Positions 1 through 64,000 of a stretch of DNA of 64,000 nt are shown piece by piece. Within the stretch, counting starts at the first letter, position 1. The number at the start of each line of letters is the position of its first letter. Under the pieces are notes generated by a model. It was given only the letters and a program-made list of their open reading frames with translations, did no database searches and had not been told where the DNA came from. Source of the DNA: Verrucomicrobiia bacterium (GTDB lineage Bacteria > Verrucomicrobiota > Verrucomicrobiia > Limisphaerales > UBA1319); the NCBI GenBank assembly GCA_963664225.1, contig OY760937.1:3456001-3520000 (forward strand), in the 5' to 3' direction. The position numbers were made by a program, and so were the translations under genes.

Positions 1-161
1 TCCGGCATAGCTTTGCCACGCATTTATTGGAGCATGGGGCGGATTTGCGCGTGATCCAGGAATTACTCGGGCACGCCAACATCAGCACCACCGAGATCTA
101 CACGCATGTGGAAGGGGCGCGTCTGCGGGAGGTGCATCGTAAATTCCATCCCCGTGGATAA
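1..161 (+). CDS. xerD: Site-specific tyrosine recombinase XerD/XerC, C-terminal fragment (5' truncated by window edge)
   Basis: Manual translation from nt 3 gives [36 protein letters not shown]...HRKFHPRG*, with the [11 protein letters not shown] and catalytic Tyr motifs. The HPR ending is typical of XerD/XerC. Confidence 0.85.
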
Positions 162-184
162 ACTTCCCCCGCGACAGCGACGCG

Positions 185-931
185 TTACGCGGAGACTTTG
201 GCCGGGGCCGGGGCGGATTTTAAGGAGTGCGCTGCGCGTCGTTCCATCGCGGTGGCGATGAGTTCAGCCGCGCCATCGAATCCCATTTGATCCGTGTTAA
301 TGATCAAGTGATAGAGCAGGGGATTGTCGATGTCCTCGGCAAAATATTTTTTCAGGTAACGGCGGCGCTCACGATCCTCTGAATCCACAAACTCATACGC
401 CTGGCTCTCGTTCATGTGGTAGAACTCGCTGGCCTGGCGCACGCGTTTCTGCAGCGGAGCGACGAGGCGGACATGAAAACAATTCTTCAATGTGCTGGTC
501 ACCACCGATCCGCCCCGCCCGATCAGGATCACGCCGCCCATGCGGGCCAGTCGCAACAACGTGTCCGTGGTGTAATGCACCAGGGTCCATTGGGATGGTT
601 GCACTCCGAGGATCTCCCGCACGCCCGCATTAATCCCCAGCGTCGTTTCCTGACGCATGAACTTGGCGATCCGGGCCGGAAGATTATGGTCCGCCAGAAC
701 CCGCTCGACCAGGTCGCGGTCGAACACGGTCCAGGGACAGTGATGTGGCTTCTCCCAGGCATCCAGCAGTGCGGCCACTTTATCGGCGATCGTGCGCCCA
801 CCGGAACCGGTCTGGCGTGAAATGGTTAAAGTCGGACGCGACAACGCGCCGCCGGACGATGCTTCCCGGGAGGTGTTCAACTGGCTGTCGATGAAGCTTT
901 TGCATCTTTCAAAACTGACGGTGTCGCTCAT
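185..931 (-). CDS. Cytidylate kinase-like family protein
   Basis: TISRQTGSGG P-loop-like motif, VILIGRGG, D-x-ER-x2-Y and YHLIINT, typical of the cytidylate_kin2 family. Start taken at the ATG of MSDTVS. Confidence 0.8.
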   Translation of the reverse strand: MSDTVSFERCKSFIDSQLNTSREASSGGALSRPTLTISRQTGSGGRTIADKVAALLDAWEKPHHCPWTVFDRDLVERVLADHNLPARIAKFMRQETTLGINAGVREILGVQPSQWTLVHYTTDTLLRLARMGGVILIGRGGSVVTSTLKNCFHVRLVAPLQKRVRQASEFYHMNESQAYEFVDSEDRERRRYLKKYFAEDIDNPLLYHLIINTDQMGFDGAAELIATAMERRAAHSLKSAPAPAKVSA

Positions 932-1058
932 ATTATTCCTCCGCGTTACGTCCCCGCCGACGCAAAGCAACATGCAAGCGCCAAAGCCTGGAAGGACTAT
1001 CTAACCATAATCCAACGCAGCCATTTTATCAAGTTCAACTCAGATTGGAAAAAGGCGC

Positions 1059-1093
1059 AAAAAAAGCCCCGCTCTTATCAAGAGCGAGGCTTT
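1059..1093 (-). terminator. Probable intrinsic terminator
   Basis: Minus strand reads AAAGCCTCGCTCTT-GAT-AAGAGCGGGGCTTTTTTT, a GC hairpin plus U-tract about 20 nt after the stop of 1114..1995. Confidence 0.75.
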
Positions 1094-1113
1094 GAAACCG
1101 CTCAATGGGACCG

Positions 1114-1995
1114 TTATTGGACCGAACGCGTTGCGTGGTCTTGAAGCCAAAGTACGTCCTTGTTGTTCGGACAAACAATGTTGTTTTGCACCGCCTGACC
1201 TTTTACCAGGGGCGGACGCGTGCGCGCATCCAGCCATTTATGGATCTCAGAGTGGCCGTCCGCGAACGAAAAACCACCGGCGCCGTTGTGATAGGCAGCG
1301 GGAGTATCCACCAGGATATTCTGTGCGGGTTGCGAGGGAAAACCGTTCATCTGCACAACATAGAAGGCGTCGTTGATGCTATCTTCGCGTTCATCCAGCA
1401 GGACGAACGTTTTGCTCGGGCCCGGCGCGGTCATGTCGCCCATTTTTCTATAAACCCGCCAGGTATTATTCGGCCAGCCTTCCTGGCTGTTGTTGCTGAA
1501 TGCCAGATCCCCATTACCCCCCACGTAGTTGTTCATGGACATGCTGCGCACACGCGTCTTGGTCACTCCTCGCGCGTTCACTGTGGAATTGTCGGATGGG
1601 CACTTATAGACGGCCACATTCTTGACGTATTTCCAAAGCAGGCTCTGCTTGATGTCCTTTTCTGGATCCCAATTCGAGAGGTTGTTGCCATTGTAATCCA
1701 GAACTCCGTTGACCCAGGCAAACTTTCTTTTGACGGCGTCCGTTTCGCAATAGGCGTACGGCAGTTGATCGAGGCTCTCCTCTGAGTAGATGCGCCAGGC
1801 CAGCATTAATTGGCGATGGTTATTGAGACATTGAATGCCCTGGGCCTTGGACTTGGCCTTGGACAGGGCAGGGAGCAGCATTCCCGCAAGAATGGCGATG
1901 ATGGCGATGACCACCAAAAGTTCGATCAGGGTGAATCCAGGGGGGCGCTTGGAGCGGTCCCGGAATCTTTTTGAAAGGCACGCGGACAAATTCAT
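1114..1995 (-). CDS. Prepilin-type N-terminal cleavage/methylation protein with C-terminal H-X9-DG motif (DUF1559-like)
   Basis: [26 protein letters not shown]-methylation motif, YKCPSD, and [14 protein letters not shown]. Confidence 0.9.
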
Positions 1996-2272
1996 AAAGT
2001 TCTCCAGAGTAATTGCACTACACGACTCCGGCTTGCGCCGGAAATTCCACAACGGGCCGTTGGTTTAATTAATTTCATCGGCCTCCAGTCCAACTCAACA
2101 ATTAAGGCAGGCTGAGGTTGCGGCCTGAAACGGTCAATTGATTCAGGAGGGTCGCACCGTAAATAAAATGTGTCCTCAGAGCCATGCGGTCATGGATCCC
2201 CGCCAGGTCTTCCGCCCCGGCATTTATTTGGATGCCGGGACGGAAGGGGACTGGAGGGATTTGCCGATTTAC

Positions 2273-3919
2273 TTAAGGTTTGTAAACCCGATAGAAGGTC
2301 TTCGCCGCGCTGGACGGGAACACCATGTAATAACCGCGGGTGTCCACCAGCGGCTGGTTGGTGACGCTGGTCCAATTCTTCACATCACCCAGATCGGTGC
2401 TCTTCTGGAGGGTGTAGCCACCAGGAGTCGTCGGCCAGGTCACGCGCACCGAGCTTTCAATCGTCAACTCCGGCGAGCCGGGTTGCACGCCCGGAATGGG
2501 CCAGGAATCCAGTTCAGCGGCCGTCAGCGCGCCCTTGGAGATCTTGAATCGATCGACCGAACCGACGTAAGGGTTGCCGCCCCCTTCCGAGCCAAACCAG
2601 GCCGTGGTGTCCGTGCGGCCAAACAGCACGCCGTCAACATAAGGCACGGTGTCGGCCAGGCCACCATCCACGTAGAACCGGATTTCCTTGCCGTTCTCAT
2701 GAACCACGGCGGCATGGTGCCATTGACCGTCGTCAGGAATGATGGCGGTGGCGGATTTAACGTCGGCCTTGCCGAGCGTGGTGACAAACAAATGGCGGTC
2801 AGTGGCCATCGAGAAGGCCAGGGCGCCGCCCGCGCAGTTATTCAGGAAAATTACGGACTTTTCAGGATTGGGCAGGGCGCCGAATTTCAGCCACGCCTGC
2901 ATGGTGAACGAGGGATCCGCTTCATCGAGCTTGATCAACACAGTGGGATCCGGAATGGTCACCCGGTCGCCGTTTTTGAAGTTCAACGCGTAATCGTTCG
3001 TCTTGCCGGACGGCGTATCGGTGGTGAATGTGGGCGCTCCGGCAAAGGCCAGCTTGTAAGGGTAGGAAATACCGGCGACGAGTGAGGCGTTGCCCGTGCT
3101 GGCGTAAGGTGGCGCCGATTCCGTGAAGTTAAAGTCCACCAATGTGCTGGTCAAGGCCGCCTTGGGCGTGGCCGCCACGCTGTCCAACTGTTCGGCCGTA
3201 AGAACGGCATTGTGAATGCGGAAACGATCGATGTTGCCCTGGAGGGCGTTTCCGCCCACGGATTCAGCGCCGATGGCCAGATAATTGTTGCCGAATGCAC
3301 GGGGCAGACGGGTTTCCGGTATTTGTGCCACGAGGCCGCCGTCCAGGAAGAAACTCGGGCCCACACCCGGTTCCCAAGCCACGGCCACATGGTGCCAGGC
3401 TCCATCTGGAGGGAGGCCCACGTTGCTGTTGATATCTACAATGCCGAACAAAGTGAATTGGATCTCCACTCCAAATGCCCCTGAGCTGTTCAAACCGAGT
3501 TTCCAGGAGCTTCCATACCCGCCGATGCCTTCAAGCACGCGTAAATCGGTCGGATCCATCTTGACCCAGGTCTCGATGGTGAACGCGTTGGTCTGGGTTT
3601 GGGCCAGGACCTTGTTGGCGCTGTCGTCCACGACCAGGTAGGCATCCGTTGCGGGGTTGCCAATGTTCATGCTGACCGATTTGTCCGTCGCGGAACCCGC
3701 GGGATTGTCGGTGGAGGAGACGGCATCGCCCGGGGGAACAAAATTGCCGACCATGCCGACAAGTTTGCTCACCGAGTCCGTCACATTCGTGCCCTTGCCT
3801 TCATCGAAGCTGAAGTCCACCAAGGGAGTTCCGGCGGCCATGGCGTTCGCCGCCAGGCAGACTCCCGCCAATAAGACGCCGGCCCTTCCGGCTGTTCTTT
3901 TCAATTTTCGTGTATTCAT
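2273..3919 (-). CDS. Secreted protein with two LamG-like (concanavalin A jelly-roll) domains and a C-terminal STDL-W-FYR domain
   Basis: Signal peptide (AANAMA). Two copies of FT(I/M)xxW..WHHxAV..F(F/Y)xDG..GxxDRF. C-terminus YTLQKSTDL...W...FYRV. Confidence 0.8.
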   Translation of the reverse strand: MNTRKLKRTAGRAGVLLAGVCLAANAMAAGTPLVDFSFDEGKGTNVTDSVSKLVGMVGNFVPPGDAVSSTDNPAGSATDKSVSMNIGNPATDAYLVVDDSANKVLAQTQTNAFTIETWVKMDPTDLRVLEGIGGYGSSWKLGLNSSGAFGVEIQFTLFGIVDINSNVGLPPDGAWHHVAVAWEPGVGPSFFLDGGLVAQIPETRLPRAFGNNYLAIGAESVGGNALQGNIDRFRIHNAVLTAEQLDSVAATPKAALTSTLVDFNFTESAPPYASTGNASLVAGISYPYKLAFAGAPTFTTDTPSGKTNDYALNFKNGDRVTIPDPTVLIKLDEADPSFTMQAWLKFGALPNPEKSVIFLNNCAGGALAFSMATDRHLFVTTLGKADVKSATAIIPDDGQWHHAAVVHENGKEIRFYVDGGLADTVPYVDGVLFGRTDTTAWFGSEGGGNPYVGSVDRFKISKGALTAAELDSWPIPGVQPGSPELTIESSVRVTWPTTPGGYTLQKSTDLGDVKNWTSVTNQPLVDTRGYYMVFPSSAAKTFYRVYKP

Positions 3920-4221
3920 GGTTTGTGTTGCTTTTGTGTATTACTTTATTTGGTTTTCGCTGGAGGTTACCGGAACAAATTGGTTCGAAGGAGGCGTGGA
4001 TATTCGGGCGGCGCCGCTGGAATTGGCGGAATTAAAAGTCCGCCACGCGGCTGAAGACTGTATTCTTCCCCGTCGTTAAAACAAGAATGGCTGCCCATGG
4101 TTACCCCGAATAAGAGAATCGTTATCCACATGACCCAGCTTGATTCCATAAGCTGGACGCAAAGATCCCAAACAATTCCATTACGCAAATCGATTTATAA
4201 CAGGACACCCCAAAACAAGCC

Positions 4222-5130
4222 ATGTTCTGCAATCTGATACTTATGTCTTTTTGTCTGGTGTTTGGAGGTCTTTTCGAGCAGAATTTCGCCCTTGTGAACT
4301 CCGTGATCGATGGCATTTTGCGACAATCCTTGCGCACTGAATATGTTCAGGCGGAAGTTTCGTCTCTGCCCTTGAATCATACGACCGGCTGGAGGACGAT
4401 GCCCTTCTTTATGTTTTCACGGGCCGGAACCGGCTCCGAGATCATGTTTCTGGAGGATGACAGGCAATGGAGGGCTTCTGCGGGTGAATTAATTGTCCTG
4501 CCCGCTGGTATTCGCCACAAGGTCGATGTGACCTCACCCCGCGAACAGCGCCAGTGGGCCCATGTTAATTATTTCATCCTCGGCAATGTCGATTTATTCA
4601 GTTTTCTGCAGGCGCCAATCCTTGTGGGAAAGGAAATTGGAGAAAAAGCGGGCGAGGTGATCTGCGAATGGGTCAGCCAGCAAATTCAACTGCAGAGGGA
4701 TCCGCTGCTCGTGGCCGTCAAGCAGCATGAATTTGCCATGCGCCTCCTGGCGTTGCTGATTCCGGTTTGCCGCTGGAGATCCGATGCGCAGGAAAAGTTG
4801 GACGGCCTGCAGCGGTTGAATCCGGTGATCCAGCATATGCAGCATCACCTGGACAAATCCATGACACGGGACGAACTGGCCCGCATGAGTGGCCTGTCTC
4901 CCGCCCAGTTCCATGTGGTTTTCAACGCGATCATGCAGGCAACTCCCATGGATTATCTGCGCGCGCTCCGCCTGCGCCACGCGCAGCGGCTTTTGATCAT
5001 GACCTCGGAACCGGTCAAAGATATTGGAGTCCACAGTGGCTACGAAGATCCGTTTGTGTTCTGCAAATCCTTCAAACGTGCCTGCGGTCTCAGCCCCTCG
5101 GAATATCGGAAAAGAACGCGGGTTCATTGA
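4222..5130 (+). CDS. AraC family transcriptional regulator
   Basis: C-terminal double HTH (ELARMSGLSPAQF...GYEDPFVFCKSFKRACGLSPSEYRK) and N-terminal cupin-like part. The start is uncertain. Confidence 0.9.
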   Translation: MFCNLILMSFCLVFGGLFEQNFALVNSVIDGILRQSLRTEYVQAEVSSLPLNHTTGWRTMPFFMFSRAGTGSEIMFLEDDRQWRASAGELIVLPAGIRHKVDVTSPREQRQWAHVNYFILGNVDLFSFLQAPILVGKEIGEKAGEVICEWVSQQIQLQRDPLLVAVKQHEFAMRLLALLIPVCRWRSDAQEKLDGLQRLNPVIQHMQHHLDKSMTRDELARMSGLSPAQFHVVFNAIMQATPMDYLRALRLRHAQRLLIMTSEPVKDIGVHSGYEDPFVFCKSFKRACGLSPSEYRKRTRVH

Positions 5131-5144
5131 ACCCGAAATTATTC

Positions 5145-6443
5145 ATGAAAACAGTCCACTTTCTCGCCCTGATATTTGCCGTGTTCACTCTCGGCGTGGC
5201 GGCGCAGGCGGGCACGGCGGATGCGCGCGGGGCGTTGCCCGCCCAATTCATCCTCATCAATAACGCGCCGGGCCAGCCATGGAACGCGCAGAATCCCGAA
5301 TCCTTTCAGCGCGCCCAGTTCGAGGAAATCCAGCGCACCTTCCTTGTTCCCACGGATAGTCGTGTTCGCGTCGGCGTCAGCTTCATCTTCGACTACCTGG
5401 CGACCACCAACGACGCCGTGCTGGTCCAGTCCCTCCGGCGTTTCCTGGCGCTGGCGCGGGAGACCGACACCCCCGTGTGCGTGACGCTCAGCGGGGAATA
5501 CTGGTGGCAGGGCCGGCCTGATTTGTGGAACTGGTGGGATTCGGACAAACCAGGATACAATCCCGACAACCGTGAGAACGTGGAATGGTCCTCGTGGAGT
5601 TCCGGAGACGCCCTCAAGATCGCCTGGCTCAACTGGGGCCGCCAGATTCGCATTCCGCCCCCGCCGAATCTCCTGAGCCCGCGCTACCGCCAGGCCTGCC
5701 GGGAGAAGTTGCGCCTGCTGGTGCCGATCCTCGTGGACTGGTCGAAGGCGTTGCCCGACGGGAAGAAGGACCTGTTCGTCGGTCTGAAAGTCAGTTGGGA
5801 ATCCGCCATTGGCGTGAACGGCTTTTATTACACCAATGGCAATTCCCTGCTCGATCAACCGGAAGCCAATGATCCAAAGACCGGCATCAACCCGCAAATC
5901 ATTCCCTCGCGCGGCGTGGCGCAAATCGGCTATGCGGCGGTGAAAACCGGCGGCATTCGTAGCAGCGGGGAAATCACCGAGGCGGACCTCGCCGAGGTCG
6001 TGCGCCGCCACGTCGAGGATAACGCCCGGGAAGCGGCGCGGCTGGGGTTGCCGCGTGATCGCATCTTCACGCACTGCGGCGGATGGAAAACGGGCGAATT
6101 GCTTTTTGACGTTGCTGTGAACAGGTTCTCCTCACCTGGCTGGAGCTTTTACGAGCGCGTGATCGATCCCGCGAAAAACATCGGCGTTCAACGCGCCCTC
6201 AAGCTCAGCGATGCCCCGTGCTGGGCCGCGTCCGAGTGGCTGCACCAGGGTGACAATACCGTGGATGCCTGGCGCGAATCCATCCAGGGCACCCTGGCCG
6301 ATCCCCGTTGCCGGTTTCTTTGCATTTATAACTGGGGCAACGTCCGCGACAGCGTGAACGCCCAACAAGCCATCCGTGAATTTGTGAGTGCCAGCGGAAA
6401 ATTATCCCCGGTCGTGGGGCTTCCGGAACCTGCGGTCAAGTGA
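5145..6443 (+). CDS. Secreted hypothetical protein, possibly a glycoside hydrolase-like TIM barrel
   Basis: ATG at 5145 (MKTVHFLALIFAVFTLGVAAQA signal peptide). Trp-rich, with motifs VSWES and WAASEW and a C-terminal CIYNW. Confidence 0.6.
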   Translation: MKTVHFLALIFAVFTLGVAAQAGTADARGALPAQFILINNAPGQPWNAQNPESFQRAQFEEIQRTFLVPTDSRVRVGVSFIFDYLATTNDAVLVQSLRRFLALARETDTPVCVTLSGEYWWQGRPDLWNWWDSDKPGYNPDNRENVEWSSWSSGDALKIAWLNWGRQIRIPPPPNLLSPRYRQACREKLRLLVPILVDWSKALPDGKKDLFVGLKVSWESAIGVNGFYYTNGNSLLDQPEANDPKTGINPQIIPSRGVAQIGYAAVKTGGIRSSGEITEADLAEVVRRHVEDNAREAARLGLPRDRIFTHCGGWKTGELLFDVAVNRFSSPGWSFYERVIDPAKNIGVQRALKLSDAPCWAASEWLHQGDNTVDAWRESIQGTLADPRCRFLCIYNWGNVRDSVNAQQAIREFVSASGKLSPVVGLPEPAVK

Positions 6444-6451
6444 CCTTCGAA

Positions 6452-7882
6452 TTAAGGATTTTGATTTGGGGATGGCGTATAGGTGTTCTGCTTTTCCCAG
6501 GCATCGAAATTCCCATCGTTGGATGTGGCCACTTGCACCCTGCCATCATCAAAAAGATAAATGCGCTTCCATGAGCCGTCTGGAGCTTGTCGGGAGAGCC
6601 GTTCGCGAAGAGCCACCATTTTTGGATTTGTATGATCAGGGTCTCGAGCCCCTTTGCCAACGATATCAAAGGAAGCCAGATCAATTCCACCAATTGTGAA
6701 CGATCCGCCCAGTTCTTTTGATAATTGGGCATAATTTGTTGGATATTGATTGCCGTTGTCCATGAAGAACAGTTGCAAGGCAAGGCCAACCTGCTTTGCC
6801 GCAACCGCTGTTGCGGATTGATGCTTTTTGAATTGTTCCTCGGCGGACATCGCCGCCGCCAGTTGCTGCTCGGCGGCCTGCTTCCCCTGTGCCGCTTCGC
6901 TGGCCTGGCGTCGCAGCACGCCCACTTCACCGCGCAATTTCAAAAGCTCGCTTTGATTCGTATTTGATTTGGTTTCCTCATTTGCGTCGCGCAGGGCCGC
7001 CGCGCGTTTCATGGCGTCGTCGCGCTCGCCCTGCAATTGCTGGATTTGCCCGGCCAGCGACGCCTGTTGTTGCTGGAGGGTTTGGTTTTGTCCGCGCAGT
7101 TGGGCGGCCTGGCGGGCTTCGTAGATTCCCGCCCCGGCCAGCATGGCGGCGGTCACGGTGACGATGGTTTTTTGCAGGGTGGTCATGGCAATGGTTTTGG
7201 CGGTTGCGGCAATTACGGTGGATGTGGAAACCGCCGTGCCCGAGAGTGCGACAGCGGAAATGGTGAGGGCCAGCCCAACGGGTGCCGCGTGCACGGCATT
7301 GGCGCTGATGGCGACGGCGAGTCCGCCCGCGCCGATGGTCACGCCGCGGTGGGCGAAGAAATCGCGCAGCCGTTCCACCGCGCGGCTCACGCGCTTTTGA
7401 GCGGCGGCGTTGCTGATGCCCAGAAGTGCGGCTATTTCCGGCGCGGATTTCTTTTCGAAATAGCGGAGCAGGAGCGCGTCACGCTCGGCGTCGTCCAGTT
7501 CGCCGAGGCAGGCGTCCAGGTGCGGCGCGATGTCTTCCCATGGGGCTTCGTTTTCGGCGGAGAGAAGATGATTCATGGCGGCAGCCTCTTGTTCGCAGAG
7601 TTGACGGCGCACAGCGGCGCGGACGGATTTGGCGGCGAGGTGCCGCGAGGTGGTGTGCAGCCAGCCGGAGAGCACGGGATGCCCGGCAAGGCGCGCGGCA
7701 TTTTGCGCCAGCGCCACGAACACGGCCTGGGTCACGTCCTCTGCGGCATGCGATTCGTTGACCATGCGAAGCGCGGCGGAATGGACGAGGTCAACGTGCC
7801 GCCGGACAAGTTCGGCGAAAGCGGCCTCGGAATGGTGTTCCGCGTAGTCGCGCAAAAGCTGCTGATCGGTCAAGGCGTTCAC
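6452..7882 (-). CDS. ECF sigma-70 factor with long C-terminal extension (hydrophobic segment, coiled coil, pilin-like tail)
   Basis: Region 2 (AFAELVRRH...AEDVTQAVF...GWL) and region 4 (EIAALLGISNAAAQKRVSRA), followed by about 290 aa of extension. Confidence 0.85.
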   Translation of the reverse strand: MNALTDQQLLRDYAEHHSEAAFAELVRRHVDLVHSAALRMVNESHAAEDVTQAVFVALAQNAARLAGHPVLSGWLHTTSRHLAAKSVRAAVRRQLCEQEAAAMNHLLSAENEAPWEDIAPHLDACLGELDDAERDALLLRYFEKKSAPEIAALLGISNAAAQKRVSRAVERLRDFFAHRGVTIGAGGLAVAISANAVHAAPVGLALTISAVALSGTAVSTSTVIAATAKTIAMTTLQKTIVTVTAAMLAGAGIYEARQAAQLRGQNQTLQQQQASLAGQIQQLQGERDDAMKRAAALRDANEETKSNTNQSELLKLRGEVGVLRRQASEAAQGKQAAEQQLAAAMSAEEQFKKHQSATAVAAKQVGLALQLFFMDNGNQYPTNYAQLSKELGGSFTIGGIDLASFDIVGKGARDPDHTNPKMVALRERLSRQAPDGSWKRIYLFDDGRVQVATSNDGNFDAWEKQNTYTPSPNQNP

Positions 7883-8472
7883 TCACGAGATAATACCCGC
7901 ACCCGTCAAACTCGGACAAAGAAAAGAAAACAAAGTTCAATTGCATCCCGCCGCGCAAAAGAGTAAGATGCGTTGACATCGGCACACTTGGATCTGGACG
8001 TTATGAAAATCCTGAAAATTGTGATCTGCGTGGCATTGGCCATTGGATTCTTCCTTGGCCTTTTCGGAATCTGATTCGCAAGTCACCCAAGCCCTACAGG
8101 AGTGGAAATTCCACGCCAAGGAAGGTTAATATCCTTCTGCAAGGCCGCCAACCCACCCGCACGCAGTTTCAGCCGAAGCGTTCTTCCATTTTTCGTCCTC
8201 CCGCCTCTCGCTGCACGATCCGAGTTCGAGCAAGAAATGAGGCTCTTCCGCCAATAACCGTGTAGGCGCATTTGCGGCAGCGTGTTAAGATAGGCTTACA
8301 CACGAGTTAAAGCATCTAATGAACAATCATTTACGAAAAACAATTTGAGCCCCCCTTCGTGACTCCCGCCTCACGGCGGTGTCCGCTCGCGACTTCACGA
8401 ATCGGGACATCCATCGCCCATCCGGGAAACGGTCCGAGATTGGACCGATAATCCCATTCGCGGGATATTCAT

Positions 8473-8922
8473 ATGCCGCCACAAATTCTAAGGCTTTTGA
8501 TTCTGACACTGGCGATAGCGGGTTCCTACTTCTCCGCCAGGGCGGTTCTCAAGCCCGCATCCTTCGGCCAATATGGATGGTATCGGGGGGATGCCCTCGT
8601 GGAACTCGCGGACCGACCCATCAACTACGCAGGCAAGGCGACCTGCGAGGATTGCCACGATGAAGTGGTGAAGGTGAAGTCCAAGTCCAACCACAAATCC
8701 CTGTCCTGTGAATCGTGCCACGGGCCGAACGCCGGGCACGCCAGGGATTATTCGATCGAAACCAAAAAAATCAAAGACCCGAAGTTTTGCCTCATTTGCC
8801 ACGAGGCCAATCCGTCCAAACCGGCCAAATTTCCACAAATCGATCCGGCGGAGCATTTCAGCGACTCGAAGTGTGTGGAGTGTCACCTGCCGCATGCCCC
8901 TTCCGAATCTCCACCCAAATGA
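8473..8922 (+). CDS. Membrane-anchored tetraheme c-type cytochrome
   Basis: Four CxxCH motifs (CEDCH, CESCH, CLICH, CVECH) after an N-terminal hydrophobic segment. Confidence 0.85.
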   Translation: MPPQILRLLILTLAIAGSYFSARAVLKPASFGQYGWYRGDALVELADRPINYAGKATCEDCHDEVVKVKSKSNHKSLSCESCHGPNAGHARDYSIETKKIKDPKFCLICHEANPSKPAKFPQIDPAEHFSDSKCVECHLPHAPSESPPK

Positions 8923-9782
8923 AAGCACTTATGCAAAACCGGCGTCAGGCATTGCAGGCCATGGGAAAGGCCATCGGCGGCTTTTGCACCTTAATGGTGT
9001 TCCAGCCTGCGCAGGCCGCGTTCGCCCAGTTATTGGGTTTGGCAACGCCGTCGCCCGATAAAACGAATTCCGCGGCAGGCTCGGACAAATCCAAGCCCAC
9101 CGCCAAATACGATCCGGCCGCCCACTATTATACGATGGTGATCGATGTCGATAAATGCATCGGCTGCGGTTTATGCGCCAGCGCCTGCAAGCAGGAAAAC
9201 AAGGTCATCGCCGAGCCGTTCTACTTTCGCACCTGGATCGAACGCTACATCATCAAAAAACCCGGTCCGGGCGCCTCCGAGGCACGAGGTGAAACGCTGG
9301 TGGACTCTCCGAATGGCGGCATCGACGGTTTTCCACAGCCAAAGGTCCCCAAGGACGACATCCTCAAATCGTTTTTTGTGCCCAAGTTATGCAATCACTG
9401 CAACGATTCGCCCTGCATCCAGGCCTGCCCCGTGGGCGCGACTTTCGAATCCCCGGATGGCGTGGTGCTGGTCGATCCCAAATACTGCATCGGTTGCGGC
9501 TTTTGCATTCAAGCCTGCCCTTACGGCTGCCGTTTTCTGAATCCGATCACCCGCACCGCCGAAAAATGCACCTTTTGTTACCATCGACTGACCCAGGGCT
9601 TGAGGCCGGCCTGTGTTGAAGTATGCCCCACAGGCGCGCGCCTGTTCGGCGACATGAAGGATCCCGCCAGCGCCGAACCCGTACGGCGTTTTGTGCAGGA
9701 GAACAAGGTTCAGGTGTTGAAACCCCATCTGGGAACACATCCCAAATTGCTCTATGCCGGGCTGGACAAGGAGGTCCGATAG
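8919..9782 (+). CDS. 4Fe-4S dicluster protein, NrfC/PsrB/DmsB-like
   Basis: ATG overlaps the upstream stop (ATGA). NRRQAL twin-arginine-like leader; CIGCGLCASAC, CNHCNDSPCIQACP, CIGCGFCIQACP and KCTFC...PACVEVCP motifs. Confidence 0.9.
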   Translation: MKALMQNRRQALQAMGKAIGGFCTLMVFQPAQAAFAQLLGLATPSPDKTNSAAGSDKSKPTAKYDPAAHYYTMVIDVDKCIGCGLCASACKQENKVIAEPFYFRTWIERYIIKKPGPGASEARGETLVDSPNGGIDGFPQPKVPKDDILKSFFVPKLCNHCNDSPCIQACPVGATFESPDGVVLVDPKYCIGCGFCIQACPYGCRFLNPITRTAEKCTFCYHRLTQGLRPACVEVCPTGARLFGDMKDPASAEPVRRFVQENKVQVLKPHLGTHPKLLYAGLDKEVR

Positions 9783-9783
9783 T

Positions 9784-10992
9784 ATGTCCCCCAGCTTGAT
9801 ACAATCCCTGTCCGAAGCCCTCAAGCAGGTCCAGGGATACATCTATCCCAATGACGTCACCCTGCTGTGGAGTATCGTCATCGTCGTTTATCCCTACATC
9901 ACGGGATTGGTCGCCGGCGCGTTCATCCTCGCCTCGCTGGTGCGGGTGTTCAAGGTGCATGCGCTGGAGCCCATCTACCGCCTCTCGTTGTTGACGGCCC
10001 TGGCGTTTCTGTTGATCGCACCCTTGCCGCTGCTGGTTCACCTGGGCCATCCGGAACGCTCCTATGAAGTGATGATCACGCCTCATGTGACTTCGCCCAT
10101 GGCCATATTTGGATTCGTCTATGCCTGGTATCTGATGGCCGTGCTCCTGCTCGAACTCTGGTTCGATTACCGGCGTGACTTTGTCGAATGGTCGAAAACC
10201 TCAACCGGACTGAAACGCCTCCTCTACCAGGTTTTGACTTTGGGGGTGTTTGACGTGTCTGAAAAAGCGTTGAGGCTGGATGATCGCATGGGCAAAGCCA
10301 TTACAATCGTCGGCATCCCCTCGGCCTTTTTACTCCACGGCTACGTTGGTTTCATCTTTGGATCGGTCAAGGCCAACCCATGGTGGGGGACTGTTTTGAT
10401 GCCGGTCATCTTCATCTTTTCAGCCATGGTCTCCGGCATTGCCCTGCTGGTGTTCCTCTATATCGCCATTTCAAAAATACGGAAAACCGTGGTGAACATG
10501 GCCTGTCTTGACGCCATCGCCATGTTTCTCTTTTACGCGCTGGTGATTGACGCCGCCTTTGAATCGCTCGATTGGATTCATCGCTTATATGAAGCCGAGG
10601 AATCCATCGATGTCCTGGTGCTGCTGGCCTCGGGAAAACTCTTTTACTCCTTCCTGCTGGTCCAGGTGTTTCTGGGCACGCTGGTGCCATTTGCCCTGTT
10701 GGGCACAATCCAGATCTTCAAGAACAAGTTTCGGGCCGGGACGCTCGAACGCATTTACCTTCTGAGCAGCCTGCTGGTGTTGGTGGGGGTGTTCGCCATG
10801 CGCTGGAATGTGGTCATAGGCGGACAATTATTCTCCAAGAGCCTGCGGGGCTTTACCACCTACAAGCTCGATCTCATCGGCCAGGAAAGCGCGATCACCG
10901 CGGGGGTGCTGATGCTCCTGCCCTTTGTGGTGCTTTGGATATTTACCGCGTTGTTTCTACCGCGAAACAAACCGCAGGCCGTGGCCGGTTAA
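9784..10992 (+). CDS. NrfD/PsrC family integral membrane quinol-interacting subunit
   Basis: W-x3-IVVYPYITGLVAG, HLGHPER, TSPMAIFG, HGYVGFIFG and MRWNVVIGGQ, with multiple TM helices. Confidence 0.9.
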   Translation: MSPSLIQSLSEALKQVQGYIYPNDVTLLWSIVIVVYPYITGLVAGAFILASLVRVFKVHALEPIYRLSLLTALAFLLIAPLPLLVHLGHPERSYEVMITPHVTSPMAIFGFVYAWYLMAVLLLELWFDYRRDFVEWSKTSTGLKRLLYQVLTLGVFDVSEKALRLDDRMGKAITIVGIPSAFLLHGYVGFIFGSVKANPWWGTVLMPVIFIFSAMVSGIALLVFLYIAISKIRKTVVNMACLDAIAMFLFYALVIDAAFESLDWIHRLYEAEESIDVLVLLASGKLFYSFLLVQVFLGTLVPFALLGTIQIFKNKFRAGTLERIYLLSSLLVLVGVFAMRWNVVIGGQLFSKSLRGFTTYKLDLIGQESAITAGVLMLLPFVVLWIFTALFLPRNKPQAVAG

Positions 10993-11029
10993 GTCCGCAC
11001 TGGAACCTGGAATTCGCTCGCAGGGGCGA

Positions 11030-11473
11030 TCAATCCACCGGCTTGGGCAGGGTGCGCCACTGGGTGACCAGGCCGTTCACAAACGTGATCTCCGCGCGCA
11101 CATAATCCCGGGCCTGGTAATCGTGATCCAGATAGCGCTGAACCGAGGAGCGACCATCACCGTAGGTCACTTCGCGGTAGGTCCAATAATACTGCCCCTG
11201 CAAGGTGGTGTCCTGATACAGCCATGTGGTGGTGGCGCCCGCTGCGGTTTCGCTCTTGAGAATCTGGGAGGGCTTGCCCCAGGCCATATACACCGCGTCC
11301 TCGTTCATCCCCACCTTGATTTCGCCCTTGTCCACCAGGCTCTGCAGATTCGTCGGCAACGCCGCATAAGCCGCAGGACGTTCCTGCTTGCGCGATTCGA
11401 CCGTCTGCGTGGCGCATCCGGCCAGTCCAAGAATCCCCGCGAGTGCCCATAAACTCCAAAAACTCAATTTCAT
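11030..11473 (-). CDS. Lipoprotein of unknown function (GM...AWGKP, BamE/SmpA-like motif)
   Basis: Lipobox LAGC after a hydrophobic leader; IKVGMNEDAVYMAWGKPS. Confidence 0.7.
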   Translation of the reverse strand: MKLSFWSLWALAGILGLAGCATQTVESRKQERPAAYAALPTNLQSLVDKGEIKVGMNEDAVYMAWGKPSQILKSETAAGATTTWLYQDTTLQGQYYWTYREVTYGDGRSSVQRYLDHDYQARDYVRAEITFVNGLVTQWRTLPKPVD

Positions 11474-11808
11474 CCCCTCAATGTAACAGATCATCCATCC
11501 ACAACGCCATGGGAATTCACTCTCTCGTCACAGTCAGGATGCAGAACAAAATTCTTCAGGAAATGGAAAAAGGCTTTAAAACGCCATAAAAGTATATAGG
11601 GAGATTTCCCCCGCTTAACCGCATGAAACGGACGCGCGATTCTTCTCTCCCGCCCTGCGAGGCACGAGCGGGGAGGGAGTTGGAGGGAGGGGTTTCATTA
11701 AGCGTCCTTCCTTTTTCACCGAAGATTTTTGTCATGCACCCCTCACGTCGCCACCGCTTCGCAATATTTTGACCCGAACACCGTTTAATGCTATTTTGGC
11801 AACGAAGA

Positions 11809-12102
11809 ATGCGGTCGCCTCTTACTGCAACGGTTGCTTTTGTCCTGAGCTGGGCCTACCTCTGGGTGGTCCTGGTGACCGGCTGTCTGCATCACCACGA
11901 AAGTGTGGGCGCGCAAAATCCCACGCACCAATGCGCCGCATGCGCCTGGCAGGCCAAGGCGATTTCAGATGCGCCCGTCATTCATCCTTTTCAGTTTCAG
12001 GCGGTTTCTGTGGAGATGCCCGAGCGTTGGGCGGCCATTGCCTGGTCCGCTTCAATTTCCAAAGTCACCGCGGCCCGGGGTCCGCCTTCGATTTTCGCAT
12101 AG
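11809..12102 (+). CDS. DUF2946-like small protein / putative metal-responsive leader peptide
   Basis: N-terminal hydrophobic helix, HHH, CAAC (CxxC) and C-terminal ARGPP, directly upstream of a metal-uptake operon. Alternative ATG at 11788. Confidence 0.7.
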   Translation: MRSPLTATVAFVLSWAYLWVVLVTGCLHHHESVGAQNPTHQCAACAWQAKAISDAPVIHPFQFQAVSVEMPERWAAIAWSASISKVTAARGPPSIFA

Positions 12103-12259
12103 TTTTTAAGGAGCGTTCGGCCCGCGAGAACCGGACATGTTAATCCGTGTTTGCGTCCGCATAAACGCAAGTGCGGATCGAGAAAAAAATGGAAAGCAAA
12201 AGCACGGGATGCAATAGCCTCCCTGCATGATTTGTTTCCGCGAAAATCGTTAAACCCAT

Positions 12260-13699
12260 ATGAAGTTCCACTATTTGACACTGCTGATTTGCGCGTCGGC
12301 CAGTGTGACCACAGTCCCCGCCGCACAGGTCGATCCCGCCGTTGTTCAGTCCTTGAAACAGGAATTGGAGGACTTGCGCCAGCGCACCCGCGCGATCGAG
12401 GAAAAAATAAACCAGCTCGAAGCCTCCACAGCCTCAACGAATCTTGCCAACACCAATCCCGCGCCCGCCGTTCTGACGCTTCCAGCAACCAATTCCCCGC
12501 CGACTCTCGCGGGCGGTGGCACGGTCGGAACCAATGCCGCGACGCTGAAAAAGCCCTGGTCCGCCTCGGACCCGATCACGGTCGTGCGCTCCGGCTCCTC
12601 CTATATGAACGTGAGCTTTGGTGTGGTGGGGAACGCCGGTTGGTCCACCGCGCCCGACGTGAGCAAGTCCCTGCAACTCGGCGACCACGATCCGATCCAG
12701 CGCGGCTTTTCCCTGCGCAACGCCGAGCTGGCCTTCGATGGCGCGGTGGATCCCTATTTCAAGGGGTTCGCGAATATTGCGCTCAAGCTCGATCAGAACA
12801 ACGGCACGGACATCGAGTTGGAGGAGGCTTACCTGCTCACCACCTCGCTCCCGGGTAATCTCCAATTAAAGGCGGGCCAGTTCAACGCCGAGTTTGGACG
12901 CCAGAACAGCCAGCATCCGCACCAATGGGCGTTCGTGGATCAGCCGCTTATCCTCAACCGCGCGTTCGGGCCGGACGGCATGCGCAATCCCGGCGCACGC
13001 CTCTCCTGGCTCGCGCCCACGCCCAATTACACCGAGCTTTTCCTGGGCGTGTTCAACGGGCAGGGCGGCACCGCATTCAGTTTTCGCGATCCCGATCTGG
13101 TGGCGACTCATGGGCGCACGCCACTGGAGCGCAACATCACCGGACCCGGCGATTTTCTCTACGTGCCCCGCGTCTCCAGCTCGTTTGAACTGACGCGCTC
13201 GCAGACCCTCGTGGTCGGCGCGTCCGGCGCGTTTGGGCCGAACGATTCCGGCCCCAATTCGCGCACGGAGGTTTACGGCGTGGACACTTATTGGAAATGG
13301 AAACCGTCCAACGCGGGCGGCGGTTTCCCATTCGTGGGCTGGCAGAACGAGGCGCTCTATCGCCGTTATGGCGCGGCGGCGGATCCCGTGGCCGGGCTCC
13401 CCGCCGAGACGCTGCACGACTGGGGATTTTATTCCCAACTGCTCTACGGCTTCCGCCAGGGCTGGGTGGCGGGCCTGCGCGGCGAATACGTGGCGGGAAA
13501 CACCGGCGCTTACGATCCCCTGGATGTTTATCGCGGCGAGCGCGAGCGCGTTTCGCCCAACATCACCTGGTATCCGAGTGAATTCTCGAAAATCCGGCTC
13601 CAATACAATTTGGATCACGGCCAATTGTTCGATTACGAGCACTCGGTCTGGTTGCAATTCGAATTCGGCCTGGGCGCTCACAGCGCGCACAAATTCTAA
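12260..13699 (+). CDS. Outer-membrane beta-barrel/porin associated with metal (Zn/Mn-type) uptake
   Basis: Signal peptide, N-terminal coiled coil, GAVDPYF, ELEEAY, FGRQNSQHPHQW, SEFSKIRLQY and a His-containing C-terminus GAHSAHKF. Precedes ABC genes. Confidence 0.75.
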   Translation: MKFHYLTLLICASASVTTVPAAQVDPAVVQSLKQELEDLRQRTRAIEEKINQLEASTASTNLANTNPAPAVLTLPATNSPPTLAGGGTVGTNAATLKKPWSASDPITVVRSGSSYMNVSFGVVGNAGWSTAPDVSKSLQLGDHDPIQRGFSLRNAELAFDGAVDPYFKGFANIALKLDQNNGTDIELEEAYLLTTSLPGNLQLKAGQFNAEFGRQNSQHPHQWAFVDQPLILNRAFGPDGMRNPGARLSWLAPTPNYTELFLGVFNGQGGTAFSFRDPDLVATHGRTPLERNITGPGDFLYVPRVSSSFELTRSQTLVVGASGAFGPNDSGPNSRTEVYGVDTYWKWKPSNAGGGFPFVGWQNEALYRRYGAAADPVAGLPAETLHDWGFYSQLLYGFRQGWVAGLRGEYVAGNTGAYDPLDVYRGERERVSPNITWYPSEFSKIRLQYNLDHGQLFDYEHSVWLQFEFGLGAHSAHKF

Positions 13700-13736
13700 A
13701 TCTTAACCCAACCCATTTCCCATTTTGAATCCCTTT

Positions 13737-14684
13737 ATGAAATCAATGTTTCGCACCTTGTTTTCCAGAGCGTCGGCAATTGGTGCCGCGCTGTTCCTGA
13801 TCCTTGGATTGCCGCTCATGGCGCAGGCCAAAATAAATGCCGTGTCCACCACACCTGATTTGGGTGCCATCGCCACGGTCATTGGCGGGAAATTCGTGGA
13901 GGTCACCTCGCTGGCCCGGCCCACGGAGGATCCGCATTTCGTGGATGCCAAACCCAGCTTCATTCTCAAGCTCAACCGCGCCGATGCCCTGATCGAGGGC
14001 GGCGCGGAGTTGGAGATCGGCTGGCTGCCCGCGCTGCTTGAGAACGCGCGCAATCCCAAAATCGAGGCCGGTGCGCCCGGACGCATCTCCTGCGTGGAGG
14101 GCGTGGATTTGATGGACGTGCCCGCCACGCTGGATCGCTCCAAGGGCGACATCCATGCCATGGGCAATCCGCATTACCTGACCGATCCCATCAACGCAAA
14201 AATCGCCGCCCAACACATCTGTGCCGGGTTTGTGGCGTTGGACGCGAAAAACGCGGAGTCCTATCGCGCCAGTCTTGCGAAATTCAACGCCCAAGCGGAC
14301 GAAAGCCTCGCGCGCTGGCAGAAAATTCTCGAGCCTTACCAGGGCACACGACTCGTGGCCTTTCATAATACCTGGCCGTATTTTGCCCGGCGGTTCCACT
14401 TGAGGATCGATCTCTTTCTGGAACCCAAACCGGGGATTCCTCCCACACCCGCGCACATGGCCGAGATCATCGACACCATGAAAAATGAACATCTCCGCGC
14501 CATCCTCGTGGAACCGTATCAGAACCGCAAAACCGCTGAAAAAGCCGCCACCGAAACGCACTCGATCATTCTGGATTTCACCCAGTACCCGGGCGGCGTT
14601 AAAGGCACCGATGGAGGCTACATCGAGCTGATGGATTACCTCGTGAACACCCTGGCGAAAACCCTCGCCGCACCCTCGAAATAG
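13737..14684 (+). CDS. Metal ABC transporter substrate-binding protein (ZnuA/TroA family)
   Basis: DPHFVDAKPS, GAELEIGWL, GNPHYLTDP, FHNTWPYF and EPKPGIPPTPAH motifs. Confidence 0.9.
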   Translation: MKSMFRTLFSRASAIGAALFLILGLPLMAQAKINAVSTTPDLGAIATVIGGKFVEVTSLARPTEDPHFVDAKPSFILKLNRADALIEGGAELEIGWLPALLENARNPKIEAGAPGRISCVEGVDLMDVPATLDRSKGDIHAMGNPHYLTDPINAKIAAQHICAGFVALDAKNAESYRASLAKFNAQADESLARWQKILEPYQGTRLVAFHNTWPYFARRFHLRIDLFLEPKPGIPPTPAHMAEIIDTMKNEHLRAILVEPYQNRKTAEKAATETHSIILDFTQYPGGVKGTDGGYIELMDYLVNTLAKTLAAPSK

Positions 14685-14693
14685 CATCCTGCC

Positions 14694-15572
14694 ATGAGCG
14701 ATATCATTACTGTCATGCTGTGGCCGTTCCTGGCCTGCCTGTTACTGCCGTGGCTGCTCGTTTACTACGGACTGCACATCGTGAAGCGCGAAATCATCTT
14801 TGTCGATCTGGCCCTCGCCCAGGTCGCCGCAGTCGGTAATTGCATCGCCATCCTCATGGGCTACACCAACCACGACTGGCAAACCTATGCCTCGGCGGTG
14901 GGCTTCACCTTCGTGGGCTCGGTGATCTTCACGCTCACGCGCACACGCAGCCGCCGTGTGCCGCAGGAGGCGCTCATCGGCATCGTCTATGTGGTGGCGG
15001 CCGCCCTGGGCATTCTGCTCCTGAGCCGCAGCCCGGAAGGCAACGAGGAATTGCGTCGCACGCTCATCGGGGACGTTCTGCTCGTCACGCGCCCCGAGGT
15101 GTGGAAAACGCTCGCGCTTTTCGTGGTGATCGGCGTGTTGCACTTCATATTTCGCCGGCAATTCCTGGCCATCTCCTTCGATCCCAAAGGCGAACTGGCC
15201 CAGGGCAAGCGCGGTCCCTGGTGGGATTTCCTATTCTATGTCCTGTTCGGATTCGTGGTGACGAGCTTCCTGCAGATCGGCGGCGTGCTGCTCGTCTTCA
15301 CGTTCCTGATCATGCCCTCGGTGGCGGCCAATATGCTCTCCCGATCATTGCCCGTGCAAATGGGCATTGCCTGGCTCTTTGCCACCACGGGGAGCGTATG
15401 CGGTCTGGTCTTGTCCTACAAAATGGACTTCCCGGCCGGTGCGGCCATCGTGTGCATGCTGGGCGCGCTGTTGCTCTTGCTCGGCTTCGCCACCTGGTGC
15501 GTGCGCAGAAGGAGGAGTCCGCAGGTTGCACCGATCCCCGCAGAGAAAGAAACGCTGATAGACTCCAATTAA
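14694..15572 (+). CDS. Metal ABC transporter permease (ZnuB/MntB, ABC-3 family)
   Basis: REIIFVDLALAQVAA, EALIGIVY and GGVLLVFTFLIMP; many TM helices. Confidence 0.85.
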   Translation: MSDIITVMLWPFLACLLLPWLLVYYGLHIVKREIIFVDLALAQVAAVGNCIAILMGYTNHDWQTYASAVGFTFVGSVIFTLTRTRSRRVPQEALIGIVYVVAAALGILLLSRSPEGNEELRRTLIGDVLLVTRPEVWKTLALFVVIGVLHFIFRRQFLAISFDPKGELAQGKRGPWWDFLFYVLFGFVVTSFLQIGGVLLVFTFLIMPSVAANMLSRSLPVQMGIAWLFATTGSVCGLVLSYKMDFPAGAAIVCMLGALLLLLGFATWCVRRRRSPQVAPIPAEKETLIDSN

Positions 15573-15748
15573 CGCGTATGTCCCGGCTGCCTGGAGGATG
15601 GGCGCTTGCGCAGGGGACTGGAGGCGATGAGCAGGCTGCGGTCGCGCAATTTTTCGAGAATCTCAAGTTTCCGGGCAAAAGGCAGCGCGGCGAGTTCCTT
15701 TCGGGCCGCCCGCTTGCTTTCCAACATTTTTTGCATCCAAAGATTCAT
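15569..15748 (-). CDS. Small hypothetical protein
   Basis: MNLWMQKMLESKRAARKELAALPFARKLEILEKLRDRSLLI; its ATG overlaps the stop of the upstream remnant (ATGA coupling). Confidence 0.5.
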   Translation of the reverse strand: MNLWMQKMLESKRAARKELAALPFARKLEILEKLRDRSLLIASSPLRKRPSSRQPGHTR

Positions 15749-15910
15749 TCGCTTTCCTGCCGGTACTGTTGCACGAGGTTCTCCCATTTCGCAAGCAACC
15801 CGTGGTGCTTCAAAATAGGATCCAAACGATTGGCATCGAGCGCTCCGCTCTCAATGAATTGCCCGATTCGGATATTATCCTTTCTTCACCCAGTCCTCAG
15901 CGCGATGGCC
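15745..15910 (-). pseudogene. 3' remnant of a gene (possibly nucleotidyltransferase-like) with an in-frame TGA
   Basis: Manual translation gives AIALRTG*RKDNIRIGQFIESGALDANRLDPILKHHGLLAKWENLVQQYRQESE*. The frame is protein-like on both sides of TGA 15886-15888 and has no 5' part. Confidence 0.45.
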
Positions 15911-15950
15911 GCGGTCGCGCGATTGACCCAACAAGCATTTGTGCGGGCGC

Positions 15951-16436
15951 CTATGATTCGGGTATGGGCAATTTCGCGTTTGGATGTTCCGCGGCAAACG
16001 CCTTCAACCATTGTGCGTTTGAGTCCCACATTACTGACCCGTCCGTCATCAGAACGTTTATTCCGTAGCCATGGTGATTTCTCATCCGGCAATCATACAT
16101 CAATGGATATTGGACGGCAGTCGCGTCTGGGGCGTGTGGCGGCTTCGACCAATCCACATATATGTAGTCGCTCTGACTACTGGAATTGGAGTTTGTTTTG
16201 ACGCCGGGGCAGGCAAGCAGGCGACCCACCATCTTCTTGTCCAAAGATTCGAGAGTTTCCGGCCACTGATTGGTATGGTCCTGACGGTAAAGCCTGATTG
16301 CCGACCACAAGCTGCGCAACTGCTGCCTGCAATTCTGTCGCTCCGCCAATGAAGCAGCCTTTTCGCATGACGCAAAAAGTCCAATGACGACAAGTCCAAT
16401 CAGCGCGGCGGCAAAGATGTGTTTCGTTACATTCAA
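15951..16436 (-). CDS. Hypothetical exported protein with a pilin-like H-X9-DG-type C-terminal motif
   Basis: Hydrophobic N-terminus, C..QLR.L..AIRLY..DH..QWP, LLACP and HHGYGINVLMTDGSV. Confidence 0.6.
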   Translation of the reverse strand: MNVTKHIFAAALIGLVVIGLFASCEKAASLAERQNCRQQLRSLWSAIRLYRQDHTNQWPETLESLDKKMVGRLLACPGVKTNSNSSSQSDYIYVDWSKPPHAPDATAVQYPLMYDCRMRNHHGYGINVLMTDGSVMWDSNAQWLKAFAAEHPNAKLPIPES

Positions 16437-16454
16437 GGTTTTCCACGATTGGGC

Positions 16455-17567
16455 CTACCCCTCCTGGCGCAGCAATTCGAGCATGGCGCGGTCCAGTTTG
16501 TGGCCGTGGAAATCTTCGTAAATCACGCCCGGACGATCGCTGTCCACCACACCAAAGGGGCCCCGCAGGTTCCAGAGCGACCAGCCCCAGCCCGCTTCCT
16601 TCCAGAGCGACAGAAAATCCTTCATCCAGGCCATGGCCACCGCGTGCGGCGTGCGATTGAACGCGCCCCATTCGCCGACATGCACGCCCACGCCCAGTTT
16701 CTGCAACGCCTGCCACGGCTTGATCCGTTCCCGGCGCAGACGTTCCTTATCCACCACGTCCCCTTCCTTGAGCTTCAGCGGCCAGGTCGGCTCCTCCCAT
16801 TTATCGGAACCGCCGATCCAGTTGGCCTTGTAGTGGCTGATGCGCATCGGCTCATACCCGCGCGTGCTCTGGCCAATGCCCAGCGGCGCGAGACTGGTCA
16901 CCGGGCTCGTGCCCCACTTGAGGCCGTCGGCGATGATCAACCGGTTGGGGTCCTCGGCGCGAATCGCCTCCACGAGCCGCTTGACCACGCGCAGATAATC
17001 CGCCTCGGGATAATCCCCCGGCTCGTTCAACAGATCGAAGCTGACTTTTTGGCTCGGAATGCCTTTGTAGCGTTTGGCAAAATGCGCCCAATGATACGCG
17101 CTGGCCTCGAGGGCTTTCTCATCCTTCCACAGGCTCAGCGGTTCGGCGGGCGGATTCACGCAATAGCCGGGCGCGCGGTGGAAATTGATGTTCACATGGA
17201 TCTTGTATTGCTTGCCCCAGTCCACGACCTGGTCAATCTCCTTGAGCACGCTCTCCTTGATCTCCAGCCATTTCGCGGGGTCCGCATCGGCCCAGCAACG
17301 GTAGGACAACGGCAGCCGCACAAAATCGAATCCCCACTCCGCCATCCACGCAAAATCCGACTCCACAAACGGGTGCTGATACTCGCCATTGAATTTCTCG
17401 AGCAGATTGAAACCCCGCCACCGTGGCAAATGGGCCGCGCTCACGACCTCATCGGCCGCCGCCATGGAGTTAAGCGTTCCAAGTGTTCCCAATGTGCCCG
17501 CCGCAATGGCCGCCGCGCTGGTGGTTCCAATAAAATGCCTCCGGCTGATCTGGTGTTGTTGATTCAT
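16455..17567 (-). CDS. Glycoside hydrolase family 5 (cellulase family), Tat-exported
   Basis: SRRHFI Tat signal, GFDFVRLP, FDLLNEP (acid/base) and VHVGEWG (nucleophile). Confidence 0.9.
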   Translation of the reverse strand: MNQQHQISRRHFIGTTSAAAIAAGTLGTLGTLNSMAAADEVVSAAHLPRWRGFNLLEKFNGEYQHPFVESDFAWMAEWGFDFVRLPLSYRCWADADPAKWLEIKESVLKEIDQVVDWGKQYKIHVNINFHRAPGYCVNPPAEPLSLWKDEKALEASAYHWAHFAKRYKGIPSQKVSFDLLNEPGDYPEADYLRVVKRLVEAIRAEDPNRLIIADGLKWGTSPVTSLAPLGIGQSTRGYEPMRISHYKANWIGGSDKWEEPTWPLKLKEGDVVDKERLRRERIKPWQALQKLGVGVHVGEWGAFNRTPHAVAMAWMKDFLSLWKEAGWGWSLWNLRGPFGVVDSDRPGVIYEDFHGHKLDRAMLELLRQEG

Positions 17568-17703
17568 GACGCCATGACGCCCGGAAATCGGGAAATGATC
17601 AATCTATTTTGGACCAAAAAAGTCAGGGGTCTGCCACCGGTTTTCGCCGGCAACAGACCCCTTCGTCGCCTTCAACAGGCAGACTTTAAACTTCCCGCCC
17701 CTG

Positions 17704-19017
17704 CTAAATACCCAGTTTCTTGAACCGCGCCTTCACATGCTTGAAGTGGAATTCGAGGTTGCAGAGCTTGTCGATTTCCGCGCGCGACAGGTGTTTCGCC
17801 ACGTCCGGATCGCCCGCCAATTGCGTCTTGAAGTCCGCATTGACGTCTCCGGCATTCTTGGCCTGCCAGGTTTTCATGGCGTTGCGCTGGACCAGGTCGT
17901 AGGACTCCTCGCGGGTGAGCCCCTTCTTGATCAGCGCCAGCAGGATGGTCTGGGAATTCCACATGCCCAGGGAGAGGCCCAGGTTGCGCATCATGTTGTC
18001 CGGATACACGATCAGGCCCTCGGTCAGCTTCGCCAGAGTCGCCAGCATGTAATCCAGCAGCGTGCAGGAATCCGGGAAGATGATCCGCTCCACCGAGCTG
18101 TGGCTGATGTCCCGCTCGTGCCACAGGGCGACGTTTTCCATGGCCGCAATCGAATTGCCGCGCAGCACGCGGGCCAGGCCGGTGAGACGTTCGCCGGTGA
18201 TGGGATTGCGCTTGTGGGGCATGGCGCTGGAACCCTTCTGGCCCTTGGAGAAAAACTCCTCGGCTTCGAGGACTTCGGTCCGCTGCAGGTGGCGGAATTC
18301 CGTGGACCAGCGTTCGATGCTCGCGCCCACGAGCGCCAGCGTGGTCATGAACTCGGCATGGATGTCCCGCTGCACCACCTGCGTGGCCACAGGCGCCGGA
18401 CGCAATCCGAGTTTCTTGCAGACGGCCGCCTCGATTTTCGGAGACAAATGGGCGCTCGTGCCCACCGCGCCGGAGAGTTTGCCCACGGCCACGGTTTCCC
18501 GGACGGACTCGAGCCGTTGCAGCGCGCGGCCAAATTCATCATACATCAGCGCCATCTTCATGCCGAACGTCGTCGGTTCCGCATGAATGCCGTGACTGCG
18601 GCCAATCATGGGAGTCATCTGGTAGGCGTTGGCCTTTTTGGCGATGATCTCGCGCAGGGCCTTCACGTCCGTGATCAGGAGGTCGGCGGATTGCACCATC
18701 TGGACGGCGAACGCGGTGTCCAGCACATCGCTGGAGGTCAGGCCGAAATGCAGCCAGCGGCTGGCCGGCGCCCCGATGTTCTCGGCCACATTCGTGGTGA
18801 ACGCGATCACGTCATGGTTCAAGGTGCGTTCCAATTCCTTGCAGCGGTCGATGCTGAAGGCGGCCTTGTCGCGGATCTGCTCGAAATCCTTGCGTGGCAC
18901 CAGGCCCTCTTCGCACAACGCCTCGCTGGCCAGCAGTTCGATCTGCAGCCAGGTCTCCAGCTTCCGCTGTTCCGTCCAAATCTCCCGCATCGCGGGCCTC
19001 GAATATCTCTGAATCAT
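17704..19017 (-). CDS. purB: Adenylosuccinate lyase
   Basis: MIQRYSRPAM start, HDVIAF, GRSHGIHAEPTTFG, and the fumarate-lyase signature GSSAMPHKRNP. Confidence 0.97.
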   Translation of the reverse strand: MIQRYSRPAMREIWTEQRKLETWLQIELLASEALCEEGLVPRKDFEQIRDKAAFSIDRCKELERTLNHDVIAFTTNVAENIGAPASRWLHFGLTSSDVLDTAFAVQMVQSADLLITDVKALREIIAKKANAYQMTPMIGRSHGIHAEPTTFGMKMALMYDEFGRALQRLESVRETVAVGKLSGAVGTSAHLSPKIEAAVCKKLGLRPAPVATQVVQRDIHAEFMTTLALVGASIERWSTEFRHLQRTEVLEAEEFFSKGQKGSSAMPHKRNPITGERLTGLARVLRGNSIAAMENVALWHERDISHSSVERIIFPDSCTLLDYMLATLAKLTEGLIVYPDNMMRNLGLSLGMWNSQTILLALIKKGLTREESYDLVQRNAMKTWQAKNAGDVNADFKTQLAGDPDVAKHLSRAEIDKLCNLEFHFKHVKARFKKLGI

Positions 19018-19099
19018 TGGAGCCATGATAGGGGATGCCGCCGCAAAAGAAAAGCCCTCTGATGCCATAAGGAATGCCTTGCGCCTCCATACCTCAACT

Positions 19100-19146
19100 C
19101 GTAGCGCAGACATCCTGTCTGCCGTATCGCGGATTTCCAATCCGCC
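19100..19146. repeat. GTAG-type REP doublet (intact IS110 target site)
   Basis: cGTAGc-GCAGACA-tcc-TGTCTGC-cGTATc-GCGGATT-tcc-AATCCGC. The same element occurs at about 32872 and 34067 and is split by the IS at 31117/32315. Confidence 0.85.
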
Positions 19147-19190
19147 AGCCTTCTCAAATTCCAAGGCACCGAACAAACTTCTCCGGTTCG

Positions 19191-19390
19191 CGACCACCGC
19201 GACCTTCGTGGTAGGACGTGCAGTCCTCTGCGCGCCGTTGGTAGTATCACAATGTAGGCCGGGTGCCCCCACCCGGCGTCCCCGCTGGGATCATCGGTTT
19301 ACGACCACCGCGACCTTCGTGGTAGGGCGTGCAGTCCACTGCGCGCCGTTGGTAGTATCACAATGTAGGCCTGCGTGCCCCCACCCGGCG
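19191..19390. repeat. Two direct copies (about 88 bp, period 111) carrying GTAG-initiated palindromes
   Basis: cgaccaccgcgaccttcgtggtagg...gtaggcc...cacccggcg begins at 19191 and again at 19302. Confidence 0.8.
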
Positions 19391-19491
19391 CCCGGAGAAC
19401 GGCCTCACTCAACCAAAGAACCGATCACGCGATTCGCCACTTTTGCCCCAAAACCTGAATTGGCATGAGCGGTGAGAACACAAGAGAATTA

Positions 19492-20777
19492 CAAACACCT
19501 CATCCGTTTTCCCAATCCTGTCCATCCTGAACATTCATGTGAGAATTCTTTTCCTGCGTTCCTTGCGGCAAATCCAAACCGATTTAGTGATCGTCGATTT
19601 CATTCCTCCGTTCGCCAGCCTTACGCGGCGGCACTTTCCAAATCAACCAATCGTTCCAGAACCGTCCAACACTCCTCCCTCTCTCACGGCAGTGGGAGAG
19701 GGGCGGGGTGAGGGTCGGTTCTTTTCAAAACGACAACCCATATTTCCAATATCGCCCAAACACCTCATCGCTTTTCCCCATCCTGAACATTCATGTGAGA
19801 ATTCTTTTCCTGTGTTCCTTGCGGCAAATCCAAACCAAATTGGTGATCGTCGGTTTCATTCCTCCGTTCGCCAGCCCCACGCGGCGGCACTTTCCAAATC
19901 ACCCAATCCTTCCAGAACCGTCCAATACTCCTCCCTCTCCTACGGCAGTGGGAGAGGGGCGGGGTGAGGGTCGGTTCTTTTCAAAACGACAACCCGCATT
20001 TCCAATATCGCCCAAACACCTCATCCGTTTTCCCCATCCTGTCCATCCTGAACATCCATGTGAGAATTCTTATCCTGCGTTCCTTGCGGCAAATCCAAAC
20101 CGAATTGGTGATCGTCGGTTTCATTCTTCCGTTCGCCAGCCCCACGCGGCGGCACTTTCCAAATCACCCAATCCTTCCAGAACCGTCCAACACTCCTCCC
20201 TCTCCCACGGCAGTGGGAGAGGGGCGGGGTGAGGGTCGGTTCCTTTCAAACCACAAACCGCATTTCCAATATCGCCCAAACGCCTCATTCCTTGTCCCCA
20301 TCCTGAACATCCTGAACATTCATGTGAGAATTCTTTTCCTGCGTTCCTTGCGGCAAATCCAAACCGAATTGGTGATCGTCGGTTTCATTCCTCCGTTCGC
20401 CAGCCCCACGCGGCGGCACTTTCCAAATCACCCAATCCTTCCAGAACCGTCCAATACTCCTCCCTCTCCCACGGCAGTGGGAGAGGGGCGGGGTGAGGGT
20501 CGGTTCTATTCCAAACCACAAACCGCATTTCCAATATCGCCCAAACACCTCATCCCTTTTCCCCATCCTGTCCATCCTGAACATCCATGTGAGAATTCTT
20601 TTCCTGCGTTCCTTGCGGTTAAATCCAAACCGAATTGGTGATCGTCGATTTCATTCCTCCGTTCGCCAGCCTTACGCGGCGGCACTTTCCAAATCAACTA
20701 ATCGTTCCAGAACCGTCCAATACTCCTCCCTCTCCCACGGCAGTGGGAGAGGGGCGGGGTGAGGGTCGGTTCTTTTC
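19492..20777. repeat. Tandem array of about 5 non-coding units of 256-265 bp
   Basis: Anchor caaac(a/g)cctcat at 19492, 19757, 20013, 20277 and 20542. Each unit carries the hairpin cctctcccac-ggca-gtgggagagg (with variants). Confidence 0.95.
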
Positions 20778-20926
20778 CCAATGCGCCGACCGTGGAGTTC
20801 CGTCGGGGCTTTGAAGCAACATCTTTGGTCTGGAAGATTCTGGCCCTCTCCGCCGCCGGATTCTTTTTGCGGGCGCTGGAATTAACATTGGACAATGTCG
20901 GCCATTGTGGTTTATTGCATCTTGTT

Positions 20927-22036
20927 ATGACCGATCCGCGATACAGCACGCTGGCACGTTTGCTCATTGAATACAGCACCGCCCTGAAAAAAGGCGACCG
21001 CATCCTCCTTGAGATGATTGACGCGCCCGATGATTTCACGATTGCCCTGATCCGCGCCGCGCGCGCGGTCGGCGCCACGCCCATGGTGACTCTGCGCCAT
21101 TCGCGCATCAACCGCGAAATCCAGTTGGGCGGCGGCGAAACGCATGCCGCGCTGCTGTGCGACATCGAGCTCCATCAGATGAAGAAGATGGACGCCTACA
21201 TCGCGGTGCGTGCCGGTCACAACGCCAATGAAAACGCCGATGTTCCCGGAAAAACCGCCGCCATTTACGCGCGCGTCCTCCGGCCGGTGATGAACCACCG
21301 CGTCAATAAAACCCGCTGGGTCGTTCTGCGCTGGCCCACCCCGGGCATGGCCCAGGCCGCCGGCATGAGCACCGAGGCCTTCGAGGATTTCTTCTTCACC
21401 GTCTGCACCATGGATTACCGCCGCATGGCCAGGGCCATGGAACCCCTGCGCATTCGCATGCAGGCCGCCGACCACGTGCATCTCAAGGGACCCGGCACCG
21501 ATCTGCAATTCAGCATCAAGGGCATTGGCGCCAAATCCTGCAATGGCCGCCTGAACATTCCCGATGGCGAGGTTTTTTCCTGTCCCATCAAGAACTCCGT
21601 CAACGGCGTCATCCAATACAACACCCCGTCTGTCTATAGCGGCACGCGCTTCGAAAACGTCCGCCTCTCGTTCAAGGACGGCCGCATCATCCAGGCCAGC
21701 GGATCGAATGAGCATCGGCTCAACGAGATTCTGGACACCGATCCGGGCGCGCGGTTCATTGGCGAATTCTCCCTCGGATTCAACCCCCACATTCTCAATC
21801 CGATGTGCGACACGTTGTTCGATGAGAAAATCGCCGGCTCGCTCCACTTCACCCCCGGACAGGCCTACGAACTGGCCGATAACGGTAACCGCTCGGCGGT
21901 TCATTGGGATTTGGTCCTCATTCAGCGCCCCGAATACGGCGGCGGCGAAGTCTGGTTCGACGGCGAATTGATCCGCAAGGATGGCCTGTTCCTGCCCAAG
22001 GACCTGCGCCCGTTGAACCCCGATCAGCTAAAATGA
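20927..22036 (+). CDS. Aminopeptidase, M29 (AmpS/PepS/aminopeptidase T) family
   Basis: MTDPRY start, [34 protein letters not shown] and SAVHWDLV. Confidence 0.93.
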
Positions 22037-22347
22037 CCGACCCGGTTCCGCCGGACGGCGGGGACCTCCCGCCGGTCGAACTGCCCATCAACGGCATGCT
22101 CGACCTGCACACCTTCCGCCCGTGCGACACGAAGGAACTGCTGCAGGACTACCTGGCCGAATGCCGCGCGCGGGGAATCCTCAAGGTCCGCATCGTCCAC
22201 GGCAAAGGCACCGGCGCCCTGCGTGAAACGGTCCACACCCTCCTGCGGCGCATGCCCGAGGTGGTCTCCTTCAGCCTGGGCGGCGACGCCTCCGGCGGTT
22301 GGGGCGCGACGATCGTGGTTCTCAAATGCCTGCCAAAGAAGGAATGA
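22033..22347 (+). CDS. Smr/MutS2 C-terminal domain protein
   Basis: [19 protein letters not shown] and [12 protein letters not shown] overlap with the aminopeptidase stop. Confidence 0.9.
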
Positions 22348-22491
22348 CGCCAGAATAGTCAGCCCTCCCAATGCTTTCCGCAAACGGCGTGACGGGTGAC
22401 TCCGACGCGCCTTCGTTAACCCCGAAATCCAAATAATCCTTCGCCCCGCTACGGATTGGATACATGCCGTTTTTGTTAGACCACGGCATGG

Positions 22492-22824
22492 TCATCTTTT
22501 GTTTTGCGCCACGTAATTTGGTGATTTCTTTCCAAGCCGCCAATTTCGATACGTATCATACAAAACAACCACTAGCATTTGGGCTATGCCTAACCATATA
22601 ACTAACTGCACACAAACGCCAGACAATATGGAAAGCCCATTGAGAATCTTTACCAATCCAACAACAAATAGGAAAAGACCGCAAGAACCGCCTCCAAGAC
22701 GCGACACATGATATTTACTTCCACCTCGTCGAATCGACTTCAAGTATTCAGGACGAAAAACCACGACCGCAAATATTAATATACTGGCAACCAATAAAAC
22801 AATGCCGAGCCAGAAACTTTTCAT
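22492..22824 (-). CDS. Hypothetical membrane protein, putative integron gene cassette
   Basis: AT-rich with about 3 TM segments (MKSFWLGIVLLV...). It begins just after the GTTAATC core of the attC and has GTCTAAC 10 nt past its stop. Confidence 0.6.
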   Translation of the reverse strand: MKSFWLGIVLLVASILIFAVVVFRPEYLKSIRRGGSKYHVSRLGGGSCGLFLFVVGLVKILNGLSILSGVCVQLVIWLGIAQMLVVVLYDTYRNWRLGKKSPNYVAQNKR

Positions 22825-22855
22825 TGTGAATATCGATCGCAATGCCGCTCTCAAG

Positions 22856-22954
22856 GATTAACGAAAAAATCTCAGCCACCGCCGACTCGCGACGTTAACC
22901 GCGACAGCGGAACGACAAGGGCCAACCGGTGTTGGCTCCGGCGACTGGTCAGGC
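22856..22954 (-). other. Putative (degenerate) integron attC site
   Basis: Minus strand GCCTGAC...ggagccaaca...ggtggctgag...GTTAATC, 99 bp, an imperfect inverted repeat starting 7 nt after a stop codon. Confidence 0.65.
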
Positions 22955-22961
22955 CACATGG

Positions 22962-23321
22962 TCACTCTGGCAAACTCGGTATAAAAAGCGTAATGCACAG
23001 TGTAAATAATAGTGAACCTGCGATGTTCAAAGTCTCCAGCGACTTGTCCTTGATAATCCCTCGTCCGTCAAGAGCCAGGCGAAATACTTCCAGCAACAAA
23101 ATCGCGGCTGCTAAAACCAACGGCTCGAAAAACGCATTGCTGAGCGTCTTTCCGCCAAACGAATTAACCAAAACAAACCACAAACAAATCGGCGCTCCGC
23201 TGGAAATGACCAAATCACCTGTGAGCTTCTTCTTGAACAGCCATAATGCAATCGCAAGCCCAACCGTTACTGGAACCAAATACTCCAGCAGCGGAATCAA
23301 TATCATTGGGATTATGCTCAT
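22962..23321 (-). CDS. Hypothetical membrane protein, putative integron gene cassette
   Basis: AT-rich, about 4 TM segments, preceded by GTTGGGC (23338-23332) and followed by the attC-like site. Confidence 0.65.
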   Translation of the reverse strand: MSIIPMILIPLLEYLVPVTVGLAIALWLFKKKLTGDLVISSGAPICLWFVLVNSFGGKTLSNAFFEPLVLAAAILLLEVFRLALDGRGIIKDKSLETLNIAGSLLFTLCITLFIPSLPE

Positions 23322-23727
23322 GGATAGTGTGGCCCAACAGTATTCATTGTCTCAAACTCAGACGCCGGAAACAAACCGGGTTACCGGTGCCCTTTCGGCG
23401 AGATTAAACTGGTATCGCCTTAAAAAGCAAGGAAAAATGGGGTTTTCTTCGTGCCGCATCGGAAAATGGTGTCTGGGGTCGCGAGAGCGGGCGTAAAACA
23501 CCATTCAGGAAGCTGCCAAAACCAAAATCCACCATCACCCTATTGAATCCATGTCCCTCTGGTCTATGGAATAAATCCATCAAGGGCTATATACTCACAG
23601 GCCCTTTTAAAGATCTTTTTCGCTTGCGGAAGTATGGCGTCTGGCGCCCTTGCGGTCAGCGCCCGCTTTTTTGGGACTGGCCAACCGGGCGGGTTCTCGC
23701 TTTACTGGCGCGTCCTGTTTTAAAGGT

Positions 23728-25272
23728 ATGTCTCAGATGCTCAAATCCTCCGGCGCCATGGGCGTCGCCACACTGGCCAGCCGTCTCCTGGGCATGGTCC
23801 GGGAGATGGTGTACGCCCGTTTCATGGGGGATGGCTGGGTGGCCAGCGCGTTTGTGCTGGCGCTCATGATTCCGAGCCTCTTCCGGCGGTTGCTGGGGGA
23901 GGGCGCCCTGACGGCCGCGTTCATTCCCATCTTCAAGGACAAGGAAAAAAACGCCGGTGAGGCCGAGATGTGGAAGGCTGCCAACGCCGTGATTTGCGGC
24001 CTGGTGGTGGCCGGGGCCGTCATCTCCGGGCTGGGCATGTATGGGGTTTCCGTGGTTCTGCTCTACGATTTCACCTCGGGCGAAACGCGGCTCATGCTCC
24101 AATTGCTGCGCGTGATGTTTCCCTACATGCTGCTGGCCTGCCTGGCCGCCATCTTCATGGGAATGCTCAATGCCCGCGGCCGTTTCTTCATTCCCGCCCT
24201 GGGCGCGCTGGTGATGAACCTGGTCATGATCGCCTCCGCCCTGTTTCTGGCCCCGCACATGGGCGCGAACCTGCAAACGCAAATCTTCGGGCTGGCCATC
24301 GGCATTCTGGTGGCCGGCGCGGCGCAGGCTGCGTTTCAATTACCCTCGCTGCAGAACCAGGGCTTTCGATTTGCCTGGGTCTCCCCGTGGCGCGACCCCG
24401 TCGTGCGCGAAGTGGTTCACAAAATGATCCCCGGCGCGATCGGCGTCGCGGCGTTCCAGCTCAATGTGGTCATCACCCAGAGCCTGGCCTTCTGGGTGGA
24501 CAAGGAAATCGTCGCCTCCTTCAACTACGCCGTGCGCCTGATGGAACTGCCTCAGGGCGTCTTCGGCATTTCACTGGCCACCTACATGCTCCCCACTCTG
24601 GCGGGACTGGTGGCGGAGAAGAAATTCGACACCTTCCGTTCCACGCTCCAGCAGGGCCTGGGCTACCTGTGGTTCATCAACCTGCTCGCCTCCGTGCTCC
24701 TCCTGGTTCTGGCCGCGCCCATCATCCGGCTGCTCTTCGAGCGCGGGGCTTTCACGTCTGAATCCACCGAACGCGCCGCCTTTGCGCTCGCCTGCCTGGC
24801 GCCGGGACTCGTCGCCTTCTCCACAGTGAACATCCTCGCACGCGCATTTTATGCCCTGGGCGACACCCGCACCCCCATGCGCGTCAGCGTGTTTTGCCTG
24901 GGATTGAACGCCCTGCTCGCCATTCCACTCGTGTTAAGCTTCAAGCAGGGCGGCTTGGGAATCGCCAACACCCTCAGCGGCGTGGTCAACGTCGGCCTCC
25001 TCTTTTACGCCCTGCGCCGCTCGCTCAAAACGTTCGATCTGGGCGCCCTCAAAAACTCCGCTCTGTCGATGCTCGCCGCCGCCGTGGCTGCGGGCGCAGT
25101 GGCCTGGATCACGCTCTATTTCTGGGAAAAATCCTTCGGCCACTACGGCCTGCTGCTCAAGGTGGGCGCGGTCTTCGTCCCGTCCATTGCTGCCGCTGCC
25201 GTTTATTGGGGTGTGGCCCTGGTCGCAAAAATACCCGAGGCCCGCGCCAAACGCTTCACCGGCGTGGCCTGA
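23728..25272 (+). CDS. murJ: Lipid II flippase MurJ (MviN)
   Basis: SRLLGMVRE, PSLFRRLLGEGAL, RLMELPQGVFG and RAFYALGDTRTP. Confidence 0.95.
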   Translation: MSQMLKSSGAMGVATLASRLLGMVREMVYARFMGDGWVASAFVLALMIPSLFRRLLGEGALTAAFIPIFKDKEKNAGEAEMWKAANAVICGLVVAGAVISGLGMYGVSVVLLYDFTSGETRLMLQLLRVMFPYMLLACLAAIFMGMLNARGRFFIPALGALVMNLVMIASALFLAPHMGANLQTQIFGLAIGILVAGAAQAAFQLPSLQNQGFRFAWVSPWRDPVVREVVHKMIPGAIGVAAFQLNVVITQSLAFWVDKEIVASFNYAVRLMELPQGVFGISLATYMLPTLAGLVAEKKFDTFRSTLQQGLGYLWFINLLASVLLLVLAAPIIRLLFERGAFTSESTERAAFALACLAPGLVAFSTVNILARAFYALGDTRTPMRVSVFCLGLNALLAIPLVLSFKQGGLGIANTLSGVVNVGLLFYALRRSLKTFDLGALKNSALSMLAAAVAAGAVAWITLYFWEKSFGHYGLLLKVGAVFVPSIAAAAVYWGVALVAKIPEARAKRFTGVA

Positions 25273-25662
25273 TAAACCCGGTCCTTCAGAGTCCTCGCAT
25301 TATCGCCCTCCGTCACCGCAGTTCGTAGCGCAGACACCGTCGCTGTCGCATCGCGGATTTCCAATCCGCAAACTCTGAACAAATCAGACCATCCTCAGAT
25401 GCAAAATCGATTCCACTCGACAACTCCACCGTTACTAAATACACATCGCAAGCCGGCTGGTAACCGGCGCCACGGAGCCAGGCGCAAGTTCGGTTGGCCT
25501 TGCCGCGTTACACCGCAATCCCCCCGGGTTTCGCGTAACCAGGCTGTTGAATTCATCCCGTTCAATGGCTCCATCAACAAAAAGTGAACCTTTCCCCGCT
25601 CAAACGTTATTAACGGGCAGACTGGATCGCGACGCCAGAAACACGGTAACGAAAATATGCTT

Positions 25663-26922
25663 ATGAAAACTCTGAAATCGATCTGCACCACAATGCTCGT
25701 TCTGACCGCCGCCGCGGTGGGCGTCGGGGCTCAGGCACTGCGCACCGACATCAATCCCGCGCTGATTTATGGCCGGGCGTTCCTGGCCGCTCCGAATCTG
25801 GCCCAGGCGGACTCGGATTATTTGTTTACGAATGGCTGGAATGGCCAGAAGTTTCCGGAACGCTTCACCAGCCTCGTCAAAGAGTACGACAACGAGTTCG
25901 AGCTGGTTTGCGCCGCCGCACAGTCGAAGGTGCCGTGCGATTGGGGCATCGATATGTCCCCCGGCCCGATGACGCTGCTTCCCGCCTTGTCCCGCGCCAA
26001 GTCCGTGGCGGTGACCACGCGATTGCGCGTCATGTGGCACTTGCAGAATGGACGTCAAACCCAGGCCTGCGATGAATTGCTCGGCGCATTTACGCTGGCG
26101 CGCAATGTCTCCCGCGACGGAACGCTGATTTCCTCGCTCGTCCAATTTGCCATGGAAAACATCGTTTACTCCTCCATTGCCGCCAATTACGGCCGCTTTT
26201 CCCCGGAAAACTTGAAACGTCTGGTGGACGGGATGGATGCCGCGCCTGCCCGGAGCGCCGTCGCAGCATGCATTCCGACGGAGAAAGCATTCTTCTCGGA
26301 TTGGGCGAAAAACAAGATCGTCGAATTACAGAAGAAGTATCCCGGCAACGACGCCAAAGTGCTGGAGGAGGTTCATCAGTTCATGGCGTTTGACAGTCCC
26401 GAAGAGGGGCAGACCAACTCCTGGCCCCGATTGCTGGAAGCCGCCGGTGGCACAAGCGACGGCATTCTCAAACTGCTCCGGGATGGAGAACTGCTTTACG
26501 ATAAAATCGTGGCCTTTCTGAAACTGCCGTACGCGGAGTATCAAAGCCAGGAAAAGGACTTCGTCGATGAATTGGAGAAATCCACAAACCCGATCATTTC
26601 GAAAACCGTTCCTGGATTCGTCAAATCGCGTCAAAAGGAATTCCGCACACAGGCCACTCAGGCCATGGTGCGCGCCGCAGTGGAATACAAATTGCACGGG
26701 GACGCGGGACTCAAGAGCGTGAACGATCCCTGCGGAAATGGCCCCTTCGCCTTCAAACGGTTCGAATTCGAGGGCGTGGACCGCGGTTTTCAGCTCACAT
26801 CCGCCTTTAACATGTCCAAAAACATGGCCGTCCTCATCTTCGTGGAGAAGGAAGGCCCCCCGTTCCAGGTGGACGGAAATTATCCGGGGCGGGCACTTCC
26901 CACAACCGCGCCCAAACAGTAA
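25663..26922 (+). CDS. Secreted hypothetical protein, first gene of an ECF sigma/anti-sigma cluster
   Basis: Signal peptide MKTLKSICTTMLVLTAAAVGVGA; helical protein with CDWGID and DPCGNGPF. Confidence 0.7.
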   Translation: MKTLKSICTTMLVLTAAAVGVGAQALRTDINPALIYGRAFLAAPNLAQADSDYLFTNGWNGQKFPERFTSLVKEYDNEFELVCAAAQSKVPCDWGIDMSPGPMTLLPALSRAKSVAVTTRLRVMWHLQNGRQTQACDELLGAFTLARNVSRDGTLISSLVQFAMENIVYSSIAANYGRFSPENLKRLVDGMDAAPARSAVAACIPTEKAFFSDWAKNKIVELQKKYPGNDAKVLEEVHQFMAFDSPEEGQTNSWPRLLEAAGGTSDGILKLLRDGELLYDKIVAFLKLPYAEYQSQEKDFVDELEKSTNPIISKTVPGFVKSRQKEFRTQATQAMVRAAVEYKLHGDAGLKSVNDPCGNGPFAFKRFEFEGVDRGFQLTSAFNMSKNMAVLIFVEKEGPPFQVDGNYPGRALPTTAPKQ

Positions 26923-27022
26923 ACTAATGTCAGTCTTGGAGGCCGGGCAGCACCTCAGAGGGCTGTTCGGCACTTTTGCTGATGATTGAATTGTGGCTAC
27001 GCTGAGTCCAACACTTCCCGAC

Positions 27023-27631
27023 ATGGAGACGCCGGACACACAGGGGCTGCTCGACCGGGCGCGGGGCGGGGATGCCGATGCCTTCTGCGGACTCTGCCGG
27101 ACTCAAGAGCCCCGGCTGCTGCGACAAGCCGCCGCCCTTTGCGGCAACGCCACCCAGGCCGAGGATCTCGTCCAGGACACGCTGGTGGAAGCCTGGAAAC
27201 ACCTCCACCGCTACAACGGCCGCTGCCAGTTCTCCACCTGGCTCTGCGCCATTCTGCTGAACCGCCACCGCAACAGCCTTCGCGGAAAACGGTTCCTGTT
27301 TTTCAGGTCCTTCTTGAAATCAGAGGACAACGCGGTTCCTGATCCCGTGGAACAAATGGCCGATACCGCGGCATCGCCTGACGAGGCGGTCCAACAACGG
27401 GAGCAAGTCGCGCTCGTGCGAAAATGCGTGCAAGCCTTGTCTGCGAAACACCAGGAAGTGATTTTGCTGCGGTTCCATGCGGACGATTCGTTGGAAGGCA
27501 TCGCCGCAGCCCTGGGCTGTTCCGTGGGCACCGTGAAATCCCGCCTCTTCCATGCCCTTGACAAATTGCGGGCAATGAAGGAATTGACCACGCAGTATCC
27601 GAATCTGGAAATGAAAGCGAGAAGACCATGA
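27023..27631 (+). CDS. ECF RNA polymerase sigma-70 factor
   Basis: GDADAF, AEDLVQDT, FSTWL and IAAALGCSVGTVKSRLFHA. Confidence 0.92.
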   Translation: METPDTQGLLDRARGGDADAFCGLCRTQEPRLLRQAAALCGNATQAEDLVQDTLVEAWKHLHRYNGRCQFSTWLCAILLNRHRNSLRGKRFLFFRSFLKSEDNAVPDPVEQMADTAASPDEAVQQREQVALVRKCVQALSAKHQEVILLRFHADDSLEGIAAALGCSVGTVKSRLFHALDKLRAMKELTTQYPNLEMKARRP

Positions 27632-28203
27632 AACCTTGCGTCGAAAACCAAAAACGAATCGCGTTGCTGGCAGTGAACGCTCTGGAGTCGTCAGAGGCCC
27701 GCGAACTCCGCGCGCATCTGGAGGTTTGCAGTGGTTGCCGCCAATACCACCAGGAAATCGCGCGTGTCACCACCGCGCTGAACGCGTCGGCGCCATCCGC
27801 AGAGACCGAGGTTTCCGAGGCCTTCCATCGCCGGGTGGCCAATGCCGTGAGGGCTCAGAAGACCACCTCTGCGTGGGAGGAAACAGTCGATTTGCTGACC
27901 GGCCGCGTGTGGAATTGGCGCGTCGCTCTTTCGGGTTGTGCGGCGGTGGCTCTGGGATTCGCCCTCCTTTCACATTTCCAGCAGCCAACCCCTGTTCAGA
28001 TTGCTAAAGTAACGATCGCTCCGACCGTAACGGTTGCCGACACCGAGATCGACCTCGAGCCCTCCATTCGCAACTACCAAATCGCCGCCAATCGTTCTTT
28101 TGAAAAGTTGGATGAGCTGCTCACCAAACAAGCGCGGCAAAATCCCTCGTTTGCTCCCGCCTATACCGCTTCGTCATTGGCGCTGGCCAATGGATCGGAA
28201 TGA
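27628..28203 (+). CDS. Zinc-finger (zf-HC2) membrane anti-sigma factor
   Basis: HLEVCSGC (HxxxCxxC) plus one TM segment; overlaps the sigma stop (ATGA). Confidence 0.85.
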   Translation: MKPCVENQKRIALLAVNALESSEARELRAHLEVCSGCRQYHQEIARVTTALNASAPSAETEVSEAFHRRVANAVRAQKTTSAWEETVDLLTGRVWNWRVALSGCAAVALGFALLSHFQQPTPVQIAKVTIAPTVTVADTEIDLEPSIRNYQIAANRSFEKLDELLTKQARQNPSFAPAYTASSLALANGSE

Positions 28204-28232
28204 TGGACCGGAATGACCGGGACGCTCCACAA

Positions 28233-28853
28233 TCATCCCCTTCTCAACCGCCTTTTCATATCCACAGCCGGATAGATATAGCGCACCTCGGCTGCGGGAT
28301 ATTCAATGGGCTGATAAGACACATTCAGGCTCTCCAGGCGGATCACGCTCCCCTCGGGTCCCGTCCGCCGCAGCCGCTTGAAGAGCACTCCCGAGCTGTT
28401 CGCCAGTCGGCACACCACGAAATCCCCGTTTCTCGGCTCCACGTTGGGCGCGAACACCACCAGATCCCCCGCGTAAAACTCCGGCTCCATCGAATCGCCC
28501 TCGAGTATCAGCGCAAAGGAGTTCGCATCCCGGCAATCCGTTTCCACCGAGTCATCAATCTGGTTGCAGAGATCCCCGTAATCCAGCGCCTGACCCGCCC
28601 GGGCCCAGGAAACCACCGGCACCCGCCGTGGAAACTCCTGGTTCACCCGCACGATCCGCGATTCCCCCACCGCCAGCTCCACGTTGCGCAACGCCTGCAA
28701 AAGCTGCGCCGAGGCCTTCTGATACCCCCGCGCAATCTTGCGCATGGTTTCGGACTTGATCGCCACCCGCGCCGCCAGTTCGTCGGGGGCCAGCCCCGTT
28801 CGCCGGCAAATACCGGCAATCTCATCGGCCTGAGCCTGGAACTTGATGATCAT
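28233..28853 (-). CDS. LexA/phage CI-like repressor (HTH + S24 autopeptidase)
   Basis: N-terminal HTH (TGLAPDELAARVAIKSETMRKIARG), VPVVSWARAG cleavage site, GDSMEP (Ser), FKRL (Lys) and LESLN. Confidence 0.9.
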   Translation of the reverse strand: MIIKFQAQADEIAGICRRTGLAPDELAARVAIKSETMRKIARGYQKASAQLLQALRNVELAVGESRIVRVNQEFPRRVPVVSWARAGQALDYGDLCNQIDDSVETDCRDANSFALILEGDSMEPEFYAGDLVVFAPNVEPRNGDFVVCRLANSSGVLFKRLRRTGPEGSVIRLESLNVSYQPIEYPAAEVRYIYPAVDMKRRLRRG

Positions 28854-28876
28854 AGTTAAAAAAGTGCGAACCGCTC

Positions 28877-28919
28877 TTGACAGTGTCACAATAAGACTTA
28901 TTATAGTCTTATTATGACA
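28877..28919 (+). promoter_or_regulatory. Sigma70 promoter overlapped by a long palindromic operator between divergent regulators
   Basis: TTGACA at 28877; TATTAT at 28899 or TATAGT at 28902; inverted repeat TGTCACAATAAGACT-tattat-AGTCTTATTATGACA (14 of 15 arm positions match). Confidence 0.75.
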
Positions 28920-29279
28920 AACGCCACTTCTCCTAATCAACTCCTAAACTCCGCTCAAGTCAAACAGAATAAGCCGTTAATCCACAAATCCGCCGCATCG
29001 GACAGTCTTAACAAGTCTATCGCGCGTCTCAATACGCCAACTCCTCCGGATTTCGATTGGCAGTCTCTCGTTCCCGCCAAAAACCTCCTCCGCGTGCAGG
29101 AAGTCGCCCACATGCTCTCCTGCTCGGTCGATCACGTCTATAACCTGCTCGAGGAAGGCGCCCTGAAAGTCGCCGTCGATATTCGCACCCAGGGCGCCCG
29201 CCGTTCCTGTCCCCGCGTGCTCCGCGCCAGCGTCTTGGAATTCCTCCAGCGCAGCGACCTGGCCAAAAAATGTGTCTGA
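28914..29279 (+). CDS. Excisionase/HTH_17-like DNA-binding protein
   Basis: LLRVQEVAHMLSCSVDHVYNLLEEGAL...RVLRASVLEFL winged-HTH pattern; divergent from the CI-like gene. Confidence 0.8.
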   Translation: MTNATSPNQLLNSAQVKQNKPLIHKSAASDSLNKSIARLNTPTPPDFDWQSLVPAKNLLRVQEVAHMLSCSVDHVYNLLEEGALKVAVDIRTQGARRSCPRVLRASVLEFLQRSDLAKKCV

Positions 29280-29414
29280 AACCAGCCGGGCATCAGACCG
29301 CATCAGGAAAAGGAAAACCACGCACAGGGGGTCGTCGAACCCAGCGCGAATACCAATCCGCCAACCGTCTCAAACCCACAGTCCACGGCCGAAATCGCAA
29401 AACTTAATCCATGT

Positions 29415-29740
29415 GGCGCCGTCACCGCAACTCGTAGCGCAGGTTTCCAATCTGCAAACGCTGAAATGCAAGAGCGCATTCCAATCTTCACGCGTCTGTA
29501 AAACCGCAAGTGGAGCGCCGGTCTCCAGACCGGCTTACCGCTCTGAACCCTCAGCAACCCAAAGCACAGTCACCGTTACTGCCGTTACGCAGCCACCCCA
29601 CCTGCTTGCGCATCCAAACCGCAACTCGTATCGCAGATTTCCAATCTGCAAACGCTGGAACGCACGGGCGCATTCCAAACTTCACGAGCGCGCAAACCCC
29701 AATGCTGCGCGCCGTCACCGCAACTCGCATCGCAGCTTGC
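29415..29740. repeat. Degenerate REP-family copies
   Basis: ccgcaactcgta(g/t)cgcag(g/a)tttccaatctgcaaacgctg near 29425 and 29619, plus a partial copy near 29710. Confidence 0.7.
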
Positions 29741-29846
29741 ATCATCCGTTGGTTGGTCGTCTTTTTTTCGACTACCCTCGAGCCGATTTACCAGGAGCAT
29801 GAACAATGCGCGCTATAGGAAAAGTGCGCAGTGACGATACACAATT

Positions 29847-30707
29847 GTGACATGCAAGTTCCATCAAATGGTCTGTCTCGGCTTATGGCTGATTCATGCG
29901 GGAATTCCCCAGCATGCGCAGGCCGCGCTGGCGCCCGAAAAACTCTACCAAAAAGTGCTGCCTTCGGTGATGACCTTGGAAGTGGAAAACCAGACCGGGC
30001 AGAGGTTTGTAGGCAGCGCCGTGCTGGCCCGTGCAAATGATGTGGCGCTGACGGCCTGGCACGTCATCGCCGATGCGCGTTCCGTTTGGGCCGTGTTCGC
30101 TGACGGCCAGCGCGTCAGAGTGATTGGGTGCATCGACCATAACGGCGTCCGCGATCTGGCATTATTGAAACTGGAAAAGAAACTCCCCCGGCGACAGGCG
30201 ACTTTATGCCCTGACCTGCAATCTGTGGCGGCCCGGGCTTACGTGATCGGCGCACCCAAAGGTTTTGATTTTAGCATCGGCGACGGCTTGATCAGCCAGG
30301 TTCGGAGCATAAACGGATTTCTGCAGTATCAGCTTTCCTGTCCCATCTCTCCGGGAAATAGCGGGGGCCCAATCCTCAACAATCGTGGTGAAGTCATCGG
30401 CATTGTCTCGTGGACCAAGACGGACGCGCAGAACGTGAGCTTTGCCATTCCAGCCCGGGAATTCATGGGACTTAACGTTTCCCTGCCGCCGAGGACTTGG
30501 GGGGAAATGGCGGCCAGCGCAAGCTCCTTCCCGTCTCCCAAGTCGGGTAAATCGGGTCATAAACCGGCCATGATGTCCGAAGACGACGCCGATGCCAGAA
30601 CCTACGCAGCCTTCAAGAGTCGGCTCAAAGAATCCGCAGGCAAGACCGTGACCGTCGTTCTCCAAGAAGAAGCGCGAACAAACACATTCACGTTTACGGT
30701 CAAGTGA
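29847..30707 (+). CDS. Trypsin-like serine protease (S1C/HtrA-like catalytic domain, no obvious PDZ)
   Basis: LTAWHVI (His), DLALLKL (Asp) and ISPGNSGGP (Ser); N-terminal signal-like segment. The start is uncertain. Confidence 0.85.
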   Translation: MTCKFHQMVCLGLWLIHAGIPQHAQAALAPEKLYQKVLPSVMTLEVENQTGQRFVGSAVLARANDVALTAWHVIADARSVWAVFADGQRVRVIGCIDHNGVRDLALLKLEKKLPRRQATLCPDLQSVAARAYVIGAPKGFDFSIGDGLISQVRSINGFLQYQLSCPISPGNSGGPILNNRGEVIGIVSWTKTDAQNVSFAIPAREFMGLNVSLPPRTWGEMAASASSFPSPKSGKSGHKPAMMSEDDADARTYAAFKSRLKESAGKTVTVVLQEEARTNTFTFTVK

Positions 30708-31139
30708 TAAATATCTGAATTGGCACATATTGGTTTCAATGCGTTACCACATTATAGGCCGGGTGCCCTCACCCGGCGTCCGTTGAATTGCCCCCCCGAA
30801 CGCCTTTCTCTGGGCGCGGCCTTTGAGGGTTTTGTATGGAGTCCCGTCTTTAGACGGCGCAGCATTCAAAAGGAGGGAAGTTTGAATATTTCTAACCCTC
30901 TCGATAATCCGATGACCTGCTCGAATTCGTAAAACCCACCATTATTCTATTTTCCAATCAAACGATTCCCTTCAAGCATCCCGGCAGGGATCGCAGACCC
31001 TTTTCAATGAGCTCGCGTCCCGCCCGGTCAATCGCAATCAAAATCTCCATCGGACCGCCACGTTTATCCACCTTCTTGCGCGTCCAAACCGCAACTCGTA
31101 GCGCAGACATCCTGTCTTGTATGTTTGAATTTGCCACTT

Positions 31140-31350
31140 GTTTGTTGGTTCGCGTTGAACAAGAAAGAAGTGGTGTCCCTTCCCCGCCTGCAGGCGGGGA
31201 AGGGACGGCGGACGCGTGTTCGTTCCAATCTTGGTCTGGTGAAAGCCAGACCGTACGGCAGCATGAATCGCGCTCGCCTTTGTCCGAAACTCGAACCGTT
31301 ACCAGAGCGGCGTGTTACAACGCCAGCTCGTATTTGCAAGAATGAGTCCG
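31140..31350 (+). ncRNA. Putative IS110 bridge RNA
   Basis: 5' hairpin (perfect 32-nt palindrome, 31175-31206), then two stem/internal-loop/stem modules whose loops match the target and donor sequences. RNA ends are approximate. Confidence 0.8.
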
Positions 31351-31365
31351 AACAACTTTAATATT

Positions 31366-32304
31366 ATGACTGAAAAATCCGCCCCTGTCCATGTCGGTCT
31401 GGACGTCGCCAAGGCCACTCTCCAACTTCACCTTCCCGGACGGCTCCTGGACGTGACCAACGATGCGGCGGGGCACACACAACTGGTCCAATGTCTGGGT
31501 GCTGTGCCCGGTGCCCACGTGATCCTCGAAGCCACTGGCGGCTATGAGCGTGCCGTCGTGGCGGCACTTCACACGGCCGGTTTACCCGTCAGCGTGGTCA
31601 ACCCGGCCCAGACCCGTGCCTTCGCCCGCGCCACCGGCCAGCGGGCCAAGAGCGATCCGATCGATGCTGCCAGCCTGAGCGCCTTCGGCAAGGCCCTGGA
31701 GCCCGCTGCCACCACCGCCCCGACGCCAGCCCACACTGAGCTCACCGCCCTGGTGACCTGGCGCGAACAACTCAAAGATCTCCTGACCATCGCCAAAAAT
31801 CAGGCCGAACACCACGACTCACCCTTCGTCCGCACCGAACACGCCAAGCTGATACGGCATCTGGAAAGCCGTTTGGCCGCAGTGCTGGCCGAATTAACCG
31901 CCGCCCTGGCCCGCCACGCCGTCGAGCAAAAACAAGTCACCCGCCTGGCGGAAATTCCCGGCGTGGGGATGCTGACGGCCGTGACGGTAGTGGCGCAGAT
32001 GCCCGAACTGGGAACCCTCAACCGGGGCCAGGCGGCAGCCCTGGCGGGGCTGGCCCCGTGGGTGCGCCAGAGCGGCCCTTGGGAAGGCCAGCGTCACATT
32101 GGTGGCGGCCGGACCGGGGTGCGCCGCGCCCTCTACATGGCCTCCGTGGCAGCGGTGCGCTGCAATTCCATCCTCAAGGCCTTTTATAAGAGGCTGCGGG
32201 CGGCGGGCAAGAAGCCCAAAGTGGCGCTGACAGCAGTGATGCGGAAACTCATCGTATTGATGAATCATGCCCTAAAAGATCCCAGATTCTGTGTTGCTCC
32301 ATGA
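31366..32304 (+). CDS. IS110 family transposase/recombinase (DEDD RuvC-like + Tnp_20 domain)
   Basis: VGLDVAK, LEATGGYE, KSDPIDA (DEDD); IPGVG, AGLAPWVRQSG (catalytic Ser), RRALYM and AVMRKL. Confidence 0.97.
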   Translation: MTEKSAPVHVGLDVAKATLQLHLPGRLLDVTNDAAGHTQLVQCLGAVPGAHVILEATGGYERAVVAALHTAGLPVSVVNPAQTRAFARATGQRAKSDPIDAASLSAFGKALEPAATTAPTPAHTELTALVTWREQLKDLLTIAKNQAEHHDSPFVRTEHAKLIRHLESRLAAVLAELTAALARHAVEQKQVTRLAEIPGVGMLTAVTVVAQMPELGTLNRGQAAALAGLAPWVRQSGPWEGQRHIGGGRTGVRRALYMASVAAVRCNSILKAFYKRLRAAGKKPKVALTAVMRKLIVLMNHALKDPRFCVAP

Positions 32305-34496
32305 CACCGTTGCTGCCGTATCGCGGATTTCCAATCCGCCAACCGACTCAAACTCGCAAGGCGCAGAACTTCATCCTACGGCATGCAGAAACGCCATAAA
32401 ACGCCATCGGAGCGCCATTTCGTAAAACCTACCAAACTGCGTGCCCCCCCACCCGCTGGCTCGCTATCAAAATCCACCACGGATCGCCACGTTTATCCAC
32501 CTTCCAAACCGCCCAATTAACCGCTCGACTTGCGGAACTTTCAATTCCTCAATTATCCATCATTTCTTCCCACGCCAAACCCACTGGCGCGCGGCCTTTG
32601 AGGGTTTTGTATGGAGTCCCGTCTTTAGACGGCGCAGCATTCAAAAGGAGGGAAGTTTGAATATTTCTAACCCTCTCGATAATCCGATGACCTGCTCGAA
32701 TTCGTAAAATCCACCATTATTCTATTTTCCAATCAAACGATTCCCTTCAAGCATCCCGGCAGGGATCGCAGACCCTTTTCAATGAGCTCGCGTCCCGCCC
32801 GGTCAATCGCAATCAAAATCTCTATCGGACCGCCACGTTTATCCACCTTCTTGCGCGTCCAAACCGCAACTCGTAGCGCAGACATCCTGTCTGCCGTATC
32901 GCGGATTTCCAATCCGCCAACCGACTCAAACTCGCAAGGCGCAGAACTTCATCCTACGGCATGCAGAAACGCCATAAAACGCCATCGGAGCGCCATTTCG
33001 TAAAACCTACCAAACTGCGTGCCTCCCCACCCGCTGGCTCGCTATCAAAATCCACCACGGATCGCCACGTTTATCCACCTTCCAAACCGCCCAATTAACC
33101 GCTCGACTTGCGGAACTTTCAATTCCTCAATTATCCATCATTTCTTCCCACGCCAAACCCACTGGCGCGCGGCCTTTGAGGGTTTTGTATGGAGTCCCGT
33201 CTTTAGACGGCGCAGCATTCAAAAGGAGGGAAGTTTGAATATTTCTAACCCTCTCGATAATCCGATGACCTGCTCGAATTCGTAAAATCCACCATTATTC
33301 TATTTTCCAATCAAACGGTTCCCTTCAAGCATCCCGGCAGGGATGCCAGCGATTAGCCGGGGGTCGAGGTCGTCCGCGACCGACACCCCCGGACACCCAA
33401 CCCAACCAACACGATCCCGGCAGGGATCGCAGACCCTTTTCAATGAGGTCGTGCCTCCCCGCCCGGTCAATCGCAATCAAAAGCTCCGTAGGAGCGTCAT
33501 GTTTATAGAAATCCAACAACCACGATATTCAAGCTCCAGAGGACCGCCACGTTTATCCACCTTCCAAACCGCCCAATTAACCGCTCGACTTGCGGAACTT
33601 TCAATTCCTCAATTATCCATCATTTCTTCCCACGCCAAACCCACTGGCGCGCGGCCTTTGAGGGTTTTGTATGGAGTCCCGTCTTTAGACGGCGCAGCAT
33701 TCAATAGGAGGGAAGTTTGAATATTTCTAACCCTCTCGATAATCCGATGACCTGCTCGAATTCGTAAAACCCACCATTATTCTATTTTCCAATCAAACGA
33801 TTCCCTTCAAGCATCCCGGCAGGGATGCCAGCGATTAGCCGGGGGTCGAGGTCGTCCGCGACCGACACCCCCGGACACCCAACCCAACCAACACGATCCC
33901 GGCAGGGATCGCAGACCCTTTTCAATGAGCTCGCGTCCCCGCCCGGTCAATCGCAATCAAAAGCTCCGTAGGAGCGTCATGTTTATAGAAATCCAACAAC
34001 CACGATATTCAAGCTCCAGAGGAGCGGCATGTCCATCCACCTTCTTGCGCGTCCAAACCGCAACTTGTAGCGCAGACATCCTGTCTGCCGTATCGCGGAT
34101 TTCCAATCCGCCAACCGACTCAAACTCGCAAGGCGCAGAACTTCATCCTACGGCATGCAGAAACGCCATAAAACGCCATCGGAGCGCCATTTCGTAAAAC
34201 CTACCAAACTGCGTGCCTCCCCACCCGCTGGCTCGCAATCAAAATCTCCATCGGATCGCCACGTTTATCCACCTTCCAAATCGCCCAATTTCTGTTTTTT
34301 TTCTCCATTGTCCATTGTCAATTATCCATTCCCCCTCCCCCCCCATCCTGCACATCCTGTCTATCCATGTGGGCTTGCTTTGTGCTTCCATTTGAATAGC
34401 CCCTGTCCTCAGTTTTTTGTCCTCCCCGCTCCCGCAAATAAATCACTTGATGTCTTGCCTGTGAGGTGTTTTTGGGAATAAAAAGAACGAATCGCT

Positions 34497-37448
34497 ATGA
34501 AAATGACCCATCCACGCCACTGGATTTATTCGCTGATATTGTGCGCCACCATTCTGGGCATTGCGCGGCCCAACCCGGCCCCTGCCGCGCCAGCAGCGCC
34601 TCAGACGGACGTCGAACCCCTGCGCGCCCAATGGATCTGGCTCAACCGGCGGGACGTGTACGATTACAACCAGACCATTATTCTGCGCAAATCGTTCCGC
34701 GTTAGTGATGCCGAAAAAGCAACCCTCCGCATCACGGCGGATAGCTACTATCGCGTCTTCATCAACGGGCAATGGGTCAACGACGGCCCCTGCCGGAGTT
34801 GGCCGGAGCATTTCCAGTTCGATGTCATCGATGCCGCGCCTTACCTGGTCAGCGGCGCCAACGAGATTCGCGTCATCGCGCGCTATTACGGCGTGGGCGA
34901 TTTTCATCATGTGCCCCGCCAGGCCGGCTTCCTGGCCCAACTCGACGTGACGCATGGGAGCAAGGTCATGAGCATTGTCAGTGACAGTTCCTGGGAAGCC
35001 GCCAATGCCCCCGCGTGGACCCAGAACACCCCCAAGGTCAGCATCCAGATGGAGGCTTGCGAACTCTACGATGCGCGCCTCGAGGACTCGCTTTCCTTCA
35101 AGCACGCCGCCGTCCTCTACGACGCCGACAAGGGGCCGTGGAAGGACCTGAGCGCCCGCGACACCGCCCTGCTCACTAAGGAACCGGTCTCGTTCAAAAC
35201 ATTTCTCGGCGCAAAAGCCGTGCGCGCGGATGGTTGGGATTTCTGCCTGCCCGCGGCGCGTTTGGTGCATCCCGGTCTCATCGAAGCCAATCACAATGCC
35301 AGTTGTGCCAGCGGAATGGCGACCCTTCTCAACGCACAAACCGATTGCACCATCGAGCTTCAAAACGACGGCATGCGCATCAGCGTCGATGGCCAGATGG
35401 TTGATAACAAGCCGCTCAAAGTCACCGCAGGCACGCACATGGTCCTCGCATTGGTCAGCGATATTTACGGTCACAACAAGGAAAAGGCCGTGGGTTTCAT
35501 GAATCCGAAAGGCTTCACCCTGGAGAATCCCCTGCGCGCGGGCGAAGAAAACCCGTGGTGTTTCATCCGTTTCCCCGAGTTTGCCTTGGCCGACACCGAT
35601 CTGCAATGGCCCTCGTTCAGGACCGAAGGCTCGCCCCTGGGAAAAGCCGCCAGCGGTTACGACCAGGCACGCACGGAGTTATTCAAACAGGTGAAGGATG
35701 CCGACACTTTCAAGCAATTCGCAGGCAAGCGCGCGGAATTGATGGCCAGTGACAAAATGTTCGTCAAAGATACCTTCTGGCAGTTCACCCAGCGCAAACC
35801 CGTCGGCGACGCCACCGCGCTGGTCCGTAATCCCTCCGGTTTGCTCTACAACACCCCGGAGTCCACAGTCGTCAGCCCCTCGCCCCAAGGCGACGTGGAA
35901 CTGCTCTATGATCTGGGCGAGCAGCGCTGCGGTTACTATCAATTCGATCTGATGGCCGACGCCGGCGTGCAGGTGGACATCTACGGCATCGAATACATCA
36001 CCCCCGAAGGCCGCCTGCAGCACAGTTGGGGAAACCGCAATGGCATGCGCTACATCACCAAAGAGGGCGTGAACCATTTCACCTCCCTCAAGCGCCGCTC
36101 CGGTCGCTATGTGTTCATCACGTTCCGCAACTTGAAGACCCCCGCGCGCATCCGGGAGTTTAAGGTGATCGAATCGACCTACCCCGTTCAATACGCCGGC
36201 AGCTTCCGTTGCAGCGATGAACGCCTCGCCCGTATCTGGGACATCTCCACACGCACGCTCAAGCTGTGCATGGAAGACACCTTTACCGATTGCCCGCTTT
36301 ACGAGCAGACCCATTGGGTGGGCGACGCGCGCAACGAATCGCTCCTCGCCTACGGAGTTTTCGGGGCGGGTGACCTGGCCCGCCGCTGCATCGACATCAC
36401 GGCCCAATCCCTCGAGCGTTACCCGATTGCCGGTTGCCAGACGCCCTCCTGCTGGGAATGCCTGCTGCCCGCCTGGAGTTTCCTGTGGGGCATTTCCACC
36501 TGGGACCATTACGAGGCCACGGGCGACAAGGAATGGCTCCGAAGCATCCAACCGGCGGTCCTGAAGAACTTGAAAGGCGCGGAGCAATTCGTGAATGACC
36601 GCGACCTGTTCAGCGGGCCTTTCTGGAATATGTTCGACTGGACCGGCGCGGACCAGGGACAAAAAACCGTCCTGCACAACAGCATGTTCATGGTCGGCGC
36701 GATCGATGCCGCGTTGAAGGAAGCCGATGCGCTGGGCGATACATCAAACACCGCATGGCTGAAAGCACTGCGCGCCCGCCTGGTGGGCGGCATCAACAAG
36801 CTCTGGGATCCGGTGAAGCAGTCCTATCCCGACGCGATTCGGGATGATGGCACCATCAGCCCTTCCATCTGCCAGCACACCAGCTTTCTGTCCCTGCTTT
36901 ATGACATTGTGCCCAAAGACAATGCCGCCGCCGCGCTGAAGAACCTCACCGCTCCGCCCGAGAAGATGGTCCGCATCGGCTCCCCCTTCGCGGTGCTCTA
37001 TCTCTACGAGACATACGAGAAACTCGCCATGGAGGATCAGATCGTCAGAGAGATCTACACCAACTACCTGCCCATGGTCGAAAGCGGCGCAACAACCGTC
37101 TGGGAGAGTTTTCCCACCGGCACCACCGGCAGCGGCGGTTTCCCCACCCGCAGTCATTGCCACGCCTGGTCCTCGGCGCCCTCCCGATTCCTGAACCGGA
37201 TCATCCTTGGCGTGAAGGAAACCTCGCCCGGCGGCGCCTCGGTAACGATCAGCCCACGAGTCAACCGGTTGACTTGGGCCCAGGGCACCACTCTCACCGC
37301 TCGCGGACCCGTGGATGTAAGCTGGAAACTCGAAGACAAGACGTTGCGCGTGAATTACTTGGCACCTGAAGGCACCAGGGTGGAATTCCTGAAAAACAGC
37401 AGCCACGAAGGCTTGAAACTCGTGGTAAACGGTAAACCGGTTGAATGA
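34497..37448 (+). CDS. Alpha-L-rhamnosidase-like glycoside hydrolase family 78
   Basis: Signal peptide, ITADSYYRVFING, DLGEQRCG, TDCPLYEQTHWVGD, GATTVWE and SHCHAWS. Confidence 0.9.
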   Translation: MKMTHPRHWIYSLILCATILGIARPNPAPAAPAAPQTDVEPLRAQWIWLNRRDVYDYNQTIILRKSFRVSDAEKATLRITADSYYRVFINGQWVNDGPCRSWPEHFQFDVIDAAPYLVSGANEIRVIARYYGVGDFHHVPRQAGFLAQLDVTHGSKVMSIVSDSSWEAANAPAWTQNTPKVSIQMEACELYDARLEDSLSFKHAAVLYDADKGPWKDLSARDTALLTKEPVSFKTFLGAKAVRADGWDFCLPAARLVHPGLIEANHNASCASGMATLLNAQTDCTIELQNDGMRISVDGQMVDNKPLKVTAGTHMVLALVSDIYGHNKEKAVGFMNPKGFTLENPLRAGEENPWCFIRFPEFALADTDLQWPSFRTEGSPLGKAASGYDQARTELFKQVKDADTFKQFAGKRAELMASDKMFVKDTFWQFTQRKPVGDATALVRNPSGLLYNTPESTVVSPSPQGDVELLYDLGEQRCGYYQFDLMADAGVQVDIYGIEYITPEGRLQHSWGNRNGMRYITKEGVNHFTSLKRRSGRYVFITFRNLKTPARIREFKVIESTYPVQYAGSFRCSDERLARIWDISTRTLKLCMEDTFTDCPLYEQTHWVGDARNESLLAYGVFGAGDLARRCIDITAQSLERYPIAGCQTPSCWECLLPAWSFLWGISTWDHYEATGDKEWLRSIQPAVLKNLKGAEQFVNDRDLFSGPFWNMFDWTGADQGQKTVLHNSMFMVGAIDAALKEADALGDTSNTAWLKALRARLVGGINKLWDPVKQSYPDAIRDDGTISPSICQHTSFLSLLYDIVPKDNAAAALKNLTAPPEKMVRIGSPFAVLYLYETYEKLAMEDQIVREIYTNYLPMVESGATTVWESFPTGTTGSGGFPTRSHCHAWSSAPSRFLNRIILGVKETSPGGASVTISPRVNRLTWAQGTTLTARGPVDVSWKLEDKTLRVNYLAPEGTRVEFLKNSSHEGLKLVVNGKPVE

Positions 37449-37993
37449 AGCGCCTGCTGCTATTCATCACGTTCGGATTGCTGACCACAATACCCGGTGA
37501 AATACTGAACCAAGTCCTTGCCCGGCACGACATTAGAGCCTTTCGCAGCACCATGATCAGCTACGTCATTTTGCTGTTTATTGGCTTCTTCGTGGCAAAA
37601 GGCCTTTGCCGGCTGTTCAGGAAGCGATGCTATGCCGCCCTGGCAAACTACCTGTTCTTCGGAACGCTCGGCTTGATGGTCGAATGGTTTTTGCTGGGGA
37701 ACGCTCCGGTAATCGATCCACTCCAAGTGGTTACACAGCCTGGTATGTTCACGTTCTGGGCTGCAATGCTGCTCACGCCGTGGCTGCTTTTGGAGCCTCC
37801 CGAGTTCTCGGCATTGAAGAAGCGATTCGTGAGGTATTTCGTTGGATTCTCTCTTTTATACCTGTCTGTGGCCGTGCTGCTTCCGAAAGAAAAAGGCGGC
37901 ATCTTCTTCGGCTTTATCCTTTTCGCCACCGGCTATGTCGGCCTCAACTATTACTTCTGGCAATACTTCCAGATGCTCAAAAGGCCGTCGTGA
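37445..37993 (+). CDS. Hypothetical integral membrane protein
   Basis: About 6 hydrophobic segments; ATGA-coupled to the GH78 stop. Confidence 0.7.
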   Translation: MKRLLLFITFGLLTTIPGEILNQVLARHDIRAFRSTMISYVILLFIGFFVAKGLCRLFRKRCYAALANYLFFGTLGLMVEWFLLGNAPVIDPLQVVTQPGMFTFWAAMLLTPWLLLEPPEFSALKKRFVRYFVGFSLLYLSVAVLLPKEKGGIFFGFILFATGYVGLNYYFWQYFQMLKRPS

Positions 37994-38029
37994 AGACGGC
38001 CTGTTGCAAATCCCTGATAGCGTTCCACA

Positions 38030-38350
38030 TCAGCTCACAGCGATGAGTCCAACCCGCTCGTTTTTCGCGTTGCGGGAGATTCCAGTGGCACGCGGATCCA
38101 GCGTAGGCACTCCATCGACCAGGAACAAATACTGGTGATGTCCATGATGCAGAGGGATATGCGCCACCCAGCCCCCGTCGGGTTGGTGCTTCATCGGATT
38201 GGCATTGGGCTCCCAATTATTAAAATCGCCAATGACCGAAACCATCTTGGCTTGAGGCGCGAGGCACAGAAAATTGATCGCTCGGCTCGTTCCCTTCGCC
38301 GAATAACGATCGGTTTTCCGAATATTCGCTGTGTAGGATTCTAAAAACAT
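38030..38350 (-). CDS. Stand-alone glycogen-binding (CBM48 / isoamylase early-set) domain protein
   Basis: APQAKMVSVIGDFNNW...W...G.HQYLFLVDG..TLDP. Confidence 0.85.
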   Translation of the reverse strand: MFLESYTANIRKTDRYSAKGTSRAINFLCLAPQAKMVSVIGDFNNWEPNANPMKHQPDGGWVAHIPLHHGHHQYLFLVDGVPTLDPRATGISRNAKNERVGLIAVS

Positions 38351-38709
38351 TTTTCCAGCAAGTTAAATTTTTAGCCGTTCCAACCTAATTATTAAGTGCT
38401 GACGGCTTTCGGCAATAAATTGAGCATAAGTCGTGCCTCTGGGCAAGCCTCTTCATTTCGGGAGGTGAAGAGTTTCAGCATGCAAAACGAATTTGTAACT
38501 AAATCAAATGCGATAACGATATCGCTTTCAAAATAACACAATATATCGGGTTATTATCACAATAATTAACCTTTAAATCGCAATGGTTATCATTTGCTGA
38601 ATGTTGAAATGCGCTGAAATCTAACACTGCCCGCGTGCTTTTCACACCCTGTTAATGCATCGGGTTTTGGAATCCGCCAATCCATACCCGGAGCGCGATC
38701 CTTAGTCTC

Positions 38710-39999
38710 TCAGATGGTCCAGCCCTTGCGATAGGCTTGGCTCAACACGGCAGCCGCCTCGGGGACATTGGGCACTGTGAGGTTGGGTCCGTCCCATTCA
38801 AGCCGTTTGCCGGTGCGCAAAGCCACAACACCCAGTAGAACGATCTCAGTTAATGGCCCTGCGTAATCGAAATTCGACTCGGCTGGTTTGCCGCCTTTGC
38901 ACGCTTGCAACCATTCCTGATGGTGATTGACGGAGCGGAGCAGGGTGGGTTGTGGGGATTTGAAATCGCGCGGTTGGGGCATTAACCGGGGTGCGCCACC
39001 CAGCGGTAGAACGATCCGACCTTTGGAACCGATGAAAACGGTGCCGTTTTTAATGCCAGTGCCTGATTCAGCAGCCTCACTGACCATTGGTGCGCCCCCG
39101 TCATACCAATGCAGGCGCACGGCGGGCAGGGGGCCACGCGAGGGAAATTGGTAACGGACAGTGGACGATTTGGGGGCGGATTCGGGGGTCATCCCAATCG
39201 CCTCAGCCTCAACGAGTGCGGGTTGGCCCAGATTCAAGGCCCAGAATGCCGCATCCAGTATGTTGCATCCCATATCGCCCAGAGCGCCATTGCCGAAGTC
39301 CCACCAGCCGCGCCAGTTCATGGGTTGGTAACAAGGATGATAGGGACGTTCGACCGCGGGTCCGAGCCAGAGATCCCAATCCAAATGCGGTGGAACGGGC
39401 GGGGTATCAACAGGCCGGGTGAGGCCCTGGGGCCAGGTGGGCCGGTCGGTCCAGCAATAGACTTCGCCCACCGGGCCGATGACTCCGCCTTGAATCCACT
39501 CCACAGCCTGCCGCGTGCCATCGGCGGAATGGGTCAGGTTGCCCATTTGGGTGGACACCTTGTGTTCACGCGCCGCTTGTGCGATCAACCGGGCTTCGGC
39601 CACCGTATGGGTCAGGGGAGTTTCGCAATAGACATGTCGGCCCGAGCGGATGGAGGCCAGGGTGGCCACCGCGTGAGTATGATCGGCGGTGCTGATCACC
39701 ACGGCCTCGATGTCTTTTTGCTCCAGCATCTTGCGAAAATCGCGATACGGCTTTGCAGCGGGGAATTGCTGTGTGGCTGCGGCGAGGTTGTTCGCGTTGG
39801 TGTCGCATAACGCAACCACGTTTTCACCCGCCAGAGCCGCGAGATTTTCAGCGCCTTGTCCGCCGCAGCCAACAAAAGCGATGTTGAGCTTCCGTCCGGC
39901 CTCCTGACTGCGGAGGAGCGTTGGGAAACTGAATGCCGCACCCCCTGTCAGGAGCGTGGCGCACTCCAAAAAGCGACGTCTTGATAAACCGCTGACCAT
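38710..39999 (-). CDS. Gfo/Idh/MocA family oxidoreductase, Tat-exported
   Basis: SRRRFL Tat motif, VGCGGQG, STADHTH, HVYCETP (the usual EKP reads ETP), WDLWLGP and WRGWWDFGNGALGDMGC. Confidence 0.9.
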   Translation of the reverse strand: MVSGLSRRRFLECATLLTGGAAFSFPTLLRSQEAGRKLNIAFVGCGGQGAENLAALAGENVVALCDTNANNLAAATQQFPAAKPYRDFRKMLEQKDIEAVVISTADHTHAVATLASIRSGRHVYCETPLTHTVAEARLIAQAAREHKVSTQMGNLTHSADGTRQAVEWIQGGVIGPVGEVYCWTDRPTWPQGLTRPVDTPPVPPHLDWDLWLGPAVERPYHPCYQPMNWRGWWDFGNGALGDMGCNILDAAFWALNLGQPALVEAEAIGMTPESAPKSSTVRYQFPSRGPLPAVRLHWYDGGAPMVSEAAESGTGIKNGTVFIGSKGRIVLPLGGAPRLMPQPRDFKSPQPTLLRSVNHHQEWLQACKGGKPAESNFDYAGPLTEIVLLGVVALRTGKRLEWDGPNLTVPNVPEAAAVLSQAYRKGWTI

Positions 40000-40142
40000 A
40001 TTCTTTTTCAAGCTGCACGATGCACAAACACGGCATTATGCCTACCCACCGGACGCCCGCTGCTCAAGAAGAATCGCAAATCCCAATTTTCGCACGAGAA
40101 GGAAAAATGGACGCGCTGCGGTCTTTCGGATAGGATCGGGGC

Positions 40143-40556
40143 ATGGCAGTGGAAATGGAAATTGTTTATGAAGGGGGCCTGCGTTGCAGTGCCAGACATG
40201 GACCTTCGGGCCAGGTGATCGCCACAGACGCTCCCGTGGATAACGGAGGCAATGGGGCGGCGTTTTCGCCCACCGATCTCGTGGGTGCCGCCCTGGGCGC
40301 CTGCATGTTGACCATCATGGGAAAGGTGGCTGACAGGAATGGCATCGACCTGCTGGGAACAAAGGTCCGCGTCACCAAGGAAATGGCCAGCGAGCCGGTG
40401 CGTCGAATCAAACGGCTGGGCGTTGTCATGACGTTGCCGCCCGGATTGACGCTATCGCCCGAAAACCGCGCCAGGCTCGAGAATGCCGCCCACACCTGCC
40501 CGGTGAAGCAAAGTCTGCACCCCGATGTCGTGCTCGACATCGTATTTGAGGGTTAG
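40143..40556 (+). CDS. OsmC family protein
   Basis: TDAPVDNGG...FSPTDL..AALGAC and CPVKQSL. Confidence 0.9.
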   Translation: MAVEMEIVYEGGLRCSARHGPSGQVIATDAPVDNGGNGAAFSPTDLVGAALGACMLTIMGKVADRNGIDLLGTKVRVTKEMASEPVRRIKRLGVVMTLPPGLTLSPENRARLENAAHTCPVKQSLHPDVVLDIVFEG

Positions 40557-40793
40557 TCGCAGGTTCAATATTTTGCAGGAGCTGCCGCCAGGCAATCGTA
40601 ATATCGCCGATGGCGTTCAAGACGGCTTTGCGAACAAAGCCTTCAAGCAAACTCTTTAAAAGGCCGATGTTGATTTCATGCGCCGAATCGCTAAGATGCG
40701 ATTCGCGGGAACGTTATGATTTGGAATGTGATTTGCATTTGGCCGTTCCATTCGCTGTAGTGGGGAGTCAGAGCCCTTGAAAACCGATAAAAT

Positions 40794-41666
40794 ATGCCTG
40801 CTGCGTTAAGCACCAGTGAAGAAGCCCAGTTGATGCAGACGATTGAGATGTTCGAAGTGATCACTCAATCGCAGCCTCTGGACTATCAATCCTTGGAAAT
40901 TCTCAAGGAGGCCTATTTCAAGCTCGGTCAGCACAAGGAGGTCATCAACACTGCAAAACGCATCGCCCAGGCCTACGTTCAGTTGGGCCAGCTTTCCTCT
41001 GCCATTTTCGAATACGAAAGTGTCCTGCAACTCTTTCCCGGCGATCCGGATGTCATCCAGGCCCTGTCGCAAATCGAAAACCGCGCCGGCAGCATCTCCG
41101 ATCATCCTCCGGAAGTTGAAGCGCCCGACAAGAAAACCACCGAATCGGTCAGGTTTTCGGCCAATCCCAACAATTCCACCCCGGCCATGCAATCCTCTGG
41201 AGCTTCACCGGCCGATGTGGATGATGGGCGCAAGATCATGAGCAAGCTCTTTGTGGACGGCAAGCACATGACCGAAGGAGATTTCAACCGGTATTGGCGC
41301 ACACCGCCGTTGAACGATTCGCCGTCGCAGGTCATTCCGCCGTTTGTCATTGTCCTGGCCGACAAAGGGATTTTGCCGCTGGAAAAAACGGTCAAGATCG
41401 TCATGGACAAGGCCCGTCTGGGATTCCTGCCCATCGATCGCTACGAAGTGGACATGGACGTGGCCCGCAGCGTTCCCAAGGAGATCTGCCGACGCTGGTG
41501 CGTCCTGCCCTTCGATCGGATGAGCAAATCCACTCTGGTGGCCACCGCCAATCCCTTCAATAAACAGGCCGTTCGGGAGTTGGAGCAGGTCACTCAGACG
41601 CGCCTTCTCTGGTATATGGCCAACCCTCCCGACCTGGTTAAATCCATACAATCCATATTTCGCTGA
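40794..41666 (+). CDS. TPR-like N-terminus plus T2SSE_N/MshEN-like C-terminal domain protein
   Basis: Helical-repeat N-terminus (LKEAYFKLG, AQAYVQLGQLSSAIFEYE). C-terminal VPKEICRRWCVLPFDR...LVATANPFN resembles the PilB N-domain of the next gene. Confidence 0.7.
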   Translation: MPAALSTSEEAQLMQTIEMFEVITQSQPLDYQSLEILKEAYFKLGQHKEVINTAKRIAQAYVQLGQLSSAIFEYESVLQLFPGDPDVIQALSQIENRAGSISDHPPEVEAPDKKTTESVRFSANPNNSTPAMQSSGASPADVDDGRKIMSKLFVDGKHMTEGDFNRYWRTPPLNDSPSQVIPPFVIVLADKGILPLEKTVKIVMDKARLGFLPIDRYEVDMDVARSVPKEICRRWCVLPFDRMSKSTLVATANPFNKQAVRELEQVTQTRLLWYMANPPDLVKSIQSIFR

Positions 41667-41677
41667 CACACCCACCC

Positions 41678-43414
41678 ATGACGGCCATCAAGACATTCGG
41701 GGAACGCATTGCTGACGCACTGATCGAAGACGGTCTGATGACGCAGGCGCAATTGACCGAATTGCTTCAATTACAGAAGAAAGAGGGCACCCGCCTGGTG
41801 AAGCTCATTTCCGAGAAGGCGGGCGTCAACGAGATCGATATGATCGTCTCGATGGGCCGCGTCCTGAGCACCGCCCCCATCAACCTGAGCCGGGTCACCA
41901 TTCCACCCGAAATTGCCGCCATGGTTCCGCATGACATGGCCGTGAACCACAAAGTGCTCCCCGTATCCCGATGGGAGAACCGCCTTTACCTGGCCATGGC
42001 CGACCCCTTGAACGTGCTCGCGCTTGACGATATCAAGCGCATCACGCACATGGAAGTCACGCCGATGATCGCCAGCGAGAAGTCGATCATCGACAAGATC
42101 AACAGCCTCAACACCTCCAAAGGCTCCATTGAGGACATCATTCTCGACGCCCAAAAACTCGCGGATGCCGATTCGGAATCCGACAACCTGGAATTAAAGA
42201 AGGAAGACACCGAAAACGTCAGCTTGGATCAACTGGCCGCATCGACCGAGGAGGCCCCGGTCATCAAACTGGCCAACCTGATCCTCGTTCAGGCCATCAA
42301 GGATCGTGCCAGCGATATTCATCTCGAGCCTTTTGAAAAGACCGTGCGCTTGCGCTATCGCATCGACGGCGCGCTCATGGACATGACTCCGCCCCCCAAG
42401 TCCATGCAGATGGCGCTGACCTCCCGGCTCAAAATCATGAGCAACCTCGACATCGCTGAGCGCCGCATGCCCCAAGACGGACGCATGCGCGTGCGCGTCA
42501 CAGGCCGGGACATCGATTTGCGTGTATCGTTCCTGCCCACCGTGCATGGCGAGAAATGCGTGTTGCGCGTCTTGGACAAGTCCAATCTCTCCGCCACCAT
42601 GGACAAGTTGGGGATGGATGCCGTCACCTTTAAACAATTCAAAGGTGCCGTGGACGCCCCGCACGGCCTGCTGCTGGTCACAGGCCCCACCGGCTCGGGC
42701 AAGACCACCACACTTTACTCCGCACTGAACGAGCTCAACAATCCCGAATTCAACATCATCACCGTTGAAGACCCCGTCGAATTTCAGATACCGGGCATCA
42801 ACCAGGTCCCCGTTCGCAAGGATATCGGGCTGACCTTCGCCAACGCGCTGCGCTCCATTCTGCGTCAGGATCCGGACATCATCATGATTGGTGAAATCCG
42901 GGATACGGAAACCGCCGAGATCGCCGTGGAAGCCGCGCTCACGGGTCACCAGGTGCTCAGCACCATGCATTGCAATGACGCCCCGGGCGCCATCTCCCGC
43001 CTGGACGACATGAACATTGCGCCCTTCCTGATCTCCTCCTCCGTGATCCTCTCCTGTGCCCAGCGCCTCATGCGCCGCATTTGCCCGGCCTGCAAGGAGC
43101 CGGTGACCTATCCTCGAAAAATGTTCGAGGATCTGGACATTAACCCCGGGCTGTTTGAGGGAGCCGCCCTTTATCGCGGACGCGGCTGCGAGCGGTGCAA
43201 GAAAACCGGCTATGCGGGTCGCCTGGCCATCATCGAGGCCATGACAGTGAGTGACGAAATTCGCAAGCTGATCATCGATCGTGCCGGGGCCATGGACATC
43301 GGTAAAATGGCGATTGCGCAAGGCATGAAAGTGCTCCGCACCGTCGCGCTGGAAAAAGCCCGCGAGGGCCTCACCACCCTCGAACAGGTTTTGGTCATGA
43401 CCGCCAATCATTAA
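41678..43414 (+). CDS. pilB: Type IV pilus / type II secretion assembly ATPase (PilB/GspE)
   Basis: ASDIHLEP, ERRMPQDGR, Walker A GPTGSGKTTT, EDPVE, LRQDPDIIMIGEIRD, His box and Zn-binding CxxC pairs. Confidence 0.9.
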   Translation: MTAIKTFGERIADALIEDGLMTQAQLTELLQLQKKEGTRLVKLISEKAGVNEIDMIVSMGRVLSTAPINLSRVTIPPEIAAMVPHDMAVNHKVLPVSRWENRLYLAMADPLNVLALDDIKRITHMEVTPMIASEKSIIDKINSLNTSKGSIEDIILDAQKLADADSESDNLELKKEDTENVSLDQLAASTEEAPVIKLANLILVQAIKDRASDIHLEPFEKTVRLRYRIDGALMDMTPPPKSMQMALTSRLKIMSNLDIAERRMPQDGRMRVRVTGRDIDLRVSFLPTVHGEKCVLRVLDKSNLSATMDKLGMDAVTFKQFKGAVDAPHGLLLVTGPTGSGKTTTLYSALNELNNPEFNIITVEDPVEFQIPGINQVPVRKDIGLTFANALRSILRQDPDIIMIGEIRDTETAEIAVEAALTGHQVLSTMHCNDAPGAISRLDDMNIAPFLISSSVILSCAQRLMRRICPACKEPVTYPRKMFEDLDINPGLFEGAALYRGRGCERCKKTGYAGRLAIIEAMTVSDEIRKLIIDRAGAMDIGKMAIAQGMKVLRTVALEKAREGLTTLEQVLVMTANH

Positions 43415-43519
43415 TGGGCCGCCAGACCGAATTGGCATTTGAATTGGTGCGGGTCCTGGATGCAAGCCGCACCGCGCCGCGCCGGCGAATGCGGGACAAA
43501 AGATCGAATTGAAATGCTA

Positions 43520-43993
43520 ATGGCACAGTGGCAATCCATCGTCGCGCGCGTTGTGCAGGGCCACCGGGTCGCCTCGGGACTCAATGGGGACCCGCGCTTT
43601 CCGGGGGGCACACTCCAGATGCAGATTCCTTACTTTCTCGCCCTTGGTCTGGATCTCCGTCCCTTTTATCCCGGCACGTTGAATGTCAGCATCGCCCCGT
43701 GCCGCTACCGCGTGGTCAAGGCGCGCCATACCTTCGTCAACGTAAAATGGCACCCCACGGAACCGGCCGAGGACTTTTCGTTTTTTGATGTGCGCCTCGG
43801 GCGTCCTGACGCTCCGTCCCTTGAGGGGTTTATCTATTATCCGCACCCCCAAACCAAGCCGGAGCATTTTCAGCAACCGGGCGTGCTGGAACTGCTGTTT
43901 CCCTATTTGGAATCCATGTCCTACGGCGATGAGGTGCGCCTGGAAATACCCGCATCGCAAATGGCCATTGAGTGTTCCAATGTCCACCCATGA
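43520..43993 (+). CDS. Hypothetical protein resembling the CTP-dependent riboflavin kinase fold
   Basis: RVVQGHRVASG...FYPGTLNV...YYPHP..K..H...LEL...GDEV. Confidence 0.6.
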   Translation: MAQWQSIVARVVQGHRVASGLNGDPRFPGGTLQMQIPYFLALGLDLRPFYPGTLNVSIAPCRYRVVKARHTFVNVKWHPTEPAEDFSFFDVRLGRPDAPSLEGFIYYPHPQTKPEHFQQPGVLELLFPYLESMSYGDEVRLEIPASQMAIECSNVHP

Positions 43994-44048
43994 AGAGGCG
44001 TGTTGTCGAATTTCGCCCTCCTAAAACCACAAGAGCGTCATAATCCGC

Positions 44049-45926
44049 ATGAGAAATTATTTGAAAAATATTCACCGAGCCACCTTGCTGGCTCTGGCCG
44101 TCAACCTGGCCTTCCTTGTCCGTTGTGGCGCAGGCGATTTATCGATTGGCCGCTTCGGCAGCACCAACTACGGCGATTGGAAGATGACCGGAACGGCGTT
44201 CAAACCGGGACCGGCTTCAGGCGGGCTCCTGCCAAAGTTGGAAATTGAAAACTCCTCCGATGATCGAGTGGTCAGCAGCGAGATTGAAGGGGACGCGCCA
44301 ACGGGCACACTCACCTCGCCGGAATTCAAGATTGCGCGGAAATACATCGCCTTTCGCATCGGTGGCGGCGATTACGAGCGTCATACCTGCCTGAACCTCC
44401 TTGTCCACGGCAAAATCGTCCGCAGCGCGACAGGCTGGAGAAGCGATCGGCTGGTGCCCGCCAGTTGGGATGTGAGCCGGTTCAAGGGCCAGAAGGCGAA
44501 AATCCAGATCGTGGACGAGGCCAGCGGCGATTGGGGGCATATCAATGCGGACCACATGGTTCAGACCGATACTCCGGAGCGGTTGCCCGTGGTGACCGAG
44601 CCGCTTTACAGGGAGCCTTTGCGGCCGCAGTTTCATTTCACGGCCCGGCATTGGACCATGGACCGGCTCAATCCGCGCGAACGCCAGGAAGGTTGGATCA
44701 ATGACCTGAACGGTTTGATTTATTACGATGGCGAGTATCACCTCTTTGCACAGCGCTGGGCCAAATGCTGGCTTCACGCCGTGAGCCGTGACCTGGTTCA
44801 CTGGACCGAACTGGAACCCGCTTTCTGGGAGGAGACCTTGGACAGCGGTGTTCAGTCGGGAACCTGTGTCGTCGATTACAACAACACCTCGGGCCTCTCA
44901 CCCAACAAGACCACACCACCCATGATCGCGTTCTGGTCGAGGTTCGATAATCGCACCCAGTGCCTTTCCTATAGCCTGGATCATGGACGCACCTGGAAAC
45001 GGTATGAAAAGAATCCGCTGATGATTCGCCCTGAGCGCGATCCCAAGGTCTTCTGGTATGCCCCGGGCAACCATTGGGTCATGATGCTCTATGGAGACAG
45101 CCAATATCATATTCTGACCTCCACGAATTTGTTGAATTGGAAGGACGAGCGCAAACCCATCAAGGACAGCTTCGAGTGCCCGGACTTCTTTGAACTCCCT
45201 GTGGACGGAGATCGCGCCAATATGAAATGGGTGCTGATTCAGGGCAGTGGAAAATACTCCATCGGCGCCTTCGATGGCGTCGAGTTCAAGGAAGAGACCT
45301 CCCGGTATTCATGTGACATCGGACCCAATTTCTATGCCACGCAGAGCTGGGGCAATGTGGAAACGGGAGATGGGCGCAGGATTCAGACCGCCTGGATGCG
45401 GTTTTCGCAATTCCCGGACATGCCGTTCAACCAGATGGTGAGCTTTCCCTGTGAACTGACCCTGCGCAGTACGCCCAATGGCCCGCGCATATTTCGCGAA
45501 CCCATCCGTGAAATCGCAAATCTTCACAGAGGGCAGGACACATGGACGAATCGCACATTGAAGGCCGATCAGGCGCTGCCGCTGGAACCGTCTGGTCGAT
45601 TGTTTCACATCCAGGCCAGACTCAGCATTCCTGACGGGACCAAACTGATTTTCAATATTCGCGGTGTTCCCGTCATTCTGACCTCCAGAACGATCGAATC
45701 TGGAACCAGTCCGGCCTCAGTAGTGGACCGGATCAAGACGGTGGAAATCCTGGTGGACCGCACTTCCATTGAGGTGTTCGTCAACGGCGGCGAGATTTCA
45801 TCCACCCGGTTTGTTCTGCCCAAGGACAACGGCATTTCAGTAAAAGCCGAGGGAGGGTCCGTCACTATTCAGTCGCTCAACGTATGGCCTCTCAATTCGG
45901 CTTGGGCGAAAGGTTCGGGGGATTAA
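44049..45926 (+). CDS. Glycoside hydrolase family 32 (levanase/beta-fructosidase)
   Basis: WINDLNG, HAVSRDLVHW, SGTCVVD, RDPKVFW and ECPDFF; signal peptide. Confidence 0.92.
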   Translation: MRNYLKNIHRATLLALAVNLAFLVRCGAGDLSIGRFGSTNYGDWKMTGTAFKPGPASGGLLPKLEIENSSDDRVVSSEIEGDAPTGTLTSPEFKIARKYIAFRIGGGDYERHTCLNLLVHGKIVRSATGWRSDRLVPASWDVSRFKGQKAKIQIVDEASGDWGHINADHMVQTDTPERLPVVTEPLYREPLRPQFHFTARHWTMDRLNPRERQEGWINDLNGLIYYDGEYHLFAQRWAKCWLHAVSRDLVHWTELEPAFWEETLDSGVQSGTCVVDYNNTSGLSPNKTTPPMIAFWSRFDNRTQCLSYSLDHGRTWKRYEKNPLMIRPERDPKVFWYAPGNHWVMMLYGDSQYHILTSTNLLNWKDERKPIKDSFECPDFFELPVDGDRANMKWVLIQGSGKYSIGAFDGVEFKEETSRYSCDIGPNFYATQSWGNVETGDGRRIQTAWMRFSQFPDMPFNQMVSFPCELTLRSTPNGPRIFREPIREIANLHRGQDTWTNRTLKADQALPLEPSGRLFHIQARLSIPDGTKLIFNIRGVPVILTSRTIESGTSPASVVDRIKTVEILVDRTSIEVFVNGGEISSTRFVLPKDNGISVKAEGGSVTIQSLNVWPLNSAWAKGSGD

Positions 45927-46072
45927 AATGACAACACCTCCGCAGAATGAACGGGGATCATGGCGAACCGCCAATGACCGTGCATCTACACTGGCAGATG
46001 CAATTTCAACCAATAAACAGGGTGGTTGGATTTGACCTCCGCCGTTTTCCTTCCGCGACCAGGGACCAGAGG

Positions 46073-46507
46073 TCAGAAATCGGAGGTTAAAGGCCAGGTA
46101 TGGGTTGGAAAACGAAAGTCGTCTTCCCGGGCGGTTTCGATCCTGCCGGAGGAAAAGATCATAAGTCTGGCCTCCGGCGACAAGGCCATGCTGGCGGTCG
46201 CAAACCCTGGTGGAACCTCGAGAATTTGAGGGTTATTGGCAGATAACTTGAATTGTTGCACTGGCAAATGGGCCGATGGGTTTTGCCAGTCATCCGGTTG
46301 AACGACGGCGACCAAATACTCTCCATTGACCGCAAAAAACCATTTCCAATCCCTTTGGTGTCCCACCCAGCCCCGCAGCTCGTTGGGGCGAGCCGGGCAG
46401 ATGGTGTAAAACCGATCCACCAATTCAAAGTCAAAGGCATTGACGTGGCGGACCTCGCCGCGCGCGTCAGAGTGCAGGCCGCCGTCGATCAATTTTGGAA
46501 ACGCCAT
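46073..46507 (-). CDS. Cupin-fold sugar epimerase/isomerase (RmlC/WxcM-like)
   Basis: HSDARG, RFY, RGWVGH, KWF and LEVPPGFA. Confidence 0.75.
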   Translation of the reverse strand: MAFPKLIDGGLHSDARGEVRHVNAFDFELVDRFYTICPARPNELRGWVGHQRDWKWFFAVNGEYLVAVVQPDDWQNPSAHLPVQQFKLSANNPQILEVPPGFATASMALSPEARLMIFSSGRIETAREDDFRFPTHTWPLTSDF

Positions 46508-46519
46508 TTGAAAAAGAAG

Positions 46520-47647
46520 TCAGAGGTCCGATTTCTTCCAGATGACCTGGTTGATGTAATCGACGTAGCTGAGGATGATGCGGACGACCTTTTCGGACAC
46601 GTTGGGCATGCTGTAGTCTTCCACAAGCCGGAGGGTGCGTTTGGCGCCGCGCTCCTGGCTGCGCAGGACGGCCAGGGCTTGCTGCACATTTGCCAGATTC
46701 ATTCCCGTCATGATGACGGACGCCTCTTCCATGCCCTCGGGACGTTCGTGGGCCTCCCGGATGTTGAGCGCCGGGAAATTCATGATGGAAGATTCCTCGG
46801 TGATGGTGCCGCTGTCGGAGAGCACGGCGATGGATTCGATCTGGAGTTTTACGTAATCGCTCAGACCAAAAGGCTTGTGCAGCTCCACCTCCGGGCGGAG
46901 TTTGACGCCTTCGGACTCCAGGCGTTTGCGAGTGCGCGGGTGGGTGGAAAAGATGATGCGTTTGCCGTATTCGGTCGCGAGGCCGTTGAGCACCTCAACG
47001 AGCTTCGCAAACTGGCGCGGGGAATCGACGTTTTCTTCCCGATGGGCGCTGACGACAAAGTAATCCCGTTCTTTAAGACCAAGTTTTTGCAGAATTTCCG
47101 ATTTTTGGATTTTGGGCAGGTAATGATGCAGGACCTCAAACATGGGGCTGCCGGTCTTGATGACGCGATCCGGCGGCAGGCCTTCGCGCAGCAGGTATTC
47201 CCGTGAAATGGCGCTGTAGGGAAGGTTGATGTCTGAAATATGATCGACGATCTTGCGGTTGATCTCCTCGGGCACACGCTGGTCGAAGCAACGGTTTCCG
47301 GCCTCCATGTGGAACACCGGGACTTTGCGCCGCTTGGCCGGATAGGCCGCCAGACAACTATTGGTGTCCCCAAGGATGACGAGGGCATCGGGTTTCTCCT
47401 GTGCGATCACGGCGTCCGACCGGGCAATGATCTGGCCAACGGTCTCGGCGGCGTTTGCGCCCGCAGCCTCGAGGAAGTGATCCGGTTTGCGGATTTCGAG
47501 GTCCTCGAAGAACACCTGGTTCAGCTCGAAATCGTAGTTTTGTCCGGTGTGGACCAGAATATGTCTGGTGTGGCGGTCCAGAGCGGCAATCACGCGCGAA
47601 AGGCGGATGATCTCGGGCCGGGTGCCAAGAATGGTCATTACTTTCAT
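46520..47647 (-). CDS. fnlC: UDP-N-acetylhexosamine 2-epimerase (FnlC/WbjD/Cap5G type)
   Basis: [39 protein letters not shown] and DSGTITEE. Confidence 0.9.
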
Positions 47648-47702
47648 ATGAAATAGAGGTCAGCGGGCAGAACGTAAGGTCATGGGAACATCCCATCCTG
47701 CT

Positions 47703-48812
47703 TTATAGTACGTTTTTGAAATAGGTGTCCGGGATTGTCGGATCAAAAATCTCGCTCGCCCAAAAAAGGACGATCATTTCGGTGGCGCCCACGTTCTCGA
47801 TGGAATGGGTGTAGCCGGGAGGGATGTCCACGACGCGGAAGTCGCGACCGCTGACCTTGTGCTCAATAATCCCGCCATTCAGGATGTGCCGGAAGCGAAT
47901 GACAGCCTCGCCTTCCACCACCATGAATTTCTCTGTTTTTGTATGGTGGTAATGGTTGCCGCGGGTGATGCCCGGCTTGGTGCGGGAAACGAAAATTTGA
48001 CCGAATTGGGCCGACTTCATGAATTCCGCCAGGCAGCCGCGATTGTCCGTTTTGATTTCCAGTCCGTATGCAAAATCAGGTCCGTCCAGATAGCTGAGAT
48101 AGGTGGCGTAAAGACAGCGGGTGAACGCGTCATCCATGGGCGGAAGCCTCAGGGTCGTCCTGGACTCTCGGAAGGAACGTATCTTCGCCGCCAGTTCACC
48201 CAGCGTGACTTTGAAAGAACGCTCCACACCCCGGAATTCACCACCAGTTGGCTGTTCTTCCATCGTTTTGAGGAACGCCTCAACCACATCATCGATATAC
48301 ACCAGTTCGAGTTCGCGCGAGGGATCCGAAATGGAGACCGGCAGGCCGTGGGCAATGTTGTGGCAGAATGTGGCTGTCACAGAGTTGTAGTTGGGGCGGC
48401 ACCATTTTCCGAAAACGTTCTTCAAACGGAAAATGACGGCGGACGCACCCGTGCGCTCCGCCCAGGACATTAGCGCCTCTTCGGCCATTCGTTTGCTGAC
48501 GCCATAGGGATTGTCGAGTTCCGCCTGGATCGAGGAGGACATGACCACCAGGGGGGTGCGTTTCATGGCTTCCAGTCTCGTGCAGATTTGCTCCGTGAAT
48601 CCCGTGTTGCCTTGTTTGAACTCATCCACATTTTGCGGGCGGTTCACCCCCGCCAGATGGAAAATGATATCCGCCTGCGCCAGTGCGGCCTCGAGCTCGG
48701 AATCGGAAACGCCAAGGTCGTATCCAATGGCGCGCACGTTTTGGTTGCGGCCAAGGGCCTCCATCAGGTGCCTGCCAATAAATCCAGCGGAGCCAGTAAC
48801 TAATATAATCAT
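47703..48812 (-). CDS. fnlB: NAD-dependent epimerase/reductase with C-terminal cupin (FnlB/WbjC/Cap5F type)
   Basis: TGSAGFIG, HLAGVNRP, YGVSK, NVFGKWCRPNYNS and RGNHYHHTKTEKF. Confidence 0.9.
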   Translation of the reverse strand: MIILVTGSAGFIGRHLMEALGRNQNVRAIGYDLGVSDSELEAALAQADIIFHLAGVNRPQNVDEFKQGNTGFTEQICTRLEAMKRTPLVVMSSSIQAELDNPYGVSKRMAEEALMSWAERTGASAVIFRLKNVFGKWCRPNYNSVTATFCHNIAHGLPVSISDPSRELELVYIDDVVEAFLKTMEEQPTGGEFRGVERSFKVTLGELAAKIRSFRESRTTLRLPPMDDAFTRCLYATYLSYLDGPDFAYGLEIKTDNRGCLAEFMKSAQFGQIFVSRTKPGITRGNHYHHTKTEKFMVVEGEAVIRFRHILNGGIIEHKVSGRDFRVVDIPPGYTHSIENVGATEMIVLFWASEIFDPTIPDTYFKNVL

Positions 48813-48818
48813 GTGAGT

Positions 48819-49856
48819 TCAGTGGGCTGAGTGCTTGCTCGCAGCTCGGCGCGCGATGGCTTCGTGCATTTCCGGCAGCGTGAGCAGCAATTCGGACATC
48901 TGGTCGAGATTCAGTTGCCGGGCGTTGTTGGAATTAAATTCGTGGGCATTGCCCATCTCCGGATTGCCTTTTGAGAAAAAGACGTCGTAGTTCAGATCGC
49001 GGTTATCGGCCGGAATCCGGAAGTAATCTCCCATGTCCTCGGCCCCGGATGCTTCCTCCTGGGTCAGGAGCGTTTCGTATTGCTTCTCTCCATGCCGGGT
49101 GCCAATGACCTTGATGGGATTGTCCGCATGCAGCAACTTTTTCACCGCCTGGGCCAGCAGGCCGATGGTCGCCGCCGGGGCTTTTTGCACGAAGCGGTCG
49201 CCGGGCCGGGCATGCTTGAAGGCAAAGAGCACCAGGTCCACCGCGGCATCCAGATTCATCATGAACCGGGTCATATTCGGATCGGTGATCGTCAAGGGTT
49301 GCCCATCCTCAATTTGTTGAATGAAGAGCGGAATGACGGAACCGCGCGAGGCCATCACGTTGCCGTAACGTGTGCCGCAGAAGACCTGCCCCTGCTCCGC
49401 AGCCACGCGGGATTTGGCGACCATGACTTTCTCCATGATGGCTTTGGACATGCCCATGGCATTGATCGGATAGGCCGCCTTGTCGGTGCTCAGCACGATC
49501 ATGCACTTCACCTTGGCCGCCATGGCCGCCTTGAGGGTATTGTCCGTTCCGATCACATTGGTTCGGATCGCCTCCATCGGGTAAAACTCGCACGAAGGAA
49601 CCTGCTTCAGTGCCGCCGCGTGAAACACAAAATCCACCCCCTGCATGGCCTCCGCAATCCCATCCGGATTCCGCACATCCCCGATGTAGAACTTGATTTT
49701 CGGGCTTTTATAGAGATGCCGCATGTCGTCCTGTTTTTTCTCGTCCCGCGAGAAAATGCGGATCTGCTCAATTTCCGATTTGAGGAAACGGCGCAGAACG
49801 GCATTGCCGAAACTGCCCGTGCCACCGGTGATGAGAAGAGTTTTATTTTTGAACAT
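48819..49856 (-). CDS. fnlA: UDP-GlcNAc 4,6-dehydratase/5-epimerase (FnlA/WbjB/Cap5E type)
   Basis: TGGTGSFG, FSRDEKKQDDMR, HAAALKQVPSCEFYP, STDKAAYPINAMG and RYGNVMASRGSV. Confidence 0.92.
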   Translation of the reverse strand: MFKNKTLLITGGTGSFGNAVLRRFLKSEIEQIRIFSRDEKKQDDMRHLYKSPKIKFYIGDVRNPDGIAEAMQGVDFVFHAAALKQVPSCEFYPMEAIRTNVIGTDNTLKAAMAAKVKCMIVLSTDKAAYPINAMGMSKAIMEKVMVAKSRVAAEQGQVFCGTRYGNVMASRGSVIPLFIQQIEDGQPLTITDPNMTRFMMNLDAAVDLVLFAFKHARPGDRFVQKAPAATIGLLAQAVKKLLHADNPIKVIGTRHGEKQYETLLTQEEASGAEDMGDYFRIPADNRDLNYDVFFSKGNPEMGNAHEFNSNNARQLNLDQMSELLLTLPEMHEAIARRAASKHSAH

Positions 49857-50648
49857 AAAAAATGATGCGTCCAACCCCAGCCCAATTCAAGCCTGTCTTT
49901 TGGGCGAATATTCAACGGGACAAATGTCAGAGGGCGGACCTGTACAGCCGCTAATGGGCAAATGGGCGAAGCAATCCAGTTTTAACCACGAAACAATCGA
50001 AATCCTTCCTTGGTCTGTGTGCGATTGGCCCATTGAAATAACGCCTTGAATGATTCTCGCAGGGCCTTCGGATATGACGCGGATCTCCTTTGCTCTTCGT
50101 CGATACTTGGAGACATGGGCTGCCTGTGGCGCCCCCTAAAAGGGAAGGATTGGATGCGAACCTCGGAGCAAAACACAACAAGTCGCAGGATCTCAATCTA
50201 ACGCCGCAAAAATTTATGAAAATTGCATTTCCTGAAGAAATCCACCTCCGGTTGCTATTGGCGTGATGATCGGGCGGGAGGAGGAGTCTGGAACGATTTG
50301 GATTCAAGATCGTAACGACCTGACCGTATGTTCCGGGGCCAGACTCCAGACCTGGGCCAATGGCCCAGGCTGATATCAGGCCGCGCCGATGTCGCTCCTG
50401 ACTTCTGACAAGCATCGTCGGGTGAGGGCACCAAAGCCTACAGTGTTTCCCGACCAATGACTACGGACCGGGGGCAGTTTTTCGCTGCCCTCTGCCCTTT
50501 GATATCAGCCCTCAGTCTTTTTCCGCTGACTTCTATCCGATGGGTTTCCACACACGATCAAATCCAAGACTGTCGAAATCCTTGATATTCGCTGTGGCGA
50601 ATTCCGAAAGGCCCTGGATCAAGGCGCACAGACCCTGAAAGTAATTTA

Positions 50649-53600
50649 TTGATGTCATTCCAAAGTAAGTATTATAACGCTTGTATGGTCACAAGAACTG
50701 CTCCTCGATTTGCATTGGGTATCGCCTGTTTGGTGTTTCCTTTTTTGGGGCTTGCGCAGCCTCTTGACCATTTCTCCTGCAACACCGCCTCTGGTTTTGC
50801 CACCAATGAAATCCCTTTCGCCGTCACCCTGCAGGCGATGGGCATGGATGGTCTCCCAGCCGCTACCTGGCAGGGACAAATCGCACTCACCGCGTCCACG
50901 GCAAAACCGGGCACCCCGATCATCACGGAGGTCTTCAGCGCAGGCGGTGTGATTGAAATTGGAAATCCCGGGCCCGAGCCTGTGGATCTCAGCAATTGGG
51001 AGATCCAAGCGCTGCCATGTTATCCTGCTTATTATTCTCCTCCGACCGCGCCGAACGCCCGGCTTCGTTTCCCCGACGGCACCGTATTGCCGAGCCAAAG
51101 TGTATTGACGTGGTCCGATCACGGGGTGGCGCCTGGCGCTTTTCCGGCATTTGTCAGTTCGAAGCGCTTTTCTTCTCAAGTCGGCACCTTCTGCATTGCG
51201 CGATTATTGAACGCTGGAGGGGATGCAATGGATGAAGTTTATCTGAACCATTCCGCTCCGGCCCCTCCGAGTGCGTTATGGAAGGGCTATGGCCTTCCGG
51301 CATGTCCGGTCAACCTCAGTTACGGTCGGTTCGGCGCCTCCAGCCATTTTAACGGTTTGGACTGGCGGACAAACACTCCCTCCCTGGGAGTCATGAATCC
51401 AGACCTGCAACGGCCATGGACCAACTCAGACTGGTTCCTCTCCACCTCGCCATCGATGATTCACATGAGCAATGGCGTATGGACCGGCTTCGTCACTGTG
51501 TCTGGAGGAAATCATGGAGCTTTTTTACTCAATGCAAACAACGGCGAAGGAGTCTCCGGTGCGAGCGCCCCGATCGCGCTGGTTGACAGCCCCGCGATCA
51601 AGCTCGTGGTTCCTCCCGGTGTCAGCGCCGCTTCGGAGTTGACGGCCGGTTTTGCCGGTTACCTCACGATCCTTCTCCCTACAGCGTCATCGAACGATCT
51701 TCCGGTCAGCATCACCCTCAGTGACACCAACGAATTCATCGCTCCCACCAAGGTCGTCATTCCCGCGGGATCAAACACCGTCCAGGTGCCCATTACCAAT
51801 TTTGATGATAGCATCGCCGATGGCGACGCACTCGTCAGGCTCTCGGTGGGTGCTTCAGGCTATTCCACAGTTTCCGTCACCCTGACGAATTCGGATGATG
51901 AGTCGGGGACTCTCTACTTGATGGTACCCGCTTCACTGCCGGAAGATTACAGCTTTGGCACTGAACAGGGACAGGTTTTCCTGTCCGAAGTGGCGCGACA
52001 CGATGTGCTGGTGCGGCTGAGGGCCGACCCTCCCATTGAGATCCCCGATTCGCTCATCATTCCAAAAGGCCGGCTTTCCCAATCCTTCCCCTTGGTTGTC
52101 GTCGGCGATTCATTGGTCAACCCAGTCCCATGGCGGGCGCGTGTTCAAGCGCAGACAGGCAGTTGGCCCTGGGCTGAGGGGATCCTCCAACTGATTGATG
52201 ACGCGAATGGCGGTTTTTCCTTCACCCTGCCCCCTTCAATGGTGGAGGGAACGACCGCAACCGGTCAGATCCTGGTGAACACCCCCCACGAGAGGGAGAC
52301 CATCTTCACTCTGATTTCCAGCGCGCTCAATTTGAAAGTTCCGACAACGGTCACCTTGGCTGCGGGATCCCTCGGCACAAACTTTGTCATCGAGGCTGTG
52401 GATAATGCGGCGACGAATTCCACTGTTCAGGTGCAGGTGTATGCCCAAACAGAAGGCCAATCCTCGATTTCTCAGACGGTTTCGATTCAAGACGACGAGG
52501 TCAATCTTTATGGCCTGGCTTTGCAGTGGATTCCACCGGTGGTGTTTTCAGGCCAGCCTTTTGCCTTTTCCGCCAGTCTTGTGGACCCCGGCCAGCAACC
52601 TCAGTTTACCAATGCCCTGGGTCAAATAGACCTGGCTGGGGTGGGCAGCGAGGCCCGGATCGACCCGAATATTAATCCCGCGCAGTTTACCAACGGGTTC
52701 TGGACCAATAATATTCTGATCGAGGGAGAGGCCTTTGGAGTGCACCTTGATGTCTCCGCGGCCGGTTTTCAGGCCAGCAGTTCCCAGTTTGATGTTTTAA
52801 AGGGCTGCAACATTCCCATCGCCCTTTCTGACGCCGTCTGGAACAAGGTCAGCGGACAATTCCTGGTTGCGGAATCGCCGCAGGGCAATGTTCCGGCCCG
52901 ACTCACTGAGATTGATCCCTGGACAGGCGCCCGGGGGCGAACCATGGATTTGCCCAAAGCCGCCAAACACGTGGCCGTCTCGGCCGACGGCCAGGTGGCC
53001 TGGCTGGCCACGACCGCAAACACTTTTCAACGCATTGATCTGGCGGGCTGGCACTTTGACCGCGAGTATCCAATCAATGCCTCGAACACCAACGCGTTTG
53101 CAGTGGAGATCGCCGCCCTGCCCGGAGACTCTGAACGCTTCGTAGCCGCAGTTTACTCAAGTTCGGCCTATAAGCTGGTTGTTTATGACCACGGACAGCC
53201 GCTTGTCAAAAGCGCCACACTGCCGGGTCCGGGCGACTTTACAACGCTTGTCCTGGGGCGCACCGGCGAAGTGTTCTGCCTATCGTATAGTTATTTGAGT
53301 CGGCTCATGGTTGTTTCAAATGGAGTTGCATTGGATCGGGCGGTGTTCGTGTCTAGTTCCTACGGTTGGATTCCCAATCTTTTTTACGAGGACGGCAAGC
53401 TGTTGCGAGGGACGGGCGAGATGTTTTTGGCTGACACACTGGCAAGTGCCGAACCATTTCCGACGACTCCCACTGTGCTTGGCATTCTGTGCGCGGACAA
53501 GAACAAGGCCTTGTTCGTTGAAGGGGATCTTCTTAAGGCTTACGATCTGACAAGCCATCAGGTGCAAGGCTCACACTCATTCCCCTATTCAATTGGATCT

Positions 53601-56600
53601 GCTCCCCGGTTCCTGCGTTGGAGTCAGAATGGTTTTGCCATCTTCATGCCCGGCCAGTCCCTCACCATATTTCAAACACCGCTTTTGACCACCAACCTGC
53701 CGGACCTGGTGCTGACGGCGCATGTCCCAGAAACAAATTTCAAGCCCACCAACGTTGATCTCGCAAACTTCAACTGGGAATTTGGAATTACCAACCACGG
53801 GTCAGGCATGGCGCCAGCCGTTGTGCTTCACCTTAATACCGGCACCACCCGATCCTTGGGCACCCTGGCCCCCGGTGAAGGTGTTTCCGTGATGATTCCA
53901 CCAGCCAACATCTATATGGGTGGGATTGCGAGCGTCACGGCCACTGTTGATTGCGACCTTGCGGACTCGAATCCTCAAGACAATACCACCACGGCAACTA
54001 TTCGCATTGGAACACAAGCGATGCCTTCAACAAGCCAGTTGGTTCTGGGCATGACCCATTTGATCGCCTCTCCGACTGGAGACCGCTTATATGCGGCCGT
54101 GGCGAAATCCGCCGGAGAGCTTGTTGACGGTGTCGCCGTTGTGAATCCTGAAACAGGAACAGTGGAAGAGATTCTGCCGATCGGGCCGGAACCAAAGCAT
54201 CTGGCCATCTCATCCGACGGCGGCAATCTTTACGTCCTTCTGGGAACCAATCAACTGGTCCGGTGGAATCTTAAGGCCAGCACCAATGATCTTTCCATCT
54301 GTTTTACCAATGAAACCGTCTTCGATTTTGCCCCTGTTCCAGGATCGCCTCGCAGCCTTGTGGTTGCCACCTCGGGGAGAATTGCAGTTTTTGATGATGA
54401 TCAGATGCGCCCAACCACTTATACAGGCATGGGCGAACGTCGCTATGTGGGATTCACAGGAAACATACTGTGGGTGTCGGAACCCGGTTATTTGACATCG
54501 CTTAATCTCTCCTCTGCGGGGCTTTCCACGATCTCAACCAGAACATTTGGCCGTTATGCGGATTATTGCAGTCCATTTACCAGCGATGACACCCATCTCT
54601 TCTTCAGTGGCGCCATCTTTGATGCCACGCAGGGACTAAGGCATGATTTATACGGCGACCAGTTTGCCGCGGATGCCGCCAATGGCTGTGCCTTCACCAT
54701 CGTGGGAAACACCTTGTGCAAGTATTCGCTGGGATATTATGACCTGACGGGCCAACAATGGCTTCCGGTGCGTACCGATATTTACCCTTCTGCCGCGGAT
54801 CCCGTGCGTTGGGGTAAAGGCGGGCTGGCATTTCGTAGCGGGCAGCAATTGCTCATGGTCCGCACCCCGCTTGTTCCCGATGCAACCAAAGTGAATTTGA
54901 GCATCTCCATCACCCCGCCGGTCGCGCCAGCTCCCTACGAAATGATGGAATGGTCGATCACGCTGACAAATAATTCCGATGTGGCCGCCGCCCGCACCAT
55001 GTTTGCAGCCAATTGGGGAGATACGTACGACCTGCAAGTCGAGGGAGCGTACTCGTATCAAAGTTATTCCACCCTTCTCTACGAGGCGGGAGACTTTCCC
55101 GCTCATTCCTCGGCCACTGTCAAAATACGCGGCCGGAGCTCTCTGTATGAAGGTAATTTTAGCATGACCGCCAGCATTCAAACCGCCGCAACTGACACCA
55201 ATCTTATCGACAATGCCACCACGGTTTCCGTGTTGATAAAGAATGAGCCGGCAGATTTGGGCATCCGCATAACTCCAACTCTGGAGCGATTACACGTCGG
55301 TGATGAGTTCGAGGCGGCAATCATCCTTACCAATGCCGGTCCTGGTCTCGGAAAGGAAATCGCCATTCGTCTTTCTGGAACGGACGCGTTTCAATTCCTT
55401 GGAATCAAGGACGACGCTTACCCCATGGGCACCATTGGCCCCGTTTTGGGTAATGTGGCACCCCACGAAAGTAGAACGGTCGTGCTTCGATTTAAAGCCC
55501 TGCTACCGGAACAAACGGCCATTTCTGTTAGTACATCTTGCGTGGTTCCAGATCCAAATCTGACAGACAATCAATTCACATCCTGGATCTATGTGTATCC
55601 AAATCAGACAAACCAGATTCTCACAGAACTACAGTATCCGACAGGGGCGATTTGGGCGTGGGATCGTTCCAGGCAACAAGTAATCGCTGCGTTCCCTTAC
55701 AATGCGCAGTCGTTGTTTATCCTGGATCCCGTCAGGTTGGAACCCCTGCGTGAGATTCCATTGCCCGGGTACCCTGAATTTATTGCACCATGTGACAACG
55801 GCATCCATGCCTGGGTGTCCTATGGAGGTGGCAGCGCAGTGCGTGTCAATCTTGAAACTGGTGCACTGGATCTTCAGTTTAATTACTATCCCTCCCAGTC
55901 TCGGGTTTACTCCATTGCCACACCTCCCGGCCAATCTAATATTCTGGTCGTCTGCTTTGCTCCGGGGTGGTATGAAACCGTTAATTTAAAAATCTTTGAT
56001 AAGGGTATTCCTTTATCAAGCGACTCCGGGACGACGACCTGGAGGGGATTGGGAGTGCCCATGCAATTTACGCCAGACGGGAGGCTTTTTACAGTCTTGC
56101 CCCAAGTTCTCCAGGAATTCAAGGTGACCCCGGTTGGGCTTGAGGTTGTCGGGCAATGGGAGCCTGCCGGACTTTCCACCAATCCTGCCTATAGTTACGC
56201 TTCCAACCGGCTCTTCTTTGTCTCGGGAAAGGTCCTTGATCTGTCAACATTTGCCGTGGACGATACGTTGCTGAATGGGTCTCCACTTGTTGCCGATAAT
56301 GAAACCGGTTTTGCTTACGTGGCGACTGCAAGCCGAATGTCTTTGGGAGGAAATCCGATGATAATCAGCCGTTACGACGTCACGACCCTGGCGCTGAAAT
56401 GGCAGCAGGATTTCCCAATGCCATATTCAGAGGTCTCTGGTATTCTCCCCATGGGAACGAATGGATGTCTCATCATTGGAAACAAAGTCTGGCTATTGCA
56501 TCCGGATCAAACAGGGACTGCCAAACCGGATTTGGATCTGGCGCTTTCGGTGGATTCGGTTTCCTTTGAAGAATCGGTCCCATTTCCAGTCCACGTGGCA

Positions 56601-57746
56601 ATAACCAACAGGTCAGGTTGGGTTTCACAAGTAACCACGTTATCATTGGATTTGCCCTCCGGACTTGTTTTCGCGCCGGGAAGCACCTATGCCGGAACCA
56701 ACTCAGCAACAATTGACCTCGGGCTGGTTTCTCGCGGGACAAACCTCACATTTCTCGTGTCAGCCCTCACGAATGGTTCCTTCACTATTCATGGCGCGCT
56801 GACAAATGTTATTATGGATCATGCGCCTGCGGTCAACCAGCAGGAGCTGCTCGTCAATGTGATGGCTCCACCGATCTTCCTCTTCGATGACATCGCGGTT
56901 CTCGACGGGGCTGCCTATCAGGATGCCGACCTGACTGGGCGACTTTCCCGCCCGGCAACTAAGGATATCCGTGTCTCCTGGAGCATTACACTCCTGACGG
57001 CTCAAGCCAAAGATTTCTCGGAGACGTCCGGGGTTTTTCTGTTTCCTGCAGGTCGGACAACGGCCATATGCACGCCAATCGCGTCACATTATCTTCCAGC
57101 GCCGGACAAGACGGCGCTCCTGACCTTTACGTCGAGCGATGTGTTTCTGGCTCGGAGCAATGCGCTGCTGACCATCCTTAACGATGACTTTCCCCAGGTG
57201 AGCGTCACAAATGTCACTGTGGTCGAGGGAAATTCATCGATCACCAATGCCGGATTCAAAGTCACCCTGTCCGCGTCGGCCCCTTTTCCTGTTGATGTGC
57301 GCTTTCAAATGGCACCCGGGACCGCGACTCCAGGGTTGGACTACATTTCACGCCAGGGCTGGCTCCACTTCAATTCTGGCGAAACGGTCAAAACCATTTC
57401 AGTTCCCGTCATTGGTGATACGATTTACGAGCCCAACGAAACGGCCAGCTTTGTGCTGCTGGAAGCGGTCAATGCGGGTTTCGCATCCAGCCAGGGATTA
57501 TTGACAATTAAGAACGACGATAGACCATCCCCTTCGGTCCTCTCGTTGGATGCGAACACCGGTGGGCTCCAGATCCGCTTTCAATCCGAGCCTGGCGCCA
57601 TTTACCAGATGCAAAGCCGCACCAACCTGACAACCGATGGCTGGCACACGATGCCCGGAACACTCCAGGGCGATGGCAGCCAGATGGCCTTCCCTCTATC
57701 TGAGCCAATGAGGGACTCCGTTTTCTTCAGAGTGACCGCCAAATAG
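50649..57746 (+). CDS. Giant secreted/surface protein (lamin-tail-like domain, three beta-propeller-like regions, DUF11-like repeats, Calx-beta, C-terminal TNL-W-FFR domain)
   Basis: 2365-aa ORF with IITEV..IEIGNPGPEPVDLSNW, repeated (L/V)RWxxxG, D..DN motifs, EGNS..TATPGLDY..GET.KTISVPV.GD..YEPNET. Exact start uncertain. Confidence 0.85.
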   Translation: MMSFQSKYYNACMVTRTAPRFALGIACLVFPFLGLAQPLDHFSCNTASGFATNEIPFAVTLQAMGMDGLPAATWQGQIALTASTAKPGTPIITEVFSAGGVIEIGNPGPEPVDLSNWEIQALPCYPAYYSPPTAPNARLRFPDGTVLPSQSVLTWSDHGVAPGAFPAFVSSKRFSSQVGTFCIARLLNAGGDAMDEVYLNHSAPAPPSALWKGYGLPACPVNLSYGRFGASSHFNGLDWRTNTPSLGVMNPDLQRPWTNSDWFLSTSPSMIHMSNGVWTGFVTVSGGNHGAFLLNANNGEGVSGASAPIALVDSPAIKLVVPPGVSAASELTAGFAGYLTILLPTASSNDLPVSITLSDTNEFIAPTKVVIPAGSNTVQVPITNFDDSIADGDALVRLSVGASGYSTVSVTLTNSDDESGTLYLMVPASLPEDYSFGTEQGQVFLSEVARHDVLVRLRADPPIEIPDSLIIPKGRLSQSFPLVVVGDSLVNPVPWRARVQAQTGSWPWAEGILQLIDDANGGFSFTLPPSMVEGTTATGQILVNTPHERETIFTLISSALNLKVPTTVTLAAGSLGTNFVIEAVDNAATNSTVQVQVYAQTEGQSSISQTVSIQDDEVNLYGLALQWIPPVVFSGQPFAFSASLVDPGQQPQFTNALGQIDLAGVGSEARIDPNINPAQFTNGFWTNNILIEGEAFGVHLDVSAAGFQASSSQFDVLKGCNIPIALSDAVWNKVSGQFLVAESPQGNVPARLTEIDPWTGARGRTMDLPKAAKHVAVSADGQVAWLATTANTFQRIDLAGWHFDREYPINASNTNAFAVEIAALPGDSERFVAAVYSSSAYKLVVYDHGQPLVKSATLPGPGDFTTLVLGRTGEVFCLSYSYLSRLMVVSNGVALDRAVFVSSSYGWIPNLFYEDGKLLRGTGEMFLADTLASAEPFPTTPTVLGILCADKNKALFVEGDLLKAYDLTSHQVQGSHSFPYSIGSAPRFLRWSQNGFAIFMPGQSLTIFQTPLLTTNLPDLVLTAHVPETNFKPTNVDLANFNWEFGITNHGSGMAPAVVLHLNTGTTRSLGTLAPGEGVSVMIPPANIYMGGIASVTATVDCDLADSNPQDNTTTATIRIGTQAMPSTSQLVLGMTHLIASPTGDRLYAAVAKSAGELVDGVAVVNPETGTVEEILPIGPEPKHLAISSDGGNLYVLLGTNQLVRWNLKASTNDLSICFTNETVFDFAPVPGSPRSLVVATSGRIAVFDDDQMRPTTYTGMGERRYVGFTGNILWVSEPGYLTSLNLSSAGLSTISTRTFGRYADYCSPFTSDDTHLFFSGAIFDATQGLRHDLYGDQFAADAANGCAFTIVGNTLCKYSLGYYDLTGQQWLPVRTDIYPSAADPVRWGKGGLAFRSGQQLLMVRTPLVPDATKVNLSISITPPVAPAPYEMMEWSITLTNNSDVAAARTMFAANWGDTYDLQVEGAYSYQSYSTLLYEAGDFPAHSSATVKIRGRSSLYEGNFSMTASIQTAATDTNLIDNATTVSVLIKNEPADLGIRITPTLERLHVGDEFEAAIILTNAGPGLGKEIAIRLSGTDAFQFLGIKDDAYPMGTIGPVLGNVAPHESRTVVLRFKALLPEQTAISVSTSCVVPDPNLTDNQFTSWIYVYPNQTNQILTELQYPTGAIWAWDRSRQQVIAAFPYNAQSLFILDPVRLEPLREIPLPGYPEFIAPCDNGIHAWVSYGGGSAVRVNLETGALDLQFNYYPSQSRVYSIATPPGQSNILVVCFAPGWYETVNLKIFDKGIPLSSDSGTTTWRGLGVPMQFTPDGRLFTVLPQVLQEFKVTPVGLEVVGQWEPAGLSTNPAYSYASNRLFFVSGKVLDLSTFAVDDTLLNGSPLVADNETGFAYVATASRMSLGGNPMIISRYDVTTLALKWQQDFPMPYSEVSGILPMGTNGCLIIGNKVWLLHPDQTGTAKPDLDLALSVDSVSFEESVPFPVHVAITNRSGWVSQVTTLSLDLPSGLVFAPGSTYAGTNSATIDLGLVSRGTNLTFLVSALTNGSFTIHGALTNVIMDHAPAVNQQELLVNVMAPPIFLFDDIAVLDGAAYQDADLTGRLSRPATKDIRVSWSITLLTAQAKDFSETSGVFLFPAGRTTAICTPIASHYLPAPDKTALLTFTSSDVFLARSNALLTILNDDFPQVSVTNVTVVEGNSSITNAGFKVTLSASAPFPVDVRFQMAPGTATPGLDYISRQGWLHFNSGETVKTISVPVIGDTIYEPNETASFVLLEAVNAGFASSQGLLTIKNDDRPSPSVLSLDANTGGLQIRFQSEPGAIYQMQSRTNLTTDGWHTMPGTLQGDGSQMAFPLSEPMRDSVFFRVTAK

Positions 57747-57761
57747 AGGCAGGGGCCGCCT

Positions 57762-57944
57762 GCCGTGTTTGTGGCGCAACCAAAGGCATTGCCCGCAATG
57801 CAACTGTAATTCCCGGCGGAATCGAGAGATACGCTGGGAAGGACCAATGTAACATAGGTGGCGCCGTCCAGGTTGGTCCCATTGAACTGCCATTGATAGT
57901 GCATCGGATAAGCTCCTGCCACCCCGGATCCGAGGATTACTTTC
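57762..57944 (-). pseudogene. Isolated Ig-domain fragment paralogous to 59470-59652
   Basis: Colinear with 59470-59652 (offset 1708): KVILGSGVAGAYPMHYQWQFNGTNLDGAT versus KVVLRSGVAGAYPMRYQWQFNGTNLDAAT. Confidence 0.8.
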
Positions 57945-58171
57945 ATAGCCCATTTAAACGTTTGTTTTGAAAAGCTCGTTGGCGATAAATAGAAGTCGAA
58001 GCGAGTGCAAGTGATCACTGGTCGTTTCTGTCCAAAGGCATTTGCTCGAACAGCCAAAATGAACATCATTATGCAATAACGCAGAAAAGTTCAGTATGGA
58101 ACGCTAGTTTGGTTTTCGGGAAGGGCATTCCTGGGAAGTCGCAGATGACAGAATGGCAATCTTTAATCGGA

Positions 58172-58660
58172 TCACTCACCAACGGAAATAAGCAGCCTTT
58201 TTTCCAGCGCCGGGCTGATGAAGAAACGTGCTTCGACGCGCAAGCGGAGGACTTCCGCTTTGAGTGAAGGAATGCGGTTGATCTGGCGTGCGTGCCGCAG
58301 GACACCCAGCACCCCGGTATGGGCAAGACCCAATTGGCGGGCCTTGAGCCGTGCGGCAGATTCATCGAGAAGCACCAGGGACGCTTTCGTCTCCAATGCC
58401 AAGGCAAGAGCCTCTGCCTCTCCCATGTCCAATGCCCGTGCAAGGTCGCTGGGAACACTTCCCACGAGGGGAATAACTCGAAGCCATCCGTCTTTTACCG
58501 CCTCTTCGAGGCATTGGCTGGCACGTGGGTTTGGGTGTCGGCTGAGTTCGGTCCAAACGCCGGGAGGAATTGTCACCACTCCGAGTTGCTCGCGCAGCAA
58601 GCCCAAGCGACCGATGCTGGCAAGGTTGGATAGTGGCGATGTGTTACTGACCGCCAGCAT
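58172..58660 (-). CDS. DUF3368 family PIN-like protein (putative toxin)
   Basis: MLAVSNTSPL, IPPGVWTEL, LDMGEAEALALA, LLDESAAR and GVLGVL. Confidence 0.88.
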   Translation of the reverse strand: MLAVSNTSPLSNLASIGRLGLLREQLGVVTIPPGVWTELSRHPNPRASQCLEEAVKDGWLRVIPLVGSVPSDLARALDMGEAEALALALETKASLVLLDESAARLKARQLGLAHTGVLGVLRHARQINRIPSLKAEVLRLRVEARFFISPALEKRLLISVGE

Positions 58661-58898
58661 AAAGGAGGTCAGCATCCAAATCGTCGAGACCGTATTGTCG
58701 CGGGATATTTCGCTCCGCCAAGGCAACGCCAAGGGCGTAGCGATCCAGCTTGGCCAGGCGTGCGGCCTGCCCGAGCGACAACCAGCCGCTGGCATAGAAA
58801 CGGCAGGCGAGTTCGATCTGCATGTGCCGCTCCCGTTCCCCCGGCTGCAAAGGAAGGCTGGCGAGAGCTTCCTCGTCAAGATCGAGAGTGATACTCAT
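58644..58898 (-). CDS. UPF0175 family protein (putative antitoxin)
   Basis: IELACRFYASGWLSLGQAARLAKL...LAERNIP...DLDADL; overlaps the DUF3368 start. Confidence 0.85.
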   Translation of the reverse strand: MSITLDLDEEALASLPLQPGERERHMQIELACRFYASGWLSLGQAARLAKLDRYALGVALAERNIPRQYGLDDLDADLLYAGGQ

Positions 58899-58975
58899 GG
58901 ATTCAACATAAGACATGGACTTGGATTGGCAAGCCAATGTGGTGAGGCATAGACTTAATCTGCGACTGAAAAACA

Positions 58976-59193
58976 CCCCTTCGGTCCTCTCGTTGGAAGC
59001 GAACACCGGCGGGCTCCAGATCCGCTTTCAATCGCAGCCTGGCGCCATTTACCAGGTGCAAAGCCGCACCAACCTGACGACCGATGGCTGGCACACGATG
59101 CCCGGAACACTCCAGGGCGATGGCAGCCAGATGGCCTTCCCTCTATCTGAGCCAATGAGGGACTCCGTTTTCTTCAGAGTGACCGCCAAATAA
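58976..59193 (+). pseudogene. Near-identical duplicate of the last 218 bp of the giant gene 50649..57746
   Basis: Matches 57529-57746 (offset 1447) with about 7 substitutions counted by eye; no upstream gene body. Confidence 0.9.
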
Positions 59194-59225
59194 GTGGCGC
59201 AGGCCGCAGGGCGGACGAGCCTTGC

Positions 59226-62200
59226 TCAATGCTCGACCGCCTTGTAAAAGCGGAGGGGTTGGTTCGTTGCTTCAGGATCGCAATACAGGAGCGATCCTGT
59301 CACAGGTGCATTGGTAAAAAGTGGGACCCAATCGACGAGATTGGTTGAGGCCATGATCACGATGTTTCCATGGCCCGACAATTGGTTCAATTGCGAGGCG
59401 AAGCCATTTTGTGAAAGGGTTGAGGGACCTTTGAACACAGACGCGGAGCGCAGCACTGCAAGGGTTGCCGCCGTGTTTGTGGCGGAACCAAAGGCATTGG
59501 CCGCAATGCAACTGTAATTCCCGGCCGAATCGAGAGATACGCTGGGCAGCACCAACGTGACATTGGTTGCGGCGTCCAGGTTGGTCCCATTGAACTGCCA
59601 TTGATAGCGCATGGGATAAGCCCCCGCCACCCCTGAACGCAGGACCACTTTCGCGCCGGTATAGGCCGTCCGATTCAAGAACGTCCTGACTACCCGTGGC
59701 GCTCCGTCGTTTACCAGAACGGCGGCGTGACGGTATCCAGCGGATAAGGCAACGACATTGCTTAGATTATTCGGAACCAGAGGTGTATAAATGTCATAAT
59801 CGCTTGGCATGAGCGTTCCATCGTTTCCCAGAATAAGCGCGTAATCCGTATTGAATGACAGATAAGAACTCGACGCCGATACCGCCGCAATGCCATCAAA
59901 CCCCTGGAAAGCAGGAAGACCTATGGGTTGAACCGCTCCATCCTCCAGGAGCAACCATGCCGTTGCTCTTCCTGCAGCAAGAGTAGTAATATTGCTCGTT
60001 CCCTGGGCAACGTTCAGTCGAGTGGTGATGCCATTGCTTTGCCAGACAGGTCCATTACCCCACTGAACAACGCTGCCATCCGTTTTTAGCGCAAATCCAT
60101 TGCAGTATCCCGCGGAGATTCCCACCACATTGCTCATTGCCAGTGGAATATTTAACTGGCCGTAGGCGTTATCGCCCCAGCCCACCACTGTCCCATCGCT
60201 CTGTAGCGCAAAGGTATCATTGCCTGAGGCGGCAATCGCGGTCACGTTCGTGAGACCCTCGGGAACCGCCAATTGACTATAAGTATTATCACCCCATGCG
60301 GCCACGGTTCCATCGGATTTCAATGCAACCGTGTGATCGAGTCCCGCGCTGATGAACACAACGTTGCTCAAACCAGGAGTTACGTTGGTCTGCCCATAGC
60401 TGTTTCTGCCCCAACAGAGAATCGTGCCGTCATTGCGCAGTGCGGCCGTATGCGATGTACCTGCTGCGACAGCAATCACATTGCTCACTCCCAGCGGCGT
60501 GGCATAGGGTTGGCCAAACCGATCCCAATATTCCAAAACCACAGAGGAACTGACCTCCAAAATTGCATTGGAGCTGATCGCTGTTCCCTGATCGTTGCTG
60601 ATGCGGACATTGTAACTGCCGGCATTGGTGAATTGCAGGCTGGACAATGCAAGCGTGCTGTTTGTCGCACCCGGGATTTCCACGTCATTATAGCGCCATT
60701 GATATTGGAACGGAATCGAGCCTTTTACGGTGACCGCGAAAGTGGCGTTTCCGTTAATGACGGCTGTCTGGTTCGCGGGCTGTTTGGTGATTGAAGGTGC
60801 GGAGCCGTTGACAACCACCTTCATATTCGAGCTGGTGGCGAAGCCAAAATCATTCGTCACGACAACCGTGTAAATTCCGGCATTGGCGAATTGAACATTA
60901 TTCAAGGCCAGCGCGGCATTGGTGGCGCCGGGAAGGTTGGTTCCACTGAAGGCCCATTGGTAGAAGAGCGGGGGGGTGCCTGTCGCGGTAACCGAGAGCG
61001 TTACATTGTTGCCGGCATTGGTGGAGACATCGCTGGAGTTGGCGGTGATGAGCGCCGCGGTGCCACCCGGGACGATTTGAACCTGATCCAGCCAGGCCGT
61101 GCCACCCGCATAAGCAGCGCGCAGTGGATACAGGCTCCAGGTCAGGATATTGGTGCCTGCGCCCAGGTAATGATTCGCCTTTTTCCAGTCCACCGTGCCA
61201 GTAATTGAATTTTGGATCGTGCCATTGATGCCAAACGCCAGGCTATCCCAGAATGAGTCGCAATTGACCTTCCACCAGAAAGTGATGGTGGCAGGTCCGG
61301 CAACTGTTCCTTGTAGAGTGGTTTGCTGGCTGCCGGTAATGAGACCACTCTGGGCCGCAGAGACTCCGTCGTGTGTGGTGTTGGTCTGTGGAAACCATGG
61401 CACGTTGGTCGTGCTCCAGAGGATTCCGGTTTCATTCACCGAGGCGGCCAGGTCGTTGAGGGTGTAAACCTGAAGCAATGCGTTGGTACTTTGGGTTTTG
61501 CCAAAGGCATTGGTGACGACTAAATAATAATTGCCGCCATCAGAGACCTGAATGTTGGTCCGCGTAAGTGTGGGGCCTGTCTGGCCCTCAAGGGGCGAAC
61601 CATTAAGCATCCATTGATAACTGAGGGGATTTGAACCCACAGCGCCTGCACTGAATGTGGCTTGCCCGCCCACCAAGATCTGGAGATTGCCCGTCTGGGT
61701 GAGGATCGTGGGCGCCGAGGGCGTGACAACTAGAATGGCATTGGTGCTGGTGGCCAAGCCAAAATCATTGGTCACCAGGACACTGTAAGTGGCTGCGTGA
61801 TTGGATTGAACATTGGCAATGGTGTAGGAAGTGCCGGTGGCCTCGGGGATGCTTACCAGATTGGAGTACCATTGGTAGGTCATCGGCGGTGTGCCCACGA
61901 CCGCAACCGTGAAGGTTGCGTTGTTTCCCGCGCCAAGGGTCTGGCTTTTGGGTTGTGTGGAAATAGTGGGGATAGTAGCCCCCGGCGTGAAAATGACCTG
62001 GTCGAGATAGGCCGTGCCGGAGTTAAAGGACCCTGGGGCGCTGGCGTTGACCGCTTTCCATGCCAAGGTATGGCGGCCTGGCGCCAGATAAAAGGTGGGA
62101 TTTCCCCAAATGGAACTGCTGTACTGCCGCAGCGAGGCTTGAGCCACCGCATCGACCAGGAATGTAAAGGTCGCATTCATCGAGTCCGTCCACCAAAAGC

Positions 62201-64000
62201 TGAGAGTACCGGGCCCGTTCACGGTGGTCTGGAGAATCATTGGGACGTTATAGGGCAACGGTCCGACCGCCGCCGCGATTCCATCATGGGTATTGGTGGC
62301 TTGCGCCACCCAGGGGATCTGACTGGAATTCTGCCAGACCAGGTTGGTGGCATCCAGGGCGTCTGCCAGATCCACAATATTCAGAAAAGTGTTGGAGCTT
62401 TTGGTGGTGCCATACTGATTGCTGACGATTAGGGAATAAATGCCCTCGTTGCTGAATTGTGCATTGGTCAGGGTGATGGCCGAATTTGTAGCCCAAGGAA
62501 TAGCGATCCCATTAAACTGCCATTGAAAGGCCATCGGCGGATATCCGCTGACGACAGCTTCAAACGTGGGAGTTGAATTCTGAAAGACCGTGAGGCTTAT
62601 CGGTTGCTCGTCAAAAAACGGAGTCAGATCCGTGACCGTCAGTTGAGCCTCCGCACTGCGCGCCATTCCGAAAACATTGCTCACGACGAGTTGATAAAGG
62701 CCTTCATCCTCCCATTGGATGTTCGGGATTCTCAGGGAGGCGCGAGTGCCGCCGGGCAGATTCGTTCCATTCTTCAACCACTGCCAGGATATGGGCGAGG
62801 CTCCCAGGATGGCCGGGGCAAAGGTGACCTCGCCTTCCAGATAGGCTTTTTGACTGTAGGGTTGGTTGAGAAAAGCGATGGGGCCATAATTGACCATCGC
62901 CATACAGTGATAACCCCCGGCTGATATGGACGAGACGTCGGCCAGCTCGGACGGAACAGTCGATTGGCCATTGTCGTCCAGGCCCCAGACTGCCAGCGTA
63001 CCATCCCATTGCAGGGCCATGCAGTGTGCCGCTCCCGCAGCAATGGCCACCACCTCGCTCAACCCGCCGGGGATGTCCGACTGACCGGATCCGTCATCCC
63101 CCCAGGCGACCACGGTGCCATCCGCCTTGAGTGCAAGGCTGTTCGAATCGCCGGCCGCGATGGCTACCACGTTGCTCAAACCCGCGGGAACATCGATTTG
63201 CCCGGACGAGTTTAGTCCCCAGGCCACCACCGTACCATTTTTCTTCAGGGCGAGACTATGGTATCCGCCTGCTGCGATGGCAGTCACACCCGTCAGATTG
63301 GTTGGAACCATCGCCTGCCCGAAGTTAGGACTGGAACCTTTGGATGCTCCTGCCCCCCATGCCACAACCGTTCCGTTGCTTTGAAGCGCCAGGTTATGAT
63401 ACCCTCCGGCGGCAATGGCGGTCACATTGGTGGCATTCGTTGGCACCTTGGTCACATTATAGGAGGAATAACCCCAGGCTGTGACGATACCATTGCTCCT
63501 TAACGCCAGGCTGTGATACAACCCCGCGGAGATGGCCGTGGCATTGGTCAATGTCGTCGGCACGCTGATCTGTCCGTTGCTGTTATTTCCCCATGCCTTC
63601 ACCCTGCCATCCGGCTGCAAGGCCAGGCTATGGTATCCGCCGCCGGAGACGGCGGATGCATACATATTGGCGGGCACCACGGATTGGTGAAAGTTATTAT
63701 CCCCCGCAGTGTTTCCCTCACCGGCGCCCCATGCAACGACATTCATCACGTTTAGCTGTGCGGGGTCGCTGGTGGTCGTTCCATAATCGTTGGTGACCAT
63801 GACGGTGTAGGTTCCAAGTTGGGCGGACTGAAAATCATGGATGTTTAAACTGGCATTGGTTTCTCCGGAGAGCGGGAAGCCATTATGGAACCATTGATAA
63901 TTCAGGGGCGGTGTTCCAACCGCGTTGGCGCTGAACGTGACGTCTGAAGTCAGGCTGACCGCCTGATTGGTAGGATTCAGAGTGAGGATGGGAGCTGTCC
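59226..64000 (-). CDS. Giant surface protein with RCC1-like repeats and immunoglobulin domains (5' end beyond window)
   Basis: Repeated AIAAGxxHSLAL...GTVVAWG (RCC1-like) and YQW..NG...GxYxVxVxNxxG (Ig); C-terminal ASTNLVDW...FYKA. The frame stays open to the window edge. Confidence 0.9.
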   Translation of the reverse strand, partial: TAPILTLNPTNQAVSLTSDVTFSANAVGTPPLNYQWFHNGFPLSGETNASLNIHDFQSAQLGTYTVMVTNDYGTTTSDPAQLNVMNVVAWGAGEGNTAGDNNFHQSVVPANMYASAVSGGGYHSLALQPDGRVKAWGNNSNGQISVPTTLTNATAISAGLYHSLALRSNGIVTAWGYSSYNVTKVPTNATNVTAIAAGGYHNLALQSNGTVVAWGAGASKGSSPNFGQAMVPTNLTGVTAIAAGGYHSLALKKNGTVVAWGLNSSGQIDVPAGLSNVVAIAAGDSNSLALKADGTVVAWGDDGSGQSDIPGGLSEVVAIAAGAAHCMALQWDGTLAVWGLDDNGQSTVPSELADVSSISAGGYHCMAMVNYGPIAFLNQPYSQKAYLEGEVTFAPAILGASPISWQWLKNGTNLPGGTRASLRIPNIQWEDEGLYQLVVSNVFGMARSAEAQLTVTDLTPFFDEQPISLTVFQNSTPTFEAVVSGYPPMAFQWQFNGIAIPWATNSAITLTNAQFSNEGIYSLIVSNQYGTTKSSNTFLNIVDLADALDATNLVWQNSSQIPWVAQATNTHDGIAAAVGPLPYNVPMILQTTVNGPGTLSFWWTDSMNATFTFLVDAVAQASLRQYSSSIWGNPTFYLAPGRHTLAWKAVNASAPGSFNSGTAYLDQVIFTPGATIPTISTQPKSQTLGAGNNATFTVAVVGTPPMTYQWYSNLVSIPEATGTSYTIANVQSNHAATYSVLVTNDFGLATSTNAILVVTPSAPTILTQTGNLQILVGGQATFSAGAVGSNPLSYQWMLNGSPLEGQTGPTLTRTNIQVSDGGNYYLVVTNAFGKTQSTNALLQVYTLNDLAASVNETGILWSTTNVPWFPQTNTTHDGVSAAQSGLITGSQQTTLQGTVAGPATITFWWKVNCDSFWDSLAFGINGTIQNSITGTVDWKKANHYLGAGTNILTWSLYPLRAAYAGGTAWLDQVQIVPGGTAALITANSSDVSTNAGNNVTLSVTATGTPPLFYQWAFSGTNLPGATNAALALNNVQFANAGIYTVVVTNDFGFATSSNMKVVVNGSAPSITKQPANQTAVINGNATFAVTVKGSIPFQYQWRYNDVEIPGATNSTLALSSLQFTNAGSYNVRISNDQGTAISSNAILEVSSSVVLEYWDRFGQPYATPLGVSNVIAVAAGTSHTAALRNDGTILCWGRNSYGQTNVTPGLSNVVFISAGLDHTVALKSDGTVAAWGDNTYSQLAVPEGLTNVTAIAASGNDTFALQSDGTVVGWGDNAYGQLNIPLAMSNVVGISAGYCNGFALKTDGSVVQWGNGPVWQSNGITTRLNVAQGTSNITTLAAGRATAWLLLEDGAVQPIGLPAFQGFDGIAAVSASSSYLSFNTDYALILGNDGTLMPSDYDIYTPLVPNNLSNVVALSAGYRHAAVLVNDGAPRVVRTFLNRTAYTGAKVVLRSGVAGAYPMRYQWQFNGTNLDAATNVTLVLPSVSLDSAGNYSCIAANAFGSATNTAATLAVLRSASVFKGPSTLSQNGFASQLNQLSGHGNIVIMASTNLVDWVPLFTNAPVTGSLLYCDPEATNQPLRFYKAVEH

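Follow-up and report, generated by a model that had tools for sequence, protein, structure and literature searches.

A probable IS621-type bridge recombinase element of the IS110 group at a REP-like hairpin in a Verrucomicrobiia bacterium

IS621 of Escherichia coli (PMC11208160, PMC11208158) is the described insertion sequence most like the element analysed here. According to PMC11208158, the left target guide of its bridge RNA occupies A50-U58 and is followed by the linker U59, and its left donor guide is 8 nt long (A123-C130); the concept of handshake bases also comes from this work. Longer right target guides are reported for some orthologues, and extension of the right guide is reported to improve specificity (PMC11208160). 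The long end of these elements lies on the left in the IS110 group and on the right in the IS1111 group (PMC11208160), and IS1111 elements have subterminal inverted repeats (PMC11187229). A third point of comparison is provided by ISPpu10 and ISPpu9 of Pseudomonas putida, which insert into a multi-copy extragenic palindrome (bioRxiv 10.64898/2026.03.19.712850; PMC12288879). A target stem-loop adds specificity for ISPpu10, as described in the 2026 preprint (bioRxiv 10.64898/2026.03.19.712850).

The window, by which we mean the whole 64,000-nucleotide stretch of DNA that was analysed, contains a complete IS110-group insertion sequence of 1197 bp at 31118-32314 on the forward strand. It consists of a 248-nt left end, a gene for a 312-aa DEDD/Ser recombinase and a 10-nt right end; the first-pass annotation had drawn the same limits and the same left end, and these are confirmed. 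The open reading frame is at 31366-32304, and there is a CT on both sides. The features of the locus are as follows.

31103..31117, +: left half of the interrupted REP-like hairpin, with the 5' arm GCAGAC (31103-08), left target ATCCTGT (31109-15) and CT core (31116-17)
31120..31125, +: TATGTT, putative -10 box of a promoter that would form only from joined ends; TA..T pattern conserved in relatives
31133..31174, +: first 5' stem-loop, from the minimum free energy fold; equivalent hairpins precede the start of the covariance model in Verrucomicrobia-labelled relatives
31175..31206, +: second 5' stem-loop, a perfect hairpin of 14 bp with a 4-nt loop, from the fold
31207..31278, +: target-binding module (outer stem, internal loop, inner stem-loop), from the fold and covariance (helices 3 and 4)
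31223..31231, +: candidate left target guide UUCCAAUCU, 9 nt (7 nt plus CU core), from the register scan, cognate comparison and flanks of the other copies
31233..31252, +: inner stem-loop of the target module, GGUCUGG / loop UGAAAG / CCAGACC, from the fold and covariation
31254..31261, +: candidate right target guide UACGGCAG, 8 nt (6 nt plus the core complement AG), from the register peak and cognate comparison
31262..31263, +: putative target-loop handshake dinucleotide CA, complementary to donor positions 7 and 6 (G32312, T32311)
31290..31346, +: donor-binding module (outer stem CUCG/UGAG, internal loop, inner stem 31305-13/31320-29), from the fold and covariance (helices 5 and 6)
31295..31302, +: candidate left donor guide ACCGUUAC, 8 nt, from its match to the right end
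31332..31340, +: candidate right donor guide AUUUGCAAG, letters and pattern as IS621 A157-G165 (PMC11208158)
31341..31342, +: putative donor-loop handshake dinucleotide AA; A31341 is complementary to the T at target position 7 (31115)
31366..32304, +: recombinase gene, 312 aa, from Pfam PF01548 and PF02371 and the alignment to IS621
32294..32299, +: TTGCTC, putative -35 box inside the end of the gene; TTG at a fixed distance from the right end
32305..32314, +: right end, with left donor ACCGTTG (32306-12) and CT core (32313-14)
32315..32339, +: right half of the target, with right target GCCGTA (32315-20) followed by a second REP hairpin, GCGGATTTCCAATCCGC (32323-39)

The genome holds five full-length copies of the window element, four of them identical and one with three substitutions, and the similarity among the five ends exactly at 31118 and 32314. 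The CT core is present at both junctions (31116-17 and 32313-14). All five copies are flanked by CT and lie at the same position of one family of REP-like hairpins, and their outer flanks differ. The lack of terminal inverted repeats, the CT core at both junctions and the sequence-specific insertion are properties of the IS110 group, as is a left non-coding end (248 nt) that is longer than the right (10 nt). The window element resembles IS1111-group seekRNA elements in its transposase type and in a guide RNA that selects the target (PMC11187229), but is assigned to the IS110 rather than the IS1111 group because its RNA precedes the gene and its right end spans only 10 nt. It appears to be an intact, recently active and autonomous member of the IS110 family. 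Of 23 public runs listed, four were compared with the element, and all are assembled contigs. A joint in these four that skips 1197 letters was considered as an empty site or excision and rejected, because its shorter side is only 18-28 letters and uninterrupted copies of the repeat exist elsewhere in the genome.

The recombinase matches PF01548 over residues 10-148 (E 9.4e-18, 64.9 bits against a cut-off of 29) and PF02371, the C-terminal transposase domain with a conserved serine, over residues 192-275 (E 8.5e-18). Residues 9-303 align to the IS621 transposase structure 8wt6 with an E of 7e-34 in local alignment, which indicates a distant orthologue of the IS621 recombinase; the protein also aligns to ISCro4 (E 8.4e-33). 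The catalytic candidates D13, E55, D97, D100 and S236 occupy conserved columns that match the five catalytic residues described for IS621 (PMC11208158), and S236 falls on the ESGS serine of IS621 (S241 as numbered in PMC11208158). The first-pass annotation had called the 312-aa protein compact, but its length is not special: IS110-family proteins range from about 300 to 460 aa (PMC11208160), and the PDB chain of IS621 is 328 residues long.

The left end is organized as 5' stem-loops followed by two stem/internal-loop/stem modules. As the first-pass annotation had suggested, it was folded and a covariance model was examined across relatives. The minimum free energy is -108 kcal/mol (z = -6.3), with none of 200 shuffles as stable, and the perfect hairpin at 31175-31206 and both modules, stems included, were recovered where they had been placed. 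The outer stem of the first module pairs 31207-31222 with 31264-31278, and the arms of its inner stem (31233-39/31246-52) are bordered by the linkers U31232 and G31253. The covariance model, built from the window element and two paralogues, gave a near-full-length match (at least 140 aligned nt) on the same strand just 5' of the gene in 55 of 80 related loci. In the alignment fitted to this model, which contains five spurious opposite-strand or partial rows, 92.2% of cells pair and both sides change in 48 of 50 pairs, as compared with 36-46% paired in slid controls; in helices 1 and 2 both sides change among relatives at all 14 pairs. A variable first loop and a conserved second loop, located after a 5' stem-loop, also correspond to the left end of the IS110 group. 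An Rfam scan of 30500-33000 returned six chance-level matches (E up to 10; best 20.6 bits against a gathering score of 40), none of them to a bridge RNA family, so no curated family was available for comparison.

Within the target loop, the left target guide UUCCAAUCU has the sense of the target top strand and therefore pairs with the bottom strand. The right target guide pairs instead with the top strand, its letters TACGGCAG (31254-61) being an exact reverse complement of CTGCCGTA. Register scans gave sole peaks at offset 0 for both guides, reaching 5.54 of 9 identities for the left guide over 41 relatives, with CU directly before the inner stem, and 6.87 of 8 for the right guide, whose position had been called correctly from the outset. 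Loop bases were then compared with insertion sites in 49 distinct, though not independent, relatives, 8 rows being without a left limit and 18 without a right limit. Outside the core, left guides agree with the left flanks of their own elements at 4.17 of 7 positions as compared with 1.99 for non-cognate pairs (n=41), and right guides agree with their own right flanks at 4.94 of 6 as compared with 1.74 (n=31); neither cognate value was reached in 5000 permutations. Element limits of single-copy relatives were set by motif rules, two being corrected by hand. The left limit followed a T+TGT[AG]/TGCA rule, which replaced placement from the right donor guide because the latter often gave wrong places, especially in the Alphaproteobacteria-labelled group.

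The same covariation is evident within the genome itself. Two paralogous families, B and C, are 93% identical to each other, and their left ends differ at 19 of 178 columns, 10 of which fall within the 17 target-guide columns (Fisher p 2e-7). Their flanks differ in keeping with these target-guide differences, and the sister families have a common donor loop and different target loops. These patterns suggest that the loop letters serve as guides for target choice by base pairing.

The site occupied in the window belongs to a repeated host hairpin. The uninterrupted target 16-mer occurs three times in the window (at 19111, 32883 and 34077), as compared with 0.02 expected. The repeats around the element are dispersed and not head-to-tail, and Tandem Repeats Finder found nothing on 28000-37000. 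The first-pass annotation's proposal of a bispecific RNA aimed at such a hairpin is supported by the five copies, all of which are at the same hairpin position. With an unchanged RNA, the element has inserted next to three left targets (ATCCTGT, TTCCAGT and TTCCAAC), which among them have 0, 1 and 3 non-wobble mismatches to the left guide. UUCCAAUCU pairs with 9 of 9 positions of TTCCAACCT, the target of two other copies (8 Watson-Crick pairs and one U·G), and in the canonical register there are 8 identities with the target of each of the other four copies. For the copy in the window, agreement between the left guide and the adjacent left target is limited to 6 of 9 positions, or 4 of 7 when the core is left aside.

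On an alternative view, the site would be determined mainly by the long right guide and by the protein's recognition of the REP hairpin's shape, the left guide adding only a preference. The three targets do maintain the hairpin by compensatory changes (GCAGAC..GTCTGC, GCAGGT..ACCTGC), and GCCGT is retained in all of them. The sequence 5' of the left target is likewise complementary to the left target and folds into a stem-loop in ISPpu10, where the stem is also kept through compensatory changes among target variants and contributes to specificity (bioRxiv 10.64898/2026.03.19.712850). The REP family and host are unrelated to those of ISPpu10 and ISPpu9, and for the window element a role of the hairpin is suggested by five insertions only. 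Sites throughout the genome were scored on 15 positions after the copies had been removed in silico. Two of 3 sites with 14 of 15 identities are occupied, 2 of 20 with 13, 1 of 164 with 12, and none of 9681 with 10 or 11; the sites scoring 13 outside REP are empty. Because 164 sites score equally, the site of the window copy is not singled out by base pairing alone. Against recognition chiefly by shape, occupancy follows the match to the left guide, with small numbers: TTCCAAC is occupied at 2 of 3 sites, TTCCAGT at 2 of 5 and ATCCTGT at 1 of 9, whereas the variants ATCTTGT, TTCAAAC and TTCCAGC, which have the same hairpin and GCCGTA, are occupied at 0 of 12. Moreover, left guides covary with left flanks across the clade, and families B and C insert in pyrimidine tracts rather than in the REP-like hairpin. 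We consider it improbable that hairpin shape is the main determinant of the site.

A different left guide was proposed in the first-pass annotation: a short AUCUUG (31228-33) that pairs with ATCCTG, stops before the core and would thus be unlike IS621. The letters are present, and in the window copy alone this register performs nearly as well as the canonical one (5 identities and, with wobble, 7 pairs of 9, as compared with 6 of 9 identities). Over 41 relatives, however, the corresponding offset of +5 yields 1.83 of 9, which is background, and against the targets of the other four copies of this identical RNA it yields 2-3 identities where the canonical register yields 8 each. Half of AUCUUG lies inside the inner stem, which is conserved with compensatory changes, and paralogues B and C have no match of this type. 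From the other four copies, the two paralogous families and the scan of relatives, we conclude that the left guide had been mis-registered through a chance resemblance and that the real guide is 9 nt long and includes the CU core; a guide confined to AUCUUG is very unlikely. An offset of +6 (UCUUGGUCU) was also evaluated. With wobble it gives 8 of 9 pairs for two targets, but its identities number only 3-5 and its score over the relatives (2.59 of 9) carries no signal, so it was dismissed as a product of G/U-richness.

In the donor loop, ACCGTTAC at 31295-31302 matches the right-end donor ACCGTTGC at 7 of 8 positions, with an A opposite donor position 7 (an A·C mismatch). As described for IS621 (PMC11208158), pairing of the left donor guide extends to the first core base and no further. 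Within the right donor guide, GCAAG pairs with CTTGT through one G·T, and TGCAAG (31335-40) with CTTGTA; with two U bulged out, its AU can also pair with the two donor bases that follow. Both donor guides agree with their initial description (31295-31302 at 7/8, and 31335-40 with one G·T). In 29 of 30 relatives the target-loop handshake starts with a base complementary to donor position 7, and in 28 of 39 the donor-loop handshake starts with one complementary to target position 7. The pre-exchange partner fits in 2 of 39 and 2 of 30 relatives. The second module is not followed by a terminator and the RNA may thus run on into the gene, but a mere regulatory leader of the recombinase mRNA, acting on translation or stability and without any guide, would not need internal-loop letters that track host flanks and the element's own ends, and is the least credible reading.

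A promoter scan of the integrated copy detected no promoter-like site on the + strand. Joining of the ends would place the putative -35 and -10 boxes 17 nt apart, and 22 of 29 distinct relatives have TTG equally far from the right end; by E. coli standards the junction hexamers are weak (3/6 and 4/6 matches).

Sequence comparison shows where the element ends, how many copies there are, that its catalytic motifs are intact, that its fold is conserved and covaries, and that its guides covary with the flanks. We regard it as highly likely that the element is an autonomous insertion sequence of the IS110 group and operates in the manner of IS621. Transcription, RNA binding and recombination chemistry are inferred to proceed as follows. 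Excision would join the right end to the left end, giving a circle junction of ...ACCGTTGCT-TGTATG..., and this joint would create a promoter out of the left-end TATGTT and the TTGCTC that lies inside the end of the gene. Transcription from it would produce a bridge RNA of about 215 nt containing the two 5' stem-loops, the target-binding module and the donor-binding module. The recombinase (D13, E55, D97, D100, S236) would hold its own junction, ACCGTTG-CT-TGTAT, via the donor loop and the REP-like hairpin via the target loop, and strands would be exchanged after the CT core with the aid of the handshake bases.

Set beside IS621 as described in PMC11208160 and PMC11208158, the window element has the same domain pair and five catalytic residues, a long left end and a CT core without inverted repeats, and, after a 5' stem-loop, a target loop that varies and a donor loop that is conserved. 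The 9-nt left target guide with core and its 1-nt U linker, the 8-nt left donor guide, the letters AUUUGCAAG of the right donor guide with their G·T pair, and the TGTAT that starts the right donor sequence also correspond. Handshake bases follow both right guides, targets are of the REP type and, as predicted for the window element, a promoter spans the joined ends. The differences are the right target guide (8 nt, 4 nt in IS621), the 5' stem-loops (two, one in IS621), the right end of only 10 nt, the left donor (ACCGTTG) and target, and the host lineage, the nearest relatives of the window element being in genomes labelled Verrucomicrobiota. The sole difference in guide geometry is thus the 8-nt right target guide, a variation already published; of the departure from IS621 geometry claimed in the first-pass annotation, this part is real and the short left guide is not.

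The claimed departure was otherwise a mis-registration. Knowledge of the mechanism is unchanged. The locus contributes a well-delimited bridge-recombinase orthologue that is apparently active, comes from a host lineage distant from E. coli and has a natural 8-nt right target guide. Together with its sister families it is useful for comparing specificity rules, and these elements are candidates for screens of orthologues. It is possible, although we hold this only tentatively, that an extended right guide and a target stem-loop can offset a poor left-guide match in nature. If so, the insertions described here would support, from a natural setting, the 'sequence plus structure' logic of target choice put forward for ISPpu10, and one genome would hold a trio of paralogous elements with a shared donor loop and naturally reprogrammed target loops.

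The element occupies a unit of 1197 bp (31118-32314) inserted within a repeated sequence; three uninterrupted occurrences of this repeat lie in the window, where chance would give 0.02. The core CT is present at 31116-17 and again at 32313-14, where it forms the final two bases of the unit. Its features, with the hairpins and modules as given by the predicted fold of the left end, are:

from 31118, + strand: non-coding left end, 248 nt
31133-74, + strand: first hairpin
31175-31206, + strand: perfect 14-bp hairpin
31207-78, + strand: module 1, stem/internal-loop/stem
31290-31346, + strand: module 2, stem/internal-loop/stem
31366-32304, + strand: single ORF of the unit, 312 aa
10 nt 3' of the stop codon, + strand: right end

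The recombinase contains both IS110 Pfam domains (PF01548, E 9.4e-18; PF02371, E 8.5e-18), and its residues 9-303 align to the solved IS621 transposase 8wt6 (E 7e-34) and to ISCro4 9t56 (E 8.4e-33). By counting along the alignment, D13, E55, D97, D100 and S236 occupy the columns of IS621 D11, E60, D102, D105 and S241, the catalytic residues named by Hiraizumi et al. (PMC11208158). The first-pass annotation described the protein as compact; at 312 aa it falls inside the family range of ~300-460 aa stated in PMC11208160. Two close recombinase relatives (loci L034 and L093, 60-71% identity) come from contigs in a metagenome bin that carries the label Klebsiella pneumoniae. The label probably reflects mis-binning, because the other near relatives are all labelled Verrucomicrobiota or similar.

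The left end folds with a predicted energy of -108 kcal/mol (z = -6.3), a stability equalled by none of 200 shuffles, and the fold contains both the perfect hairpin and the two modules originally reported. A covariance model, proposed at that stage as a check, was built from three left ends (the element and the paralogous families B and C) with the guide loops kept unpaired. It matched near-full-length (at least 140 aligned nt), on the same strand and directly 5' of the gene, in 55 of 80 related loci from public genomes. In a 41-row alignment of the best model matches, which was fitted to the model itself and includes five spurious opposite-strand or partial matches, 92.2% of cells are paired, compared with 36-46% in slid controls, and 48 of 50 pairs show changes on both sides.

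The right target guide, UACGGCAG (31254-61), is the exact reverse complement of CT+GCCGTA, as first reported. The left target guide proposed at the same time, AUCUUG at 31228-33, is contradicted by the other copies, the paralogues and the relatives; at this offset (+5) the relatives give 1.83/9 identities, against 5.54/9 at offset 0. The left target guide is UUCCAAUCU (31223-31), a 9-mer that ends in CU one base 5' of the inner stem. It shares eight identities with TTCCAACCT, the target of copies 4 and 5, with a U·G pair at the ninth position, and has 8/9 identities with target TTCCAGTCT and 6/9 with the window copy's target, ATCCTGTCT.

The register was evaluated in 49 distinct rows of relatives, with the left flank available in 41 and the right flank in 31; element limits were set on the right from the donor guide and on the left from the conserved TGTA/TGCA start, and two flanks were corrected by hand. 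Excluding the core, the left guide matches its own left flank at 4.17/7 positions (non-cognate pairs, 1.99; n=41) and the right guide its own right flank at 4.94/6 (non-cognate pairs, 1.74; n=31); none of 5000 permutations matched either cognate value. When the windows were slid along the RNA, identities peaked at offset 0 for the left guide (5.54/9; 1.8-3.3 elsewhere) and for the right guide (6.87/8; 1.6-2.7 elsewhere). The rows are not independent trials since they share ancestry; the direction of the result is unambiguous all the same. The expected covariation of loops with insertion sites is thus borne out for both target guides.

The predicted RNA follows the IS621 layout described in PMC11208160 and PMC11208158 through the 9-nt left target guide that includes the core (A50-U58 in IS621; 31223-31 here), the linker after it (U59; U31232), a stem-loop between the target guides (31233-52), a G-initial linker (G72; G31253), a right target guide ending in the core complement (31254-61), two handshake bases (CA, 31262-63) and an 8-nt left donor guide (31295-31302). 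The right donor guide of IS621 consists of A157-U158, two flipped-out U, G161·T and C162-G165 (PMC11208158); that of the element, AUUUGCAAG (31332-40), has the same letters, and the donor start TGTAT is common to both. The right-donor wobble seen in the first pass is therefore present without being novel, as it corresponds to the non-canonical pair of the IS621 structure. A supposed departure from IS621, a short left guide that does not reach the core, disappears with the 9-nt guide ending in CU. The sole real difference is the 8-nt right target guide, whose greater length had been recognized correctly; the extra 5' hairpin is a small addition. Some orthologues have longer right target guides, and lengthening the IS621 guide improves specificity (Durrant et al., PMC11208160).

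Among the relatives, the base that follows the right target guide is complementary to donor position 7 in 29/30 and to the pre-exchange partner in 2/39; the one that follows the right donor guide is complementary to target position 7 in 28/39 and to the pre-exchange partner in 2/30. Judged by these complementarities, the handshake bases behave as published for IS621. The element's system is the one described by Durrant et al. and Hiraizumi et al. (2024). That IS110 elements target REP sequences has long been known (PMC11208160), and longer right guides, handshake bases, target hairpins and half-match insertion each have their own paper or preprint.

The genome from which the window comes, one contig of 5.78 Mb, has five full-length copies, four of them identical and the remaining one with three differing positions. 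All share one orientation and one insertion point within a REP-like hairpin:

copy 1 (window): left target and core ATCCTGT-CT, right flank GCCGTATC
copies 2 and 3: left target and core TTCCAGT-CT, right flank GCCGTTTC
copy 4: left target and core TTCCAAC-CT, right flank GCCGTATC
copy 5: left target and core TTCCAAC-CT, right flank GCCGTACC

The outer flanks are unlike among the copies, and the insertions are therefore separate events; the element is accordingly recent and very probably active.

The REP repeat is a pair of hairpins, and the element is inserted into the first of them, within its 3' arm. With the copies removed, the genome has 86 occurrences of the repeat's head motif, GTAGCGCAG, 30 of them in the form N2-N7-CT-GCCGTN. 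When every genome position was scored by identities to a 15-nt ideal site, occupied sites numbered 2 of 3 at 14/15 identities, 2 of 20 at 13/15, 1 of 164 at 12/15 (the window copy) and 0 of 9681 at 10 or 11/15. Sorted by left target, 2/3 TTCCAAC, 2/5 TTCCAGT and 1/9 ATCCTGT sites are occupied, and 0/12 with ATCTTGT, TTCAAAC or TTCCAGC. Occupancy graded in both ways follows guide match; pairing alone, in the 15-nt genome-wide scoring, does not single out the window copy's site. At every used site the right target is retained and compensatory changes preserve the hairpin. For ISPpu10, a target stem-loop is reported to add specificity (2026 preprint, bioRxiv 10.64898/2026.03.19.712850); the used sites fit the idea that the element's target stem-loop may do so too, but they are too few for a decision. 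The nearest relative (L024, 70% identical at the protein level) occupies a hairpin of this kind in another genome, and its guides are almost the same.

The window copy is located in one unit of a dense dispersed-repeat cluster (~30700-34400) composed of 300-nt units at spacings of 482-1775 bp, with several REP double hairpins. Elsewhere on the contig, a REP copy without the IS (near 4456936, minus strand) reads GCAGAC-ACCGTTG-CT-GCCGTATC, its 7-nt left target swapped exactly for the element's left donor; a diverged second copy of this type is found in the window near 25330-25380. Such a sequence could be a scar, for example of a deletion between two GACA stretches, one in the repeat and one near the right end of the IS, or of a one-strand or half-match exchange; it could also be a REP variant linked with how the IS end arose. 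Other REP copies (contig positions near 1761631, 216023, 2199786, 1918116 and 2568824) lack 4 nt around the insertion point, as in ..TTCCAACC-GTATC in place of ..TTCCAACCTGCCGTATC, and one of these is ~100 bp from copy 4. Without the core and the start of the right target, they would be unusable as targets.

A promoter scan found no + strand promoter-like site in the integrated copy. Joining of the ends would place TTGCTC (32294-99) 17 nt from TATGTT (31120-25); in 22/29 distinct relatives TTG keeps this spacing to the right end, and TA..T is at the -10 place in most. We infer a junction promoter across the joined ends, in agreement with that described for IS621 (PMC11208160, PMC11208158). The public sequencing runs that were compared are assembled contigs. 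On the minus strand, the scan returned one site by consensus match only (0.3 expected): TGGACA-17-CATAAT at 31391-31363, where the recombinase gene begins, with 10/12 consensus matches. It points back over the left end, and RNA from it would be antisense to the bridge RNA.

The same genome carries two paralogous IS110 families, B (three copies) and C (two), at loci L006-L010 (contig positions near 1794000, 1739000, 3172000, 2702000 and 772000). Both have ~70% DNA identity to the element and 93% to each other. They retain the element's donor loop and ends (ACCGTTG-CT-TGTATC) and have different target loops; their sites are pyrimidine-rich and not REP. B carries UUUCCUUCU and GAGGAG at the target-guide columns and is inserted at ..CCTCCTTCT/CCT..; C carries CCAUUCCCU and GGGAG there and is inserted at ..TTCCCT/CCC... 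Of 178 columns, 19 distinguish the two families, 10 of them among the 17 that form the target guides (p 2e-7). In one B copy the open frame is shortened to 285 aa, and another lacks six residues. The local interest of the system lies in one RNA used at three target variants and in three sister families in one genome with naturally different target loops.
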